A stretch of DNA of 64,000 bases, from assembly GCA_963701295.1 (NCBI GenBank), contig OY969585.1, positions 2,272,001 to 2,336,000 on the forward strand, given 5' to 3'. The notes below the pieces were generated by a model, which worked only from the letters and a program-made list of their open reading frames with translations, searched no databases and was not told where the DNA came from. This stretch comes from Ignavibacteriota bacterium. GTDB lineage: Bacteria; Bacteroidota; Ignavibacteria; UBA10030. The translations under genes were made by a program, and so were the position numbers. Shown one piece after another: positions 1 through 64,000 of the stretch (position 1 is the first letter of the stretch; each line of letters begins with the position of its first letter).

Positions 1-58
1 ACTACAACTATAAAAAGAATCCAGCAGAGAGATACGGTGAAAGAAAGGTGTTTTGATT

Positions 59-799
59 ATGAATAAAGAAGATCTTGAACAAACACTCGTGCTCATTAAA
101 CCGGATGCTCTCAAGAATTCGTTGACGGGATATGTGCTGTCTCAACTTTCGGAAGTTCACTCCGGTTTGCGTTTTGCCGGAGCAAAGATAGTCCAGGTGA
201 GCAGAATGCTTGCCGATCAACATTATGCCGAACATAGAGGCAAGGTTTTTTTCCCGGCACTTTTAGATTATATCATGGGACTCGCGCATTACCCGAACGA
301 TCCTTGGAAACGGAGAGTGATAGCATTCGTCTTCCAAGGTCCGGGGGCAATCGTGAAGATACGGGCAATTGCAGGTCCAACAAATCCTCATGAAGCCAGG
401 GAGAAAAAACCGGGATGCATCCGTGCCTTGGGCACAATTGTTCCACTCAAAGATGCTGCCGGAAATGTCATTGGCGAACGAATCGATAATCTTATTCATG
501 CATCGGCAACGGACCTTGAGGCTGAACGAGAAATCAAGCTCTGGTTTAAGCCTAGCGATATCCCCCCCTTAATGCACGCATATCCCTCTGAAGTCAACGA
601 AGAACATTATTATTTCAACGATAAAAAGCTCTTAATGACACATGAACCAGGCAGCGTTTGCTTACTTGCACCCGGCGATTATGTTTGGAAATCCGATTTA
701 GAAGCGTTGCGTTTGATCTATAAAGGACAGCCATCTCCTTGCTCTATTGAAATGGTCGCTGCCAAATATCTCATCAATGAAAAACGCGAGACTGTTTGA
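59..799 (+). CDS. ndk: Nucleoside-diphosphate kinase family protein with C-terminal extension
   Basis: EQTLVLIKPDA N-terminus, R-x-x-x-GPTNP, PGCIR and NLIHAS catalytic-His motif. At about 246 aa it is longer than a typical ~140-aa NDK. ATG at 59 preferred over TTG at 53. Confidence 0.8.
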   Translation: MNKEDLEQTLVLIKPDALKNSLTGYVLSQLSEVHSGLRFAGAKIVQVSRMLADQHYAEHRGKVFFPALLDYIMGLAHYPNDPWKRRVIAFVFQGPGAIVKIRAIAGPTNPHEAREKKPGCIRALGTIVPLKDAAGNVIGERIDNLIHASATDLEAEREIKLWFKPSDIPPLMHAYPSEVNEEHYYFNDKKLLMTHEPGSVCLLAPGDYVWKSDLEALRLIYKGQPSPCSIEMVAAKYLINEKRETV

Positions 800-1112
800 A
801 GCGAGTGTATTTTTTTATTCGAAGAGCATAATTTCTTACCCCTTGTAGTAAGGAATGTCTTTTTTGTCTGACCCTTTTCTTTCCGATATAGCCTTCTTGA
901 TAAATATGGAAACAGACAAGAATACAAGTTGTTTCGCTCTACGGAGACTCAAAAAATTATGGATTTCAAGAAACATCCAAAGAAATTTAAAATTTATCGA
1001 GTAATATGATGAATAGTGGAGCATATTAAAAAACACCATGGCACTTGTAAGTCTATGAATTGCGTCTTAGATTGATAGCAAGTATTGTTACATAAATAAT
1101 CAAAATCTTCTT

Positions 1113-2424
1113 ATGCGAAAAAGATACATTTATGCTTCAGCATTGTTCATTGTTTCAGTAATCATCGGCATAGGTTGGCACTCGACAGTCTTGAATGTTT
1201 TTAAAACAGAAGAGAAGAATCAACCTGTCAAGCTGTACTATGCTGATAATATTTCTCCATCACATCAGTTCGCCATTGACGAGTTTAATCGCCTGCACAA
1301 GGGAAAGATTGAAGTGATTCCCGTCAATCTACCGTTTTCTAAATTCAGGTACGAACGAACGGAAAGAGTTGCTTACACGTTCACTTCGCAGCAAGAGTGA
1401 AAAGCTCGATATCTTTGCTGTTGATCTGATTTGGGTGCCGCGGTTTGCGAAATGGTGTGAGCCGCTGGATTCCTATTTTTCCGCCGATGAGAAACGTCGA
1501 TTACTAAGGGATGCGATGCGGTCGTGTGTGTTCGAAGGAACATTGGTAGCGATGCCGATGTATCTCGATGTAGGTCTTATGTATTATCGTTGGGATATTA
1601 TTCGTAGGTTACCCGATGCGGCTGCGATCGAAAAAAGGCTCCAGGAATCAATTTCCTGGAAAGAAATGGCGCATCTACGCAAGCGGCTTGGGTATATGAA
1701 TAAACCCTTCTTTATATTTCCGGCAAAAGACTTCGAAGGGCTGGTCTGTAATTTCCTTGAATTGGCGGTCGGGGATGACCCGGGTTTTTTGAAATCGAAT
1801 ACCTTTCCAATGCTCTCTCCACCTGCAACGAAATCTCTTCAAATGATGGTGGACTTTGTGAAAGACGGGACGACCCCTCCAGAGGTAACAGACTTCGATG
1901 AATTCTTGTGTAATACATACATGCTTGACCACGATGCTGTTTTTGTACGGAGTTGGCCTGATTTTGTTCAAAGTTTTCGCACTTCTTACTCTGATACGGC
2001 AAAGCTCAAATACATTGCTAAAGCGCCTTTGCCCCATTTCGAAGGAAGATCGTCAACTTCTGTATTTGGGGGCTGGAATTTGATGGTGTCAAAGTCTTCA
2101 ACGAAAAAAGAAGCAGCAATTGAATTTATTCGGTTCTTTCAAAGCGAAAGAATTCAACGGTTGATTTTCGAGCGTACTGGATATTTACCTGCTATCAATT
2201 CTATCTATGAAGACAGTGTATTCCTGCACACCCACAGTGAATTGCCTTTTTTCCACAAATTACTCCATAACGGATTCCATCGTCCTGCGCTTGTCGAATA
2301 TACAAAAGTCTCAGACATTGTTTCTCATTTTACACATCTTGCAATCAAACAAGAACTTTCGGTTAATGAAGCTCTTACTCGCACAGATGAACTGATTCGT
2401 TCCAATGAAGTGCTGATCAAATGA
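1113..2424 (+). pseudogene. Extracellular (sugar) solute-binding protein, family 1, split by a +1 frameshift near 1348 (could be an assembly error)
   Basis: ORFs 1113-1400 and 1369-2424 overlap. Removing one G at 1348-1349 gives continuous ...LPFSKFSTNERKELLTRSLRSKS... SBP-type motifs DIFAVDLIWVPRFA, PMYLDVGLMYYR, GGWNLMVSK and AAIEFIRF. N-terminal hydrophobic anchor. Confidence 0.75.
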
Positions 2425-3923
2425 TGAGAGTGAACAAGAGAAATCCTCAACGATTTTGGGACAGATACCATAAATATCGGATTGAAATCCGCCATCTCAC
2501 GGTCATTGCACTGGTACTGATTGTTTTCCAGTTCATTGTTCTCTTCATGAATCAGAATTCACTTCGAAAAGTATTTGTCAAATCTCAGCAATGGTATCAG
2601 CAGGATGCCGCTGAACGTATTGCCAATTTAACCACGACTTCCATCGAAATGCTTTTAGAATCGAAAGATTTGAAGGCAAAACTTTCTGACAGCGAAGAAC
2701 GGAAAATCATTCAGGATTTTAACATTATTTTTAGCCAGCAATTGTTAGACAAGAATGTTCAAAGTGTATCTATCCTTATTCCACACGGGAAAGCAATCAT
2801 TGCAATCGACGATGGTAAGCAATTGTATGACTATTTGTTTGGAGAAACGAAAAGGATTCAAAGTTCGGATAGTGTGCATGCCGAGGCAATTCGATTGTTC
2901 CAATCGGTACAGGATACGCTCCGCAAAATAGAACAAACCTACACTGTCGTGGAGCGGGAACAGATATTTCATGTCTTTATTCCGTTCGTTCCTCGTGGAG
3001 AATATGTAGGTGCAGTCTATATGAAAATAACTCCCGATCTTATGTTTCTTACCGATGAAATGTCGAAGAACTATAGTCAGACAGCATTGGTATATTCTGC
3101 TCTCATTATTGTTGGATTACTTGCGATGTTCTATATCTCGACACGGACCCTAACTGAGCGGAATGAAGTGCAGCGGTTGTTATTTGAAGAACAGAAATTG
3201 CACTTGGCAGAACAAATCAATCATCAAAAAGAAATGCTTTTTACCAAGCGAATCTATCATACCCATCATAAGGCTGAAAAAATTGTCGGTTTTATTAAAG
3301 AAGACTTGCGAAGTCTAACGGCTGAAAACATAGGCATCATAAAGAACCGCATCGGCAAATATGCAAGCTTCATTGCCCGGGTGATCTATGATATGAAATG
3401 GTATGATCCGCCCATCCAAACAATTAGAAGCCCGCTGTTTAGAACGAACGTGAATGAGGGCATTCAATTTATTGTGGAAAACATTTTTCAGCGAGTGTCG
3501 GATAACCGACCAGCAGTGAAGTTTGAACTCCAGCTTGATCCCATGATACCTGAAGTTGCCATCAATGAATATGTTATTTGGGAAGTGCTCGAACCGATTA
3601 TCCAGAACAGTGTGGACCATGCTGGGGTAGAGAACAAAGTTGTCACCATTAAAACAGAATACGATCCTGCGCTGAAGCAATCGATTATCACGATTGCAGA
3701 TAATGGAACAGGAATTCGCTCAGATCTTTTGGAGAGTGATGGGAGTGGTATTAAGAAAATATTCCAAGAACAAGTAACCTCCGGCACCTTACCGGGTAAG
3801 GAACACTCTGGATATGGTTGTTATATTGCATATGAACTTGCGACACAGCGCTTCGGTTGGAAGATCGATGTAGAAAACCTTCCAGCCGGAGGATGTAAAT
3901 TTATCTTTATTGCACCGCATTAA
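2421..3923 (+). CDS. Membrane sensor histidine kinase-like protein (2 TM, periplasmic domain, HATPase_c)
   Basis: Two TM segments flank a periplasmic region. N-box (EPIIQNSVDH), G1 (DNGTGI) and G2-like (GYGCYIA). Overlaps the SBP stop and precedes a response regulator. Confidence 0.8.
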   Translation: MMRVNKRNPQRFWDRYHKYRIEIRHLTVIALVLIVFQFIVLFMNQNSLRKVFVKSQQWYQQDAAERIANLTTTSIEMLLESKDLKAKLSDSEERKIIQDFNIIFSQQLLDKNVQSVSILIPHGKAIIAIDDGKQLYDYLFGETKRIQSSDSVHAEAIRLFQSVQDTLRKIEQTYTVVEREQIFHVFIPFVPRGEYVGAVYMKITPDLMFLTDEMSKNYSQTALVYSALIIVGLLAMFYISTRTLTERNEVQRLLFEEQKLHLAEQINHQKEMLFTKRIYHTHHKAEKIVGFIKEDLRSLTAENIGIIKNRIGKYASFIARVIYDMKWYDPPIQTIRSPLFRTNVNEGIQFIVENIFQRVSDNRPAVKFELQLDPMIPEVAINEYVIWEVLEPIIQNSVDHAGVENKVVTIKTEYDPALKQSIITIADNGTGIRSDLLESDGSGIKKIFQEQVTSGTLPGKEHSGYGCYIAYELATQRFGWKIDVENLPAGGCKFIFIAPH

Positions 3924-3946
3924 GAAGACAAGGAAAAAGAAATATT

Positions 3947-5410
3947 ATGTCAACTGATGAACGCATACAAGTCTTACTTATTGAGGATGAAGAGTTTGAT
4001 GTTCGCCGAGTACGAAATACACTCAAACCATTCGTGCATCAAATCGAAATTCGCGATGTTGTATCGAATGGTGATTCGGCTTTAGAACTACTTGCGCAGC
4101 ACCATGAGCACTATGATGTGGTGATTATGGATCTTCAGATTGCTGGTGGTACTATGGGGGAAGCGCTGATAAGGGCAATAAAACGAATAGCGCCTTCTCA
4201 TCAAATCATCGTTATTACGAAGATGACTGTCAATATCACAGACTTTGATTTTGCGAATCGAATTCTTCAGGCAGGGGCATTTTGGTACTGTACCAAGTAT
4301 CCCAGTGATATTGAAGATTATATTTATCAACCAACCGACTTCATCCTGAGCATCTTCAACGCGCATCAAAGGAAAAGGCTTGAGAGTGAAAAGTCGCGGT
4401 CAGAAAAGAAGCTGCTGCATAATGTCGAAGGTATGCTGTCCCGTACAAAGATTCTCGGAGTTTCAGAACAAATCCAGAAGATTCGAGCACAAATCAAACA
4501 GTTAGCAATGACCGATGCGACTGTGTTGATTTCTGGTCCATCGGGTACAGGGAAAGAGCTGGTTGCGATCAATATTCATTATGAAAGTAAAAGAAAATTA
4601 GAAAATTTTATTACCATTAATTGCGGCAGCATTCCAGATGAATTGATAGAAAGTGAATTGTTCGGTTACGAGAAAGGTGCATTCACAGGGGCGAATGCAA
4701 ACAAACGAGGACTTTTTGAACAAGCCAATCATGGTACAATCTTTCTTGATGAAGTTGCAGAGCTCCCTCTCGTTGCGCAGGTTAAATTGTTGAGGGTCAT
4801 CCAGGATGGTGAGATCGAAAAGATTGGGAGAACAGGAGAGAAAGTTAAGGTGGATGTACGGATTCTTGCTGCAACGAACAAAGTGTTACAGCAAGAAATT
4901 GCTACCGGGAGGTTTCGTGAAGACCTCTTTTATCGTTTACACGTTGTCCCTCTCTATGCACCTCCTCTCAAAGAGAGACCTGAGGATATTCTGGTTCTCT
5001 GGGAACATTTCATGCGTCAAATGAGTATCGACATGATTAGACCGACTCCTACCACAGAAGAAACCGCTTTTGATGTCCTGAAGAGATATGACTGGCCGGG
5101 CAATGTCAGAGAGATTAAGAATGTCGTACAAAGACTTCTCCTTCGAGAAGAAAACATTATTACTCCGGAAATTATTAAAGAAGTATTGTCTCTTCATCCA
5201 TCATCTCATCAATATTCCGATAGTAATGCAGTGTTCTTTCAGGATTCTGAAAACGCTCCTTCGTTGCGAGAGATGGAAGGCATTTTCAGAAAAAAATATT
5301 TCACATTTATCCGCAAGCATTCTTCGTCTGATGCAGAAGCAGCCCGAAAACTCGGTCTCGCTCCCCCGAATTTTCATAGGATGTGTAAAGAACTTGGGTT
5401 GAAAAGTTGA
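3947..5410 (+). CDS. Sigma-54-dependent response regulator (REC-AAA+-HTH, NtrC family)
   Basis: Receiver (LLIEDEE...IMDL), Walker A GPSGTGKE, ESELFGYEKGAFTGA, FLDEV, FREDLFYRL, WPGNVRE and C-terminal AARKLG HTH. Confidence 0.93.
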   Translation: MSTDERIQVLLIEDEEFDVRRVRNTLKPFVHQIEIRDVVSNGDSALELLAQHHEHYDVVIMDLQIAGGTMGEALIRAIKRIAPSHQIIVITKMTVNITDFDFANRILQAGAFWYCTKYPSDIEDYIYQPTDFILSIFNAHQRKRLESEKSRSEKKLLHNVEGMLSRTKILGVSEQIQKIRAQIKQLAMTDATVLISGPSGTGKELVAINIHYESKRKLENFITINCGSIPDELIESELFGYEKGAFTGANANKRGLFEQANHGTIFLDEVAELPLVAQVKLLRVIQDGEIEKIGRTGEKVKVDVRILAATNKVLQQEIATGRFREDLFYRLHVVPLYAPPLKERPEDILVLWEHFMRQMSIDMIRPTPTTEETAFDVLKRYDWPGNVREIKNVVQRLLLREENIITPEIIKEVLSLHPSSHQYSDSNAVFFQDSENAPSLREMEGIFRKKYFTFIRKHSSSDAEAARKLGLAPPNFHRMCKELGLKS

Positions 5411-5573
5411 TACTCATGTTTTTTTACTCAAAGGTTTTTCGCTCTCCAATAATGAGTTTTCTTTTAAAGTTTCTTCTTTAGCGTTAATTATATAGTTGAT
5501 AATGCTACCATTATTAATATAATAATTCCTTTAAAATTAAATATTGACTCTAGCAGAAAATACGTGATTTTTG

Positions 5574-5590
5574 TTTGGTATAGATGTTGT
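5574..5590 (+). promoter_or_regulatory. Candidate sigma-54 (-24/-12)-like element TTTGGTATAGATGTTGT
   Basis: GG-N10-GT spacing (GT in place of canonical GC). Lies downstream of a sigma-54 activator gene. The first 13 bp recur at 5742-5754 and a 16/17 match occurs at 38839-38855. Confidence 0.4.
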
Positions 5591-5801
5591 TTGGAATTGA
5601 GGAGGTGTTTTTGGGGAAGAGGGCTGTACAAAATTTTAGCAAGGATGATAAGAGCAGTACCTGCTGTTTAAAGTAACAAGAGAGAGATTCAGTTCAGCGA
5701 TGAAATAATTTTGTCCATTGGCAATAATTGAACTTGTAAAATTTGGTATAGATGGTAAAAAGAGACTTAAACAATAAAGTATTTTTTAAGTAAAAAAAGG
5801 C

Positions 5802-5830
5802 TTGACTTTCATATAACGGTTTTCTATACT
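5802..5830 (+). promoter_or_regulatory. Sigma-70-type promoter of the TonB receptor operon
   Basis: TTGACT (5802-5807), 17 nt, TATACT (5825-5830), preceded by an A-rich UP-like tract. AAGGAG RBS before the ATG at 5923. Confidence 0.6.
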
Positions 5831-5922
5831 ACCAGCCAACGTAGTATTTATTGTATGGCGTACTGGGCACTGTTGCAATCTAGTAGAGAACAAAAAAAGA
5901 ATTTTTTATAAGGAGTAAGTCT

Positions 5923-8900
5923 ATGTCATCGGATAAATACCGAATTCTTGTTTATTTTATTTTACTATTTGCACTGACGGTAAATATTGTTTTTGCGGGG
6001 ACGACCGGAAAAATAGCCGGCAGAGTTGTAGACAAAGAAACTGGTGAACCTCTCATCGGCATTAATGTCGTTGTTAAGGGGACATCTCTGGGCGCGGCTA
6101 CAGATATTGATGGGTACTATGCAATTCTATCTGTTCCGCCTGGTATCCATACTACTATAACGAGTATGGTCGGTTATTCTACGGTCACTGTGAATGAAAT
6201 ACGCGTTCTTATAGATCAGACTGCAACTGTTAATGTTGAAATGGTATCTCAAGCAATTGAAGCAGGGGTTGTTGAAGTCGTCGCAGAAAGAAATGTTATT
6301 AAAAGGGACGTATCCACAAGTGTATCTGCAGTGGAGCCGGAAGAAATTCAATCCCTTCCTATATCCTCCATTGATCAAGTTGTGGGTTTACAAGCCGGAG
6401 TTGAGGATGGCATGGTTATTAGAGGAGGCAGTTCGGATCAATTACTTTTGCAAGTTGATGGTATTACACGGCGTGATCCGAGAAACAATAATCCCATTTC
6501 TTCAGTTGCATTAACTTCAGTTGAGGAAGTTTCAGTTGAAAAGGGAGGATTTAATGCTGAATATGGACAGGTACAATCAGGTGTTATAAATATTGTCGGA
6601 AAGGAAGGAGGTGTTGCTAAATATTCTGGTGCACTGCAAGTCAAAGTTAGCCCTCCTGCTCCTAAGAACTTTGGAATATCTGTTTACGATCCTAATTCTA
6701 TGTGGAATAGACCCTATTTAGATCCTGCCGTGTGTTGGACGGGAACAAATAACGGTAATTGGGATTATTATACACAGCGGCAATATCCTACTTTTGAAGG
6801 CTGGAATGCTGTATCCCAAAGACTTTTAGCGGATAATGATCCGACGAATGATCTTTCTCCTGCTGCATGTCAACGTGTATGGGAATGGGAACATAGAAGA
6901 AGACCAAGCACAGATCAACCCGATTATAATATTGATGCGAGTCTTGGCGGCCCTGTACCAATTATTGGTGGGGTTTTAGGCAATCTTCGGTTCTTTACAA
7001 GTTTTATTATGGATAGAGAAATGTTTCTTATTCCTCTTACCCGTGATGATTACAAAAATTATGACTGGTCGATGAAGATAAATTCAGATATTAGTAAAGA
7101 TGCTAAATTGATGCTCACTGCTTCGACCGGTGCATTGTACACCACTGGTATGAATACTGAAGAGAATTATTTAAATAACCCTACTACTTTTGGCATTGCT
7201 AATGGAAGTACACCATATAATCCTACTGGATATTTCAGTTCACCAATATCAATTGCACAGGTGCTTACAGACCAAAGGGACAGCAAAATTTATTCTGATG
7301 GATGGTACAGCGGCGTTACTGTAAATTATCTCACATTAGCCGGAAAATTTACTCAAGTTGTTAGCCCGAGCACATTCTATGAAGTTAATGTGGAACACGT
7401 TGGCAGGAAATATCAGGCAGGTCCCATAGCTGCTCGAGATACTGCAAAAATCTATGAAGTAGTCCCTGGTTATTTTGTAGATGAAGCTCCATACGGGTAT
7501 AGTGCCACTTCGGCTAATTCTCCAATTTCAGGTATGTTCCTCGGAGGTCATTCAGGTGAATTAATTGATTCCAGTGTCGTCAATTCTTATACAGCAAAAT
7601 TTGACTTAACGAGTCAAGTGAACAAATCAAATATGGTTAAGTTTGGAGTTGAATTCAATACATACGATCTGAAATTAGACTATAAAGAAGTTGTTCCTGG
7701 TTATGGTGGTCTTAATGCTGTTAATGAAGACTGGAAACCTTATGAATTTTCTTCATATGTGCAGGATAAAATAGAGATGTACGGATTTATAGCCAATGTT
7801 GGCTTGAGAATGGATGTCAGCAATCCAAATACAGAATGGGTTGCGGTTGATCCGTTTGATCAAGCTTATTATTCGAGTAGTTACAATCCCGATGCTACCT
7901 ATCCCGAACAGAAAGCCCGTGTTGATGTTTCCTTTAGCCCGCGTATCGGTATATCGCATCCTATTACAGAAAATTCAAAATTATATTTTAATTACGGGCA
8001 CTTTAAGGAATTACCTTCGTACCAGGAAATATTCAGAATTGGTCGTGGAGCTACTGGTAGTGCATCAAATATGGGTGACCCCAACTTGACTCAGGCAAAA
8101 ACAATTGCTTATGAATTAGGTTATGATCATGTTCTTTTTAATAATTACTTGTTGCAAATTCAGGCTTATTACAGAGATATTTCAAATGTTCTTGGATATA
8201 CTAATTATACAAGTGATCTCAAAGGTGTTGGTTATTATTTAGCTACGAATAACAATTACGCGGATACCCGAGGTTTTGAGGTAACAATCAGAAAATCCGA
8301 AGGTGATTGGGTAAGGGGCTTGGTGACGTATACTTATCAGGTCACTACGAATGGTGCATTTGGACAAGCTGCTGTCAACGATGATCCGGCTGTGCAAAGG
8401 CAATTAGACGAGACTACGCAAAGCTTATATCAACAAAAACCGGTTCCTCAGCCACATGCGCGAGCAAGTGTAACATTTTTAACACCTAAAGATTTTGGGC
8501 CAAATTTCGCAGGGATTAAACCTTTAGATAGCTGGTCTCTTAATGTTTTGACAGATTGGCGTGCTGGCGCGTGGATAAATTATAATCCAAATAATGCACC
8601 TGAATACCAAAATATTCCCAATGTTCAATGTTCAGATTATTTTAATATGGACCTTCGGTTAAATAAATCATTCAATTTTGGGAAATTTAATTTGATGGTT
8701 TTCATGGAGGTAAGGAATTTATTTAATATTCAAAGGTTGTCAGGAAAAGGGTTCTATGATAGTTTCGATCAGCAATTTTATTTTCAGTCGTTACATCTGC
8801 CAGGAAGTACTGCGTATGACAATATTCCTGGTAGTGATCGAGTTGGTGATTATAGAAAAGATGGTGTTGCTTTTCAACCAATAGAACAAAGTGGTAATGT

Positions 8901-9120
8901 GTATGCTGAAACAAATATTCGTCCTACTGCAATATATTATAACACACCTACTAAAGAGTATATGAGATATGCAAATGGTAGTTGGTCGCAAGTGCCGAGC
9001 GGCGAAATGAACAAGATCTTAGATGATAAAGCTTATATTGATATGCCAAATGACAGCTCAGTAAATTTTCTGGATCCGAGGCAGTTTTTCTTCGGAATAA
9101 ATTTATCATTTAATTTATAA
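5923..9120 (+). CDS. TonB-dependent outer-membrane receptor with N-terminal carboxypeptidase-regulatory-like domain (non-SusC type)
   Basis: Signal peptide, then GTTGKIAGRVVD...GEPLIG..V...GT.LGAATDIDGYY. Plug motifs IRGG and GGFNAEYG, barrel motif FSPRIGISHPITE, C-terminal PRQFFFGINLSFNL. Confidence 0.88.
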   Translation: MSSDKYRILVYFILLFALTVNIVFAGTTGKIAGRVVDKETGEPLIGINVVVKGTSLGAATDIDGYYAILSVPPGIHTTITSMVGYSTVTVNEIRVLIDQTATVNVEMVSQAIEAGVVEVVAERNVIKRDVSTSVSAVEPEEIQSLPISSIDQVVGLQAGVEDGMVIRGGSSDQLLLQVDGITRRDPRNNNPISSVALTSVEEVSVEKGGFNAEYGQVQSGVINIVGKEGGVAKYSGALQVKVSPPAPKNFGISVYDPNSMWNRPYLDPAVCWTGTNNGNWDYYTQRQYPTFEGWNAVSQRLLADNDPTNDLSPAACQRVWEWEHRRRPSTDQPDYNIDASLGGPVPIIGGVLGNLRFFTSFIMDREMFLIPLTRDDYKNYDWSMKINSDISKDAKLMLTASTGALYTTGMNTEENYLNNPTTFGIANGSTPYNPTGYFSSPISIAQVLTDQRDSKIYSDGWYSGVTVNYLTLAGKFTQVVSPSTFYEVNVEHVGRKYQAGPIAARDTAKIYEVVPGYFVDEAPYGYSATSANSPISGMFLGGHSGELIDSSVVNSYTAKFDLTSQVNKSNMVKFGVEFNTYDLKLDYKEVVPGYGGLNAVNEDWKPYEFSSYVQDKIEMYGFIANVGLRMDVSNPNTEWVAVDPFDQAYYSSSYNPDATYPEQKARVDVSFSPRIGISHPITENSKLYFNYGHFKELPSYQEIFRIGRGATGSASNMGDPNLTQAKTIAYELGYDHVLFNNYLLQIQAYYRDISNVLGYTNYTSDLKGVGYYLATNNNYADTRGFEVTIRKSEGDWVRGLVTYTYQVTTNGAFGQAAVNDDPAVQRQLDETTQSLYQQKPVPQPHARASVTFLTPKDFGPNFAGIKPLDSWSLNVLTDWRAGAWINYNPNNAPEYQNIPNVQCSDYFNMDLRLNKSFNFGKFNLMVFMEVRNLFNIQRLSGKGFYDSFDQQFYFQSLHLPGSTAYDNIPGSDRVGDYRKDGVAFQPIEQSGNVYAETNIRPTAIYYNTPTKEYMRYANGSWSQVPSGEMNKILDDKAYIDMPNDSSVNFLDPRQFFFGINLSFNL

Positions 9121-9136
9121 ATAAGGAATAACGATA

Positions 9137-11683
9137 ATGAGATGTGATAATAATAGAATGAGAACTTATTTGGGAAAAATTGCAATTGCTGTATGTTTTT
9201 ACTTTGTGTTTACAATTGTAAATTTTCAGCAGCTCAATGCACAAGGAGTTGTGGGGACGGAACCGCAGGTAGTAAAATGGTTGTCGACAAGTGCATTACG
9301 TTCTTGGTTCTCGAATCTGGGAGCAGAAATTGAATTTGGAAGGCGAGACAGGCAAACATATATTGCTGTAGATCAGATTGATGGGTTATGCTGGCCGAAT
9401 GAATTTAATGTAAGAATGAAGGGTGTAAAGGCAGCAAAAGCATTGTGGATTGGCACAACAAATTTTACTGATCCGGTTTCCAATGCCAATTATCCATATA
9501 AAGTCGTTTGCATTGGAAAAGACGGAATATATCCAGGAACGGAGATTTTTGCAGATGAATTATCTTTAATAGGCAAATTTCCACATCCCAATGTCTATGT
9601 AGATGAGACACGTGCTTCCGCACGCGATTATGATGATATTATTGATGAACAAGATAATACTCAAGCTGCAGACAGAGTAATGATGAATAGATTTCATACA
9701 AGTATTGGAGTGTCTGTAACAAGGAAAGTATTGTCTTTTTCTCAACAGTATAATAATAACTACTATATTTATGAATATACGTTAAAAAACACCGGCATTA
9801 TTGATGAAAGCGGTCAGAAAAAAATAAATAATACTCTCACGGGAGTTGTATTTTATACTCAAACCCGGGTATCCCTCGATGGGGTATCGTATACTGGAAT
9901 AGGGTTAACAGGCGCTGGTGGTTGGGCTCCCTCTGGAACTACATGGGGCAGAAATACAATTACTGATGTAATGAGAAAAGATGGCGATAACCCAGGCGAA
10001 TTCAGAGCTAATATTTCCTATTGGGGACCAATGTCCACGACTCCTTATGGAAGCCCGGCAGGAGATATTGGCCTCCCCGGACCGGCTTCGACAAATGTGA
10101 CGGAATTGGCAGGATATGAGTTTGTAGGAACTGTTGTATTGCATGCAGATAATGCGCCTGGTGATCCGACGGATGATATAACACAACCAAAAACAACGTT
10201 GTATGTAGGGGCCGACAATCCAATTGACCGAAATAACCAACCAACTCAATATAACTCAAATTTGATGGCGCAAAAATATGTATCCTATATGACTGCAGGC
10301 CACGGTGGACAAACTGAGGCGCAGCAGGTAGGAGAAGATGCAAATGGTTGGCCAACTGGACCTGGAAATACTTTTGGAACAGATGCGGGTGGATATATGT
10401 CCGCGCAAGGTTTTGGGCCATATACTCTTAACCCCGGAGATAGCATACGTATTGTGGTAGCAGAAGCTGTCGCAGGTATAAACTGGAATAAAGGATGTGA
10501 AGTTGCAAGAAATTGGTTTGCAAATAATACTTCTGCATTTATCCTTCCTGGCCCTCCTGGCTATAAAGGTGGCACGACAACGGATAAGAATGAGTATAAG
10601 AATGCCTGGGTGTTTTCAGGCAAAGATTCTTTATTCCAGACGTTCAGAAGGGCATTAGCAAATTATAATAGTAACTATGCGATACCGCAGCCGCCCCCGC
10701 CACCGGATAAATTCTTAGTTAATTCGGGTGGGGATCGAATAACAGTTTCTTGGTCTAACAGTGCCGAATCGAGCCCACATTTTGACGGATACAGGCTCTA
10801 CAGGAGTGAGGGCAAAACAGACACAACGTATGACCTCATTCTTGATTGCGGCAAGAGTACGGGTAATCTTGTAAATTCATATGCTGATCAAAATGCGAAA
10901 CGTGGATTTAACTATTATTACTATATTCAATCGAAAGATGATGGATCAACTAACCCCGGCGATGCTGCTCTCAATATAGCTGCAGGTGAACCCTTAGTAA
11001 GCAGCAGATATTATACGATGACGAATAACCCGGGATATCTCACACGTCCTGCTGGAGTTGCTCTAACAACTATATCTAACACTTTTACCTTCAAAGGTAA
11101 TGATACTCTTGTGAATTTTGGATTTCCACCGGGGGTATCTGTCGCAGATTCTACAGGCACCGTAGTGAATGGTATATCCGTCAGTGTCAATGGTGTCAGG
11201 CAAATTCCTGCATTATATACAATATGGGTTAACCCAACAAGACTTCTTAGTCCTGGCGTTTTAAGACCTGATACATTAAGATTTGTTGTACCTCCGCTTG
11301 GGACAATTGAGGTAAAAGTAATATCTCCAACCGGCAATAGGAGCTATAAACTTTCAGAAATAAGAGTTGTTCCAAATCCTTTCAATATAAAAGCGAGGAA
11401 CATTCAATATGGAACGGCTGATCCGACAACTTTGGATCGACTGGGATTTTTTAACTTACCGCCTATCTGTCAAATAAAAATCTATACTGAATTGGGTGAT
11501 TTAATTGCAACAATAAATCATACGAATGGTAGTGGCGACGACTACTGGCAATCACTTACTTCTTCAAGACAAGTCGTTGTGAGCGGATTATATATAGCTT
11601 ATATTGAAGTTACTGAGAATTCTTCTGATGGGAATTATAGAAAAGGTGATAGTATTGTTAAGAAATTTATTATCATTAGATGA
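9137..11683 (+). CDS. Large secreted hypothetical protein with Fn3-like domain and T9SS-like C-terminal sorting domain variant
   Basis: Signal peptide (..QQLNAQ). P-rich linker PQPPPPP, then Fn3-like ITVSW...FDGYRLYRS...YYYYI. C-terminal IRVVPNPF...FFNLPP.CQIKIYT...SGLYIAYIE...KKFIIIR. Confidence 0.65.
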   Translation: MRCDNNRMRTYLGKIAIAVCFYFVFTIVNFQQLNAQGVVGTEPQVVKWLSTSALRSWFSNLGAEIEFGRRDRQTYIAVDQIDGLCWPNEFNVRMKGVKAAKALWIGTTNFTDPVSNANYPYKVVCIGKDGIYPGTEIFADELSLIGKFPHPNVYVDETRASARDYDDIIDEQDNTQAADRVMMNRFHTSIGVSVTRKVLSFSQQYNNNYYIYEYTLKNTGIIDESGQKKINNTLTGVVFYTQTRVSLDGVSYTGIGLTGAGGWAPSGTTWGRNTITDVMRKDGDNPGEFRANISYWGPMSTTPYGSPAGDIGLPGPASTNVTELAGYEFVGTVVLHADNAPGDPTDDITQPKTTLYVGADNPIDRNNQPTQYNSNLMAQKYVSYMTAGHGGQTEAQQVGEDANGWPTGPGNTFGTDAGGYMSAQGFGPYTLNPGDSIRIVVAEAVAGINWNKGCEVARNWFANNTSAFILPGPPGYKGGTTTDKNEYKNAWVFSGKDSLFQTFRRALANYNSNYAIPQPPPPPDKFLVNSGGDRITVSWSNSAESSPHFDGYRLYRSEGKTDTTYDLILDCGKSTGNLVNSYADQNAKRGFNYYYYIQSKDDGSTNPGDAALNIAAGEPLVSSRYYTMTNNPGYLTRPAGVALTTISNTFTFKGNDTLVNFGFPPGVSVADSTGTVVNGISVSVNGVRQIPALYTIWVNPTRLLSPGVLRPDTLRFVVPPLGTIEVKVISPTGNRSYKLSEIRVVPNPFNIKARNIQYGTADPTTLDRLGFFNLPPICQIKIYTELGDLIATINHTNGSGDDYWQSLTSSRQVVVSGLYIAYIEVTENSSDGNYRKGDSIVKKFIIIR

Positions 11684-11729
11684 TTTTAGCCATCTATACG
11701 AGAATGTATATCGAATAGGAGATTAAAAC

Positions 11730-12728
11730 GTGAAGCGAAAACAAAATACGTGGTTTATTTTACTAATAATCGGGTTATGTACATCCATGACCTTTGGTCA
11801 AACAAAATTGGCCCAGACAGGATTCAATTTTTTGAGTCTCTCTTCTGATGCGAGATCGAGTGGATTAGGCGGCGCTGTAAATTCATTATCAGGATTCGCG
11901 GGAGCGATGTGGTCTAATCCGGCTTCTATGGCTGAAATGCCAACATATCTTAGCGTTTCTTTTGATATGAATAGATGGATAGCCGATATCAATTACTTGT
12001 CGTCTAGCGTGATCCTATCACCTTCTTCGGGAGATTATGGTACGTTCGGCCTCTGTGTGCAAACTGTTGATTACGGAGATCTTGATGGAACAATGGTTGA
12101 TAGGAATAATCCGAATGGATATGTTGAGACTGGCACTATAAATCCTACCGCACTTGCGGTAGGTCTTGGTTATTCTAAAATGATTAATAAGCAATTTGGA
12201 GTTGGTGCACGAATCAAATACGCATATCAATCGCTCGGTGAAAGTACGTTTTTCGATAATGTATCAGGGGATGTTACGACAAAGAAAAACAAAGCTGATG
12301 CAATTGCGTATGATTTTGGCACGATTTACAAGACAGGTATAAAAAGCATAGTATTTGGAATGTCGGTGACGAATTTTTCGAAGGAGATAACATTTGAAAG
12401 TGAAGGTTTTCAGCTTCCTTTGCTTTTTACAATTGGTATTTCAGCCAATCTTTTTGAGCTTATCAACACTCCACAATCTAATCAAGAGCTCTTGCTGACT
12501 GCTGATTGGAGTCACCCGAGATCACATCCTGAACAATTAAAAATTGGAGCAGAATATAGATTCAAACAATTACTTTCTCTGAGGGCTGGATACGTTAGCG
12601 GTAACGATGAAAACAGCTTCACTTATGGAGTAGGCATTTCTTCCTTCGGTCTTGAAGTTGATTATGCATATATCCCGTTTGGAGTATTTGGTAATGTTCA
12701 GCAATTCACAGCACGTGTTTCATTGTAA
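11730..12728 (+). CDS. PorV/PorQ (UPF0164)-family outer-membrane beta-barrel
   Basis: Signal peptide, TGFNFL...DARSSGLGGA...WSNPAS start, GAEY, LSLRAGY and VDYAYIPFGVFG near the C-terminus. These patterns are typical of PorV-like FadL-fold barrels. Confidence 0.8.
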   Translation: MKRKQNTWFILLIIGLCTSMTFGQTKLAQTGFNFLSLSSDARSSGLGGAVNSLSGFAGAMWSNPASMAEMPTYLSVSFDMNRWIADINYLSSSVILSPSSGDYGTFGLCVQTVDYGDLDGTMVDRNNPNGYVETGTINPTALAVGLGYSKMINKQFGVGARIKYAYQSLGESTFFDNVSGDVTTKKNKADAIAYDFGTIYKTGIKSIVFGMSVTNFSKEITFESEGFQLPLLFTIGISANLFELINTPQSNQELLLTADWSHPRSHPEQLKIGAEYRFKQLLSLRAGYVSGNDENSFTYGVGISSFGLEVDYAYIPFGVFGNVQQFTARVSL

Positions 12729-12746
12729 AAAGTGTAAGGGTAAATT

Positions 12747-14102
12747 ATGAAAAATGAAAAATTAAATCAGAGTATTTTTTCGAAAAGGACTTTTGCGAAG
12801 GGATGTATCTCACCTTGGTCGATTTTTGTTGCGTGTTGTATATTGATTATGCCGATACTTTTTATCGCTTGTGAATACGATAACAAGCCCGGAGTGATAT
12901 ATCCTGCAATGACGATCGATACCACCGGTAGGCCAGTTATTGCCAGCATTGCACCAGCGACTCAAGCTAGTGCAGGAGTGAGAGAAATAACAATCACTGG
13001 TGTGAATTTAGGAATAAAAAATGGCACGGATTCAATGTGGGTTTTTATTGGTGGTGTGCGACCAATAATCAAAGAAATACAGAATTCATATATAACTATA
13101 TATAGACCGCAATTATCAAGTGATCATTATGGCAAACCTATTTATGTGAGTGTCACGGATCCAAAAATATTGTCTGTATCTTCAAGCCTTACATACTCGG
13201 TAGAGTCCCCAGGTGCTGTTGTAGGAGCTTATGCTACCGCTACCTTTCCAACTCTACTGGCTGCCGAATGTGATAACCAAGCACAAGAAAATGTTTATAC
13301 GACTGCGGCGAAAAATGTCTGGAAAACCGATTTTGCAGGTGTAACACAGACCAATGAATTAAATCCAGTCAATTTATTGTCAAGTGACTATGCTTCAATT
13401 ACGGCTATGTCCTTTGGTCCGGGAGCGTATGAGAAAAATCTCTTTATTGCAGTTGGCAAAACCTATATTGCACGCGTGTTTGTTGCCGACACCACATCAG
13501 GTAATAAAAAGTATATACCCACAAAACTAACAGTTCCTGGAGCAGTGAGCCAACTGGACTTTGACGGAAATGGTAATATGTACACTGGTGGTAATGGAAA
13601 TCTTTATGTTGCTGATTCATCAGTTGGCACCAGCGCTGCTCCAACTTTTACTCCAATTTCGGGTTATACGGGTGGAAATATAACAAAAATTCGCGTAGTC
13701 AAAGAATCAGGCAATCAATATCTTTATGTTGCTGATTCTACACATGTTTGGAAAAGTCCAGCGGGAAGTTCTTTCAATGGCACTCTCTTGGTTGATTTGA
13801 GTACTCATCCTGAGTTAAGCGGATGTACCATTAGTTCATTTGATCTTGATGTAAATAGCTCTATTTTCCTATGCTTAAAAAATAATCCGAATTATTCGTT
13901 GTTTATAAGAGAAAACGATGGAGCTATTACTCCATTTTATAATGATCCAAATATTTTACCGAACACTGTTACCAAGCTGATGTGGGGTAATAGTAAGTAC
14001 CTATATTTAATGAGTACCACATTAACCGTAGATGGCAAAATATATAGGTTGACGTTAGATAGAAATGGAGCGCCTTACCAGGGCAGAGCATTTATAAAAT
14101 GA
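12747..14102 (+). CDS. Lipoprotein with IPT/TIG domain and beta-propeller-like repeats
   Basis: Lipobox-like LFIAC. PVIASIAP...EITITGVNLG IPT pattern. Repeated FDGNGNMY / LYVADS blade-like motifs. Confidence 0.6.
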   Translation: MKNEKLNQSIFSKRTFAKGCISPWSIFVACCILIMPILFIACEYDNKPGVIYPAMTIDTTGRPVIASIAPATQASAGVREITITGVNLGIKNGTDSMWVFIGGVRPIIKEIQNSYITIYRPQLSSDHYGKPIYVSVTDPKILSVSSSLTYSVESPGAVVGAYATATFPTLLAAECDNQAQENVYTTAAKNVWKTDFAGVTQTNELNPVNLLSSDYASITAMSFGPGAYEKNLFIAVGKTYIARVFVADTTSGNKKYIPTKLTVPGAVSQLDFDGNGNMYTGGNGNLYVADSSVGTSAAPTFTPISGYTGGNITKIRVVKESGNQYLYVADSTHVWKSPAGSSFNGTLLVDLSTHPELSGCTISSFDLDVNSSIFLCLKNNPNYSLFIRENDGAITPFYNDPNILPNTVTKLMWGNSKYLYLMSTTLTVDGKIYRLTLDRNGAPYQGRAFIK

Positions 14103-14378
14103 TAAAGTTTTTTTTGTTATGAGAAGGTGTGATAAAAACATCTAATTAAAAAACAGTTGATTTCTATATAATAAACAATTATCGTACAGTTAAGGTATTA
14201 TTTATCCAGTTGTGTGAAGGTCATCATATATAGAGGAAAGGAGGTACATAAAGGAAGAAACTGGTCACCAACGATTAAGAAAGGAGGAGTTTTTAAAATG
14301 GGGGGAAAAAATCTAAATGATATCTTTGGATACCTGCTAGATCAAATAATTCAAAAAAACAATTTTGGAGAAAACAAC

Positions 14379-16130
14379 ATGAAAAATGTACTATTATTTC
14401 TTCTTTGTCTGGTTTTTGTTGCCAGTCTAGTTGAAGCAAAGATAGTGAATGACAGTGTGTATCAAATTCCTAAAACAGCAGTGGCACCAGTGATCGACGG
14501 CCTACAAGACAATGTATGGAAAACTCTCGACTGGAATATGCAGCGGATTTACAATGTTGGCGATCCTCCAACTGCAACGAGCGGAGCTGATAGCGGTGCT
14601 GGTCTTACTGGTATGAGCAAAGCAATGTGGGATGCGAATAATCTTTATATTTTGTTCTACTCGATAGATGATATTCTCATAGATGTTCCGACGAACGCCA
14701 ATTGGAACCAAGATGCTATCGAAATCTACATTGATGGATCCGATAACCATGCCACAGAGACTTCCTTAGCAGCTGGTCAATACCAGTTTACTATTCCTCA
14801 TTGGCTAAAGGGCCAAGAAGTTGGGCATATCGGTACCGCGTTTGGGACTACTATTGACACAACCGGTATTCAATTCAAAATTTCCGATGTGGGTGATACT
14901 CTAGGTTTCCCCGGCTGGATGCTTGAAGTAAAGATTCCTCTTGCAGCTTTAGGCATTGATGGCACAACGGCGGATAATGCAAATATTGGTTGGGAATTAC
15001 AACAAGACGAATCGGATGACGCGACAATTGGACGACAATCCATGTCGAAATGGTGGAGTAGTTCAAACAATTCGTGGGCAAATGCAGGCATTTGGGGCAC
15101 CGCTATTCTTTCCAGTAGAAGTGTAGATACTGTATTTGAAATAAGCAAAGTGCCTACCGGTACAACTATAACTGTTGACGGAGTAATGGATCCGATCTAT
15201 AAACAAGCAAATGCTGTTACAATGAATTTGTTTAGAGTTGGAGATCCTCCCACTGCAGAAAGTCCGGTTGTAGATACAGATCCAATGTTCGGTTCATTCA
15301 TTACAGTTCGTCCACTTTATGACGATAATAATATGTACCTATTTTGCGATGTTGTGGATCAGGTTCTTGTAGATGTTCCGACGAACGCCGCATGGAACCA
15401 AGATGCTGTTGAACTCTACTTTGACGGATCCAATAACCATGCGACAGAGACTTCCTTAGCAGCTGGTCAATACCAGTTTACTATTCCTCATTGGCTAGAG
15501 GGCAAGGAAGTTGGGAATATCGGTACCGCGTTCGGGACTACTGTTGATACAACCGGTATTCAATTCAAAATGGTCGATCATGATATGGTAGGCAATAATG
15601 GCGTCATCACTGAAGAAGGAAGCGGTTATTATTTGGAAGTGAAGATTCCTCTTGCAGCTCTTGGAATTGACGGAACAAATCTCGGAGCAGGACTTGGATT
15701 CGAATTACAAAAAGATCAAAGTAATGACGCATCAGTAGGACGCGGAGGTATGGAAAAATGGTGGAATAGTTCAAACAATTCGTGGGCAAATGCAGGCATT
15801 TGGGGTTATGCAAAGTTGGGTTCCGCGATTGTTACGGGCGTAAATGGGAAACCATCGTCTGTCGTCAGTAGCTACAAACTGGAACAGAACTATCCGAATC
15901 CTTTCAACCCATCCACAAAAATTACTTTCGAACTTGCAAAAACTGAGAAAGTAAGGCTTGCAGTTTATAATTTATTAGGAGAGCAAGTTGCAGTATTGGT
16001 AAATGGAACGAGGAATGCTGGATCTCAGACCATTACTTTTGATGCAAAGAACTTTGCTAGCGGTGTTTATTTCTATAAATTAGAAGCTGGAAGCACAGTG
16101 TTAACAAAGAAGATGATGTTGCTGAAGTAA
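14379..16130 (+). CDS. Secreted protein with two tandem CBM9-like sugar-binding domains and a T9SS type A sorting domain
   Basis: GGAG RBS, ATG at 14379 and signal peptide. Two repeats with P.IDG, WD.NNLY, WNQDA.E.Y.DG and LEVKIPLAALG. C-terminal LEQNYPNPFNPST...SGVYFYKL...KKMMLLK. No catalytic domain seen. Confidence 0.75.
   Translation: MKNVLLFLLCLVFVASLVEAKIVNDSVYQIPKTAVAPVIDGLQDNVWKTLDWNMQRIYNVGDPPTATSGADSGAGLTGMSKAMWDANNLYILFYSIDDILIDVPTNANWNQDAIEIYIDGSDNHATETSLAAGQYQFTIPHWLKGQEVGHIGTAFGTTIDTTGIQFKISDVGDTLGFPGWMLEVKIPLAALGIDGTTADNANIGWELQQDESDDATIGRQSMSKWWSSSNNSWANAGIWGTAILSSRSVDTVFEISKVPTGTTITVDGVMDPIYKQANAVTMNLFRVGDPPTAESPVVDTDPMFGSFITVRPLYDDNNMYLFCDVVDQVLVDVPTNAAWNQDAVELYFDGSNNHATETSLAAGQYQFTIPHWLEGKEVGNIGTAFGTTVDTTGIQFKMVDHDMVGNNGVITEEGSGYYLEVKIPLAALGIDGTNLGAGLGFELQKDQSNDASVGRGGMEKWWNSSNNSWANAGIWGYAKLGSAIVTGVNGKPSSVVSSYKLEQNYPNPFNPSTKITFELAKTEKVRLAVYNLLGEQVAVLVNGTRNAGSQTITFDAKNFASGVYFYKLEAGSTVLTKKMMLLK
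14681..15805 (+). repeat. Intragenic direct duplication (CBM9-like domains, offset 690-708 bp)
   Basis: 14754-14807 is identical to 15444-15497 (54 bp). Further near-identical blocks, e.g. GTTCAAACAATTCGTGGGCAAATGCAGGCATTTGGGG starting at 15061 and 15769. Confidence 0.9.
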
Positions 16131-16149
16131 CATCAAAGGTAGATCAAGG

Positions 16150-16188
16150 AAAGCGTCTGTGGCAGACCTTGCACAGGCGCTTTTTTTT
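16150..16188 (+). terminator. Rho-independent terminator
   Basis: AAGCGTCTGTG...CACAGGCGCTT stem followed by a T8 run, 20 nt after the stop codon. Confidence 0.8.
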
Positions 16189-16228
16189 GTCAATTTGAAA
16201 CACTTTGTAGCCCTTGGAGTTATGCAAA

Positions 16229-18187
16229 ATGAATCTACATATCGTTGATATCGGAATTATCCTTTTATATTTAACTTCTACAATATTTATTGGATTCTAT
16301 ATTTCTAAAAAAGCTACCAAGGATATGAATAGTTACTTCCTTGGAGGCAACCGCATTCCTTGGTGGGTTCTTGGCATTTCTGATGCTTCGGGTATGTTTG
16401 ATATTTCCGGTACGCTGCTTTTAGTCTATTGGCTTTCTGTGTACGGAATGAAAAGCATATGGATACCTTGGATATGGCCGGTGTTTAATCAAATATTCTT
16501 AATGGTCTATTTATCGCCCTGGCTGCGAAGATCAAATGTGATGACAGGTGCAGAATGGATGAAAACCCGTTTTGGGACGGGAAAGGGTGCTACGCTTTCC
16601 CATATCGTAGTAGTGATATTTGCTCTTATTAGTGTTATCGGATTTCTCTCTTATGGGTTTAAAGGAATTGGAAAATTCGCCGTAGCATTTTTGCCAGCAT
16701 TGGTTACCAATCCGGAAACACTGGCTCACTACCCTCAAATAAATGCAAATCTGTATGCTCTTATACTTATGGGAGTAACGACGTTGTATGTTGTGAAGGG
16801 TGGGATGATGAGTGTCGTTGCAACGGAAATTGTTCAATATTGTATCCTTTCAATTTCCGCGATTGCAATAGGTATTATTGCAATGGTCAATGTCTCCCCG
16901 GCTATGATTAATAGTGTTATCCCGGAAGGATGGAAAAGCATGGCTTTTGGCCTGAATTTGAATCTGGACTGGTCGACAGTACATTCAAGTCTTGCTACAA
17001 AAGTAGTTGCTTTCAATCAATGGATTAAAACAGACGGCTATTTTATTTTTGGATTATTCTTTGGAATGATGCTCTTTAAAGGGTTCTTTGTTGCGGCAGC
17101 GGGTCCTGCGCCTAATTATGATATGCAGCGCATTCTTTCTACGCGAAGTCCGAAAGAAGCAGCTAAAATGAATTCCATGGTGAGTATTGTCCTAAATCCA
17201 ACCCGTTATTTTATGGTTGCAGGAATAACCGTACTTGCCCTGACAAATTTTGATGCACTTTATAAAAGCTCTATAACTACTCCCGATTTTGAAGGTATTC
17301 TATCTCAAGTTCTCGCCACTTATGTCCCTGTTGGCTTATTGGGTCTGCTGATGGCCGGTTTTATAGCTGCCTTTATGAGTAATTTTGCAGCAACTGTCAA
17401 TGCTGCACCTGCGTATATTGTCAATGATATTTATAAGCGTTATATCAATCCTCATGCAGAGCCAAAAAAATATGTCAGGATGAGCTATATTGCATCTGTT
17501 GCTGTTGTTATTGTTGGGATTACAATCGGATTCTTTGTAGAATCAATTAATCAGGTTGCACTTTGGATTGTTGCTTCGTTATGGGGCGGTTATACAGCAG
17601 CCAACGTCTTAAAATGGTACTGGTGGCGTTTCAATGGATATGGATATTTTTGGGGAATGGTTGCAGGTATGACGACTTCGTTAGTGCTGCTTATATTAAA
17701 AGACTTTGGTTTGATACCATTCTTGAATCATTGGCCTTTGTCCGAAAATTCAAGTATGAATTCGTTCCCCTTTATCTTTCTCAATTCTATCATCGGATGT
17801 TTAATCGGCACCTTCTTAACGAAACCTGAAAGTGATGAAGTGCTCATGAAGTTCTACCACAATGTTCGTCCTTGGGGCTTCTGGAAACCGATCTATGAAA
17901 AAGTTATGAAAATTGACCCAGAGTTTGAAGCGAATAAGAATTTCAAACGTGATATGTCTAATATCTTCGTTGGAATTATATGGCAGATAACACTCATGGC
18001 TACTCCGGTATTTTTAGTTCTTCGAGATTTCCATTCGTTCATGATTTGCCTTGGTGTGTTGGCAGTGACTTCACTTATATTAAAGTTCAATTGGTGGGAC
18101 AAACTTGAATCTTCGTATGGTGAACAAAAAACTAAATTCATATTTCCAGTGTCAGAGAATGGGACTTTAGTAGCGAAAAAAAAATAA
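16229..18187 (+). CDS. Sodium:solute symporter (SSS family), probable sugar/disaccharide transporter
   Basis: IVDIGIILLY...SYFLGGNRIPWW, RRSNVMTGAEWMKTRFG, MQRILS and GLLGLLMAGFIAAFMS, with about 14 TM segments. Confidence 0.88.
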   Translation: MNLHIVDIGIILLYLTSTIFIGFYISKKATKDMNSYFLGGNRIPWWVLGISDASGMFDISGTLLLVYWLSVYGMKSIWIPWIWPVFNQIFLMVYLSPWLRRSNVMTGAEWMKTRFGTGKGATLSHIVVVIFALISVIGFLSYGFKGIGKFAVAFLPALVTNPETLAHYPQINANLYALILMGVTTLYVVKGGMMSVVATEIVQYCILSISAIAIGIIAMVNVSPAMINSVIPEGWKSMAFGLNLNLDWSTVHSSLATKVVAFNQWIKTDGYFIFGLFFGMMLFKGFFVAAAGPAPNYDMQRILSTRSPKEAAKMNSMVSIVLNPTRYFMVAGITVLALTNFDALYKSSITTPDFEGILSQVLATYVPVGLLGLLMAGFIAAFMSNFAATVNAAPAYIVNDIYKRYINPHAEPKKYVRMSYIASVAVVIVGITIGFFVESINQVALWIVASLWGGYTAANVLKWYWWRFNGYGYFWGMVAGMTTSLVLLILKDFGLIPFLNHWPLSENSSMNSFPFIFLNSIIGCLIGTFLTKPESDEVLMKFYHNVRPWGFWKPIYEKVMKIDPEFEANKNFKRDMSNIFVGIIWQITLMATPVFLVLRDFHSFMICLGVLAVTSLILKFNWWDKLESSYGEQKTKFIFPVSENGTLVAKKK

Positions 18188-18230
18188 CAGAAAAAGGATA
18201 CAATGTTAGGAGTATGATCGTGAAGAAAGA

Positions 18231-18782
18231 TACCCCGGTTTCTAAACGCCGGGGTAGTTTTATAGTATACTGCTGTCAGCAAGCATCCGCTTATTATAAA
18301 GGGCATCTTATGACCCTTCATAAAGAAAGAATATTTCCCCATTCCTTAGCGAATTATAACATCGTCAGGAATTGTCTTCATACAATTCAGTATAGAATTG
18401 GATTTAAATATTGATAAAAATTGCAGGAAGTAAAACGGATAGAATTCCTATCAACTAATAAACTACCTCGGAGAAAGCTACGAGGTATTCAATCTGTTTC
18501 TTCTGGATTTCTCGCCTGCAGGACGATTAAAATCCGTTCCTCTTCATGGAACGAGATCTTGTCTCGAATCAATGAATCGAGACGGACATTCGGGAATGAC
18601 TTGAATATTGTTGAAAGCTGACATTAGCTTCATTCTCAGACTTCTCACCGTCATGCCCGTGGGATTTTGCGTTTTGTGCATCTACCGTCTTCTTAAAGGA
18701 TAGGCGGGCATCCATTGAATGCAGCAACCTGCCCGCCGGGCACTTACAGCGTGCTTATGGTAGGCAGGACTGCGGGGTATTA
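18231..18782. repeat. Cluster of short REP/MITE-like palindromic elements
   Basis: TACCCCGG/CCGGGGTA (18231-18256), TACCTCG/CGAGGTA (18464-18487), GTCTCGA/TCGAGAC (18561-18583), CGGGAATGAC (18591-18600), GTCATGCCCG...CGGGCATCC (18650-18712), CCTGCCCGCC...GGTAGGCAGG (18728-18768) and CTGCGGGGTATT (18770-18781). Confidence 0.55.
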
Positions 18783-18804
18783 AACGCGAAAAGGAATAAG
18801 TTTT

Positions 18805-21036
18805 ATGCTTAAGATCAAAAATAGGAAAAAGATTTTTTTCTATGCGTTGATGATAATTCTACCCTACCTCGTCTTAGCATTGTTAGAACTTGCATTAAGG
18901 CTATTCTCATTTGGCAATGATTTGAGCCTCTTTGTCCCTCGTTCTGATTCAATGTACTACGAAATCAATCGAAATGTCGGGGAAAGATTTTTTAGCAAAT
19001 ATGAGTATACGACACCACTTTCTGACAAATTTTTAAAAGAGAAGCCAGCCAATGGGTATCGAATTTTCGTTTTGGGAGAATCATCAGTACAAGGGTTTCC
19101 GTACGATGCGAATGTTGCATGTACTAGAATTTTGCAGCGGCGCCTTCAAGATATTTTCCCAAACCGCACTATTGAGGTTGTTAACCTCGGTCTAACTGCA
19201 GTCAATAGTTATACCCTCCTTGATTTTACAGATGAACTTCTACAGCAAAAGCCAGATGCAGTCTTGATATATACTGGGCACAATGAATACTATGGTGCTT
19301 TGGGTGTTGCCTCTATGGAAAACGGGTCAATTCCTCATTGGCTCAAAAAGCTGCATTTGAAGATCATTCATCTAAGGACATATCAATTGCTTCAAAAGTG
19401 TATTGGTAGCATTTATAAACTCATGCATCCAACCACGAAAGATGAAGCTAAAGCAACAATGATGGAAAAAATAGTTGGTAAGAATTTGATCCCGTATAAT
19501 TCAAAATTGTATTTGGAAGGATTGACGCAATTCTCCGATAATATGAGTGCTGTGTTGGGAAAATTGAAAGAAGCACGTATACCTGTCATTATCAGTGACC
19601 TTGTAAGTAACGTAAGAGATTTGCCTCCTTTTTGCTCATTACGATATGAAATGTATCCAAGAGCAGATTCTTTATTTTCCGATGCAAAACGACTTGAAGC
19701 TGATCATTTGTTTGACAAGGCGAAGGAAGAATATATAAGGGCTAAGGATCTTGACGTCATCCGATTCAGGGCACCGGAAGATATCAATAAAATAATTGCT
19801 CATTTTGCTGATTCGCTTGGCGTGTATTCTATCTCGTTAAAATCACTTTTTGAAAAATATTCTCCCCAAGGTATTATCGGAAACAGCTTGATGACCGACC
19901 ATCTCCATCCAAATATTGATGGATTCTTTTTGATGGCTGAAGGTTTTCTTACTGCGCTGAGAGACCATGGGATGATCGAAAATTATTGGGATTCTACGAG
20001 AGTGAAACCATGGACATATTACAGGTACAACTGGGGATTTACCGAACTTGACAGTATGATTGCTGTTATTCGCATAAAGCATTTGAAGGCCGGGTGGCCG
20101 TTTCAACCCGAGACTACAGTAAACAATTTCCGCACTACGTACATACCGAAAGGGATGATAGATTCGTTAGCATTTATCAGTATCATGTATGTAGATGTAA
20201 GCTCGAGTATGGTTCATAAAAAACTTGCTGCCTATTATGAATCAATAGGGGATTTCAAGCGCGCCTCGAAGGAGTATTTATCGTTGGCATATATTTCTCC
20301 ATCAGACGTTGCATCTTATTATTACGCAGCCGATCTCGCGTATAAAGCAAAAGAGTACACCAACGCAATCCGCTATTTACAAGAATCGCCCAACGCTGAT
20401 ACGAGTTTTTATGCCCAATTTACTCTTGCCTCCATTTATTATTCTCAAAAAAATAATATAGAAGCTCTTACATGTATAGACCGATTGCAAAAATTACACT
20501 TGAATGAAAATAGTTATTTGCAGGTTCAGAAACTTAAATACAACGTACTAAAAGATTCTGGTTTTAGTTCCGATGCTGAAAAGACGCTCGCTAATATTAA
20601 AAAAATGGATCCATCTTTTAACGCAGCCAGAGGAGGGAAAAGTCTCGTCATTCTCATTCCCAACAGAATAAAACCTTATTTAGAAAAAGCCGAGACATTG
20701 AGGAAAAATGGACAGTTTTCCGAAGCATTATCTGTCTTGAAAGAAGCCAACACTATTCATGAACTAGCCTACACCAATCTTCTCATTGGGAAATTACTTT
20801 TTTCACAAAAAAATGTCGAAGCCTTATACTACCTGGAGAAAGCCCATAGAGAAATCAAGGACGATCCATCACTGATTTATTGTCTCTGTGCTTTATATAT
20901 AATAAAACGAGACATACCTAAGGCGAAGGAAGCAATTGATGATTTTACGCGGCTCGTAGGGAAAAATCATCCCCAATCTGAACTATTAAAATCTCTGTTT
21001 GAGGAAACAGTTACAGGGGGAAAGAAAAGTCAGTAA
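18805..21036 (+). CDS. Membrane-anchored SGNH/GDSL-family protein with C-terminal TPRs
   Basis: N-terminal TM (LLELALRL). Block I RIFVLGESS, block III YTGHNEYYG, block V DHLHPN. Helical TPR-like C-terminal third. Confidence 0.75.
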   Translation: MLKIKNRKKIFFYALMIILPYLVLALLELALRLFSFGNDLSLFVPRSDSMYYEINRNVGERFFSKYEYTTPLSDKFLKEKPANGYRIFVLGESSVQGFPYDANVACTRILQRRLQDIFPNRTIEVVNLGLTAVNSYTLLDFTDELLQQKPDAVLIYTGHNEYYGALGVASMENGSIPHWLKKLHLKIIHLRTYQLLQKCIGSIYKLMHPTTKDEAKATMMEKIVGKNLIPYNSKLYLEGLTQFSDNMSAVLGKLKEARIPVIISDLVSNVRDLPPFCSLRYEMYPRADSLFSDAKRLEADHLFDKAKEEYIRAKDLDVIRFRAPEDINKIIAHFADSLGVYSISLKSLFEKYSPQGIIGNSLMTDHLHPNIDGFFLMAEGFLTALRDHGMIENYWDSTRVKPWTYYRYNWGFTELDSMIAVIRIKHLKAGWPFQPETTVNNFRTTYIPKGMIDSLAFISIMYVDVSSSMVHKKLAAYYESIGDFKRASKEYLSLAYISPSDVASYYYAADLAYKAKEYTNAIRYLQESPNADTSFYAQFTLASIYYSQKNNIEALTCIDRLQKLHLNENSYLQVQKLKYNVLKDSGFSSDAEKTLANIKKMDPSFNAARGGKSLVILIPNRIKPYLEKAETLRKNGQFSEALSVLKEANTIHELAYTNLLIGKLLFSQKNVEALYYLEKAHREIKDDPSLIYCLCALYIIKRDIPKAKEAIDDFTRLVGKNHPQSELLKSLFEETVTGGKKSQ

Positions 21037-21093
21037 ATAAAGCTAATTCAAGAGAATATAACGATCTAAATAACTTTCACTAGAGGAACATTC

Positions 21094-23532
21094 ATGAAAT
21101 ACGGATATTTTGATGACAAACAAAAAGAGTATGTGATAACACGTCCCGATACACCTTTACCGTGGATCAATTACTTAGGCACCAGCGATTTCTTTGGAAT
21201 CATTTCCAACACGGCAGGAGGATATTGTTTTTATCAAGATGCAAAACTTCGCCGTTTAACACGGTACCGATATAATAATATTCCCATGGATAGCAATGGA
21301 CGCTATCTCTATATCAAAGATGGAGACACAGTTTGGAATCCAATGTGGAAACCCATGCGCGTTCCGCTTGATCACTACGAATGTCGTCATGGTTTGGGAT
21401 ATACGAAGATAACCGGACAAAAAAACGAGCTGGAGGTTTCTTCATTATTTTTTATTCCTTTGGATTCCAGGAATGAAATCTGGCATGTGCAAGTAACAAA
21501 TCGTTCAAAGGTACCAAAGAAAATTCGGTTGTGGAGTTTTGCTGAATGGTGTCTCTGGGATGCTCTCGATGATATGACCAATTTCCAAAGAAATTATTCT
21601 ACCGGACAGGTTGAAGTCGAACATGGGACTATTTTCCATATTACAGAATACAGAGAACGAAGAAATCATTATGCGTATTTTTCTTCGAGCGAAGCTGTTT
21701 CCGGTTACGACAGCAGCCGTGATGCATTTGTAGGTGTGCATCAAGGATTGGATGCGCCAAAAGCTGTACTACAGGGGAGTTGTAAGAATAGTATTGCATA
21801 TGGCTGGCTACCTATCGGTGTTCATCAAATCGATCTGGAGCTGAAACCAGGTGAATCAAAATCTATAAATTTCTTATTAGGATACGCAGAAAACTTGCCT
21901 GAAAAGAAATTTCTTGAAAACGGGAAAATTAGAAAAGATGAATTTGAAGAAGTAAAATCGAAATACTCCAAGACATCGGATGTGCTGGCCGCTTTTCAAA
22001 CGCACAAAGAATATTGGGAAAACTTGTTTTCATCGTATCGGGTTGATGCACCTGACACGGTTGTAAACCGGATGGCAAATATCTGGAACCAATATCAATG
22101 TATGGTTACTTTTAACTTGTCTCGCTCAGCATCTTCATACGAATCCGGAATCGGCAGGGGGATGGGATATCGCGATAGCAATCAAGATATTTTGGGATTC
22201 GTGCACATCTTACCTGCAAGAGCACGTCAGCGGATATTGGATTTAGCGGGAACTCAGCTTTCTGATGGGACTTGTTTCCATCAGTATCAACCGCTCACCA
22301 AGAAAGGAAATGCTGATATAGGTGGTGGATTTAATGATGACCCTCTCTGGCTTATTCTATCCGTTGCAGCATATATCAAAGAAACAGGTGATTATAGTAT
22401 TCTAAGCGAAAAGGCCGGTTTCGCTGATGTTCAGAATTCAAAATCAACGTTGCTTGATCATCTCACTATCTCTCTCCAGTATACGTTAAATCACCGAGGA
22501 CCGCACGGTTTGCCACTTATTGGCCATGCTGACTGGAATGATTGCCTTAATCTGAATTGTTTCTCTACGACACCGGGCGAGAGTTTTCAATTAGCAGGAC
22601 ATATCGAAAATGATAAAGTTGCAGAATCAGTCATGATTGCCGGTTTGTTTTGTAAAGCGTGTGATGAGATGGCGAAAATTTTGAAAAATACAGGAAAACC
22701 TGAGCAAGCCGAAAATTACCTGAAGCAAGCCGAAAATATGAGGAAGACAATTTATGAGCATGGATGGGATGGCGAGTGGTTCCTTAGGGCTTATGATTCT
22801 TATAGCAGAGAACTCGGTTCATCAAAAAATGAAGAAGGCAAAATATTTATTGAAAGCCAGGGCTGGTGTATTTTAGGCGGCGCTGGATTAGAAAATGGTT
22901 ACGCAAAAAAAGCATTAGATAGTGTCCGAAAACATTTAGCGACACCGAATGGAATTGTCTTGCAGCAACCAGCTTTCCAAAAATATTATGAGCACTTAGG
23001 TGAAGTAAGTTCCTATCCGCCTGGATATAAGGAAAATGCCGGTATCTTTACGCATAATAATACTTGGATACAAATTGCTGAGACCATGATTGGCAGGGGA
23101 GATCAGGCCATGGAATATTACATGAGCATTTGCCCTCCGACCAAAGAAGATCAAATAGATATTTACCGTTCCGAGCCTTATGTGTATAGTCAAATGACTG
23201 CTGGCAAAGACGCACCTACGCCGGGTGAAGGCAAAAATTCTTGGCTCACGGGCACGGTGGCTTGGTCGTTCGTAGCTCTTTCTCAGTATATTCTCGGCGT
23301 ACATCCGGATTACAACGGATTAATTATTGATCCTTGCATCCCAAGTTCATGGAAAAAATATAGTGTGGTTCGAAAGTTTAGAAACAGTATTTATACTATT
23401 ACAGTACATAATCCAAAGAACGTTTGTAAAGGCGTGAAGAGTCTGAATTTAGATGGAAAATTGTTGAGCGGTAACTGCATCCCAGATTTGAATGATGGGA
23501 AAACTCATACGGTAGAAGTTGAGCTCGGTTAA
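21094..23532 (+). CDS. GH94 glycoside phosphorylase, most likely cellobiose phosphorylase
   Basis: MKYGYFDD..EYVIT.P.TP.PWINYLG, DAKLRRLTRYRYNN, SRSASSYESGIGRGMGYRDSNQD, catalytic ADWNDCLNL, YPPGYKENAGIF and NSWLTGT. The pattern is closer to cellobiose than chitobiose phosphorylases. Confidence 0.87.
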   Translation: MKYGYFDDKQKEYVITRPDTPLPWINYLGTSDFFGIISNTAGGYCFYQDAKLRRLTRYRYNNIPMDSNGRYLYIKDGDTVWNPMWKPMRVPLDHYECRHGLGYTKITGQKNELEVSSLFFIPLDSRNEIWHVQVTNRSKVPKKIRLWSFAEWCLWDALDDMTNFQRNYSTGQVEVEHGTIFHITEYRERRNHYAYFSSSEAVSGYDSSRDAFVGVHQGLDAPKAVLQGSCKNSIAYGWLPIGVHQIDLELKPGESKSINFLLGYAENLPEKKFLENGKIRKDEFEEVKSKYSKTSDVLAAFQTHKEYWENLFSSYRVDAPDTVVNRMANIWNQYQCMVTFNLSRSASSYESGIGRGMGYRDSNQDILGFVHILPARARQRILDLAGTQLSDGTCFHQYQPLTKKGNADIGGGFNDDPLWLILSVAAYIKETGDYSILSEKAGFADVQNSKSTLLDHLTISLQYTLNHRGPHGLPLIGHADWNDCLNLNCFSTTPGESFQLAGHIENDKVAESVMIAGLFCKACDEMAKILKNTGKPEQAENYLKQAENMRKTIYEHGWDGEWFLRAYDSYSRELGSSKNEEGKIFIESQGWCILGGAGLENGYAKKALDSVRKHLATPNGIVLQQPAFQKYYEHLGEVSSYPPGYKENAGIFTHNNTWIQIAETMIGRGDQAMEYYMSICPPTKEDQIDIYRSEPYVYSQMTAGKDAPTPGEGKNSWLTGTVAWSFVALSQYILGVHPDYNGLIIDPCIPSSWKKYSVVRKFRNSIYTITVHNPKNVCKGVKSLNLDGKLLSGNCIPDLNDGKTHTVEVELG

Positions 23533-23742
23533 ATGAATGGTGAGAATAAGAAGGCGATTAGTAAGAGTATGTATTGTGATGAAAAACACGAATAGCAGTC
23601 AGAAATTGAAACACATTAAGTTTGATGATTTCTATCAGAAAGCAGTGATGGTTCTTTGAGGAGAAAAAGAGTATATTATATTGTATTGTAGAAGATGAAG
23701 TGATTCTTTTTAGAAACTCTTATTAGAGAAAGGATTATTCGT

Positions 23743-25728
23743 ATGAAACTGAAGCAGATACTCTATAAACTTTTATTTCCTCTCATCGGATTAGGAGCAC
23801 TTATTTGGTTTCTTATCCGCGTAATTCCTAAACCAAGCCGTGCTACATATCCTTGTATGCGCGTTGCATACCCGGTAGCCTCCGGTTTTATCATTTATTT
23901 GCTCGGCCTTGCCACGTCAGCTTTCGCAATGGGTAAAGTAAAAGAACATTGGAAGAACTCGCGCTATTGGGCAACGGCTGGCTTTTTTGCGATTGCTCTT
24001 GTTGCAGGATTTTTAACTTTTCAAGCTGATAAACCTGCTGTCTATGCTAATACTTTTAGCGTAAATACTGCAGACACTGCAAATGTGCCTATTGGAGTTG
24101 CAAAAGGAATTTTTCCGGGAAGAGTTGTTTGGGTGCATGATCCTGCCGCAGTGAATCAGAGTTGTACGGTAAATAAACCGGATCATGCTTGGTTTATGAG
24201 CGAGAATATGAATCAGCCAGTTGTCGATAGGATGATATCATCGGCGATTCAAAGTGTCTCCGGAGCAACAAGTGATAGCGCCGCATGGAGATTAATATTC
24301 CAATTTTATAATGCCGGGCACAGCAAGGGAAAAACTAACTATAAAAGTGGTGAAAAAGTTTTTATCAAAATAAATGCAACGAGTGCATGGGGTGGAGAAT
24401 TTAATACATCAGACTTGAGTGTTGTGCAAAATAATTATTACGGTGTTTCCGAAACTTCAGAAGCAACTGTAATGGCAGTTTTGAAGCAGCTCGTTAATGT
24501 TGTAGGTGTTTCACAAAGCGATATTTATATCGGTGACCCGATGAAGCATATCTATAAACATAACTACGATGTATGGCACGATGCGTTTTCCAATGTCCAT
24601 TATCTCGATCATGACAACTATTCAAATTTAGGCAGAGAACAAGTTGTTAAAAGCACTACTGCAATAATTCATTATTCCGATAAGGGCACAGTTTTACTAA
24701 CAAATTCTATGAATCCCGGAGGAAATGGTGTTCCTGTTTATCAGGATTATCTTTACACAATTTTTGAAACTGCAGATTACATATTAAATATTCCTCAAAT
24801 GAAAGGTCACCAGCGTGCCGGAATGACTATGTTTGCAAAGAACCATTTTGGCTCTCAAACACGTGATGACGCTCAGCATCTTCATTGGGGCTTGGTACGT
24901 CCATATGGAACTGCCGATTATAATACAGTAAGGAGCGATTACGGGATGTATCGTGTACAGGTTGATTTGATGACACACAATTTATTAAGCGGCAAGAATC
25001 TTCTCTATATTATGGATGCTTTGTGGGCAACTGATTTCGAACTTGATGTCCCTCTAAAGTGGAAAATGCAGCCGTTTAATAATCAATATACATCATCCAT
25101 CTTTGTATCATTCGATCCGGTTGCAATAGAATCGGTTGGCTACGATTTCCTGAGGAGCGAATTTACCGCCGCTCCGCAAGATCTTTCTGTCCAAATGCCC
25201 GCCGTCGATGATTATCTCCATCAGGCGGCAGATTCAGCCAATTGGCCGGTTGGAATAAAATATGATCCCAATAACACAGGAGTTCATGTCTACAGTCTTG
25301 GTACCCACGAACATTGGAACAACGCGACGAATAGACAATATTCGAGGAATCTCAGCACAACGGGGACCGGTATCGAGTTGATTGAGACAGAACAGACGAA
25401 CACCGGTGTTGCAGATCGTGAAGATAGTCCGGAATATTTCAGAATTTATTCGAACTATCCCAATCCATTCAATCCTAGTACAACGATTGCATATTCATTG
25501 CCCGAAAGATCTTCGGTTGTAGTAACGATCTATGATATTCAGGGACGTCAAATAAAATCATACACATTTAGCGCACAATCGGCGGGGTATCAGAGAGTTG
25601 TATGGAATGGAACAAATGAATGGGGCAACTCAATTGCCAGCGGAGTCTATGTCTATAGAGTGAGAGCTGCATCATTGGAGGATGGAAAGACATTTGATAG
25701 ATCCGCAAAAATGCTGCTGTTGAAATAG
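23743..25728 (+). CDS. DUF362-domain protein with C-terminal T9SS/FlgD-like sorting domain
   Basis: N-terminal WFLIRVIPKPSRATYPCMR, GIFPGRVVWVHDP, IPQMKGHQRAGMTMFAKNHFG, DPVAIESV and C-terminal NYPNPFNPST. Confidence 0.65.
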   Translation: MKLKQILYKLLFPLIGLGALIWFLIRVIPKPSRATYPCMRVAYPVASGFIIYLLGLATSAFAMGKVKEHWKNSRYWATAGFFAIALVAGFLTFQADKPAVYANTFSVNTADTANVPIGVAKGIFPGRVVWVHDPAAVNQSCTVNKPDHAWFMSENMNQPVVDRMISSAIQSVSGATSDSAAWRLIFQFYNAGHSKGKTNYKSGEKVFIKINATSAWGGEFNTSDLSVVQNNYYGVSETSEATVMAVLKQLVNVVGVSQSDIYIGDPMKHIYKHNYDVWHDAFSNVHYLDHDNYSNLGREQVVKSTTAIIHYSDKGTVLLTNSMNPGGNGVPVYQDYLYTIFETADYILNIPQMKGHQRAGMTMFAKNHFGSQTRDDAQHLHWGLVRPYGTADYNTVRSDYGMYRVQVDLMTHNLLSGKNLLYIMDALWATDFELDVPLKWKMQPFNNQYTSSIFVSFDPVAIESVGYDFLRSEFTAAPQDLSVQMPAVDDYLHQAADSANWPVGIKYDPNNTGVHVYSLGTHEHWNNATNRQYSRNLSTTGTGIELIETEQTNTGVADREDSPEYFRIYSNYPNPFNPSTTIAYSLPERSSVVVTIYDIQGRQIKSYTFSAQSAGYQRVVWNGTNEWGNSIASGVYVYRVRAASLEDGKTFDRSAKMLLLK

Positions 25729-25782
25729 TGTCACTGAAACGGCTTTTGAGCTGCGACATTTGAAGAATGTTATTCTCACCTT

Positions 25783-25815
25783 GATTCTTCTCCCGATGTA
25801 CTCGGGAGAAGAATC
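25783..25815. repeat. Perfect 14-bp inverted repeat
   Basis: GATTCTTCTCCCGA-TGTAC-TCGGGAGAAGAATC between two co-oriented genes. No poly-T tail. Confidence 0.7.
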
Positions 25816-25882
25816 TTAGTTAATTCTATAGTTCCGATGTCGAAATCTTCGGTCCAACTCAAAATTTTATCAAAGCTCAGTC

Positions 25883-27520
25883 ATGTTAAAGTATAATCGA
25901 ATGCGAAAGATAAGTATTTTTGCAGCTTGTTTTGGTTTTGCAATTCTCCGCAGTCAGACTCCCACGATCCAAATCGTTTCTAATTACAACCAGTGGGGAT
26001 GGGATACAACAATCGTCATGCAGAATGATTTTATCACAATGGCAACGGTGCCGGCTATCGGCGGTCGTGTGATGCAGTACGATTTGGGAAGTCTTCCATC
26101 TATTATGGTCAACTCGAGTTTACTCGGGCAAACCTATGTGCCTGCTAATAATAGCAATTGGTACAACTTTGGTGGATATAAAACATGGCCGTCGCCTCAG
26201 GGTGTCTGGCCTGGTACATGGCCACCCCCGCCGAAACTCGATTATGGAAAATATGCTTATCAAATCGTTTCCCAGACAGCCGATTCTGTCGCCGCTCTCG
26301 TGACGAGTCCGGTAGAAACATGGGTTGCGCCGAACATTCAGTTCAAGCGGCGAGCGACAATCTTTCCGGGGACAAGCAGGGTCAGGATGGAACAAACCAT
26401 TATTAATACAGGCTCAACGCCTGTAAGCTGGGGCGTGTGGAGTATAATACAGTCGATTGTCAATCATCCGAACAAAACGGATTACCAGAATTACTGGGCA
26501 TATTTCCCGATCAATCCTAATAGTGTTTACGGGTCAAGCGGTGTGAGCCCTCAAGGAGGCAACGCGGCTTGGCAGGGAGAGGTGGCTCCAGGTGTCGGGG
26601 TGTATGGTGTTCAGTTCTATCCGGAAGGTGCAAAAATCTTCGCCGATCCGGACAAAGGCTGGATTGCATATTCTGATAAGTCAGATACAGTTGTGTTTGC
26701 TAGAACTTTTCCCATTTTCGACGGCGAGCAATATCCAGACGATGGCGCCCGAGTTTCTGTGTACGTGAGCAGCAATAGCGCTCCATTGTATATGGAAGTC
26801 GAAGTGAAAGCTCCTGTCGTTGCGCTCGCTGCTTCTGGAGGGAATTATACGTTTACAGAGAATTGGTGGGCTGCCAAAGTTCGAGCACCGGTACTGGATG
26901 TGGATTCCGTTGGTGCGATTGCCGGCAGGTTATCTTACAATTCAAAGGCGCAAAGTTTATCCGCAATCTATGGTGTGTTCTACAAAGGCACGGCTAAGAT
27001 AACGTTTATCAACGCTCAGGGTAAGATTCTAACTGAGGGACAATCACATACAATTACGCCGCTTGAGGAATTTCAGCTTCAGGAAAATGTTGCTATTCCG
27101 GACAGTGCGAAGACGGTTGAAGTTCTTGTCTACAACAACAAAGACGAATTGGCAGGTGTTCTGGAAAGTGCGGATGTTTCGCAGATTACGACTGCCGTCA
27201 GAGCAAAATCCGTTAATGTTGCTTCGGAGTTTTATCTGGCAGCCAATTACCCAAATCCATTTAATCCAAGCACAACAATTGCATATTCATTACCGGCGAA
27301 ATCTTCTGTGGAGATAACGATATATGATATGCTGGGCCGAGAAATAAAATCATTTATGTTTGGAGCGCAATCGGCAGGATATCAAAGAGTTGTATGGAAT
27401 GGAACAAATTCAAATGGGGCATCATTATCCAGCGGTGTCTATGTATATAGAATAAGAGGAATATCGTTGGATGGAGGAAAGACATTTGACGGGTCGGCAA
27501 AGATGTTGTTGCTGAAGTAG
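25883..27520 (+). CDS. Secreted DUF4380-like (galactose-mutarotase-fold-like) protein with T9SS sorting domain
   Basis: Signal peptide. VPAIGGRVMQY, NWYNFGGYKTWPSPQ..W..WPPPP.LD, GWIAY and YMEVEV. C-terminal NYPNPFNPST domain. Confidence 0.6.
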   Translation: MLKYNRMRKISIFAACFGFAILRSQTPTIQIVSNYNQWGWDTTIVMQNDFITMATVPAIGGRVMQYDLGSLPSIMVNSSLLGQTYVPANNSNWYNFGGYKTWPSPQGVWPGTWPPPPKLDYGKYAYQIVSQTADSVAALVTSPVETWVAPNIQFKRRATIFPGTSRVRMEQTIINTGSTPVSWGVWSIIQSIVNHPNKTDYQNYWAYFPINPNSVYGSSGVSPQGGNAAWQGEVAPGVGVYGVQFYPEGAKIFADPDKGWIAYSDKSDTVVFARTFPIFDGEQYPDDGARVSVYVSSNSAPLYMEVEVKAPVVALAASGGNYTFTENWWAAKVRAPVLDVDSVGAIAGRLSYNSKAQSLSAIYGVFYKGTAKITFINAQGKILTEGQSHTITPLEEFQLQENVAIPDSAKTVEVLVYNNKDELAGVLESADVSQITTAVRAKSVNVASEFYLAANYPNPFNPSTTIAYSLPAKSSVEITIYDMLGREIKSFMFGAQSAGYQRVVWNGTNSNGASLSSGVYVYRIRGISLDGGKTFDGSAKMLLLK

Positions 27521-27857
27521 TGGATTTAAAGTGGTTGTTATACTGCGACATACTAAAAATTCTATTCATATTATTATTTAGGCATGTCGAATTTCTAAAT
27601 AGAATTGAAAACGAATTGAGATTAATATAGGAACTCTAAAGTTCTTCATCTAATTTTTTGACAATATTTCACACTGATTTTCCCGTTTTACTCATATAAT
27701 AGAATTTCCACAAATATTTATTGATATGTATGGTCTGCACTGTTTATTCCCCAATTAAAAGACTATATTTTATAATACGAGTGAATATTGTGCGCTCGTT
27801 TTTATTTTTGTGGTGACAAATAAAGTACGCAGTAAAATCAAATAAAAAATAGAGACG

Positions 27858-29759
27858 ATGGTTATGAAACAAAAATCAATGCTATACAAAATCTTTTTCC
27901 CATTAATAGGACTCGGTGCGCTCATTTGGTTTCTTATCCGCGTAATCCCAAAACCAAGCCGGGCGACATATCCTTGCATGCGAGTCGCATATCCAATGGC
28001 ATCTGCCTTTGTGGTCTATCTCATTGGTTTGTCTGCTTCAGCTTTCGCCGTTGGCAAAATAAAAGATCATTGGAAGAATTCGCGCTATTGGGCGATGTCC
28101 GGCTTTTTGATAATTGCGATTGTTGCCGGATTTTTTGCTTTTCAGGCAGATCAGCCTCCGGTTTATGCTAATTCGAATTTTATTGATACGGCCAATGCAC
28201 CAATCGGTACCGGAAAAGGTATTTTCCAAGGCCGCGTAGTTTGGGTTCACGATCCAGCCGCAGTCAATCAAGCTTGCACAAACTCTACCAATGATTACTG
28301 GTTGCTGGATAAAAATACTAATCAAACGGCGGTCAATAACATGGTATCAAATGCAATACGATCGTTAACCGGCAAAGGATCAGATGCAGAGTCCTGGGAT
28401 GCCATCTTCCGATATTATAATCAAACTCACAATAGAGGAAATGTCGGTTATACATCGGGGGAAAAAATTGTCATAAAGCTTAATTTTAATAATGGAGCCA
28501 CGGGAACTAGTTACACCAGAGCAGATTTGAGCGTGGTTGACTCATCTCCCCAAATCGCTTATGCAATTCTAAATCAACTTGTTAATGTCGCTGGTGTTGT
28601 ACAATCGGATATTAGTATCGGCGATCCGGGAAGAAATTTCGACGATTTATATTGGAACAAATGCCATCCTGATTTTCCAAATGTACATTATTGGGGTGCT
28701 GGTAATGGCCGAACACCAATCACAAAATCTGCCAATCCTGAATTGATGACTAGTGACGGCCAGTTACAAAATTATATACCCGCCTGTTACGTTGAAGCAA
28801 CCTATATGATTAGTATTCCCGTATTTAAGGAACATCACCGGGCAGGGATGTCTCTTTCAAGTAAAAATCATTTCGGATCACTCCTGCCTTTTTCCTCAAC
28901 CGGAGATGCTTTTCCTTTCCATTACAGCTTGCCATGTACACAGGGAGATGGAAACGTGGATAACGGCGGGTACGGGAAATATAGAATTTTTGTAGATTTC
29001 ATCGGCAGTAAATATCTTGGAGGCAAAACAATTCTGTATATGTTTGATGCATTATGGAGTTCGACAAATTATGGTGATCCGCCATGGAAATGGAAAATGG
29101 CACCATTTAATAATACATATCCAGCATCCATCTTTGCCTCGCAAGATCCAGTTGCTATAGAGTCTGTTGGTTATGATTTTCTACATGCGGAGTTTTATAG
29201 CGGTAATCCAAGCGGAAACGCTTTTCCACAATATTCAGGTGTTGATGATTTTTTACGTCAAGCAGCAGATTCCGTCAATTGGCCAAATGGCATCAAATAT
29301 AATCCGGAAGGTAATGGAGTGTATCTCCCCAGAAGCATGGGTGTGTATGAACATTGGAATAATGCAACAGATCAAAAGTATTCGCGTGACCTTGGTATCG
29401 GAACAGGCATTGAATTAGTAAAAATTCAAATTGTAACATCAGTCGATGGCTCACTATCCAAAACTCAGCCAACTGAATTCATTCTCGAGTCCAATTATCC
29501 AAATCCATTCAATCCGTCTACGACCATCAGGTATCATATTCCACAGGCTGCGCATGTGGATTTATCAATTTACAATGTCCAAGGTCAATGCATCCAAACA
29601 CTTGTTGATGCCTATCAAACAGGCGGTACGTACTTCGTTCAGTGGAATGGTCAGGTTAAAGGCGCAACAGCAGCAACTGGAGTCTATTTTGCAAGAATCA
29701 ATGCCGAGGGAAGTCAAGGTGTTCAATCGCAGGTTCAGAGGATGCTTCTACTAAAGTAA
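27858..29759 (+). CDS. DUF362-domain protein with T9SS sorting domain (paralog of 23743-25728)
   Basis: Same N-terminal WFLIRVIPKPSRATYPCMRVAYP, then GRVVWVHDPAAVNQ, PVFKEHHRAGMSLSSKNHFG, DPVAIESVGYDFL and NYPNPFNPST. Confidence 0.65.
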   Translation: MVMKQKSMLYKIFFPLIGLGALIWFLIRVIPKPSRATYPCMRVAYPMASAFVVYLIGLSASAFAVGKIKDHWKNSRYWAMSGFLIIAIVAGFFAFQADQPPVYANSNFIDTANAPIGTGKGIFQGRVVWVHDPAAVNQACTNSTNDYWLLDKNTNQTAVNNMVSNAIRSLTGKGSDAESWDAIFRYYNQTHNRGNVGYTSGEKIVIKLNFNNGATGTSYTRADLSVVDSSPQIAYAILNQLVNVAGVVQSDISIGDPGRNFDDLYWNKCHPDFPNVHYWGAGNGRTPITKSANPELMTSDGQLQNYIPACYVEATYMISIPVFKEHHRAGMSLSSKNHFGSLLPFSSTGDAFPFHYSLPCTQGDGNVDNGGYGKYRIFVDFIGSKYLGGKTILYMFDALWSSTNYGDPPWKWKMAPFNNTYPASIFASQDPVAIESVGYDFLHAEFYSGNPSGNAFPQYSGVDDFLRQAADSVNWPNGIKYNPEGNGVYLPRSMGVYEHWNNATDQKYSRDLGIGTGIELVKIQIVTSVDGSLSKTQPTEFILESNYPNPFNPSTTIRYHIPQAAHVDLSIYNVQGQCIQTLVDAYQTGGTYFVQWNGQVKGATAATGVYFARINAEGSQGVQSQVQRMLLLK

Positions 29760-30011
29760 TTCTTTTTGAAAACCATTATTAGTATAAGGTTTATTTAAAC
29801 GAATCTGAAATGGTTTTTTGTCGCATCAGTTTGACAGGTGTCTTAATATTTTTTATTCAAAGTTCTCTGGTGTGTACCAAGAAAAGTTCAGTGCAGGATA
29901 ATCTTGTAGTAGTTCCTGATATCTTGATAGCACATGTTGTTGACGGAAGGGGAGATAATGCTTGTTGGGAGCGTGTTTTATGAACATAAAGTAAGATTTG
30001 AACTTGGGTAA

Positions 30012-31934
30012 ATGAAAAATAAGAAAAAGAAAATAAAAGGAATTAATGCTGCACCCATGCTGACTCTATCTCCTCGGAAACGGAGAATATTCATGGGTAT
30101 AGCTTTTCTATTCCCATTCATATGTATCCTGTTTCTTGAAATGGGTCTTCGGTTTTTTCACTACGGTGGAAATCTTGATTTATTTATTGAAGGACCGGTC
30201 GGGTATGGAGAATATCTCCAATGTAATCCGAATGTTGCCCGCCGCTATTTCTCTTTGCAGGCGAATATACCGACACCTCCAAAACAATTATTTCTCAAGC
30301 GAAAGCCTTCAAATGGGTACAGAATATTCGTGTTAGGTGAATCCAGTGCTGCAGGTTTTCCTTATGGAAATAACGCTTCTTTTCCTAATGTTTTAGAACG
30401 GGGTCTCTCAAATGCGTTTCCTGAAAAGCGGATTGAAGTAATTAATGTTGCTATGGCTGCTATCAATAGCTATGCACTTTTGGACCTGGTTGACGAAGTC
30501 ATGAAACAATCACCCGATGCATTACTTATTTATACAGGTCATAATGAGTATTATGGTGCATTGGGTGTAGGATCGGTTCAATCTTTGGGCAATTCGCGAT
30601 GGCTTATTACTACGTATCTAAAGTTCCGATCAATAAAAACATTTTTACTCTTACGTGATTTTATTGGATGGACAAAAATTCAGTTTAGCAAAATATTTTA
30701 TAAAGGAAGTGAGATTGATCCTTCTGCAACACTCATGGAAAGAATAGTAGCAGAACAAACCATTCCGTATGGCAGTTCACTGTATGAGTTAGGAAAAAGA
30801 CAATTTGAAGAAAATTTGGATGCTATCATCCAAAAAGCTTCAGAAAATAATGTGCATGTGATACTAAGTGAATTGGTGAGCAATGTAAGAGATCAGGAAC
30901 CATTTATCTCGATAGAGGATAAAGAAGGACAATCGGCAAAATCATTTTATACACTAGCACGTCAGTTAGAAATAAAAGGTGATTATGAAAAAGCCGAACA
31001 AAAATATCTTTTGGCAAAAGACTTCGATGCGTTGCGCTTTCGCGCGCCAGAAGAGTTTAATTTAATTTTAAGGGAATTAGCGAAGAAATATTCCATTCCG
31101 GTTGTACCTACGATATCGTATTTTGAAAAAGAATCTCCGAATAAAATAATCGGAAGTTCTTTGATACTGGAACATGTACATCCAAACATAAAAGGCTATT
31201 TTCTTTTAGCAAAAGCATTTTATGAAACAATTCAAAACAATCGGATGATTAGCAATGAATGGCCATCGAATAGTATTGATCAAGAATGGAATCATGGATT
31301 AACCGAATTAGACAGTGTCTATAGTACGCTGGTAATCCAGCAATTAAAGGGTAGTTGGCCCTTTCAACCGAAATCCCTGCCAAATCGGTTTGTCAAAAAT
31401 TTTCAACCTTCTAATTATATCGAAGAAATTGTCTATCGTGTTATGCAAAGTGCAAATTATAGCTTAGAATCTGGTCATATGGAGTTAGGTGCATATTATG
31501 AAAAACACGGTAACTTGGATAAGGCATTTTTAGAATATAACGCCCTTATTACTTCAATTCCTCATGAAATGGAATTTTATCAGAAAGCAGCAACTGTCCT
31601 TCTGGAAGAAAAAGAGTATGATAGAGCTTCGCAATTGTTGCGCATATCATTAAAATATAAAGAGAACTATTTTGCAAATAAATGGATTGGGCAAGTGGCG
31701 TTGATGAAGAATGATTATAAAGAAGCTATTTCATTTTTATCAAAAGCAGATTTGTTAGATAATCAGGTTGTATTTAATTTAAGCCGCGCTTGCTATTCGA
31801 ATAACCAATGGAATCGTGGAGAAGAGTATTATCAGCGGTTACGAAATATGGCTCCACGATCTGAGTATGTAACCTATCTCGCGAAGTTACGTGTTTTGAT
31901 GCAGCTAAAAGAAAGTACAAAGAAGACAAATTAA
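30012..31934 (+). CDS. Membrane-anchored SGNH/GDSL-family protein with TPRs (paralog of 18805-21036)
   Basis: TM (FLEMGLRFF), RIFVLGESS, YTGHNEYYGALGV, EHVHPN, WPFQP and a TPR-like C-terminus. Confidence 0.75.
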   Translation: MKNKKKKIKGINAAPMLTLSPRKRRIFMGIAFLFPFICILFLEMGLRFFHYGGNLDLFIEGPVGYGEYLQCNPNVARRYFSLQANIPTPPKQLFLKRKPSNGYRIFVLGESSAAGFPYGNNASFPNVLERGLSNAFPEKRIEVINVAMAAINSYALLDLVDEVMKQSPDALLIYTGHNEYYGALGVGSVQSLGNSRWLITTYLKFRSIKTFLLLRDFIGWTKIQFSKIFYKGSEIDPSATLMERIVAEQTIPYGSSLYELGKRQFEENLDAIIQKASENNVHVILSELVSNVRDQEPFISIEDKEGQSAKSFYTLARQLEIKGDYEKAEQKYLLAKDFDALRFRAPEEFNLILRELAKKYSIPVVPTISYFEKESPNKIIGSSLILEHVHPNIKGYFLLAKAFYETIQNNRMISNEWPSNSIDQEWNHGLTELDSVYSTLVIQQLKGSWPFQPKSLPNRFVKNFQPSNYIEEIVYRVMQSANYSLESGHMELGAYYEKHGNLDKAFLEYNALITSIPHEMEFYQKAATVLLEEKEYDRASQLLRISLKYKENYFANKWIGQVALMKNDYKEAISFLSKADLLDNQVVFNLSRACYSNNQWNRGEEYYQRLRNMAPRSEYVTYLAKLRVLMQLKESTKKTN

Positions 31935-32020
31935 TCAATAGTGATAACTGGTTTTTTGAACGTAATAATATTTTCCATAGATATAGATAGAGTGCTATAT
32001 AAGAATTGAGAAATGTATAG

Positions 32021-33511
32021 ATGAAATTGCTGTTCTCGATGTATCGATTGGTATGTTTAAGGATAGATATATATTGCTCGTGTACTCAATGGAGCACATA
32101 CAACTTATTCAAGGTGAAAAGCGTGAAACAGTATCGTTCGTATAGCCCTTGCGTTCTCTTATTCTGTCTGCTAAGTCTTCAGATGCTATCGCAGACTATG
32201 CCTGCTAGACAGAATCGGTTTGTCCTTAATACCGATTATAGCCGGTTTTGGCAAAACGATTCTACAATGTATGTGGAAATATCAACCGCAATCTATCCGA
32301 GTCTTACTATTCTCAAGCAAGACTCCTTGGGATATCATGGGAAAATCGATTTGATTATTTTAATTCAGGATACATCAAAAAAAGTGTTTGTTCACACCGA
32401 TCGATTTAACATTCCAATTAATCTTGTCGATTCTACTTCTCTTGCTAGAACAAAATCAATGGTCAATAATACGACATATGCTTTAGGATGTGGCTCATAT
32501 AAAGTTTCTGTATATGGTATTGATGTTTCCAATCGATTACGACGAGATAGTTCATTGTTTGTGGTCGATGTCATAAGGAGACATGACACGATTGCTCTTA
32601 GTGATATCGAATTATGCTCAAGCATCACCGAATCTTCAGATCAAAAAGATATCTTCTATAAAAATTCATATCGAGTTATCCCTAATCCCAATTGTGTTTA
32701 TGGCTCAACGACTTATCCTCTTGTGTTTACGTATATGGAATTTTATAATCTAAAAATGGGAATGACGTATGCAGTCAAAGCGCAAATTGTGGATTCAAAA
32801 GGTGTTGTTAAAAAACAACGTACTCATTTGCGTCGATTTTCAATGCCCAACGTGGTGGATGTAACAACGCTGAATGTTACTTCGATTAGTTCCGGAAAAT
32901 TCGACTATGAAATTATCCTTTCCGATACACTTGGCAACGAGATTGCCAAATTACAACGGCCGATATTTCTCTACAATCCCAATGTCCAATCGACGCAGGC
33001 AACAGTTCTTTCAGAAGGAAGCGCTGTGTATGCTGGATTTTCTTTTGATGAGCTTGCTGAAGAGTTTCGAGTCGCAAAATATGTAAAACGATCTGAGGAT
33101 GACGATGCATTCGATAAATTAACGACAGTAGAAGCACGTCAGGAGTTTTTACAAATATTTTGGACAAGGGTTGAGAGGGAAGAACTCGGACGTTTAAATC
33201 TTACAAGATCAGTCTATCTCCAAAGAGTGCAGACGGCCAATCAACGCTATAAGACATTCGCTAAGGAAGGGTGGCGCACAGATCAAGGTCGTGTACTTAT
33301 CCTTTATGGCGAACCCGATGATATACAAAGATTTGCGAACTCGTCAGATAACAAACCGTATGAAACCTGGAATTATCATCAAATAGACGGCGGTGTTGAG
33401 TTCGACTTTATTGATCTTACAGGATTTAATGATTATAGCCTTGTTAATTCTACGAAACGTGATGAAATAAAGGATGATTCATGGGAACAATTATTAAAAC
33501 GCAACAACTGA
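32021..33511 (+). CDS. GWxTD domain-containing protein (true start probably a downstream GTG near 32113-32123)
   Basis: FLQIFW...YLQRVQTAN..Y....EGWRTDQGRVLILYGEPD...PYETWNY. A signal-peptide-like stretch begins about 35 aa into the ORF. Confidence 0.8.
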   Translation: MKLLFSMYRLVCLRIDIYCSCTQWSTYNLFKVKSVKQYRSYSPCVLLFCLLSLQMLSQTMPARQNRFVLNTDYSRFWQNDSTMYVEISTAIYPSLTILKQDSLGYHGKIDLIILIQDTSKKVFVHTDRFNIPINLVDSTSLARTKSMVNNTTYALGCGSYKVSVYGIDVSNRLRRDSSLFVVDVIRRHDTIALSDIELCSSITESSDQKDIFYKNSYRVIPNPNCVYGSTTYPLVFTYMEFYNLKMGMTYAVKAQIVDSKGVVKKQRTHLRRFSMPNVVDVTTLNVTSISSGKFDYEIILSDTLGNEIAKLQRPIFLYNPNVQSTQATVLSEGSAVYAGFSFDELAEEFRVAKYVKRSEDDDAFDKLTTVEARQEFLQIFWTRVEREELGRLNLTRSVYLQRVQTANQRYKTFAKEGWRTDQGRVLILYGEPDDIQRFANSSDNKPYETWNYHQIDGGVEFDFIDLTGFNDYSLVNSTKRDEIKDDSWEQLLKRNN

Positions 33512-33697
33512 TAAGGTAATTCACGACAGCAAATTATTTTGAAGAAGGAAGATTGGCTATGAATGTCCTGGTTGCTTACCTCTTCGTTTGATTGAATTAC
33601 TTGTTGTTTCACGGATGAACAGAGAAAGAAGTTGAATTATGGTAATCATCGCATTTAACGATTCGATCAGTTTCTTAGGTGCTATAGAGATTTGTAT

Positions 33698-36139
33698 ATG
33701 AAAAAGACTCACTTCACTTTAATAGCGTTCCTGTTTTTCTCTTTTGTTCCATTACTATCAGCTCAACCATTTCCTTATCAAAACTCCGCCTTATCAGTTG
33801 ATCAACGGGTAACCGATTTGTTAGGTCGAATGACGCTCGATGAAAAAATCGAGCAAATGATGCAAGTCGATTTGTCTGTGGTTCATGATCCATCCATTCT
33901 CGTGACGAATAATTTCGGTTCTGTAATCAGTGGAGGAGGTGAAAGTCTAACTACGGATAAGAGTTCACTAGGTTGGGCAAATATGTACGACACGTTGCAA
34001 TCGTATGCATTGAAAACACGGCTAAAAATTCCGATTATCTATGGTATGGATGCTGTTCATGGAAATAACAATGTTTATGGTGCTACGATTTTTCCGCACA
34101 ACATTGGAATGGGGTGCACAAGAGATCCTGAGCTAGCAAGAGAAGCAGCAAGAATAACCGCAAGGGAAGTAGCAGCAACAGGCATAGATTGGACATTCGG
34201 TCCGTGCATAGCTGTTCCACGAGATGAACGTTGGGGAAGGACGTACGAGGGATTTGGAGAAACGCCGGAATTAGCTCAACTTTTTGGCTCATCTGAAATA
34301 CGAGGATTTCAAGGAGATTCATTATCCGACCCGACAAGTATTTTGGCTTGTGCAAAACATTACCTTGGAGATGGGGGGACCACTGGTGGAATAGATCAAG
34401 GAGATACCCAAGGAGATACTGCAACCATAAGAAAACTTTTTTTGCCGGGATATATTTCAGCCGTCGATTCAGGTGTGGGGAGTATCATGGTATCTTTTAG
34501 CAGCATCAACGGACAAAAAATGAGTAGTAGTAAGTATTGGATTACCGATGTTTTAAAAAATGAATTGGGATTCAAAGGATTTGTCGTGTCAGATTGGGGT
34601 GCTATCGATCAGATAACAAACAATTATACTGATTGCGTTGAACAATCGATCAATGCAGGAATCGATATGGTAATGCTGCCTTTTGAATATGTTGATTTTC
34701 ATAATTCCATGGATAGTCTTATCAGCCAAGGCAAAATCGATACCGCCCGTGTTGATGATGCAGTGAGAAGGATTCTGACCATCAAATTTAAGCTCGAATT
34801 ATTTGAAAGGCCATTTACTGACAGAACATTGATTGATTCCGTTGGCAGCGCCGGACATCGTGCAGTTGCCCGGCAATGTGTACGAGAATCGATGGTACTG
34901 CTGAAGAAGAAAGATGGTATTTTACCATTAAGAAAAACAAATGCAAGGATCTTGGTTGCTGGTTCCAATGCGAATGATCTCGGGAATCAGTGTGGCGGTT
35001 GGACAATTACATGGCAGGGATGGAGTGGCACTCACACCATCGGAACGACAATCTTGCAAGGAATGAAAAACACAGCCCCGAGTGATTCGATTGAATATTC
35101 TAAAACTGGGACTTTCACAGATACTTCAGCCGATTATTCTATTGTTGTGATTGGTGAAACACCGTATGCAGAATATTGGGGAGACAGGACAGACCTGAGT
35201 GTCTCCGCAACCGATGTGAATTTAGTGAAAAAGATGAAAGGCTATGGTGCGCCTGTTGTCGTTATCCTTGTTTCAGGCAGACCTCTTATTCTCGAAAAAA
35301 TATTACACTTTTCCGATGTCATCATTGCTGCTTGGCTGCCCGGAACGGAGGGTGATGGTGTAGCCGATGTTTTATTTGGCGATTATCAGCCGAAGGGGCG
35401 ATTGTCACATACGTGGCCTAAGAGTATGTCACAAATCCCGATTAATTTTGGCGATAATAATTATTTTCCATTATATGAATATGGATTTGGAATTGATACT
35501 TTAGCAGACTCTCCGATAGGATCGTCGCCTGTGTGTTTATCGGCTATCATAACCCCGGATGCAAAACATTTCGAGCTGACATTTAATAAGCGGATGAAAA
35601 ATCCGTCTTCAGCACAGGCAATCTTTGTTCTTACACGAGACCACCTTTCTCTTGTAACTGCGACCACTCTATCATTGAAACAAAACGACAGCACAACGAT
35701 TATTGTAGAGTTAGTCGCAGCATATTATACCGGTAGCGACACTGGCACAATATCATATAGCTCTGGAACTATAGGATCTGTCGATGGAGGTTCCCTCCAA
35801 CCGTTCGCTCCGATGGATGCCTATAATTGGAGCGTCTCGTCAACGGCAGTCAAAAAAGATAAAAACTTGATTCCGCTCGTCGATCAACTATATCAGAACT
35901 ATCCTAATCCATTCAATCCGACGACCGTTATTACATATCAACTATTAACTCATGGTTATGCAACACTCAAGGTGTACGATGTGCTTGGAAGAGAGGTAGT
36001 AACATTGGTAGACGGAGAAATTTCTGCTGGCGTCCATGCTGTCACATGGGATGCATCGCGTCTGTCAAGCAGTGTGTTTTTCTATCGACTGAAGGCAGGA
36101 AATTTTGTCGATGTTAAAAAAATGATACTGATGAAATAG
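33698..36139 (+). CDS. Secreted GH3 beta-glucosidase / exo-beta-glucanase with T9SS sorting domain
   Basis: Signal peptide. RV.DLL.RMTLDEKI, DAVHG, PRDERWGRTYEGF, AKHY, nucleophile VVSDW, GETPYAE, AWLPG.EG and C-terminal NYPNPFNPTT. Confidence 0.92.
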   Translation: MKKTHFTLIAFLFFSFVPLLSAQPFPYQNSALSVDQRVTDLLGRMTLDEKIEQMMQVDLSVVHDPSILVTNNFGSVISGGGESLTTDKSSLGWANMYDTLQSYALKTRLKIPIIYGMDAVHGNNNVYGATIFPHNIGMGCTRDPELAREAARITAREVAATGIDWTFGPCIAVPRDERWGRTYEGFGETPELAQLFGSSEIRGFQGDSLSDPTSILACAKHYLGDGGTTGGIDQGDTQGDTATIRKLFLPGYISAVDSGVGSIMVSFSSINGQKMSSSKYWITDVLKNELGFKGFVVSDWGAIDQITNNYTDCVEQSINAGIDMVMLPFEYVDFHNSMDSLISQGKIDTARVDDAVRRILTIKFKLELFERPFTDRTLIDSVGSAGHRAVARQCVRESMVLLKKKDGILPLRKTNARILVAGSNANDLGNQCGGWTITWQGWSGTHTIGTTILQGMKNTAPSDSIEYSKTGTFTDTSADYSIVVIGETPYAEYWGDRTDLSVSATDVNLVKKMKGYGAPVVVILVSGRPLILEKILHFSDVIIAAWLPGTEGDGVADVLFGDYQPKGRLSHTWPKSMSQIPINFGDNNYFPLYEYGFGIDTLADSPIGSSPVCLSAIITPDAKHFELTFNKRMKNPSSAQAIFVLTRDHLSLVTATTLSLKQNDSTTIIVELVAAYYTGSDTGTISYSSGTIGSVDGGSLQPFAPMDAYNWSVSSTAVKKDKNLIPLVDQLYQNYPNPFNPTTVITYQLLTHGYATLKVYDVLGREVVTLVDGEISAGVHAVTWDASRLSSSVFFYRLKAGNFVDVKKMILMK

Positions 36140-36284
36140 TATCAAATGGACATTGAGTGTATTTAATTTAGGAATTGTCTTAAGATGTCTCTGTATTATA
36201 AGAATTTAGTAAACGCACTATCTATGAACGACAACGGTTTGTTGTATACAAACGTTCTGGAATAGTTAAGAAAATGGAGATGAG

Positions 36285-36527
36285 ATGAAAAGCTTCTTTC
36301 GTGCAATCAAACGAATGTGGTTATTATTTGCACAAATGTTTAGTAAGGTCAATACGATTTTATTACTTTCTCTTGTTTATTTCGTTGTCATTGGGTTTAT
36401 GTCGCTTCTTGTGAAACTTCTCCGAAAAGATCTTTTACGGAAGAAAATGGATTATGATCAAGCATCGTACTGGCAAACCAGAAAAACAAGTGAACAGACT
36501 CTCGACCGCCACAAGTTTCAATTCTAA
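36285..36527 (+). CDS. SxtJ-family small membrane protein
   Basis: W..FA......NT.LLLSLVYF...G.....K...KDLL.....SYW..R.....QF pattern. Directly upstream of a carbamoyltransferase. Confidence 0.72.
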   Translation: MKSFFRAIKRMWLLFAQMFSKVNTILLLSLVYFVVIGFMSLLVKLLRKDLLRKKMDYDQASYWQTRKTSEQTLDRHKFQF

Positions 36528-36538
36528 TCTGGCATACT

Positions 36539-38278
36539 ATGAATATTCTCGGCATATCCTGTTTCTATCATGATTCTGCAGCTGCACTTATTACAAATGG
36601 CCTTCTGGTAGCCGCTGCCCAAGAAGAACGTTTTACAAGAATAAAACACGATCAAGATTTCCCGACAAACGCAATTCACTATTGCATGCAAGAAGGAGGC
36701 ATACAAGCACAGGATCTAGATTATATTGGATTCTATGATAAGCCGCTTTCGAAGTTTGAACGATTACTAACGACGTATGTTGCAACTTTTCCGAAAGGCT
36801 TACCTTCTTTTCTAAAAGCGATGCCGATTTGGTTGAAGGAAAAACTATGGATTCCACAGAAGATTAGAGAGGAACTTGGTGATGCTGCAAAACTTTTGTT
36901 CATAGAACATCATCTCTCTCATGCTGCGAGTGCTTTTTTTGTCTCCCCTTTCACTGAAGCGGCGATTCTCACCGCTGATGGAGTAGGTGAGTGGGAAACG
37001 ACAACCATGGGCATGGGAAATGATAGAACTCTGAACCTAACGAAGAGTATTCATTTTCCTCATTCGCTCGGGCTCTTGTATTCAGCGTTTACATACTATC
37101 TTGGATTTCGAGTCAATAGTGCTGAATACAAAGTCATGGGACTGGCACCGTATGGAAAACCGGTGTTTGCTGACCTTATTTTGCGGGAACTTGTATCCCT
37201 TAAAGATGATGGAAGCTTTCGTTTGAACATGAAATACTTCGCGTATGATTATGGTCTGACCATGACCAACAAATATTTCCATGCCCTTTTCGGTGTTCCG
37301 CCACGAACTCCAGAATCTACATTAACTCAATTCCATAAGGATGTTGCTGCCTCTATTCAGTATGTAACAGATGAAATAATGCTGCGCATAACAACGGATC
37401 TTCACAAAAAAACCGGGAGTGATAATTTATGCCTTGCCGGAGGCGTCGCTCTCAATTGTGTTTCCAACAGTAAAGTACTTGCTTCGTCAGGGTTTAAAAA
37501 AATGTTTATACAGCCTGCAGCAGGAGATGCCGGCGGATCGGTCGGAGCTGCGTTTTATATTTATAATATGTTGTTAAAGAATGAGCGCACATACACGTGG
37601 AGTCATAATTTCCTCGGGCCGGAATATTCTAATAAAACTATTGAGCAAGTATTAAACCAGTTGAACATTGAAGGGGAGCGATTTAGCAACGATACTCTTT
37701 TAAAAAGAACCGCTCAATTGATATCCGATCAACAAGTTGTCGGATGGTTTCAGGGTCGTATGGAATTTGGGCCACGCTCGTTAGGTGCACGCAGTATTTT
37801 AGCTGATCCACGGAATCCGGATAATTATTCACGCGTAAATTTAAAAATAAAGTTTCGAGAGAGTTTCCGTCCGTTTGCGCCGACAGTTGTATTGGAACGA
37901 ATGAAAGACTATTTCGAATTTGATCAACCCAGTCCTTATATGTTGTTTGTTGCACAAGTGAGACTTGATCGGAGAACAATTCCAGCAGTGACGCATGTCG
38001 ATGGTTCTGCACGCCTCCAGACCATTGTTCGTGAAGATCATGCGTTATTCTATGATTTGATCCTCGAATTCGAAAAGCTTACGGGTTGCCCTGTGATCAT
38101 TAATACTTCCTTTAATGTCCGAGGTGAACCTATAGTCTGCGCACCGTTCGATGCAATCAAATGTTTTTTAAGAACGGACATGGATTATCTTATCCTCGGC
38201 AACTTTATATTAGATAAGCGGAAAATCAAAGAATCAGGGTATCAGATGCAAATAAGCGAAAAATTTGCGCTTGATTAA
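36539..38278 (+). CDS. O-carbamoyltransferase (NodU/CmcH/SxtI family)
   Basis: ILGISCFYHDSAAAL, QEERFTRIKH, EHHLSHAASAF, DGVGE, EYKVMGLAPYG, AGGVALN, GRMEFGPRSLG.RS, KFRESFRPFAP, THVDGSAR and NTSFN. Confidence 0.93.
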   Translation: MNILGISCFYHDSAAALITNGLLVAAAQEERFTRIKHDQDFPTNAIHYCMQEGGIQAQDLDYIGFYDKPLSKFERLLTTYVATFPKGLPSFLKAMPIWLKEKLWIPQKIREELGDAAKLLFIEHHLSHAASAFFVSPFTEAAILTADGVGEWETTTMGMGNDRTLNLTKSIHFPHSLGLLYSAFTYYLGFRVNSAEYKVMGLAPYGKPVFADLILRELVSLKDDGSFRLNMKYFAYDYGLTMTNKYFHALFGVPPRTPESTLTQFHKDVAASIQYVTDEIMLRITTDLHKKTGSDNLCLAGGVALNCVSNSKVLASSGFKKMFIQPAAGDAGGSVGAAFYIYNMLLKNERTYTWSHNFLGPEYSNKTIEQVLNQLNIEGERFSNDTLLKRTAQLISDQQVVGWFQGRMEFGPRSLGARSILADPRNPDNYSRVNLKIKFRESFRPFAPTVVLERMKDYFEFDQPSPYMLFVAQVRLDRRTIPAVTHVDGSARLQTIVREDHALFYDLILEFEKLTGCPVIINTSFNVRGEPIVCAPFDAIKCFLRTDMDYLILGNFILDKRKIKESGYQMQISEKFALD

Positions 38279-38287
38279 TATCTATTC

Positions 38288-38485
38288 ATGAAAGGAACGG
38301 GAATGTCAAAATTTCTGAAACGGTTGAAATCTATTGTCACACTCTTGAGAGAGTTTTGGTCGTTTATGCGTATGCAGAAAAAATGGTGGCTTGCTCCCCT
38401 CGTAGTTATCTTGATTCTCATGGGAATACTAATAATTTTAACAGAAGGTTCTGCACTTGCACCCTTTATTTATGCAATTTTTTAA
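38288..38485 (+). CDS. DUF5989 / SxtK-like single-TM microprotein
   Basis: EFWSFM...KKWWLAP-[TM]-EGSALAPFIYAIF*. Directly follows the carbamoyltransferase. Start may be the ATG at 38303. Confidence 0.78.
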   Translation: MKGTGMSKFLKRLKSIVTLLREFWSFMRMQKKWWLAPLVVILILMGILIILTEGSALAPFIYAIF

Positions 38486-38838
38486 TCTCTAAAAAGTAGT
38501 CGCTGGTATGATAGTGTCATTTTTTGAAAGAGCACTTCTTTCTTCATAACCGATCTTATGTTTGTATCATAGCGCATCGAATGAAAATTTTTAATGAACC
38601 ATAGAAAGACTTGATAAACAATATCCTAACCAATTGCCGAATATATTCTTGCTTAGTGGTTCTTAAATTGTCTATAGAAAATTAAGTAGATACCCACAGT
38701 GTTTCACCTTCAAGAGCTTAATCTCCAAAAGTAATCTTCTTCATGGTGGATTATCATGCCTGATAATAGGCCATTATTAACATAATAATCGCCTAAGTAT
38801 TGAATAGTATCCTTCATACGTAAAAGTTTATTTCTTTA

Positions 38839-38855
38839 TTTGGTACAGATGTTGT
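38839..38855 (+). promoter_or_regulatory. Candidate sigma-54-like element TTTGGTACAGATGTTGT
   Basis: 16/17 identical to 5574-5590. Lies 140 nt upstream of the OM barrel gene. Confidence 0.35.
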
Positions 38856-38994
38856 CTTAAGATCATTCAGTGTTTTTTCAAGTATACGAACGTATCACGT
38901 TTTCAATCTATGTTCATACCGAAAAAAGCCATGTATCAGCTGGCGGGAAAACTTATTGATTACATTTTCATAATCAGCTTGGAGGCAATAATAA

Positions 38995-39633
38995 ATGAAG
39001 GTTTTTGTCGCACTTATGGTGTTCTTTATAGTTCATGGTATTTCGATTTCCGATGCTCAACAACTCATACGAGCTTATGGCTTACAGGCAGGATACGTTA
39101 AAGCAGAGCAACGATGGGACTATACCCAACAATCTGGTTTGAATGCCTCTGGTATTGGTCCAATCTGGGGATTTGATGCAGGTGCATTTGCTGAATTCTT
39201 TCATTTTCCAAATTTCAGTTTATTGACTGAGGTAAACTATACCCAAAAGGGACGGACTTTAACCGTCATGGGAACTGAGATCGCTAATAACCCACAGGGT
39301 TACATTGACGTTGGTCCTCAAGAAATAAAACAGAGGTTTGAATATATCAGCATCCCTGTCCTTGCCAAGCTACGAATCGATGTGCCAACACTCGCTCCAT
39401 TTATCGCTGCAGGGCCAAGTTTTGAATACTTGATATCGTCTCCTTATTCAGATGTATTCAATAAAGCAGAATTCGGTTTGATGTTTTCCGCTGGTGTGGA
39501 ATTTTTTCTCGGTGTAACCCCCAAGCTATTGGCAGAATGCCGATACAGTCTAAGTCTTACAAATACATATAAGAATGAATTCGTAACGGTGGATAATCGC
39601 GTATTAGAGTTTCTATTGGGAGTGGCGTTTTGA
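38995..39633 (+). CDS. Small outer-membrane beta-barrel (porin family / PorT-like) protein
   Basis: GGAGG RBS and signal peptide. EVNYTQKG, YISIPVLAK, PFIAAGP, ECRYSL and terminal LLGVAF. Confidence 0.75.
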   Translation: MKVFVALMVFFIVHGISISDAQQLIRAYGLQAGYVKAEQRWDYTQQSGLNASGIGPIWGFDAGAFAEFFHFPNFSLLTEVNYTQKGRTLTVMGTEIANNPQGYIDVGPQEIKQRFEYISIPVLAKLRIDVPTLAPFIAAGPSFEYLISSPYSDVFNKAEFGLMFSAGVEFFLGVTPKLLAECRYSLSLTNTYKNEFVTVDNRVLEFLLGVAF

Positions 39634-39902
39634 ACGGCCTCGCTCTCTTTGCAAAGGAATGTCGCCAGCCAATCAGTACGTCAAGTTGACGCAATGAGCG
39701 TGGGTGTATTTTACATAGTGTGCAGAGGTTTGGTGCAGGCCTAAAGAAGAATTCTTGAAGGGGAAGTATTCACAAGATGGAATATCATCCATCATTGCCT
39801 CCCATTCATATAGGGAATGGATCCAGTCAAAACGCAGATTGAAGTATTTCCAATCTGGTAGTGAGTGATAAACGCATGAAGTGTTTTAGAAAAAAAAACA
39901 AT

Positions 39903-40901
39903 ATGGTACGCATCGAGGTAACGCTTGGCGTTGATATTGGTGGTACTAATACGGTTTTTGGCTATGTGGATCGAAAAGGGAGATGCCTTACTAGTGCAAC
40001 CATTCCAACCAATGCACATCAACCAGCTGAATTATTTTTTGAACGACTCCATGAAGGTGCTAAGGCACTTCTTGATAATATACATGAGAAGTGCGAACTG
40101 GTTGGAATTGGCATAGGTGCCCCCAATGCCAATTATTATAAAGGAACAATCGAGTGTCCACCAAATTTAAGTTGGGAGTATGTTGATGTCTTGGCAGAAA
40201 TGGGCAAGTATTATCACTTGCCAGTGGCGACAACAAATGATGCCAATGCAGCAGCACTTGGTGAAATGTTGTTTGGCGCTGCTCAGGGCATGAAGGATTT
40301 TATTGTTATAACGCTCGGAACCGGACTTGGTAGCGGTATTGTGGCAAATGGTGAATTGATCTATGGTGCGGATGGATATGCCGGAGAGATAGGACATACG
40401 ACGGTTGATCTGAAAGGACGGGAATGTGGATGTGGTCGTCGCGGCTGTCTTGAGACATATGTCTCTGCTACGGGTATGTGCCGGACAATACAGGATCTCA
40501 TTTGTAATACGAATGAACCAAGCGATCTTCGCTATGTTAGTTTTGAGAACCTAACATCGAAAATGATCTATGATGCAGCTCAACGCGGTGATCGATTGGC
40601 ACTAGAAGCATTCGATTATACAGGAAAAATTCTCGGTATAAAACTCGCAGACTCTGTGGCTCATTTGAGTCCAGAGGCTGTCATTTTCTTTGGTGGTCTA
40701 GCTTCAGCAGGCGATCTTATCTTCAAACCTACAAAGCAGTCGATGGAGGAACATCTTTTTGGAATTTTCAAGAACAAGGTGAAATTGCTTCCTTCAGGAT
40801 TAGCCGGAGGTAATACAGCAGTCCTCGGGGCGAGTGCGTTGATTTGGAATGACCTAAAAAAACACGAGATAAAGTTCGCTGCCAAAAAAAAATATCGATG
40901 A
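39903..40901 (+). CDS. ROK-family sugar kinase (glucokinase-like)
   Basis: LGVDIGGT, GIGIGAP, NDANAAALGE, TLGTGLGSG, GEIGH and Zn motif CGCGRRGCLE. Confidence 0.92.
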   Translation: MVRIEVTLGVDIGGTNTVFGYVDRKGRCLTSATIPTNAHQPAELFFERLHEGAKALLDNIHEKCELVGIGIGAPNANYYKGTIECPPNLSWEYVDVLAEMGKYYHLPVATTNDANAAALGEMLFGAAQGMKDFIVITLGTGLGSGIVANGELIYGADGYAGEIGHTTVDLKGRECGCGRRGCLETYVSATGMCRTIQDLICNTNEPSDLRYVSFENLTSKMIYDAAQRGDRLALEAFDYTGKILGIKLADSVAHLSPEAVIFFGGLASAGDLIFKPTKQSMEEHLFGIFKNKVKLLPSGLAGGNTAVLGASALIWNDLKKHEIKFAAKKKYR

Positions 40902-41466
40902 ATGATTTCTCAGAATCGACTCTTTCCACACTTTGAAATTCAATGAATGTTTTGGATGTGTTGTTGATAAAAGCTTGCGCCTATTTCTGTTACCTTTACG
41001 CATCCTCCGGAATTCGATATTGACTATTACGAGGGAAACCTATTTTATGAATGTGATGCGGTTGAAATATGTCTTTTCTGGTCTTTCTAAGAAGAGTAAC
41101 TTCTTGCCGATGAGATTTAAGAGTCTATGAAGGACTCTTGTTTAAATCTCAAATGCTTTTTTGTGAATATCTTACAGGTGGATAGAAGAGAGAATCAGAG
41201 ACAAAACATTTAAGATCGGTATTTGTCTCATATGCTTCATGAAGTTTGCCAATTGCATCAATTCAATGTGTTGACTTTAGAAGTCTGACCTGTCCTTTTA
41301 CATTTTTGGACACAATTTCACTCAAATTAAATTTAGTCAATGCCATTGGAACGGTTTGAACAGGGAAGGTATAATCCGCCTCTCAATATGAATAATTCGC
41401 TGAAAAATGAAGAGTAGGAGTAAAACAAGAACTAGGAAGCTTGCGAGCAGTTTAGGTTATAAAAAC

Positions 41467-41495
41467 AAAACGAGGGTCACAAAAACCCTCGTTTT
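41467..41495 (-). terminator. Terminator downstream of tRNA-Asp
   Basis: AAAACGAGGGT...ACCCTCGTTTT inverted repeat with T-rich tails, immediately 3' of the tRNA. Confidence 0.7.
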
Positions 41496-41498
41496 CAG

Positions 41499-41573
41499 CG
41501 GGGCCGACGAGACTCGAACTCGCGACCTCCTGCGTGACAGGCAGGCGCTCTAACCAAGCTGAGCTACGACCCC
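41499..41573 (-). tRNA. tRNA-Asp(GTC), CCA not encoded
   Basis: Reverse complement GGGGTCGTAGCTCAGCTTGGTTAGAGCGCCTGCCTGTCACGCAGGAGGTCGCGAGTTCGAGTCTCGTCGGCCCCG forms a cloverleaf with anticodon GTC. Confidence 0.97.
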
Positions 41574-41667
41574 AGATGATTTCTGCTTATTCTCGCCAAT
41601 TTTTCCTTGATACTGATTACTTCCTTAGAATGTGTAAGGTGAACTGTTAGGTGCTTAATCGACTTTT

Positions 41668-41698
41668 CAAATATAGCAAAAATCATCTCTAGGTGCAA
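41668..41698 (-). promoter_or_regulatory. Probable promoter of tRNA-Asp
   Basis: On the minus strand TTGCAC, 17 nt, TATATTTG (also fits the Bacteroidota-type TAnnTTTG box), about 95 nt upstream of the tRNA. Confidence 0.5.
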
Positions 41699-41839
41699 TG
41701 GGTAACAAACCAATAAATGAATTATAAAATTCATGAATTGATGCAATTCAAGATAATAACTTAAACCTGAATATTTAGAAAATTTGTACTCATCGGAAGA
41801 TGAAGTCACTCTCTGGCGAGACCGATTGACATACATTAC

Positions 41840-44050
41840 TCATCGATCGACGATTGACAGACTGTGAATTCCCGATGGTCCCAACACAATAACGTACTTC
41901 TCATTTTGTATGATAGGAAGGTCAACCACAGCACCATCTAGCACCATCACTGCAGGTCGTCTACTCAATGTAAGTGCGCAGCGTGCGGGTGATGTGTACT
42001 TCACTCTCAGGCTATCTCCTTCTTGATGGCACTCCAGAAGTTCATCCGAAATTGAAACTAATTGGATCCTGGTTTCCTGAATGTGAGTTGTGTCATTCAT
42101 TTTTCGGAAACCCAGCGTATGCTTCCCCTGTGGAATCAGAATGCCTTCCCGACCATAACACATCCATGGTTCCCCGTCTAAAAAGAATCGGCCCTTCATT
42201 TGCACAGAGGTGAGTGTCACGGTGTAGGGGGTGTTGATGAGCAATTCCGAACCATCCTTTTGGATGTCAACCTTGGCGGCCATTGCATATGGAAGAATCT
42301 CCCAGTCATGGCTGAACATGGTAGACTCAGAATAGAAGCACACTCGTGAACTCTGATCAGCCGCTGCCTCCCAAAGCTGGAAGATCTCAGAACCGGTTGG
42401 TTGTGAAATCGAGTAGCCTTTCTGTTCAGGTGAATGCACAGGCACAACATTGATGTCAATGATGAACGGATGATCTCCGAGAAACCGATGATAAGTCTTT
42501 CCTAACCTGGAATAACGCTCGGGCGGTTTGGTCCACTCCATGTAAGGGTCTTCAACCTGCAATGACATTGTATACTCTTTTACCAGTTCGAGTATGCTGT
42601 GCAAATCATAACCCAATAGTTGATTGAACTCAGGGTGAAGTGAATTATCTGTGATGGTAAGAATCATTTCCCAGTTGCGTTTTCGTGTCGTATTGAGACT
42701 ATCAAGATCATGCACAATTTGCCTCAATAAACTATTGTTCACCTTAACCCTGTACCGATAAAAAGTATTGAGCGCGGCGGAGTCTTTTTTCCAATAATGA
42801 CAATTGGTTGTATCGAACAATTCAATTTGATCAAAGCCATGAAGTTGCTTAAATTCGGCACGAGCAGTCAGACTGAAGCCTGTAAAGTATTCAGGTCGAG
42901 GAGGTCCTTCAAGAGCCTGCGAACCTACTCCTGTAATTGAAAACTCAGCGATATCAATACCATCCCAGTCGTTCTCAAGCAATAGTCCGAGATCATTCAT
43001 AGCGGCCTGCATGCAAAGCGGGTTCTGAAAGTCCATTAAATAGAGAAAATCCAGATGCGCATCTTGGAGCAGGGCGTTCTTTTGACGCCATTCAGGATGA
43101 ATATCCCAAAACTTCCTTCCGACGTAAGGCCATTCGAGCCAGGCATAGACAAGAATTCCATTCTGATGTGAAACTTTGATCAGACGAGCATAATCGTAAG
43201 GAGTTTTATTATAAAAATACCATACTGCTGCATGGATTGCACGAATGCCCCAATGTCGCCACTGCCGTGCCAGTGTTTCGATCGGAAGATTATATCGATA
43301 ACCTGGGTCAAAATAAGCATCTGCTCCCTGTCGTCGAAAGGCAGGCTTTCGATGCAACACCTTAACAATAAAATAAGGAAAATCTGCAAAGCGCGCATAT
43401 CCTTTCCCTGAAATGGGGTCAAACAGCGGGGCAAAATAAATACAGCGCCCTTTGCCAAAACGTTTGGTAATGACCAACGGATAATCATTGTTGCGATCTG
43501 AAATGAGGATATCCCTCTTCCGCTTAGAAATATTTTCGATCCAGGCAACCCGCGGTGTATCCGCCCAGTGGGGCTTGAGTTCTGGAAGGACATGATCAAC
43601 AAGATCAGCAATAGGCACAGGCTCTCTCAGTTGAAAGCCCATCGCTCGTGAGAGGCCACTCTCTCCATCCGTGATCACGGTGAGGCCGAGTTGCAGGCTC
43701 TTCATAATTGCCTTGACATTATTTGCGGACAACGATCGGGCGGAACTGTGCGGAACAATAAGCAAAGTATTTGGTCCGAGCAGGTGATTCGTTAGATCGC
43801 CAGGATCTCTGCGAATAGTCTTAAAGCCGGAACTCTCCAGGGTGGTAAAGAAACTCTCCTGGTCGATCGCATCTTCATTGAGGGCCTTCGAATTCCACAG
43901 GAGAACATTTTCCGAAACGCCTTCAGGAAATTCTTGTGAATAGGCTGTATGATTGAAATAAATAATCAATAGGTAAAAGAAAACAATCTTCCATATCCAT
44001 ACAGAACAGCGGCGTTGGTATTTTTTCTGAAGAGACTTTTTTTCGGCCAT
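41840..44050 (-). CDS. Exported hypothetical protein, probable glycoside-hydrolase-like TIM-barrel domain
   Basis: 736-aa ORF with signal peptide (..HTAYSQ). GIRAIH...YDYARLIK.SHQNGILVYAWL, HPEWRQ, MDFQNP and WDGIDIAE resemble GHL10/GH-like barrels. Family uncertain. Confidence 0.5.
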   Translation of the reverse strand: MAEKKSLQKKYQRRCSVWIWKIVFFYLLIIYFNHTAYSQEFPEGVSENVLLWNSKALNEDAIDQESFFTTLESSGFKTIRRDPGDLTNHLLGPNTLLIVPHSSARSLSANNVKAIMKSLQLGLTVITDGESGLSRAMGFQLREPVPIADLVDHVLPELKPHWADTPRVAWIENISKRKRDILISDRNNDYPLVITKRFGKGRCIYFAPLFDPISGKGYARFADFPYFIVKVLHRKPAFRRQGADAYFDPGYRYNLPIETLARQWRHWGIRAIHAAVWYFYNKTPYDYARLIKVSHQNGILVYAWLEWPYVGRKFWDIHPEWRQKNALLQDAHLDFLYLMDFQNPLCMQAAMNDLGLLLENDWDGIDIAEFSITGVGSQALEGPPRPEYFTGFSLTARAEFKQLHGFDQIELFDTTNCHYWKKDSAALNTFYRYRVKVNNSLLRQIVHDLDSLNTTRKRNWEMILTITDNSLHPEFNQLLGYDLHSILELVKEYTMSLQVEDPYMEWTKPPERYSRLGKTYHRFLGDHPFIIDINVVPVHSPEQKGYSISQPTGSEIFQLWEAAADQSSRVCFYSESTMFSHDWEILPYAMAAKVDIQKDGSELLINTPYTVTLTSVQMKGRFFLDGEPWMCYGREGILIPQGKHTLGFRKMNDTTHIQETRIQLVSISDELLECHQEGDSLRVKYTSPARCALTLSRRPAVMVLDGAVVDLPIIQNEKYVIVLGPSGIHSLSIVDR

Positions 44051-44469
44051 CGCAATATTATTTCAAAGTATATTATAACAAAACAGGGTTGAAAATAAGA
44101 GCTAGAACTCGAGATATTCTTTTTGTAGAAAGGAATGAAAATATACGACAAGAATCAATCCATGGCTTCGTGATTCGAAAGTGTATCGTTTCTGAATCTA
44201 GTATACAAAATGAGGGTCGAAAGTAAGTAGGGTTAATAATAGAAAAATCGCAATTGACCTGCCTCCAAGATATGTGCGAATGATAAATTAGTAATTTCCA
44301 GAGAAGTAAGCAGTTTTCGATGGAGCTTTTAACCATTTGTTTCTCCTTTATACATAATATACTTTTTACTATGTTAAAGATAAATCACTTTTTAGGTGGC
44401 ATGTCAGACGAGAGGGAATTTTCGATTTTGAAGTGTTATCGCTGTCTTTGATGTGCTGGCTGTATCCGT

Positions 44470-44508
44470 TGACAGGCAGGTGCTCTAACCAAGCTGCGCT
44501 ACGACTCC
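44470..44508 (-). repeat. Degenerate copy of the 5' half of tRNA-Asp (acceptor 5' strand to anticodon loop)
   Basis: Minus strand reads GGAGTCGTAGCGCAGCTTGGTTAGAGCACCTGCCTGTCA, 3 mismatches versus the intact gene. The match stops in the anticodon loop. Confidence 0.85.
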
Positions 44509-44980
44509 ATCAATATAAAACCATACAGATTTAACGCATAATGTTTAGCGAAACAAGAGTATTCTATTAGTCAGAAAAATAATTCTTTGAAAGAATTGCC
44601 ATTTTTAGGTCTTAAGTAATAATTCTTGGATTTTCCCATCCAATAAAGAATTGAAATCGCCATCTATCAATAAAGTCAAAAAGATTTTCATGAATGAAAT
44701 GAGTCCAGAAATTGAAATGTTCATTCAGATTGTTGCAGTAAAAAATGTCAATGTCTGACAAGTTAGTGTTTTACCTCTAAAAGTGCGTCTAATGTCGATT
44801 AAGAAACATATTGAAAACATTGAGGGAAATGAATATTTGTGTTGACATTTGAATGAAAAACCCCAATATTTCGACAACATTTCTATGATATCGGAAAGGG
44901 GCGAGCATACGTTCTCCCTTATCTAATCAGTAGATAAAAAAATAATTCACAAATAATTCACCATTCATAGAGGGACTTTT

Positions 44981-45268
44981 ATGGGAAAAGCAATGACGAA
45001 AAGCCAGATTGCAGCTCATCTTGCAAGCAAGTTTGAGTTGAAGAAAAAAGATGCTGTTGGCATTTTGGAAGAAATTGCGAACCTGGCATACCGAGAAGCA
45101 AAAAATTCTTTTACTCTGCCGGGCATCGGTAAATTAGTTTTAGTTGATCGAAAGGCCCGTATTGGACGAAATCCAGCCACTGGAGAACAAATTAATATTC
45201 CTGCAAAGACAGTTGTTAAGTTCCGTGTTGCGAAGGCTGCAAAAGAAGCAGTTCTGAGCCAGAAGTAA
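44981..45268 (+). CDS. hup: HU-family DNA-binding protein
   Basis: MTKSQI...FTLPGIGKL....RKARIGRNPATGEQINIPAKTVVKFR. Confidence 0.92.
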   Translation: MGKAMTKSQIAAHLASKFELKKKDAVGILEEIANLAYREAKNSFTLPGIGKLVLVDRKARIGRNPATGEQINIPAKTVVKFRVAKAAKEAVLSQK

Positions 45269-45290
45269 AGTACAGTTCAAATATGCATTG

Positions 45291-45327
45291 AAAGGCGTCG
45301 AGATAAAAACTCTTGACGCCTTTTTTT
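45291..45327 (+). terminator. Rho-independent terminator after HU
   Basis: AAAGGCGTCGAGA...TCTTGACGCC stem followed by T7. Confidence 0.8.
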
Positions 45328-45411
45328 CTGTTTTATTTTTTGAGATCTCTTGTACATGATCTGCAAAATATATACGCTGGCGAAGTATGTGACAGAAGAA
45401 GGGATCGACAC

Positions 45412-47644
45412 ATGATAGACATATATCCCAAGACTGGGAAGACTCTTTATCTCAATATCATCTGGCATCAGCACCAACCGTTATATCTCGATCCGGAATC
45501 CGATCAATTGCAAGGACCGTGGGTGCGTACGCATGGGACTAAGGATTATTATGATATGACGGCGATACTTGAGAAATACCCCAATATTCATTTCACAGTT
45601 AATTTGACCTCTTCCTTATTGTTACAACTGCAGGTGTATTACGTTGAGCGTTTGGCTCCATTTGTAGATATGAAAAATAATCGTATAGATGCAAAGAAGT
45701 ACTTCATGCAATTTGCTGGCAAAACCGATCCGTGGATTGATCTTGCGCTCAAACCGACAGGGCAGTTCAATGAAAAAGATTTAAAATTTCTTTTCACGAA
45801 TAGTTGGAATGCATTTGGTGTAAATGAAATTGTCATTGCGAGATTTCCTGAATACAAACTGCTGAGAGAAAAATATGTTCAAAGTGGAGTCAAGGGAATG
45901 TCTCAGCAGGATATTCGTGAAGTCAAATATTGGTTTTATCTTGCTTTATTCGATCCTGATTTTCTTGAGCGGCCACAGAAGTTGGCAACCGGTGCAATAA
46001 TGAATCTCACAGACATCATCCAGAAGAATATGGATGGAACATACACGTTGAAGAAAACGGTTACAGAAGAAGAATGTAATCGTATCATTGCTGAAATGTA
46101 CAAGGTTCTCTCAGCGATTGTACCCATTCACAAGAAGCTGATGTATCGTCCAGCCAAGTGCAAAGGTCAGATTGAGATTCTCACAACACCGTATTATCAT
46201 CCCATCCTTCCGTTGATTTATGATTCAGACCTGGCGTTACTTTGTCAACCAAGCCAGACAATGCCGGCGCGTTACCATTTCCCTAAAGATGCCGAAGCGC
46301 AGATAGCGAAAGCTGTACGAGCATATAAAAAAACATTTGGAATGAATCCAACGGGTATGTGGCCAGGCGAAGGTGCAGTAGCACATGATGTAATTCAGGT
46401 TTTTGCACATCAAGGAATCAAATGGATAGCAACAGACCAAAAGATATTAGAACGGTCAAAACCGGGAGATCAGCCTTGCTTCTATCCCTATGCAGTTTTC
46501 CCTGAACATGGCTCGAAAGAAAAAGATGCAGTCGTAGTTGTGTTTCGAGAAACAGAATTATCCGACAAGATTGGATTTGTTTATAAAAACTATCGAGGTG
46601 AGGATGCCGCAGAAGATTTTATCCAAAATGTTTTGAAATATATTCCTCACGAGGACGAACCAGATCGGTTGCTTACAGTCATTCTTGACGGAGAAAATGC
46701 CTGGGAATGGTATGAGTATGACAATGATGGAAAAAACTTCCAAAATGCACTCTACCGGAAACTTACCGCTTTATTTGAAACGCGGCAGGTAATAACAACG
46801 ACCGTTACTGAATACATCAATGGTAATCCCAATCGCATGATACCAGCGCATCCCATTGAGACGCTTCAAAGGATTGAATGGTTGTGGCCCGGTTCTTGGA
46901 TCAACGCAAATTATGATACCTGGATCGGTCAGGATGAAAAGAATAAAGCCTGGGAATACCTTTCTCTTGCACGAAATGATTTGGAAGCTTCAGGACTTCC
47001 TCAACCCGATTCGAAGAAACAGCCCCCAAGGGAAAAGACCAAAGCGTGGTATGCATTCCGCGCATGGGAATCTGATGTACGCAGCTGAAGGATCGGATTG
47101 GTTCTGGTGGTACGGGACTGAACAGAATACTCCTGCGGGCGAAAAACCATTTGATCTTGCCTATATCACACACTTGAAAAATATTTACAAATTTGCAGAA
47201 CTTGCCGGCGGCAAAATGCCAAAGCGTGAATTCAAACCCCTTATTTCCATCAGTGCTCAGAAGGTTGTACGCCACTCTCAGGATACAATGGCACAAAGTC
47301 AGCGTGATTTTGTTACAGTAGTATTTCAGTGTGATGCACGTGGAATGTATATCCGAACGTCTCTTTATCTTGTTGGAAATCATGAAGAATTGGGAAACTG
47401 GATTCCGAACAAAGTGCGATTATACGATGATGGTACTCATGGCGATAAAGTTGCAGGTGACAACATCTGGACAATTGAGCTTGCCCTACCGATGGGTGCC
47501 GAGATAGAATATAAATTCACAAATAGCGGGGCCGAAGGAAACTGGAATCCCGGTGAAGAATTTCCAGGAATTAATCGGAAGATACAAGTCGAAAGAACAG
47601 AAGCAGGAAAGATGCTCTTGCTCGATGTTTTTGGAAAGAAGTGA
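45412..47644 (+). pseudogene. GH57 amylopullulanase-like enzyme with C-terminal CBM20-like domain, split by a +1 frameshift near 47073 (could be an assembly error)
   Basis: WHQHQPLY, PWVRTH..KDYY, TPYYHPILPL, GMWPGEGAV, VILDGENAWE and GSWIN. Removing one base in TCTGATG (47071-47077) joins WES to MYAAEGSDWFWWYG. C-terminal LYLVGNHEELGNW..N...LYDDG...EYKF. Confidence 0.8.
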
Positions 47645-49059
47645 TCGACGCACAGAAAGCAAAAATGGTGTCAATGAACACTAAAATTCTAATAGGTACT
47701 GTTGTCTTTGGCTTAATGTGTTGTCCCTTTTTATATCTTGGATGTGTGAAAAAGAATTACTCTGAGTTGGATGCACGCGTGAGTGCAGATTGGGTTAAGG
47801 ACGCAGTTATTTACGAAGTCTATCTTCGTTCCTTCTCAAAAGAGGGAACATTTAAAGCTTTCGAAGCGCGGATTCCTGAATTGCAAAAATTGGGTGTGAC
47901 CATTGTATCGCTCATGCCGATTCATCCTATCGGTGAATTAAACAGAAAGGGAAGCCTAGGAAGTCCATATGCGGTGAAGGACTTTTATGCAGTCAATCCG
48001 GAATATGGTACAGTAAATGATTTTCAATCGCTGGTGAATGCGCTTCACCGGCAAGGCTTAAGGATCGTTATTGACCTTGTCGCATACTACGCCGCTTGGG
48101 ATAGCCAGCTTCTCATGGAACATCCTAGTTGGTTTCAGCATGACGAAGAAAGAGCTATCGTCTCACCCCAGATAGATTTGTTCGATGTCGCACAACTTGA
48201 TTATCATCAGCACGAACCCCGAAAGTATATGATTGCTGTGATGAAATATTGGGTGAAGGAATTCAATGTCGATGGTTTTCAGTGTACCATGGCAGAATCG
48301 ATCCCCATAGACTTTTGGAATGCTGCCCGAAAAGAGGTGGAGAAGATTAAACCGGTGATTATGATCTCGGAAAATTCACGACCGGAATATCATATCAAGG
48401 CTTTTGACCTGACTTTTTCATGGAATATATCTCATATTCTCTCGTCCATAGTAAATAATACGTCATCTGTTTCAGCGCTGGACGATTCGCTGAAATTTGA
48501 ATCTTTTCAATTCCCCAAAGGATCGCTGCGTGTGCGTTTTGATGAACAAAAAGAAAAAATTGAAAGTGCTCAAACATTTGAAAATTTTAGTCCACAAGAG
48601 GCAAAGGCAAGAGCCGTTCTCAAATTCATGATTCCTGGGGTACCATTCATTTGCAATGGTGAAGAAGTGGACGATAATAAACGCTTAAATCTTTTCGACA
48701 AATTCGAAATTGATTGGTCGAAAGGAAAAGATTTTAGGGAGTTATATGAACGATTGGGCACACTTCACCGAGATCATCCGGCGCTAAGGCATGGTTCTTA
48801 TTCCTCCATTCCCAATTCGGAAAGCAAAACGGTATACTCGTTTCTTCGTTCATTCGGGAGAGATTCTCTTATCATGATCATGAACTTTGGGAAGGAGAAG
48901 AAAGTGATCAATCTAAAGTTGCCGATAGGATCGTCCATGATGTGGAAAGATCAATTTTCCAGTATACACTTTCAAGCGAAGGATTTATCATTGAACTTCG
49001 CACTCCTGCCATTGGGCTATGTTGTGCTAGCTCCGGAAACTGAAAGGAACATTCAATGA
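47641..49059 (+). CDS. GH13 alpha-amylase-fold lipoprotein lacking key catalytic residues
   Basis: [19 protein letters not shown]...LMPIHPIG...[18 protein letters not shown] and [11 protein letters not shown]. Conserved regions are altered ([14 protein letters not shown], no NHD). Lipobox YLGC. Start probably ATG 47665 or 47674. Confidence 0.8.
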
Positions 49060-49469
49060 AGTTTTATACAGAACATCTCTGGTTTAATACAAAAAAGCAT
49101 CGAGAATATATCAACATAACATCGGAAGTGGAACATATTCTGGCTAAGAGTGGTATCAAAGATGGGATGGTTCTTGTTTCTGCAATGCACATCACGGCTG
49201 GAGTATATGTGAACGATGCAGAAACAGGATTGATACAGGATATTGATGATTGGCTGGAAAAGCTTGCACCATTTAACTCGAATTACAGACACCATCGCAC
49301 GGGTGAGACAAACGGCGATTCGCATCTGAAGAGCCTCCTCATTCATCATGAAGTAATCGTTCCGGTAACAGATAGTAAGCTCGACTTTGGTCCATGGCAG
49401 CAAATTTATTACGCTGAATTCGATGGCCAACGAAAGAAAAGCGTCCTCGTAAAAGTTATGGGCGAGTGA
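49056..49469 (+). CDS. yjbQ: YjbQ/UPF0047 family protein (secondary thiamine-phosphate synthase)
   Basis: NITSEV...SGIKDG....[21 protein letters not shown] and [13 protein letters not shown]. Confidence 0.9.
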
Positions 49470-49486
49470 GCGAAAAGTAAAAAATC

Positions 49487-50392
49487 ATGTCTTACAGGAT
49501 TAAACATATTGTAGAATATATCATCTTTCTGATGACCGCTTTTATCATTCAGCTTTTCCCGTTGTACGTTGTTCATAAAACCGGATTTGCACTTGCCCGA
49601 TTGGTCTATCCTCTTTTAAAGTCACGGAGGAGCGTAGCACTCCAAAATCTTCAGCATGCATTTCCAGAGATGGAGGAAACAAAGCGGCTGCAAATTGCTT
49701 TTCGATCGTTCCAAAGCATCAGTGTGACATTTCTTGAACTGCTCTGGTACCCAAATTTTACGAAGACCAGGATCAAACAGAGAGTCCACATTGAGAACAT
49801 CGAATTGTTAAAACAACTACAAGAAAAGAAGAAAGGGATTATTTTTCTCACAGCTCATTACGGCAGCTGGGAGCTTGCAACTCAGGCGATCGCAGTTTAT
49901 TCCGATGCCCCAGTGTGTACTATCGCAAAACCACAATCGAACTTATTGGTCGATCGTATAATTACTCGCTGGCGTGAATTGTTTGGACTTAAAATTGTGG
50001 CGATGGGTATTAGTGTTCGGGAAATTCTTAGAACGCTTCAGGAGGGTGGAATTGTTGCACTTGCTGCCGACCAATCAGCTCCGAAGGAAGGCGTATCTGT
50101 AAATTTTTTTGGGCGCAATGTGCCGACTTTTCAAGGTCCTGCAATATTCTCATTAAAGACGAAAGCGCCGATCATATTAGGTTGCACCGTAAGACAAGAG
50201 AATGGGAATTATACAATGTGCCTTGTACACGTACCAAGCGATGATTTAGACGGTGTTTCTGATGAAAACATTCTTGAACTAACATGTCGCCAGGTACAAA
50301 TGACGGAAGCAATAATACGCCAATGCCCCGAGCAATGGATGTGGATGCATAAACGATGGAAGCATGTTCAAGATCAAGCTGAAACAGAGTAA
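49487..50392 (+). CDS. Lipid A biosynthesis acyltransferase (LpxL/HtrB family)
   Basis: NLQHAFPE, TAHYGSWE, ADQ, FFG and PEQWMWMHKRWK. Confidence 0.88.
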   Translation: MSYRIKHIVEYIIFLMTAFIIQLFPLYVVHKTGFALARLVYPLLKSRRSVALQNLQHAFPEMEETKRLQIAFRSFQSISVTFLELLWYPNFTKTRIKQRVHIENIELLKQLQEKKKGIIFLTAHYGSWELATQAIAVYSDAPVCTIAKPQSNLLVDRIITRWRELFGLKIVAMGISVREILRTLQEGGIVALAADQSAPKEGVSVNFFGRNVPTFQGPAIFSLKTKAPIILGCTVRQENGNYTMCLVHVPSDDLDGVSDENILELTCRQVQMTEAIIRQCPEQWMWMHKRWKHVQDQAETE

Positions 50393-51438
50393 TGGGCACA
50401 ATGTTCAACAATATCCTTGTACTACAGACGGCATTCATTGGCGACGCAATTCTTACGCTACCGCTTATTCAAGTTCTCAAAAAAAGCTATCCAAATTCAT
50501 CCATCGATGTTGTTGTTGTTCCAGGAACTGTAAAGATATTTTCTCATCACCCTGCAATATCTAGTATCATTCCATACGATAAAAGAGGCAAGGAGAGCGG
50601 ACTCATTGGCTTTTGGCGCCTTCGGAATCAACTTCGCGCAAAGAACTATGATTTGATTGTTATTCCGCATCGTTCAGTACGAAGCGCGCTTCTTGCATGG
50701 ATGCTGAAACCGAATGTTCGCATAGGATTCGATCGAAGTGCAGGTCGATTTTTATTTACAAGAATTGTGCATTACGACCCAACTGAACATGAAATTGACC
50801 GAAATCTATCATTATTAAGTCCGTTATCACTTCGGATAAATAAAAATGAACTGCCGCAGCTTTATCCTTCTGCTGAAGATGTGCAAGTTGTTGATTCAGT
50901 GCTGGATGGTTTTGGTTTGAAAGAAAATCATATCATCACTGCAGCTCCCGGGACGATTTGGAATACAAAACGCTGGCCCGCGGATAGATTTGCTACGATG
51001 TGCAAACAACTTTCCTCCAAATGCTCTGCCGTATTGCTCATTGGAGGAAAAGAGGACAGCGCCTTGTGTGAAGATATTGCAGGAATGTCAAATGCAAAGA
51101 ATGTCTTCACTGTCGCGGGAAAGCTTTCCTTGCTTCAATCAGCGGAACTTATTAAGCGAAGTCGCGTATTAATTTCAAATGACAGCGCACCGATGCACAT
51201 TGCTGTCGCAGTGGCGACCCCGGTTATTGCAATATTCGGTGCGACTGTTCCGGAATACGGATTCGCGCCGCGTGGAGCACATAATATTGTCATTGAAACA
51301 AAAGGACTCAAATGCCGCCCGTGTTCGATTCATGGCGGAAAGACTTGTCCCATAGGAACATTTGAATGTATGAGAGCGATAACATCGGAACTTGTTGTGA
51401 ACAAAGTGATGCCGTTTTTACAGAAGAAAGTGGTGTGA
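50392..51438 (+). CDS. waaF: GT9 LPS heptosyltransferase (WaaF-like)
   Basis: TAFIGDAILTLP, APGTIWNTKRWP, GKLSL, SNDSAPMHIA.A, IFGAT and CRPC. Confidence 0.8.
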   Translation: MGTMFNNILVLQTAFIGDAILTLPLIQVLKKSYPNSSIDVVVVPGTVKIFSHHPAISSIIPYDKRGKESGLIGFWRLRNQLRAKNYDLIVIPHRSVRSALLAWMLKPNVRIGFDRSAGRFLFTRIVHYDPTEHEIDRNLSLLSPLSLRINKNELPQLYPSAEDVQVVDSVLDGFGLKENHIITAAPGTIWNTKRWPADRFATMCKQLSSKCSAVLLIGGKEDSALCEDIAGMSNAKNVFTVAGKLSLLQSAELIKRSRVLISNDSAPMHIAVAVATPVIAIFGATVPEYGFAPRGAHNIVIETKGLKCRPCSIHGGKTCPIGTFECMRAITSELVVNKVMPFLQKKVV

Positions 51439-51461
51439 AAGTTTTGTTTTTAGTGTATCAT

Positions 51462-51490
51462 TTGAATCTCTTCAAAAACTTCTCTACATT
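51462..51490 (+). promoter_or_regulatory. Probable promoter of tRNA-Arg
   Basis: TTGAAT, 17 nt, TACATT, ending 21 nt upstream of the tRNA. Confidence 0.45.
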
Positions 51491-51511
51491 GATACGTAAA
51501 ATAATATTCTT

Positions 51512-51585
51512 GCGCCCGTAGCTCAGCTGGATAGAGCGACAGCCTCCGGAGCTGTAGGTCAGGCGTTCGAATCGCCTCGGGCGTA
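51512..51585 (+). tRNA. tRNA-Arg(CCG)
   Basis: GCGCCCGTAGCTCAGCTGGATAGAGCGACAGCCTCCGGAGCTGTAGGTCAGGCGTTCGAATCGCCTCGGGCGTA forms a cloverleaf with anticodon CCG. Confidence 0.96.
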
Positions 51586-51621
51586 CAAACAAATTACTTA
51601 TTCATTGAATCAGGAACTCTT

Positions 51622-52311
51622 ATGCTAAAACCGCAGAAGAAGGTCTCTCGGCGAGAAATCAAAGAAGACAAACTTGTCACCGCTTATTTTGAAACGCGCG
51701 GCTGGATAGAACAAAACACGAAAATTCTTTCTTACATTGCAATCGGGGTAGTAGGTGTTGTGGTTATTGGTTTTCTCTGGAGTAAAAACAGGGCTGACTC
51801 TAATGATAAAGCAACTACGATGCTGGCAAAGGTTACACCATACTGCGATGAAGGCAAATATGATCTGGCAATCAATGGTGTTCCTCAAGAAGGCACACAG
51901 GGTTTACAGGCTATTGTAGACGAGCATGGGAGTACCAAAGCAGGCCAACTTGCGAAGCTGTTTTTGGCAAATTCCTATTATGCCTTAAAAAATTACGACA
52001 AAGCTCTTGAATGCTACGATGATATCAGCGTGAGCGATAAGATGATTTCGGCTTCAGCTCTCGCAGGTGCAGCGGCTTGTTATGAAGCGAAAGGCGATTT
52101 GAACAAAGCGGCTTCCTATTTTGAGAAAGCCGCATCGAAGAATATGACACTTATGCAAGCGCCGGATAACTTGCAGAGATCCGCTCTCAACTATGCCGCA
52201 GTAGGGAAGAAGGAAAAAGCTGTCGAACTTCTTCAAACACTGAAGAAGGAGTTTCCTACATCTACAAATGCCCGGGAAGTGGACCGTTTCATAGTAGAGT
52301 ATAGTTCATAA
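51622..52311 (+). CDS. Single-TM tetratricopeptide repeat protein (YfgM-like)
   Basis: One TM near the N-terminus, then TPR-like helices (LFLANSYY..KNYDKAL.CY, A.CYE..GD..KAA.YFEKA). Confidence 0.7.
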   Translation: MLKPQKKVSRREIKEDKLVTAYFETRGWIEQNTKILSYIAIGVVGVVVIGFLWSKNRADSNDKATTMLAKVTPYCDEGKYDLAINGVPQEGTQGLQAIVDEHGSTKAGQLAKLFLANSYYALKNYDKALECYDDISVSDKMISASALAGAAACYEAKGDLNKAASYFEKAASKNMTLMQAPDNLQRSALNYAAVGKKEKAVELLQTLKKEFPTSTNAREVDRFIVEYSS

Positions 52312-52676
52312 TTGAATTGTTAAACCCAACGAAGATTGCCAATGCCTATCGTTGATGTCAAGAAGGAGTCATTGGCATCATTCCTTCATTTTTTATTTGG
52401 ATTCCTATCGGCGAGTGACAGAATGTCGTTCCTCCAAGGGAAAAATGCGTTCAAATTGTATTCTTTAGATTTGTCTTCCTCTCATCGTTTAATAATTCTT
52501 CACTCTTGTTCTTTCTTTTTGTAACTTTTTGACGGATATATCGAAATAGATAGAGATAGTCCAATCATCTTCTGTCGGATAAGATAAAGAATGAACCAAT
52601 ATCATTGCTTGTATCATAAAGAAAAATGCTGGTCGTATCTTTACAATTCGTTTCTGGAAAATAAAACAGGTAAATC

Positions 52677-54770
52677 GTGTCGAGATTGAAGCGAATAGTA
52701 TTCTTGATAATTCCTGCGGTCTTTTTGCCAGTTGTGTACACGTATGATGTAGTGCGTGCTGCAGTAAGATTTGAAATTCCTAGTCTCGCTCTGTTCCGCG
52801 AACTCTTTGTGATTGTCTCGTTCACTCTTATTGGTTTGTTTATAGAGAATCGTCGCAAAGCTTTATCACGTAATACACCAAAAGAGATTGGGCGTGTTTT
52901 CTTTGCAGTTGTACTTTCATTGCTTGTTGTGGGGATAGCCATAGTTTTCCGACCGTCCGAATTCTCTGGACGAGAAGCGATGAATATGTATCGTTCAGCG
53001 ATTTTCATGTTTTTTTCGACATTGATTGCTCTCATACTTGGAGTTGTTACTTTATATATTTTATTTACTCTCCACGATATGATTCTTTTCAAACGTCGAA
53101 AATCAACATGGCGCTATTATTTTGCATACCTTGTTTTTCTTTTTGCTGCATGCGCCGCTGAGCTTCCATTCTTCCATCTGGAAGATACATTCTTGCCTCC
53201 GATAGTATTCACACTCGCGATAGTGTTCATTGTTGTGAATTCATTCAAGCAGAATTGGATTGTCTATCTTTCTAAGCGTGAAAAGGTATATTCCATCGTG
53301 TATTCAATTTTGATGTTTATCGCTCTCACAATGCTGGATGTTTATCTTGCTACTGGTTCTGGGAGCAACAATGCAATCATGTCTTATAGCCGCCCATTAC
53401 ATACTTTCATGAAGTTGAATGCTATCTTCGGAACGATCTATTTCGGAGTTACATTTATTAGTACGCTCTTTCACTTGCCAACAGCGGAAGTGTTTGAGAG
53501 GAAACAATCGGAACTCAACTCGCTGCACAATCTGAGTCGCTTGGTGACGCAGGTGTTTGATTTTAACGATCTTGTCAATACAGTGACACAGATGACTTCG
53601 GAAGTTTGCGATGCACGCAGCGTTTGGATGGAATTGTTCTCCGTGAATGAGGAAACTGGTGAGATGTCTGTCGATGTGGTATCGAAGAAAAACATCACGC
53701 AGAAGGAAATTGACCTTATCGGCGCCGATGATGGAACCCAACTGAGGCGTTATCTTTTGGACACACAAAAAGTATTGCTCATTGAAGATATTTGGTCTGA
53801 TCGGCGAACAACTTATCTCAAGGAGAAAGGTTTCGCGCGCGGATCGCTTCTCACCATTCCGCTCCTTTCACATGGAAAGGTCATCGGCGTTCTTCATGCA
53901 ACGAAAGAATATCAAAATGCTTTTGATCAAGACGATATTGATGTGATGACAACGTTTGCTGATCATGTCAGTATTGCTATTGAGAATTCACGGCTTATTG
54001 CTAAATCGATTGAGCGTGAACGTCTCCATCAAGAAATAATGGTGGCTCAACGGATGCAGAAACGTCTCCTTCCTCAGCGGTTACCGGACATACCCTCGGT
54101 GGAATTTGCCGCTGTATCCGAATCCTCATTCGAAGTCGGCGGTGATTATTATGATGTAATCAATCTTCCGAATGAACGCATAGGAATTATTGTCGGGGAC
54201 GTATCCGGGAAAGGTGTCTCTGCTGCGTTTTATATGGCGGAGGTGAAAGGAATTGTTTTATCTTTGAGTAAAATATGTTCGACACCGCGGGAATTATTGT
54301 TGCGTGCTAATGATACACTCATGGAAAGTCTGGAAAAGAATGCGTTTATTAGTGCTGTCTATGCTGTACTGGATGTTTCTCATGCATCGCTTACCATGGC
54401 GCGTGCTGGACACTGTCCGGTGATTCTTCTCTCCGGTGACTCGTCGGAATTAGTGAGGTCATCGGGAATTGGGTTGGGGTTAACGAATGGTTCTCAATTT
54501 GCGCAAGCGACAGAAGAGCGCGAAATCAAGCTGAAACGGGGTGACATTTGTATCTTCTATACCGATGGTATCACCGAAGCACGAAATGCGGAAATGGAAG
54601 AATATGGCTATGAACGTTTAGTCCAAGTTGCTGGTGGATCCAGGGACTGTTCAGCGGAAGTGATGAAAAACAAGATTTTACAGAGCGTTCGAACTTTTAT
54701 AGGACAAGGAGCGTATACAGATGATGTAACGCTCGTTGTGGTGAAATGGCTTGGAAATTCTAAAGAATAA
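52677..54770 (+). CDS. Membrane-bound GAF + PP2C/SpoIIE (RsbU-type) phosphatase
   Basis: Multi-TM N-terminus and GAF (IPLL..GKVIGVL...AIENSRL). EVGGDYYD, GDVSGKG, RAGH, YTDGITEA and DDVT. Confidence 0.9.
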   Translation: MSRLKRIVFLIIPAVFLPVVYTYDVVRAAVRFEIPSLALFRELFVIVSFTLIGLFIENRRKALSRNTPKEIGRVFFAVVLSLLVVGIAIVFRPSEFSGREAMNMYRSAIFMFFSTLIALILGVVTLYILFTLHDMILFKRRKSTWRYYFAYLVFLFAACAAELPFFHLEDTFLPPIVFTLAIVFIVVNSFKQNWIVYLSKREKVYSIVYSILMFIALTMLDVYLATGSGSNNAIMSYSRPLHTFMKLNAIFGTIYFGVTFISTLFHLPTAEVFERKQSELNSLHNLSRLVTQVFDFNDLVNTVTQMTSEVCDARSVWMELFSVNEETGEMSVDVVSKKNITQKEIDLIGADDGTQLRRYLLDTQKVLLIEDIWSDRRTTYLKEKGFARGSLLTIPLLSHGKVIGVLHATKEYQNAFDQDDIDVMTTFADHVSIAIENSRLIAKSIERERLHQEIMVAQRMQKRLLPQRLPDIPSVEFAAVSESSFEVGGDYYDVINLPNERIGIIVGDVSGKGVSAAFYMAEVKGIVLSLSKICSTPRELLLRANDTLMESLEKNAFISAVYAVLDVSHASLTMARAGHCPVILLSGDSSELVRSSGIGLGLTNGSQFAQATEEREIKLKRGDICIFYTDGITEARNAEMEEYGYERLVQVAGGSRDCSAEVMKNKILQSVRTFIGQGAYTDDVTLVVVKWLGNSKE

Positions 54771-54824
54771 CGAGGATGGAAATGCAAGAAATTGTAAAGA
54801 GAGTGTTACAAGAAGGAGACCACC

Positions 54825-55181
54825 ATGACTGATTTTAAAATTCACCATCGGGATGGAGAAGGTGTCAGTGTGATTGAACTCAAGGGATACCTTGATGCCC
54901 ATACTGCGCCCGATCTCGAGAGCGCTTTTCAGAAGTTATTGACTGAGAAGAAGTATAATGTTGTTGTCAATTGTCGAGATCTTTCTTATATCAGCAGCGC
55001 CGGGCTGGGTGTTTTTATGGCGTATGTGGAAGATATTCGCAAGAATATGGGGGATATTAAACTGACCAACATGTCGCCGAAAGTCTACAACGTTTTCGAT
55101 CTTTTAGGCTTTCCCATTCTGTATGAAATTTATAAAGATGAACAAGAAGCGGTATCACGGTTTAAAGAAATCAAGAAATAA
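54825..55181 (+). CDS. STAS-domain anti-sigma factor antagonist (RsbV/SpoIIAA-like)
   Basis: LKGYLDAHTAP, LSYISSAGLG (phospho-Ser motif) and VFDLLG. Confidence 0.92.
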   Translation: MTDFKIHHRDGEGVSVIELKGYLDAHTAPDLESAFQKLLTEKKYNVVVNCRDLSYISSAGLGVFMAYVEDIRKNMGDIKLTNMSPKVYNVFDLLGFPILYEIYKDEQEAVSRFKEIKK

Positions 55182-55220
55182 TTGAGTCTTGATTCGATAG
55201 AAACGAAGATTCATGAATCA

Positions 55221-55673
55221 ATGGAAACGCAAGCAAAGCACATATCGAAAAGAATAGTAAGCCGGACAGAGAGTCTCGTGGAAGTTCGGGAATTTGTCGA
55301 TGCCGCAGCTCGCGCGTTCGGTTTCTCTGAGGAAGATGTTGCGAATATTATTCTCGCTGTCGATGAAGCTTGCACGAACATTATTAAACATGCATATCAA
55401 TATGCTGTAGATCAAGAGATCGAGATCTCTATTTTTCCCAGCACACGTTCTTTCGAAATACGAATCTATGATAACGGAAAATCCTTCGATCCTTCACTCA
55501 TCCGAACGCCGGATTTAAAAGATCATATAGGCCACAAGCGGCGCGGAGGCCTTGGTGTCTATTTGATGAAGCGATTAATGGATAAAGTTGAATATAATTT
55601 TGTTCCGGGGAAAAGAAACGAAGTCCGCCTTATCAAGTATCGTTCGAATGCTTCCGCCATTACAGGGAGGTAG
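55221..55673 (+). CDS. Anti-sigma factor / serine kinase (RsbW/SpoIIAB-like)
   Basis: LAVDEACTNIIKHAY, DNGKSFDP and GGLGVYLMKRLMDKVEY. ATG at 55221 preferred. Confidence 0.9.
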   Translation: METQAKHISKRIVSRTESLVEVREFVDAAARAFGFSEEDVANIILAVDEACTNIIKHAYQYAVDQEIEISIFPSTRSFEIRIYDNGKSFDPSLIRTPDLKDHIGHKRRGGLGVYLMKRLMDKVEYNFVPGKRNEVRLIKYRSNASAITGR

Positions 55674-55675
55674 CG

Positions 55676-57421
55676 ATGAGGGGTCTTTACACACAACCAG
55701 AAACAGCGGATAGAAAAGAAACGTCTGACTTTCTTTCACTGTTCGAATTTAGCAACGTCGTTAATTCCTCGCTTGACCTCGATTTTATCTTAAGCACTGT
55801 CTTACGGACATTAATGGGCAAGATGCTGGTCACACGGGGTATGGTTTTTCTTAAACGAAGCGGAAAATTATTTCAGATTATCACTGCGAAAGGGGTCGAC
55901 CATTCCGTCATAGGACAAACCTTAGAAGTCGGCCGGCCGCTGCGTTCTTTACAAGTTGTGGCGAAACTTCTTAAGAATAATACAGTATGGTGTGAATTTC
56001 TGAAACATCATCAGCAGTCATTGATTATCCCGATTCTCTCACAGCGCCGCATTGTAGGATATATTACACTCGGTGAGCGGCTATCGAAGCCGTCATATTC
56101 CGCAACGGATAAGCGGCTTATTCAATCGCTTGTAAGTCTCTCCGGTGCGGCAATCGAGAAGGCTCTTATCATCGATCAGGTGAAAGAAGCCAACCGCAAT
56201 CTCGATAGAAAAATTCAGGAACTTAATACGCTTTTTGATTTGAGCAAAGAGTTTAATATTGGGTTGGATGAAAAGAAAGTTGTACGGTTGGTAACATTTG
56301 CACTGCTGGGACAAATTGGAGTGAAAAAATACGCCTTGTGCCTACGGGATAATGATGGATTAAATATCGTCGAATCGCGCATTGAAGGAAGCGCAAACTT
56401 AAAAAACATTCTTCCCCAATTGTGCAATCTCGAACACTCTGCAACAACACAAGACTTGCTGAAGCAGAAGGCATATCGGATTGCAGCGGCGCAACTAATT
56501 CAGATGGGCATTACGGCTGTTGTGCCTATGCATATCCAGCATAAAACGAAAGGAATGATTCTCCTTGGCGAGCGATTACGCGGCGGTATATATACACGCG
56601 CCGACCTAGAATTTCTGTACTCGCTTGGTAATCTTGCAATAATATCAATTGAAAATGCACATCTCTTTAAAGATGCTTTAGAAAAACAACGGATGGAAGA
56701 TGAGCTGATTATCGCACGCGAGATTCAGCAGGGACTTTTACCGGAGAAGCTTCCATCCATTCCTGGTTTCGATATCGCGGCACTGACCATTCCATCAAAG
56801 GAAGTCGGTGGCGACTACTATGATATTATAACGCGTCAAAACGGAGAATACATCCTTGCAATTGGCGATGTTTCAGGTAAAGGGACACCGGCGGCCCTGT
56901 TGATGGCAAATGTGCAGGCGGCATTGCGGGCGCTTGCACCACATTGCACATCTGTTTCTGAAACCACCGGGCAGATCAACGATCTCACATATGCGAATAC
57001 TCGTAGCGGCAGTAAATTTATCACATTCTTTTGGGGAATTCTTGATCCACAAACACATCAGTTTCGTTTTTCCAATGCTGGACATAACCCGCCGTACCTC
57101 TTGCGAAAAGATGGGACAATAGAAGGATTGGAGGAAGGCGGACTTATTCTTGGTGTCTTTAAAACAATGACTCCCTATGGTGAAGCTACGGTCACACTCT
57201 CACCAGGAGATGTTTTGGTGATGTATACCGACGGAGTAAGCGAGGCGATGAATCAAAGTAACGACCAATTCACGGAAGAGCAGCTTGAGGTTGTTCTTAA
57301 AGAATCGACGCACTTCTCTGCAAAGGAAATCATACAGAAGGTCCAGCAAGCGCTCGAATCTCACACCCAGGGCACACCGCAGTCGGATGATATTACAATG
57401 CTGGTACTGAAGGCAATATAG
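55676..57421 (+). CDS. Tandem-GAF PP2C/SpoIIE phosphatase
   Basis: Two GAF-like repeats. EVGGDYYD, GDVSGKG, NAGHNPP, YTDGVSEA and DDIT. Confidence 0.9.
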   Translation: MRGLYTQPETADRKETSDFLSLFEFSNVVNSSLDLDFILSTVLRTLMGKMLVTRGMVFLKRSGKLFQIITAKGVDHSVIGQTLEVGRPLRSLQVVAKLLKNNTVWCEFLKHHQQSLIIPILSQRRIVGYITLGERLSKPSYSATDKRLIQSLVSLSGAAIEKALIIDQVKEANRNLDRKIQELNTLFDLSKEFNIGLDEKKVVRLVTFALLGQIGVKKYALCLRDNDGLNIVESRIEGSANLKNILPQLCNLEHSATTQDLLKQKAYRIAAAQLIQMGITAVVPMHIQHKTKGMILLGERLRGGIYTRADLEFLYSLGNLAIISIENAHLFKDALEKQRMEDELIIAREIQQGLLPEKLPSIPGFDIAALTIPSKEVGGDYYDIITRQNGEYILAIGDVSGKGTPAALLMANVQAALRALAPHCTSVSETTGQINDLTYANTRSGSKFITFFWGILDPQTHQFRFSNAGHNPPYLLRKDGTIEGLEEGGLILGVFKTMTPYGEATVTLSPGDVLVMYTDGVSEAMNQSNDQFTEEQLEVVLKESTHFSAKEIIQKVQQALESHTQGTPQSDDITMLVLKAI

Positions 57422-57504
57422 TTTTCGAGTTCTTTTCTTCCACCCACCTTGCCTTTCAAGTGAGTGTTTGTTAATTTTAATTATATAATCATTTACTGCA
57501 CCTG

Positions 57505-58044
57505 ATGCCTCGATTTACGCTTGATGAAATACGAAATAAATTTTCTAGCGGCAAAGATTTTAACGAAATCTTTGATGTCTTTGAAGATGCGCTGAAGCAG
57601 GGAATTCAGGATGTCGAATTGTATCGGCTGCTTTTTTGGAACTCTGCCCTCCGTCCCGATGAGTTATGTCTCTTTGGTGAAAAGCTGGCTCAGGAATTTC
57701 CAGACCTCGCATATGATACGTTTATGTGGCTGGCGAATGTGTTCGAGGCAACATATTCATCCTACGATAACTTTGAGCTGGCGATGCGGTACTATCGGAA
57801 AGCAGCAAAGACAAAGCCCGGTGAAGTGCAGCCATATCTCAATGCCGCTGATTGCCACGAACCCGACTTGAATATTCCGCCGCTCTATTGGCTGGTAGAA
57901 TTTTTAAAATTAGGAATTAACCAAGTCACAGATAAGAAGACGCTTCTGCACCGATTATCATATCTCTACCAAATGCATGGAGATCAGAAGCAGGCAGATT
58001 TTTACAGAAACCTTGCTGATGATATTGGACGAAACCAAAACTAG
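57505..58044 (+). CDS. Hypothetical helical (TPR-like) protein
   Basis: 179-aa ORF with AMRYYRKAA..KP and LSYLYQ..GD...A.FY patterns. Confidence 0.55.
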   Translation: MPRFTLDEIRNKFSSGKDFNEIFDVFEDALKQGIQDVELYRLLFWNSALRPDELCLFGEKLAQEFPDLAYDTFMWLANVFEATYSSYDNFELAMRYYRKAAKTKPGEVQPYLNAADCHEPDLNIPPLYWLVEFLKLGINQVTDKKTLLHRLSYLYQMHGDQKQADFYRNLADDIGRNQN

Positions 58045-58966
58045 TACACTTCAATATAGCGCTCATGCGCTCCGCGGATTTCTTTTTTTATTGCTTGCCG
58101 TACTTTTCTGGGGAGGATCGGCTCCGTTGGGGAAGTTTCTTATTGTTACACGCTTCGATACACTCATCATTGTGCAGACCCGGACTTCGCTTGCGTTTGT
58201 CCTGTTGCTTATCTTTTTTCTGTTGAAAGACAGAATTGTCTTTCGAATTGAGCTTCGTGATATCTGGAAGTTTGCTATGCTGGGCGTTGTAGGAATCGCC
58301 ATCACGAATTATACCTACTACTACACAGTGAAAGAAGCATCAGTAGCAACAGCGATACTGGTGCAATATACGGCACCTGTGTGGATCGTGCTGTATGCAG
58401 TACTCATTACAAAGGACGACAAGCTCGACCGTGTTACCATCCTCTCGCTTGTTATTGCACTGGTTGGATGTTACTTTGCTGTTACTTCAGGTTCGATGCA
58501 AAGTATTAATTTGAGAGGATGGGCGATCATTACCGGGCCTCTATCCGCGTTTACATTTGCATACCAGGTCATTGGGACGAAGCAACTGATCAAACGCTAT
58601 TCTATTTGGACATTGTTATTGTATATGTTTGGCTTTTCGGCAATATTTTGGCTTTGCATCAATCCTCCATGGAATGTTATTGCGAAGCACTACACTTACA
58701 GTGATTGGGGAATTCTTTGGATGTTTGCCATCGTCTCAATCCTGATTCCGCAGATGGCATTCGCATCCGGATTGAAACATCTGGATGCTTCAACAGCCGG
58801 TATTATTAGCGTGATGGAGCCGGTGATTGCGATTGTGGCAGCATTTCTCATATTGGGTGAATCACTGAGTGTTATTCAGATGATTGGAGGATTGACGGTT
58901 CTGTTGGCAGTTGGATTGCTTCAGGCACATCCGATGATTACAAGAAAAATGATGAAGATAGAATGA
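58019..58966 (+). CDS. DMT/EamA-family transporter
   Basis: About 10 TM segments. LFWGGS, A.AILVQYTAPVW and A.IISVMEPVIA...GE. Start uncertain (57977, 58019 or 58025). Confidence 0.88.
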   Translation: MILDETKTSTLQYSAHALRGFLFLLLAVLFWGGSAPLGKFLIVTRFDTLIIVQTRTSLAFVLLLIFFLLKDRIVFRIELRDIWKFAMLGVVGIAITNYTYYYTVKEASVATAILVQYTAPVWIVLYAVLITKDDKLDRVTILSLVIALVGCYFAVTSGSMQSINLRGWAIITGPLSAFTFAYQVIGTKQLIKRYSIWTLLLYMFGFSAIFWLCINPPWNVIAKHYTYSDWGILWMFAIVSILIPQMAFASGLKHLDASTAGIISVMEPVIAIVAAFLILGESLSVIQMIGGLTVLLAVGLLQAHPMITRKMMKIE

Positions 58967-59547
58967 GAATGGAACGGCGGTTGAATCGATTGGAAACAGT
59001 GTTGCGGCAGCGTCAACCAGATTTGACGGTAGTTATGGAGAATATTCACGATCCGCACAATGTTAGTGCAATACTGCGATCATGCGATGCAGCAGGAGTC
59101 ATGGAAGTGCAGCTCATCTATACGAGTATGGAATTTCCTGATCTTGGGGAAAAGAGTTCAGCGAGTGCAAAAAAATGGGTGGCGCAACGATGTTTTGCAA
59201 GTGTTAAGGAATGCTACGATAAGCTGCGCGAAGAAGAGTATGCAATATATGCAACACATCTTGAAGTAGCGGCGAAAGTGCCGTATGAAATTGATATGAC
59301 GAGGAAAACTGCCTTTGTTGTCGGTAATGAACATGAAGGTGTATCTTTGGAAGCAGCGCAGCTTGCAGATGGAATAGTGCAAATTCCGATGTTTGGAATG
59401 ATTCAAAGCTTAAATGTCTCTGTTGCGACAGCAGTGATTCTCTTTGAAGCGGTTCGCCAGCGAATTGGAGCAGGATATTACGCGAAGGCAAGACTATCCG
59501 ATGTGGATTTGGCTAAGCTTCTCAAAGAATGGGCAATGAAAGAATAA
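58963..59547 (+). CDS. trmH: SpoU-family tRNA (guanosine-18-2'-O)-methyltransferase
   Basis: RQPDLTVVMENIHDPHNVSAILRSCDA, GNEHEG and IPMFGMIQSLNVSVA. Confidence 0.88.
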   Translation: MRMERRLNRLETVLRQRQPDLTVVMENIHDPHNVSAILRSCDAAGVMEVQLIYTSMEFPDLGEKSSASAKKWVAQRCFASVKECYDKLREEEYAIYATHLEVAAKVPYEIDMTRKTAFVVGNEHEGVSLEAAQLADGIVQIPMFGMIQSLNVSVATAVILFEAVRQRIGAGYYAKARLSDVDLAKLLKEWAMKE

Positions 59548-59563
59548 AAAGAAATAGACGTTG

Positions 59564-60235
59564 ATGAATGTTCACCTAGAGATGAAGGATTTTATTGACG
59601 AATTGGAAGCATACGCCAAACGGAAACTGAACTATCCTGTGGAAGTCGGAGAACTTTTGCAGATAGTTATGCAGACTGGATTGGTAGGTGAGTTCGCAGA
59701 TCTGATCTTTCAGGCGAAGTTTCTCGTGAGGACTCAGGAAATAATGAAGCGGATCGGTCCGGGTATGGATGGGTTTGAGAAACTATCGATAGAATTTCAA
59801 TCGAGCATGAAGAAGTCGATCGATTTCCTGAATTTGCTTATCGAAAGAGCATCCTCAGATGTCGCTCGGAAATTGGCAGACATGTTTATAGTCATGGAAA
59901 CCGACAGTTTTAGCCGATTAATGAAATTGTTCTCCGACTTGAGTTGTATAAAAAATTGGCAAGTTGACGGGAAGCCGCTTCCATATGAAACAGATTCAGT
60001 TGTAAAGTCAAGCTTGCAAAACATTGCAAAATGGAATGTCTATGGAAAGAAAATTAACTTGATCCTCGGTCAAATTCAAAAAAGTGCCTTATTATGTGCA
60101 ATCCTCTTTCTCCTTTTACTTCTTATCGATTCGCCAGTAACAATTTTCGGCTGGATCCTTTCATTGGGGATTGCGGTATTCCTTGTGTATATTATCATTC
60201 AGATTTATTCAATAAATAGAACCCCGAAGTCATAA
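59564..60235 (+). CDS. Hypothetical protein with two C-terminal TM segments
   Basis: Long ORF in operon context. Helical N-terminal part and hydrophobic C-terminal hairpin. Confidence 0.55.
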   Translation: MNVHLEMKDFIDELEAYAKRKLNYPVEVGELLQIVMQTGLVGEFADLIFQAKFLVRTQEIMKRIGPGMDGFEKLSIEFQSSMKKSIDFLNLLIERASSDVARKLADMFIVMETDSFSRLMKLFSDLSCIKNWQVDGKPLPYETDSVVKSSLQNIAKWNVYGKKINLILGQIQKSALLCAILFLLLLLIDSPVTIFGWILSLGIAVFLVYIIIQIYSINRTPKS

Positions 60236-60250
60236 TTGAGCATATAACAA

Positions 60251-61495
60251 ATGAAGTATACCCTCCTGAAGTCATTTCTGTTCATTTCTTTTTTCTCTTT
60301 GAGCTTATTTTCCGCTGAACCGATAGTAAAACCAGGCATTGATGTATTGCGCGAACGTGGCTTTGATATTCTTAAAGGTAAACGCGTCGGTCTTATCACA
60401 AATCCTACAGGCGTTACTTCCGATTTACAAAGCTCGATTGATATTTTGTTCAATGCTCCCGATGTGAAATTAGTAGCGTTGTATAGTCCGGAGCATGGAA
60501 TTCGAGGTGATCTCGATGCTGGAAAAGAAATTAACGGCTATAATGATCCGAGAACAGGGTTGCCCGTGTACTCACTTTATGGAAAAACGCGAAGACCGAC
60601 AAAAGAGATGTTGCAGAATATCGATGTGCTGGTATATGACATTCAAGATATCGGCGTACGGTCCTATACATTTATTTCGACAATGGGTTTGGCAATGGAA
60701 GCCGCGGCAGAGAATAAAATTAAATTTATTGTGCTCGATCGGCCCAATCCCCTCACAGGTGATCGTGTAGAAGGCTCCATGGTGGATTTAAAACTTAAGT
60801 CGTTCATAAGTGCATATCAAATTCCATATGTCTATGGAATGACTGTGGGTGAGTTAGCACAGATGATCAATGGAGAAGATTGGTTGAACGGTAGTGGTAC
60901 GTGTGATCTGACCGTGATTCCGATGAAAGGATGGAAGAGGGCGATGTGGTGGGATGAAACTGGATTAACATGGGTGCCGACATCGCCGCATATTCCGCAT
61001 TCTTTCACGACACTCTTTTGCGTGCTCACGGGGCTTTTGGGTGAGCTTGGCACGGCAAATCAAGGTGTCGGTTATACACTTCCTTTTGAATTGGTCGGCG
61101 CCCCATGGGTAGATGGATTCGCGCTTGCTCGTTATTTGAATAATCTCAATATGCCGGGTATCCGGTTTCGTCAGATTTCTTATATACCTTTCTATAAAGA
61201 CACTACAGGTATTCGTTATAAAGGTGTGCAGATTCATATTATTGACAGAAATAAACTCAATATTGAACAAGTGCAAATAGCAATTCTTGAGGCATTAGTA
61301 CGCCTTTTCCCTGAAAATAATATCTTCGATCGGGCGAAAGCGGATAGAGTCAATTCGTTTGACAAAGCGGTTGGGACGGATGATATACGACGAGCATTAC
61401 AAAACGGAACACCCGTCGAAGAAATTCTACGTAGGATGGATCAACAACGTGCGCTGTTTATGATCAAACGGGAAAAGTATCTTTTATACGAATAG
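60251..61495 (+). CDS. DUF1343 / NamZ-like exo-beta-N-acetylmuramidase
   Basis: Signal peptide. LKGKRVGLITNPTG, SPEHG, YSLYG, DIQDIGVRSYT, VLDRPNP, HGMT-like YGMTVGELA and WVPTSP. Confidence 0.88.
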   Translation: MKYTLLKSFLFISFFSLSLFSAEPIVKPGIDVLRERGFDILKGKRVGLITNPTGVTSDLQSSIDILFNAPDVKLVALYSPEHGIRGDLDAGKEINGYNDPRTGLPVYSLYGKTRRPTKEMLQNIDVLVYDIQDIGVRSYTFISTMGLAMEAAAENKIKFIVLDRPNPLTGDRVEGSMVDLKLKSFISAYQIPYVYGMTVGELAQMINGEDWLNGSGTCDLTVIPMKGWKRAMWWDETGLTWVPTSPHIPHSFTTLFCVLTGLLGELGTANQGVGYTLPFELVGAPWVDGFALARYLNNLNMPGIRFRQISYIPFYKDTTGIRYKGVQIHIIDRNKLNIEQVQIAILEALVRLFPENNIFDRAKADRVNSFDKAVGTDDIRRALQNGTPVEEILRRMDQQRALFMIKREKYLLYE

Positions 61496-61811
61496 CAGAT
61501 TCTCTATCGGTATAGCGTACTGAGAGGTCATCATGATTTATTATACAATGCTGCTCGAAGAATTCTCATCTCTATCGTTGCATTTCACTCAAGGCTTCGT
61601 TATTTTTAGAGGGAAGTAAAAAATGGTCCTTCAATCAAACATGAGTCCATGGAGCAAATCGAATCAGGTCATCTGGAACTGAAAGAACACATCTGTTTAT
61701 TCTTGCCTCGCTCTGCGGAATACGAGTCCCTTGAATCATCTTTAAAACTCAATTATCCTCAATTCTCTAAAGCTAGTGGTTGTTTGGTATTTGCTATGAG
61801 GAGAATTTGAA

Positions 61812-62522
61812 GTGCTGGTATCTCTTACAAAACTAATTCTTCTCATTCCTGTCACGTTGGTGTTTTCTGTCTGGGCATTAATGACTATCCCATTTGATCG
61901 GAGCGGCAGATATTTCCGTATGTCTCCATGGTGGTGGTCAAGATTTATTTTTTGGACATTTGGAATGAAGGTCTCGGTGATAGGATATGAAAACCTTGAT
62001 CCCAAGAAGCCATATATTTTTGTGTCGAATCATGCAAGTATGTTTGATATCCCGACGGTTTTTGTTGCTCTCAAAGGTAATGTGAATATTGTATTCAAAA
62101 AGGAACTGACATATGTGCCAATCTGGGGATGGGCATTACGCTATGGACATTTCATCATGATCGACCGCTCGAATCCACGAAAAGCGATGGCGAGTATCGA
62201 GCGGGCAACGCGATCGATTCGCAAGGGTAGTTCAGTGATACTCTTTCCGGAAGGAACAAGGACGCTGGATGGGAAACTGCAGCTATTCAAGCGTGGTGCA
62301 TTTTCATTGGCTGCGAAAGCAGGAGTTCCTGTTGTGCCGCTTACAATTAACGGTACATATTCAATAATGCCCAAGGGATCTCTCAATATTAAACCGGCGA
62401 ATATTTCTGTCGTTCTGGGAAAACCCATTTTTACATCAGATCTTAAGGGAAAAGATGGTGAATTGAAGCTGATGAAACAAGTGCATCATGTAATCGAAAA
62501 GAATTATATTAACCAATCGTGA
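61812..62522 (+). CDS. plsC: 1-acyl-sn-glycerol-3-phosphate acyltransferase
   Basis: NHASMFD, IDR, FPEGTRT and FKRGAF. Confidence 0.85.
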   Translation: MLVSLTKLILLIPVTLVFSVWALMTIPFDRSGRYFRMSPWWWSRFIFWTFGMKVSVIGYENLDPKKPYIFVSNHASMFDIPTVFVALKGNVNIVFKKELTYVPIWGWALRYGHFIMIDRSNPRKAMASIERATRSIRKGSSVILFPEGTRTLDGKLQLFKRGAFSLAAKAGVPVVPLTINGTYSIMPKGSLNIKPANISVVLGKPIFTSDLKGKDGELKLMKQVHHVIEKNYINQS

Positions 62523-62530
62523 GATATTTT

Positions 62531-62826
62531 ATGGCTGTTACCATTAAAGATGTTGAACACATTGCCAAATTGGCGAAATTGGAATTTACGGACGCTGAGA
62601 AAGAAAAATTCACGCACCAGCTAAATCAAATTCTTGAGTATGTGGAACAGATGAACAAGCTTGATACAAGCCACGTTGAACCACTTTCACATGTTATAGA
62701 ACTGAGCAATGTGTTTCGTGCTGATGAAGTGAAACAAGGTGTCTCAACTGAAGAAGCATTGAAAAATGCTCCGTCAAAAACAGAAGAGTTCTTTAAAGTA
62801 CCGAAAGTAATTAACGAAAAATCGTA

Positions 62827-62827
<1 letters not shown>
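62531..62827 (+). CDS. gatC: Asp/Glu-tRNA amidotransferase subunit C
   Basis: DVEHIAKLAKL...ILEYVEQMN.LDT..VEP...N.FR.D...ALKNAP....FFKVPKVI. Confidence 0.92.

Positions 62828-64000
<1,173 letters not shown>

Follow-up and report, generated by a model that had tools for sequence, protein, structure and literature searches.

What does an O-carbamoyltransferase do in the company of two small membrane proteins, one of which ends in a hexapeptide of the acyl-shuttle type? The locus that raises this question belongs to an Ignavibacteriota bacterium (GCA_963701295.1) whose genome is one contig, 99.3% complete. The window, meaning the whole stretch of 64,000 nt that was analyzed, covers positions 2,272,001-2,336,000 of contig OY969585.1 on the forward strand. 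The features discussed below are the following, numbered within the window.

36285..36527, + strand: J, a short SxtJ-like membrane protein, 80 aa
36539..38278, + strand: CT, a two-domain O-carbamoyltransferase (PF02543 + PF16861) of the TobZ/GdmN/NovN fold, 579 aa
38303..38485, + strand: K, a DUF5989 microprotein, 60 aa (65 aa with a start at 38288)
38465..38485, + strand: the hexapeptide F-I-Y-A-I-F at the K C terminus plus the stop codon (Tyr codon at 38471-38473)
30012..31934, + strand: SGNH-TPR paralog 2, 640 aa
18805..21036, + strand: SGNH-TPR paralog 1, 743 aa
5923..36139, + strand: glycan-utilization locus (context), by Pfam content, with a PorV-like label by clustering

The original prediction of a compact trio, comprising an SxtJ-like protein, a carbamoyltransferase, and a single-transmembrane protein, was borne out for all three genes on the + strand. 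The intergenic gaps are 11 nt between J and CT and 9 or 24 nt between CT and K; the K start is more likely the ATG at 38303, giving 60 aa, because a purine-rich AAGGA-type site precedes it and a database gene call (P0009) has the same length. The surroundings are a locus for glycan uptake and breakdown, not an envelope-biosynthesis cluster. They include a TonB-dependent receptor, a PorV-like gene (so labeled from its clustering with PF19572 matches, the window gene itself having no Pfam match), CBM9 and other T9SS-tailed proteins, a sodium/solute symporter, a GH94 phosphorylase, a GWxTD protein, and a GH3 gene. The GWxTD protein was rejected as a fourth component, since 142 of the 151 class genomes encode one. 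Our scan of window genes between 5.9 and 50.4 kb showed neither toxin or PKS genes, in line with the original observation, nor the core saxitoxin biosynthetic genes that surround sxtIJK.

K is a clear member of DUF5989 (PF19451, 82 bits against a gathering cutoff of 27), a family of 5,753 clusters at 50% identity (E up to 0.001). It consists of a basic amphipathic N-terminal part, a KKWW motif, one transmembrane helix (residues 28-47), a Q/E-G-S turn, and a hydrophobic 10-residue tail. The C-terminal hexapeptide reads FIYAIF at 38465-38482, with TAA next, just as originally noted. The expectation of an invariant tyrosine and terminal phenylalanine likewise held, with F55, Y57, and F60 unchanged in 53 aligned K proteins. 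A profile search made without the tail gave F-x-Y-x-x-F-stop in 52 of 53 complete K relatives; among database representatives, 19 of 150 end otherwise. Only 4 of 24,725 six-frame open reading frames of at least 40 aa in the host genome have an FxYxxF ending, and this rarity, together with the invariance of the three residues, places the tail beyond chance occurrence.

The FXYXXF tail motif is defined, and a relay from acyl-tyrosine to an SGNH serine described, in PMC12148441. According to the same paper, DltX is, like K, a single-pass microprotein with a C-terminal FXYXXF and an invariant tyrosine, its partner DltD is a membrane-anchored SGNH protein, and PatA has the hexapeptide FIYANF, counted as 4/6 residues identical with the K tail. 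In PatA and AlgI, however, the motif is fused to an MBOAT, whereas K stands free: among 120 longer matches listed (7,995 candidates scored), none joined K to an MBOAT or SGNH domain, and nine joined CT-K or J-K sequences that we inspected look like frameshift artifacts. The DltX family was not among the 21 Pfam families matched by the 53 K proteins (E up to 1), so that the likeness of K to DltX lies in six residues and topology, and the K tail is the more hydrophobic of the two. Searches for K gave no usable ESM Atlas match outside DUF5989, no match in a phage collection, and no meaningful match among solved structures.

CT matches PF02543 (331 bits) and PF16861 (242 bits) far over the cutoffs and is not NodU itself (equivalog NF041651, 175.9 bits against a cutoff of 1000). 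Foldseek placed its structural model (pLDDT 88) with GdmN and TobZ at TM-scores of 0.81-0.86 and 30-36% identity. Carbamoyl-AMP chemistry is established for the TobZ/GdmN family (PDB titles). CT has no transmembrane segment, and its Pfam domains as well as its overall fold are those of TobZ, GdmN, NovN, VtdB, and WapO. Unlike those stand-alone, soluble enzymes, its clade adds amphipathic helices at about residues 66-103, where NovN has a 9-residue gap, and a conserved C-terminal tail ending in LD. The helix signature and the LD tail are both missing from 19 more distant CTs that occur without K.

In J, a single hydrophobic stretch runs from about residue 12 to residue 46 and is flanked on both sides by basic residues, a charge pattern that would suit a hairpin with both ends in the cytoplasm. 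Its relatives conserve W12, a G/T-P kink in the hydrophobic stretch, an S-Y-W motif, and a terminal Q-F. The description of J as SxtJ-like stands by way of these relatives, 46 of 48 of which, when aligned, match PF19588 at E up to 0.1 (best, 1.5e-14), with two short forms exceeding the cutoff, and by way of the ESM Atlas, where J clusters with SxtJ at 0.93. It does not stand on the score of J itself, which is 14.6 bits against a cutoff of 24.4, the N-terminal half of the model being missing in J.

The genes are also co-inherited. In our survey of 151 genomes of the class, whose statistics take related genomes as they are although kin are not independent, intact K occurs in 36, and the identical 36 carry the close CT clade (E below 1e-160, a cutoff set after the score gap was seen). 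SGNH-TPR proteins occur in 34 of these 36 but in only 2 of the 115 others, and the two K genomes lacking them have another SGNH gene 0 and 1.9 kb from the trio. Three genomes have a decayed K, and neither CT nor SGNH-TPR was detected in them; SGNH-TPR persists without K or CT in two (G099 and G080). The idea that K and SGNH-TPR coincide through a common lifestyle was weakened by a control, since the PorV-like locus marker occurs in 39 genomes without intact K, and only 2 of these have SGNH-TPR. Within this class, then, K is tightly co-inherited with a single CT clade and a single SGNH family. In a second phylum, K-CT linkage is again complete (25/25), but SGNH-TPR is found in only 2 of 41 genomes, of which one lacks K, and fails there to track K, which removes it as a universal partner.

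Gene order adds to this picture. The trio occurs in six orders, and whenever it splits, CT remains with J, in support of the proposed role of J as an adaptor for the transferase. Ten genomes with CT and J but no adjacent K were checked, and all ten have K elsewhere. In three split genomes (G036, G064, and G148), K lies 0-121 bp from SGNH-TPR and the CT+J loci have no SGNH gene; with L224 and L233, K is paired with SGNH-TPR in five split genomes in all. An SGNH gene lies within 1.5 kb in 19/36 loci of the class, 9/25 of the second phylum, and 0/19 K-free CT loci, against 1.3% of random positions in the host genome. The predicted co-occurrence of trio and SGNH therefore stands within the class but is not universal as adjacency, and many lone K genes have no SGNH gene beside them. 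No SGNH gene was detected beside 11 of the 15 K loci of the ten genomes just mentioned, and overall, among loci with 2.5 kb on both sides, adjacency is only 8/43. For myxobacterial-type loci the figures are 0/18 within 1.5 kb and 1/18 within 5 kb. Five genomes of that type have 9-26 PF13472 matches each, the nearest on K's contig being at ~19 kb in two and >300 kb in one, with none on that contig in the other two.

The claim that no MBOAT is present also survived. PF03062 was not found in the host genome by a profile search that was positive in 3 of 14 control genomes, and a hidden MBOAT was thereby set aside. The single AT3 gene of the genome lies far from the trio, about 270 kb from an extra SGNH gene. 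An MBOAT was detected in 15/36 K genomes versus 34/115 others and never on K's contig; a single metagenomic locus (L120) has one adjacent to the trio. With no MBOAT detected in 21 of the 36 K genomes and only unlinked ones in the other 15, the trio appears independent of these enzymes. This sets it apart from the Dlt system, where DltB is an MBOAT and the donor is a carrier-protein thioester; here a soluble enzyme would supply carbamoyl-AMP as the donor.

Two membrane-anchored SGNH proteins had been placed in the same locus, and both exist, with C-terminal TPRs, but neither adjoins the trio. Paralog 2 ends 4.35 kb upstream, past the GWxTD and GH3 genes, and paralog 1 lies 15 kb upstream; in three close relatives a copy of paralog 1 shares the strand of K and lies 16-19 kb upstream of it. 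Scans for promoters and terminators gave about as many sites as chance would (31 versus 30.2 expected) and so lend no support to co-transcription of SGNH-TPR with the trio. Paralog 2 has a basic N terminus, one transmembrane helix, the SGNH domain, and the C-terminal TPRs and is likely a periplasmic enzyme on the acceptor side. Its catalytic residues are S111, N178, E387, and H390, paralog 1 has the same four catalytic blocks, and Ser, Asn, Asp/Glu, and His are retained in 22/22 aligned SGNH-TPR proteins. The glycine of block II is replaced by an invariant alanine (A150), as it is replaced by Ser or Asn in PatB/OatA (PMC12148441). Paralog 2 is 59% identical to an SGNH-TPR protein encoded directly upstream of J-CT-K in L028. 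Co-inheritance makes the SGNH-TPR proteins, with their intact triad and membrane anchor, the predicted partners of K.

The shuttle-type tyrosine tail and the co-inheritance of K with CT and an SGNH protein predicted to face outward make an outward relay of carbamoyl groups likely. We propose, as a reading that we hold to be probable, if only just, that the trio is an MBOAT-free tyrosine-carbamoyl relay across the inner membrane with the SGNH protein as onward transferase. CT would activate carbamoyl phosphate with ATP, and J is predicted to keep CT at the membrane. K would accept the carbamoyl group on its invariant C-terminal tyrosine, forming a carbamate, and for this loading its hydrophobic tail may fold back into the bilayer, to lie between J and the CT amphipathic helices. 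From the tyrosine the group would move to the serine of the membrane-anchored SGNH protein and on to an extracytoplasmic acceptor, and one CT-J-K set per genome could serve several SGNH paralogs. We infer all contacts among the four proteins, the tyrosine carbamate, and the topology. The acceptor is most likely a periplasmic carbohydrate hydroxyl. The envelope glycan originally named would suit other lineages, as well as a single distant SGNH gene of the host; the SGNH-TPR genes that track K here sit in glycan-uptake loci.

The relay requires that a soluble CT reach a K tail placed on the far side by charge rules, and no channel protein is present. Membrane crossing is not required if J and K are a mere membrane scaffold and CT acts directly, at the inner face, on a substrate that is cytoplasmic or linked to a lipid, the tyrosine being structural and the SGNH proteins hydrolases that later edit or remove the group. 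The K-CT linkage, tighter than that of K with SGNH, agrees with this, as do the closest folds of SGNH-TPR, which are esterases and thioesterases; decarbamoylation has been proposed for SxtL (PMC2679770), and in Pseudomonas a putative carbamoyltransferase, WapO, carbamoylates the LPS core (PMC8005017). We nevertheless consider such a scaffold unlikely, if still a serious contender, as it leaves unexplained why K, rather than J or CT, lies beside SGNH-TPR in the five split genomes and why three invariant tail positions and a free C terminus match the shuttle motif.

All of the co-inheritance data would fit equally well if the K tail were a noncovalent docking peptide that brings the SGNH protein to CT-J, with a lipid or small molecule carrying the carbamoyl group across and the SGNH protein still the final transferase. 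The tail, in which 8-9 of the last 10 residues are hydrophobic, resembles a binding peptide. Yet the tyrosine is never phenylalanine in the 53 aligned K proteins or in 251 database proteins with the motif ending (a set partly selected for that motif), and no carrier gene co-occurs, which makes docking improbable. Very improbable is the idea that CT is an ordinary soluble small-molecule tailoring enzyme, as every solved relative is, and that J, K, and SGNH genes merely travel with it on a mobile cassette found in glycan loci. Although trio contexts are very varied, K is kept through six gene orders and in all ten split genomes checked, it decays where CT is deleted, and the 19 more distant CTs lack J, K, and SGNH as well as the clade helix signature.

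A described cassette of similar make-up is that of saxitoxin, in which sxtI-sxtJ-sxtK-sxtL encode a carbamoyltransferase, SxtJ, a 54-aa protein, and a GDSL/SGNH protein, with SxtJ and SxtK given as unknown and acting "in conjunction" with SxtI (PMC2679770, PMC2684587). The sizes fit the long-J form CT-J-K-SGNH of L171, L177, and L194, whereas the window J is the short 80-aa form and the window SGNH proteins bear TPRs. From its size and gene order, SxtK is presumably a DUF5989 member.

If the relay is real, DUF5989 and SxtJ, two widespread families so far without a function, acquire one, and the acyl-tyrosine shuttle comes to include carbamoyl groups as well as a design without a membrane acyltransferase. 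Many environmental phyla would then be expected to have a periplasmic modification not yet described, and the sxtIJKL cassette would call for a rereading. A bolder version, which we regard as doubtful, makes the trio a third class of trans-membrane acylation, without MBOAT or AT3. In it a soluble ATP-dependent enzyme would load a tyrosine carbamate on a reentrant microprotein tail, and one donor would serve SGNH-TPR paralogs in different TonB glycan-uptake loci, the targets being imported oligosaccharides or TPR-held periplasmic proteins and not an envelope polymer made by the cell itself; carried over to saxitoxin, this would make SxtK a carbamoyl shuttle and SxtL a transferase. Literature searches, mostly of open-access text, found no paper in which the FXYXXF motif is connected with a carbamoyltransferase, no publication on DUF5989, and no mention of "carbamoyl" in the acyl shuttle, MBOAT, and SGNH literature.

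Carbamoyl-phosphate synthase genes lie at or beside the trio in L109, L166, L170, and L226 (by Pfam) and in L175, L177, and L194 (by clustering). In Sinorhizobium meliloti 1021, J-K-CT is found with a divergent SGNH gene on pSymB.

The original prediction of a compact, operon-like trio, with a third protein ending in FIYAIF and a stop, was borne out, as three close-set genes lie on the + strand of the window:

36285-36527, + strand: J, short SxtJ-like protein, 80 aa
36539-38278, + strand: CT, 579 aa, with both carbamoyltransferase domains
end 38485, most likely start 38303, + strand: K, DUF5989 microprotein, 60 aa
38465-38485, + strand: C-terminal sequence of K, FIYAIF-TAA

The window's genome (one contig, 99.3% complete) holds one J, one CT, and one K, and no MBOAT was found in it. 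The SxtJ-like label suits J only in part: its own score misses the SxtJ cut-off, but of 48 aligned relatives 46 match SxtJ at E values up to 0.1, and SxtJ is among J's nearest Atlas clusters. CT is 93-94% identical in relatives recorded as Ignavibacteriae or Bacteroidota MAGs. In one close relative (L005:8001-9615), CT is broken into two overlapping frames by a frameshift or an assembly error.

We lean towards a carbamoyl relay from CT to K to an SGNH protein. As its family is known to do, CT would make carbamoyl-AMP; J, judging by its linkage, would hold CT at the membrane; the tyrosine in the K motif would turn into a carbamate; and an SGNH serine would accept the carbamoyl group and hand it to a periplasmic hydroxyl. 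A re-entrant hydrophobic K tail is our proposal for the crossing step. Serine hydrolases take up the carbamoyl group of aryl carbamates, and carbamoyl-serine is slow to hydrolyze; this would favor transfer but could limit turnover. The relay would work like Dlt and PatAB, but the trio system falls outside these because it has no MBOAT. The trio with its SGNH protein also resembles the sxtI-J-K-L cassette; according to three sources (PMC2679770, PMC2684587, and bioRxiv 10.64898/2026.06.11.731795), J and K have no assigned function, and the role suggested for SxtL is removal of carbamoyl groups. Envelope carbamoylation is attributed to WapO, a putative carbamoyltransferase, in PMC8005017. No paper linking a carbamoyltransferase with an FXYXXF shuttle was found in a search of mostly non-subscription papers.

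The two SGNH proteins predicted in the locus both exist, but not next to the trio: these genes, of the family with C-terminal TPRs (SGNH-TPR), sit upstream at distances of 4.35 kb (paralog 2) and 15 kb, within a glycan-utilization locus. In L002, L004, and L005, the slot of paralog 2 is taken by a CBM9 gene, although each of five close relatives checked carries two or three SGNH-TPR copies. A third paralog sits in a different glycan-utilization locus of the window's genome, and a further SGNH gene lies inside a surface-polysaccharide cluster with a flippase, three GT2, Glf, and WecG genes:

G000:C1:2804653-2806890 (L237): third SGNH-TPR paralog, with a GH59 gene on one side and a TonB receptor on the other
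G000:C1:2926268-2927353 (L238:8269-9354), - strand: 361-aa membrane-anchored SGNH protein, 1.9e-32 on the K-associated SGNH profile

Since no MBOAT was found in this genome, the 361-aa protein is a candidate route to surface polysaccharide and possibly a remote client of K. The third paralog's counterpart is intact in a same-genus genome (G099) where K and CT were not detected. Across the class, SGNH-TPR genes are surrounded by TonB receptors, amylases, GH59, GH94, GH3, and T9SS-tailed proteins, and in other lineages the trio often stands amid glycosyltransferases and sugar transferases. Elsewhere in the window are a 736-aa ORF (41840-44050, - strand) with no Pfam or NCBIfam match and an 848-aa protein (9137-11683, + strand) with no Pfam match, which has a TonB receptor on one side and a PorV-like gene on the other; large genes of no assigned family like the latter recur in glycan-utilization loci.

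In the structure model of paralog 2 (pLDDT 91), a membrane helix stands at the N-terminus, and the SGNH fold compares best with esterases; PatB ranks lower among the matches. A scaffold plus an editing hydrolase is an alternative to the relay that we consider unlikely, if still plausible. Ser, Asn, Asp/Glu, and His are conserved in 22/22 aligned SGNH-TPR proteins, in which an invariant Ala replaces the block II Gly; PMC12148441 ties loss of this Gly to transferase behavior, but with Ser or Asn in its place.

In the same source, the acyl shuttle is an FXYXXF motif, carried by DltX or fused to the MBOAT, and acetyl-Tyr is shown to pass its acetyl group to the SGNH serine in PatB. K did not match the DltX family. 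A K profile built without its last 11 columns recovered 54 K genes in 79 CT-anchored loci, and F-x-Y-x-x-F-stop ends 52 of 53 complete proteins, in agreement with the conserved Tyr and terminal Phe that had been predicted; the sole exception (L010) appears frameshifted. The motif also terminates 120/120 near homologs among the matches listed and 131/150 representatives, sets that were partly motif-selected; most of the other 19 representatives have the motif with extra residues behind it. The first Phe is Leu in two K proteins. From its basic N-part, K runs through a single hydrophobic helix of 20 residues and a short turn into a hydrophobic tail, a layout that suggests an N-in topology; J, a long hydrophobic stretch flanked by basic residues on both sides, would form a hairpin. 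That the tail is a docking peptide, with some other carrier for the carbamoyl group, seems to us quite improbable. L135 has two K-like matches separated by about 1 kb, and K matches are repeated and overlapping in L160.

The CT model (pLDDT 88) gives TM-scores of 0.81-0.86 to GdmN, NovN, TobZ, and VtdB. CT has no transmembrane segment, and its strongest amphipathic window begins at residue 67. K-linked CTs conserve residues 66-103 and an LD-ending tail, both missing in 19 more distant class CT loci, in whose surroundings (about 6 kb) no J, K, or SGNH gene was seen; these two regions may bind the membrane or J. Carbamoyl-phosphate synthase genes lie at or beside the trio in several lineages (L109, L166, L170, L175, L177, L194, and L226), and pyrimidine or OTCase genes lie close to it in L007, L016, and L044.

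Co-inheritance was followed throughout in one sample of 151 genomes of the class, with overlaps tallied by hand; kinship among these genomes inflates any test statistic. K matched in 39 genomes and is intact in 36, the others being under the cut-off (G079) or interrupted by stops (G082 and G097). CT matched in 50, and requiring E below 1e-160, a threshold placed at a visible score gap (next best, 2e-136), leaves 36, exactly those with intact K. SGNH-TPR also matched in 36, including 34 of the intact-K genomes, so the predicted co-occurrence of trio and SGNH holds in the class; the other two intact-K genomes have a different SGNH at 0 and 1.9 kb. G099 and G080 have SGNH-TPR without K or CT. The three K relics show neither CT nor SGNH-TPR; in G097 and G079 the genes that flank related loci are now closed up, and G097 retains a CT scar of 24 residues. 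Presence is patchy inside families f1, f3, f13, f15, and f24 and agrees genome by genome except in G099, a pattern likely to reflect several gains or losses independent of one another. We give very little credence to a mere passenger cassette. As controls, GWxTD occurred in 142/151 genomes and a PorV-like marker in 69; intact K was missing from 39 of the 69, and 2 of these 39 had SGNH-TPR. MBOAT, as a further control, occurred in 15/36 K genomes and 34/115 others, never on K's contig. In the second phylum (41 genomes), a close CT accompanied K in 25/25 K genomes, with one further genome having CT without K; SGNH-TPR occurred in just 2/41, so the partner SGNH family differs by lineage.

Adjacency bears out the predicted trio-SGNH association in some lineages but not in others. 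The module has an SGNH domain no more than 1.5 kb away in 19/36 class loci and 9/25 second-phylum loci (24/36 and 11/25 within 5 kb), as detected by profiles that derive from K-associated SGNH proteins, partly of class loci, and so favor detection there; the figure was 0/19 for K-free CT loci, and random positions in the window's genome give 1.3%. An SGNH gene adjoins the trio in 4/5 annotated plasmid loci first examined, but lies within 1.5 kb in only 8/43 of loci L002-L160 (with 2.5 kb either side) and in 0/18 myxobacterial-type exosortase and polysaccharide clusters; five myxobacterial-type genomes have 9-26 non-adjacent SGNH matches each. In G036, G064, and G148, K lies 0-121 bp from SGNH-TPR while CT and J together are on other contigs with no SGNH near; L224 and L233 show the same pairing, and G002 a similar split on short contigs. 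K was located elsewhere in 10/10 checked genomes where CT and J had no neighboring K, and 11/15 K loci of these ten split genomes had no SGNH beside K.

Several arrangements are recorded as side observations. The order (GWxTD)-SAM methyltransferase-SGNH-TPR-J-CT-K recurs in L182, L187, L199, and L013. Only in L120:6623-12553 does J-K-CT-SGNH lead on to an MBOAT plus another SGNH-like gene. In L106:4970-8112, K has an AT3 acyltransferase gene on one side and an SGNH gene on the other, with no CT or J and with glycosyltransferase and asparagine-synthase-type genes nearby. A cob(I)alamin adenosyltransferase gene adjoins a lone K in L087 and L088, and lone-K neighbors of similar size occur in L220, L223, L229, and L232. 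Two loci recall dltA/dltC: L102:4394-7144, where an AMP-binding enzyme gene and a separate acyl-carrier domain gene precede K at a contig end, and L163:4923-10985, on a Methylosinus plasmid, where SGNH-J-K-CT comes after an AMP-binding gene and an ORF of 79 aa.
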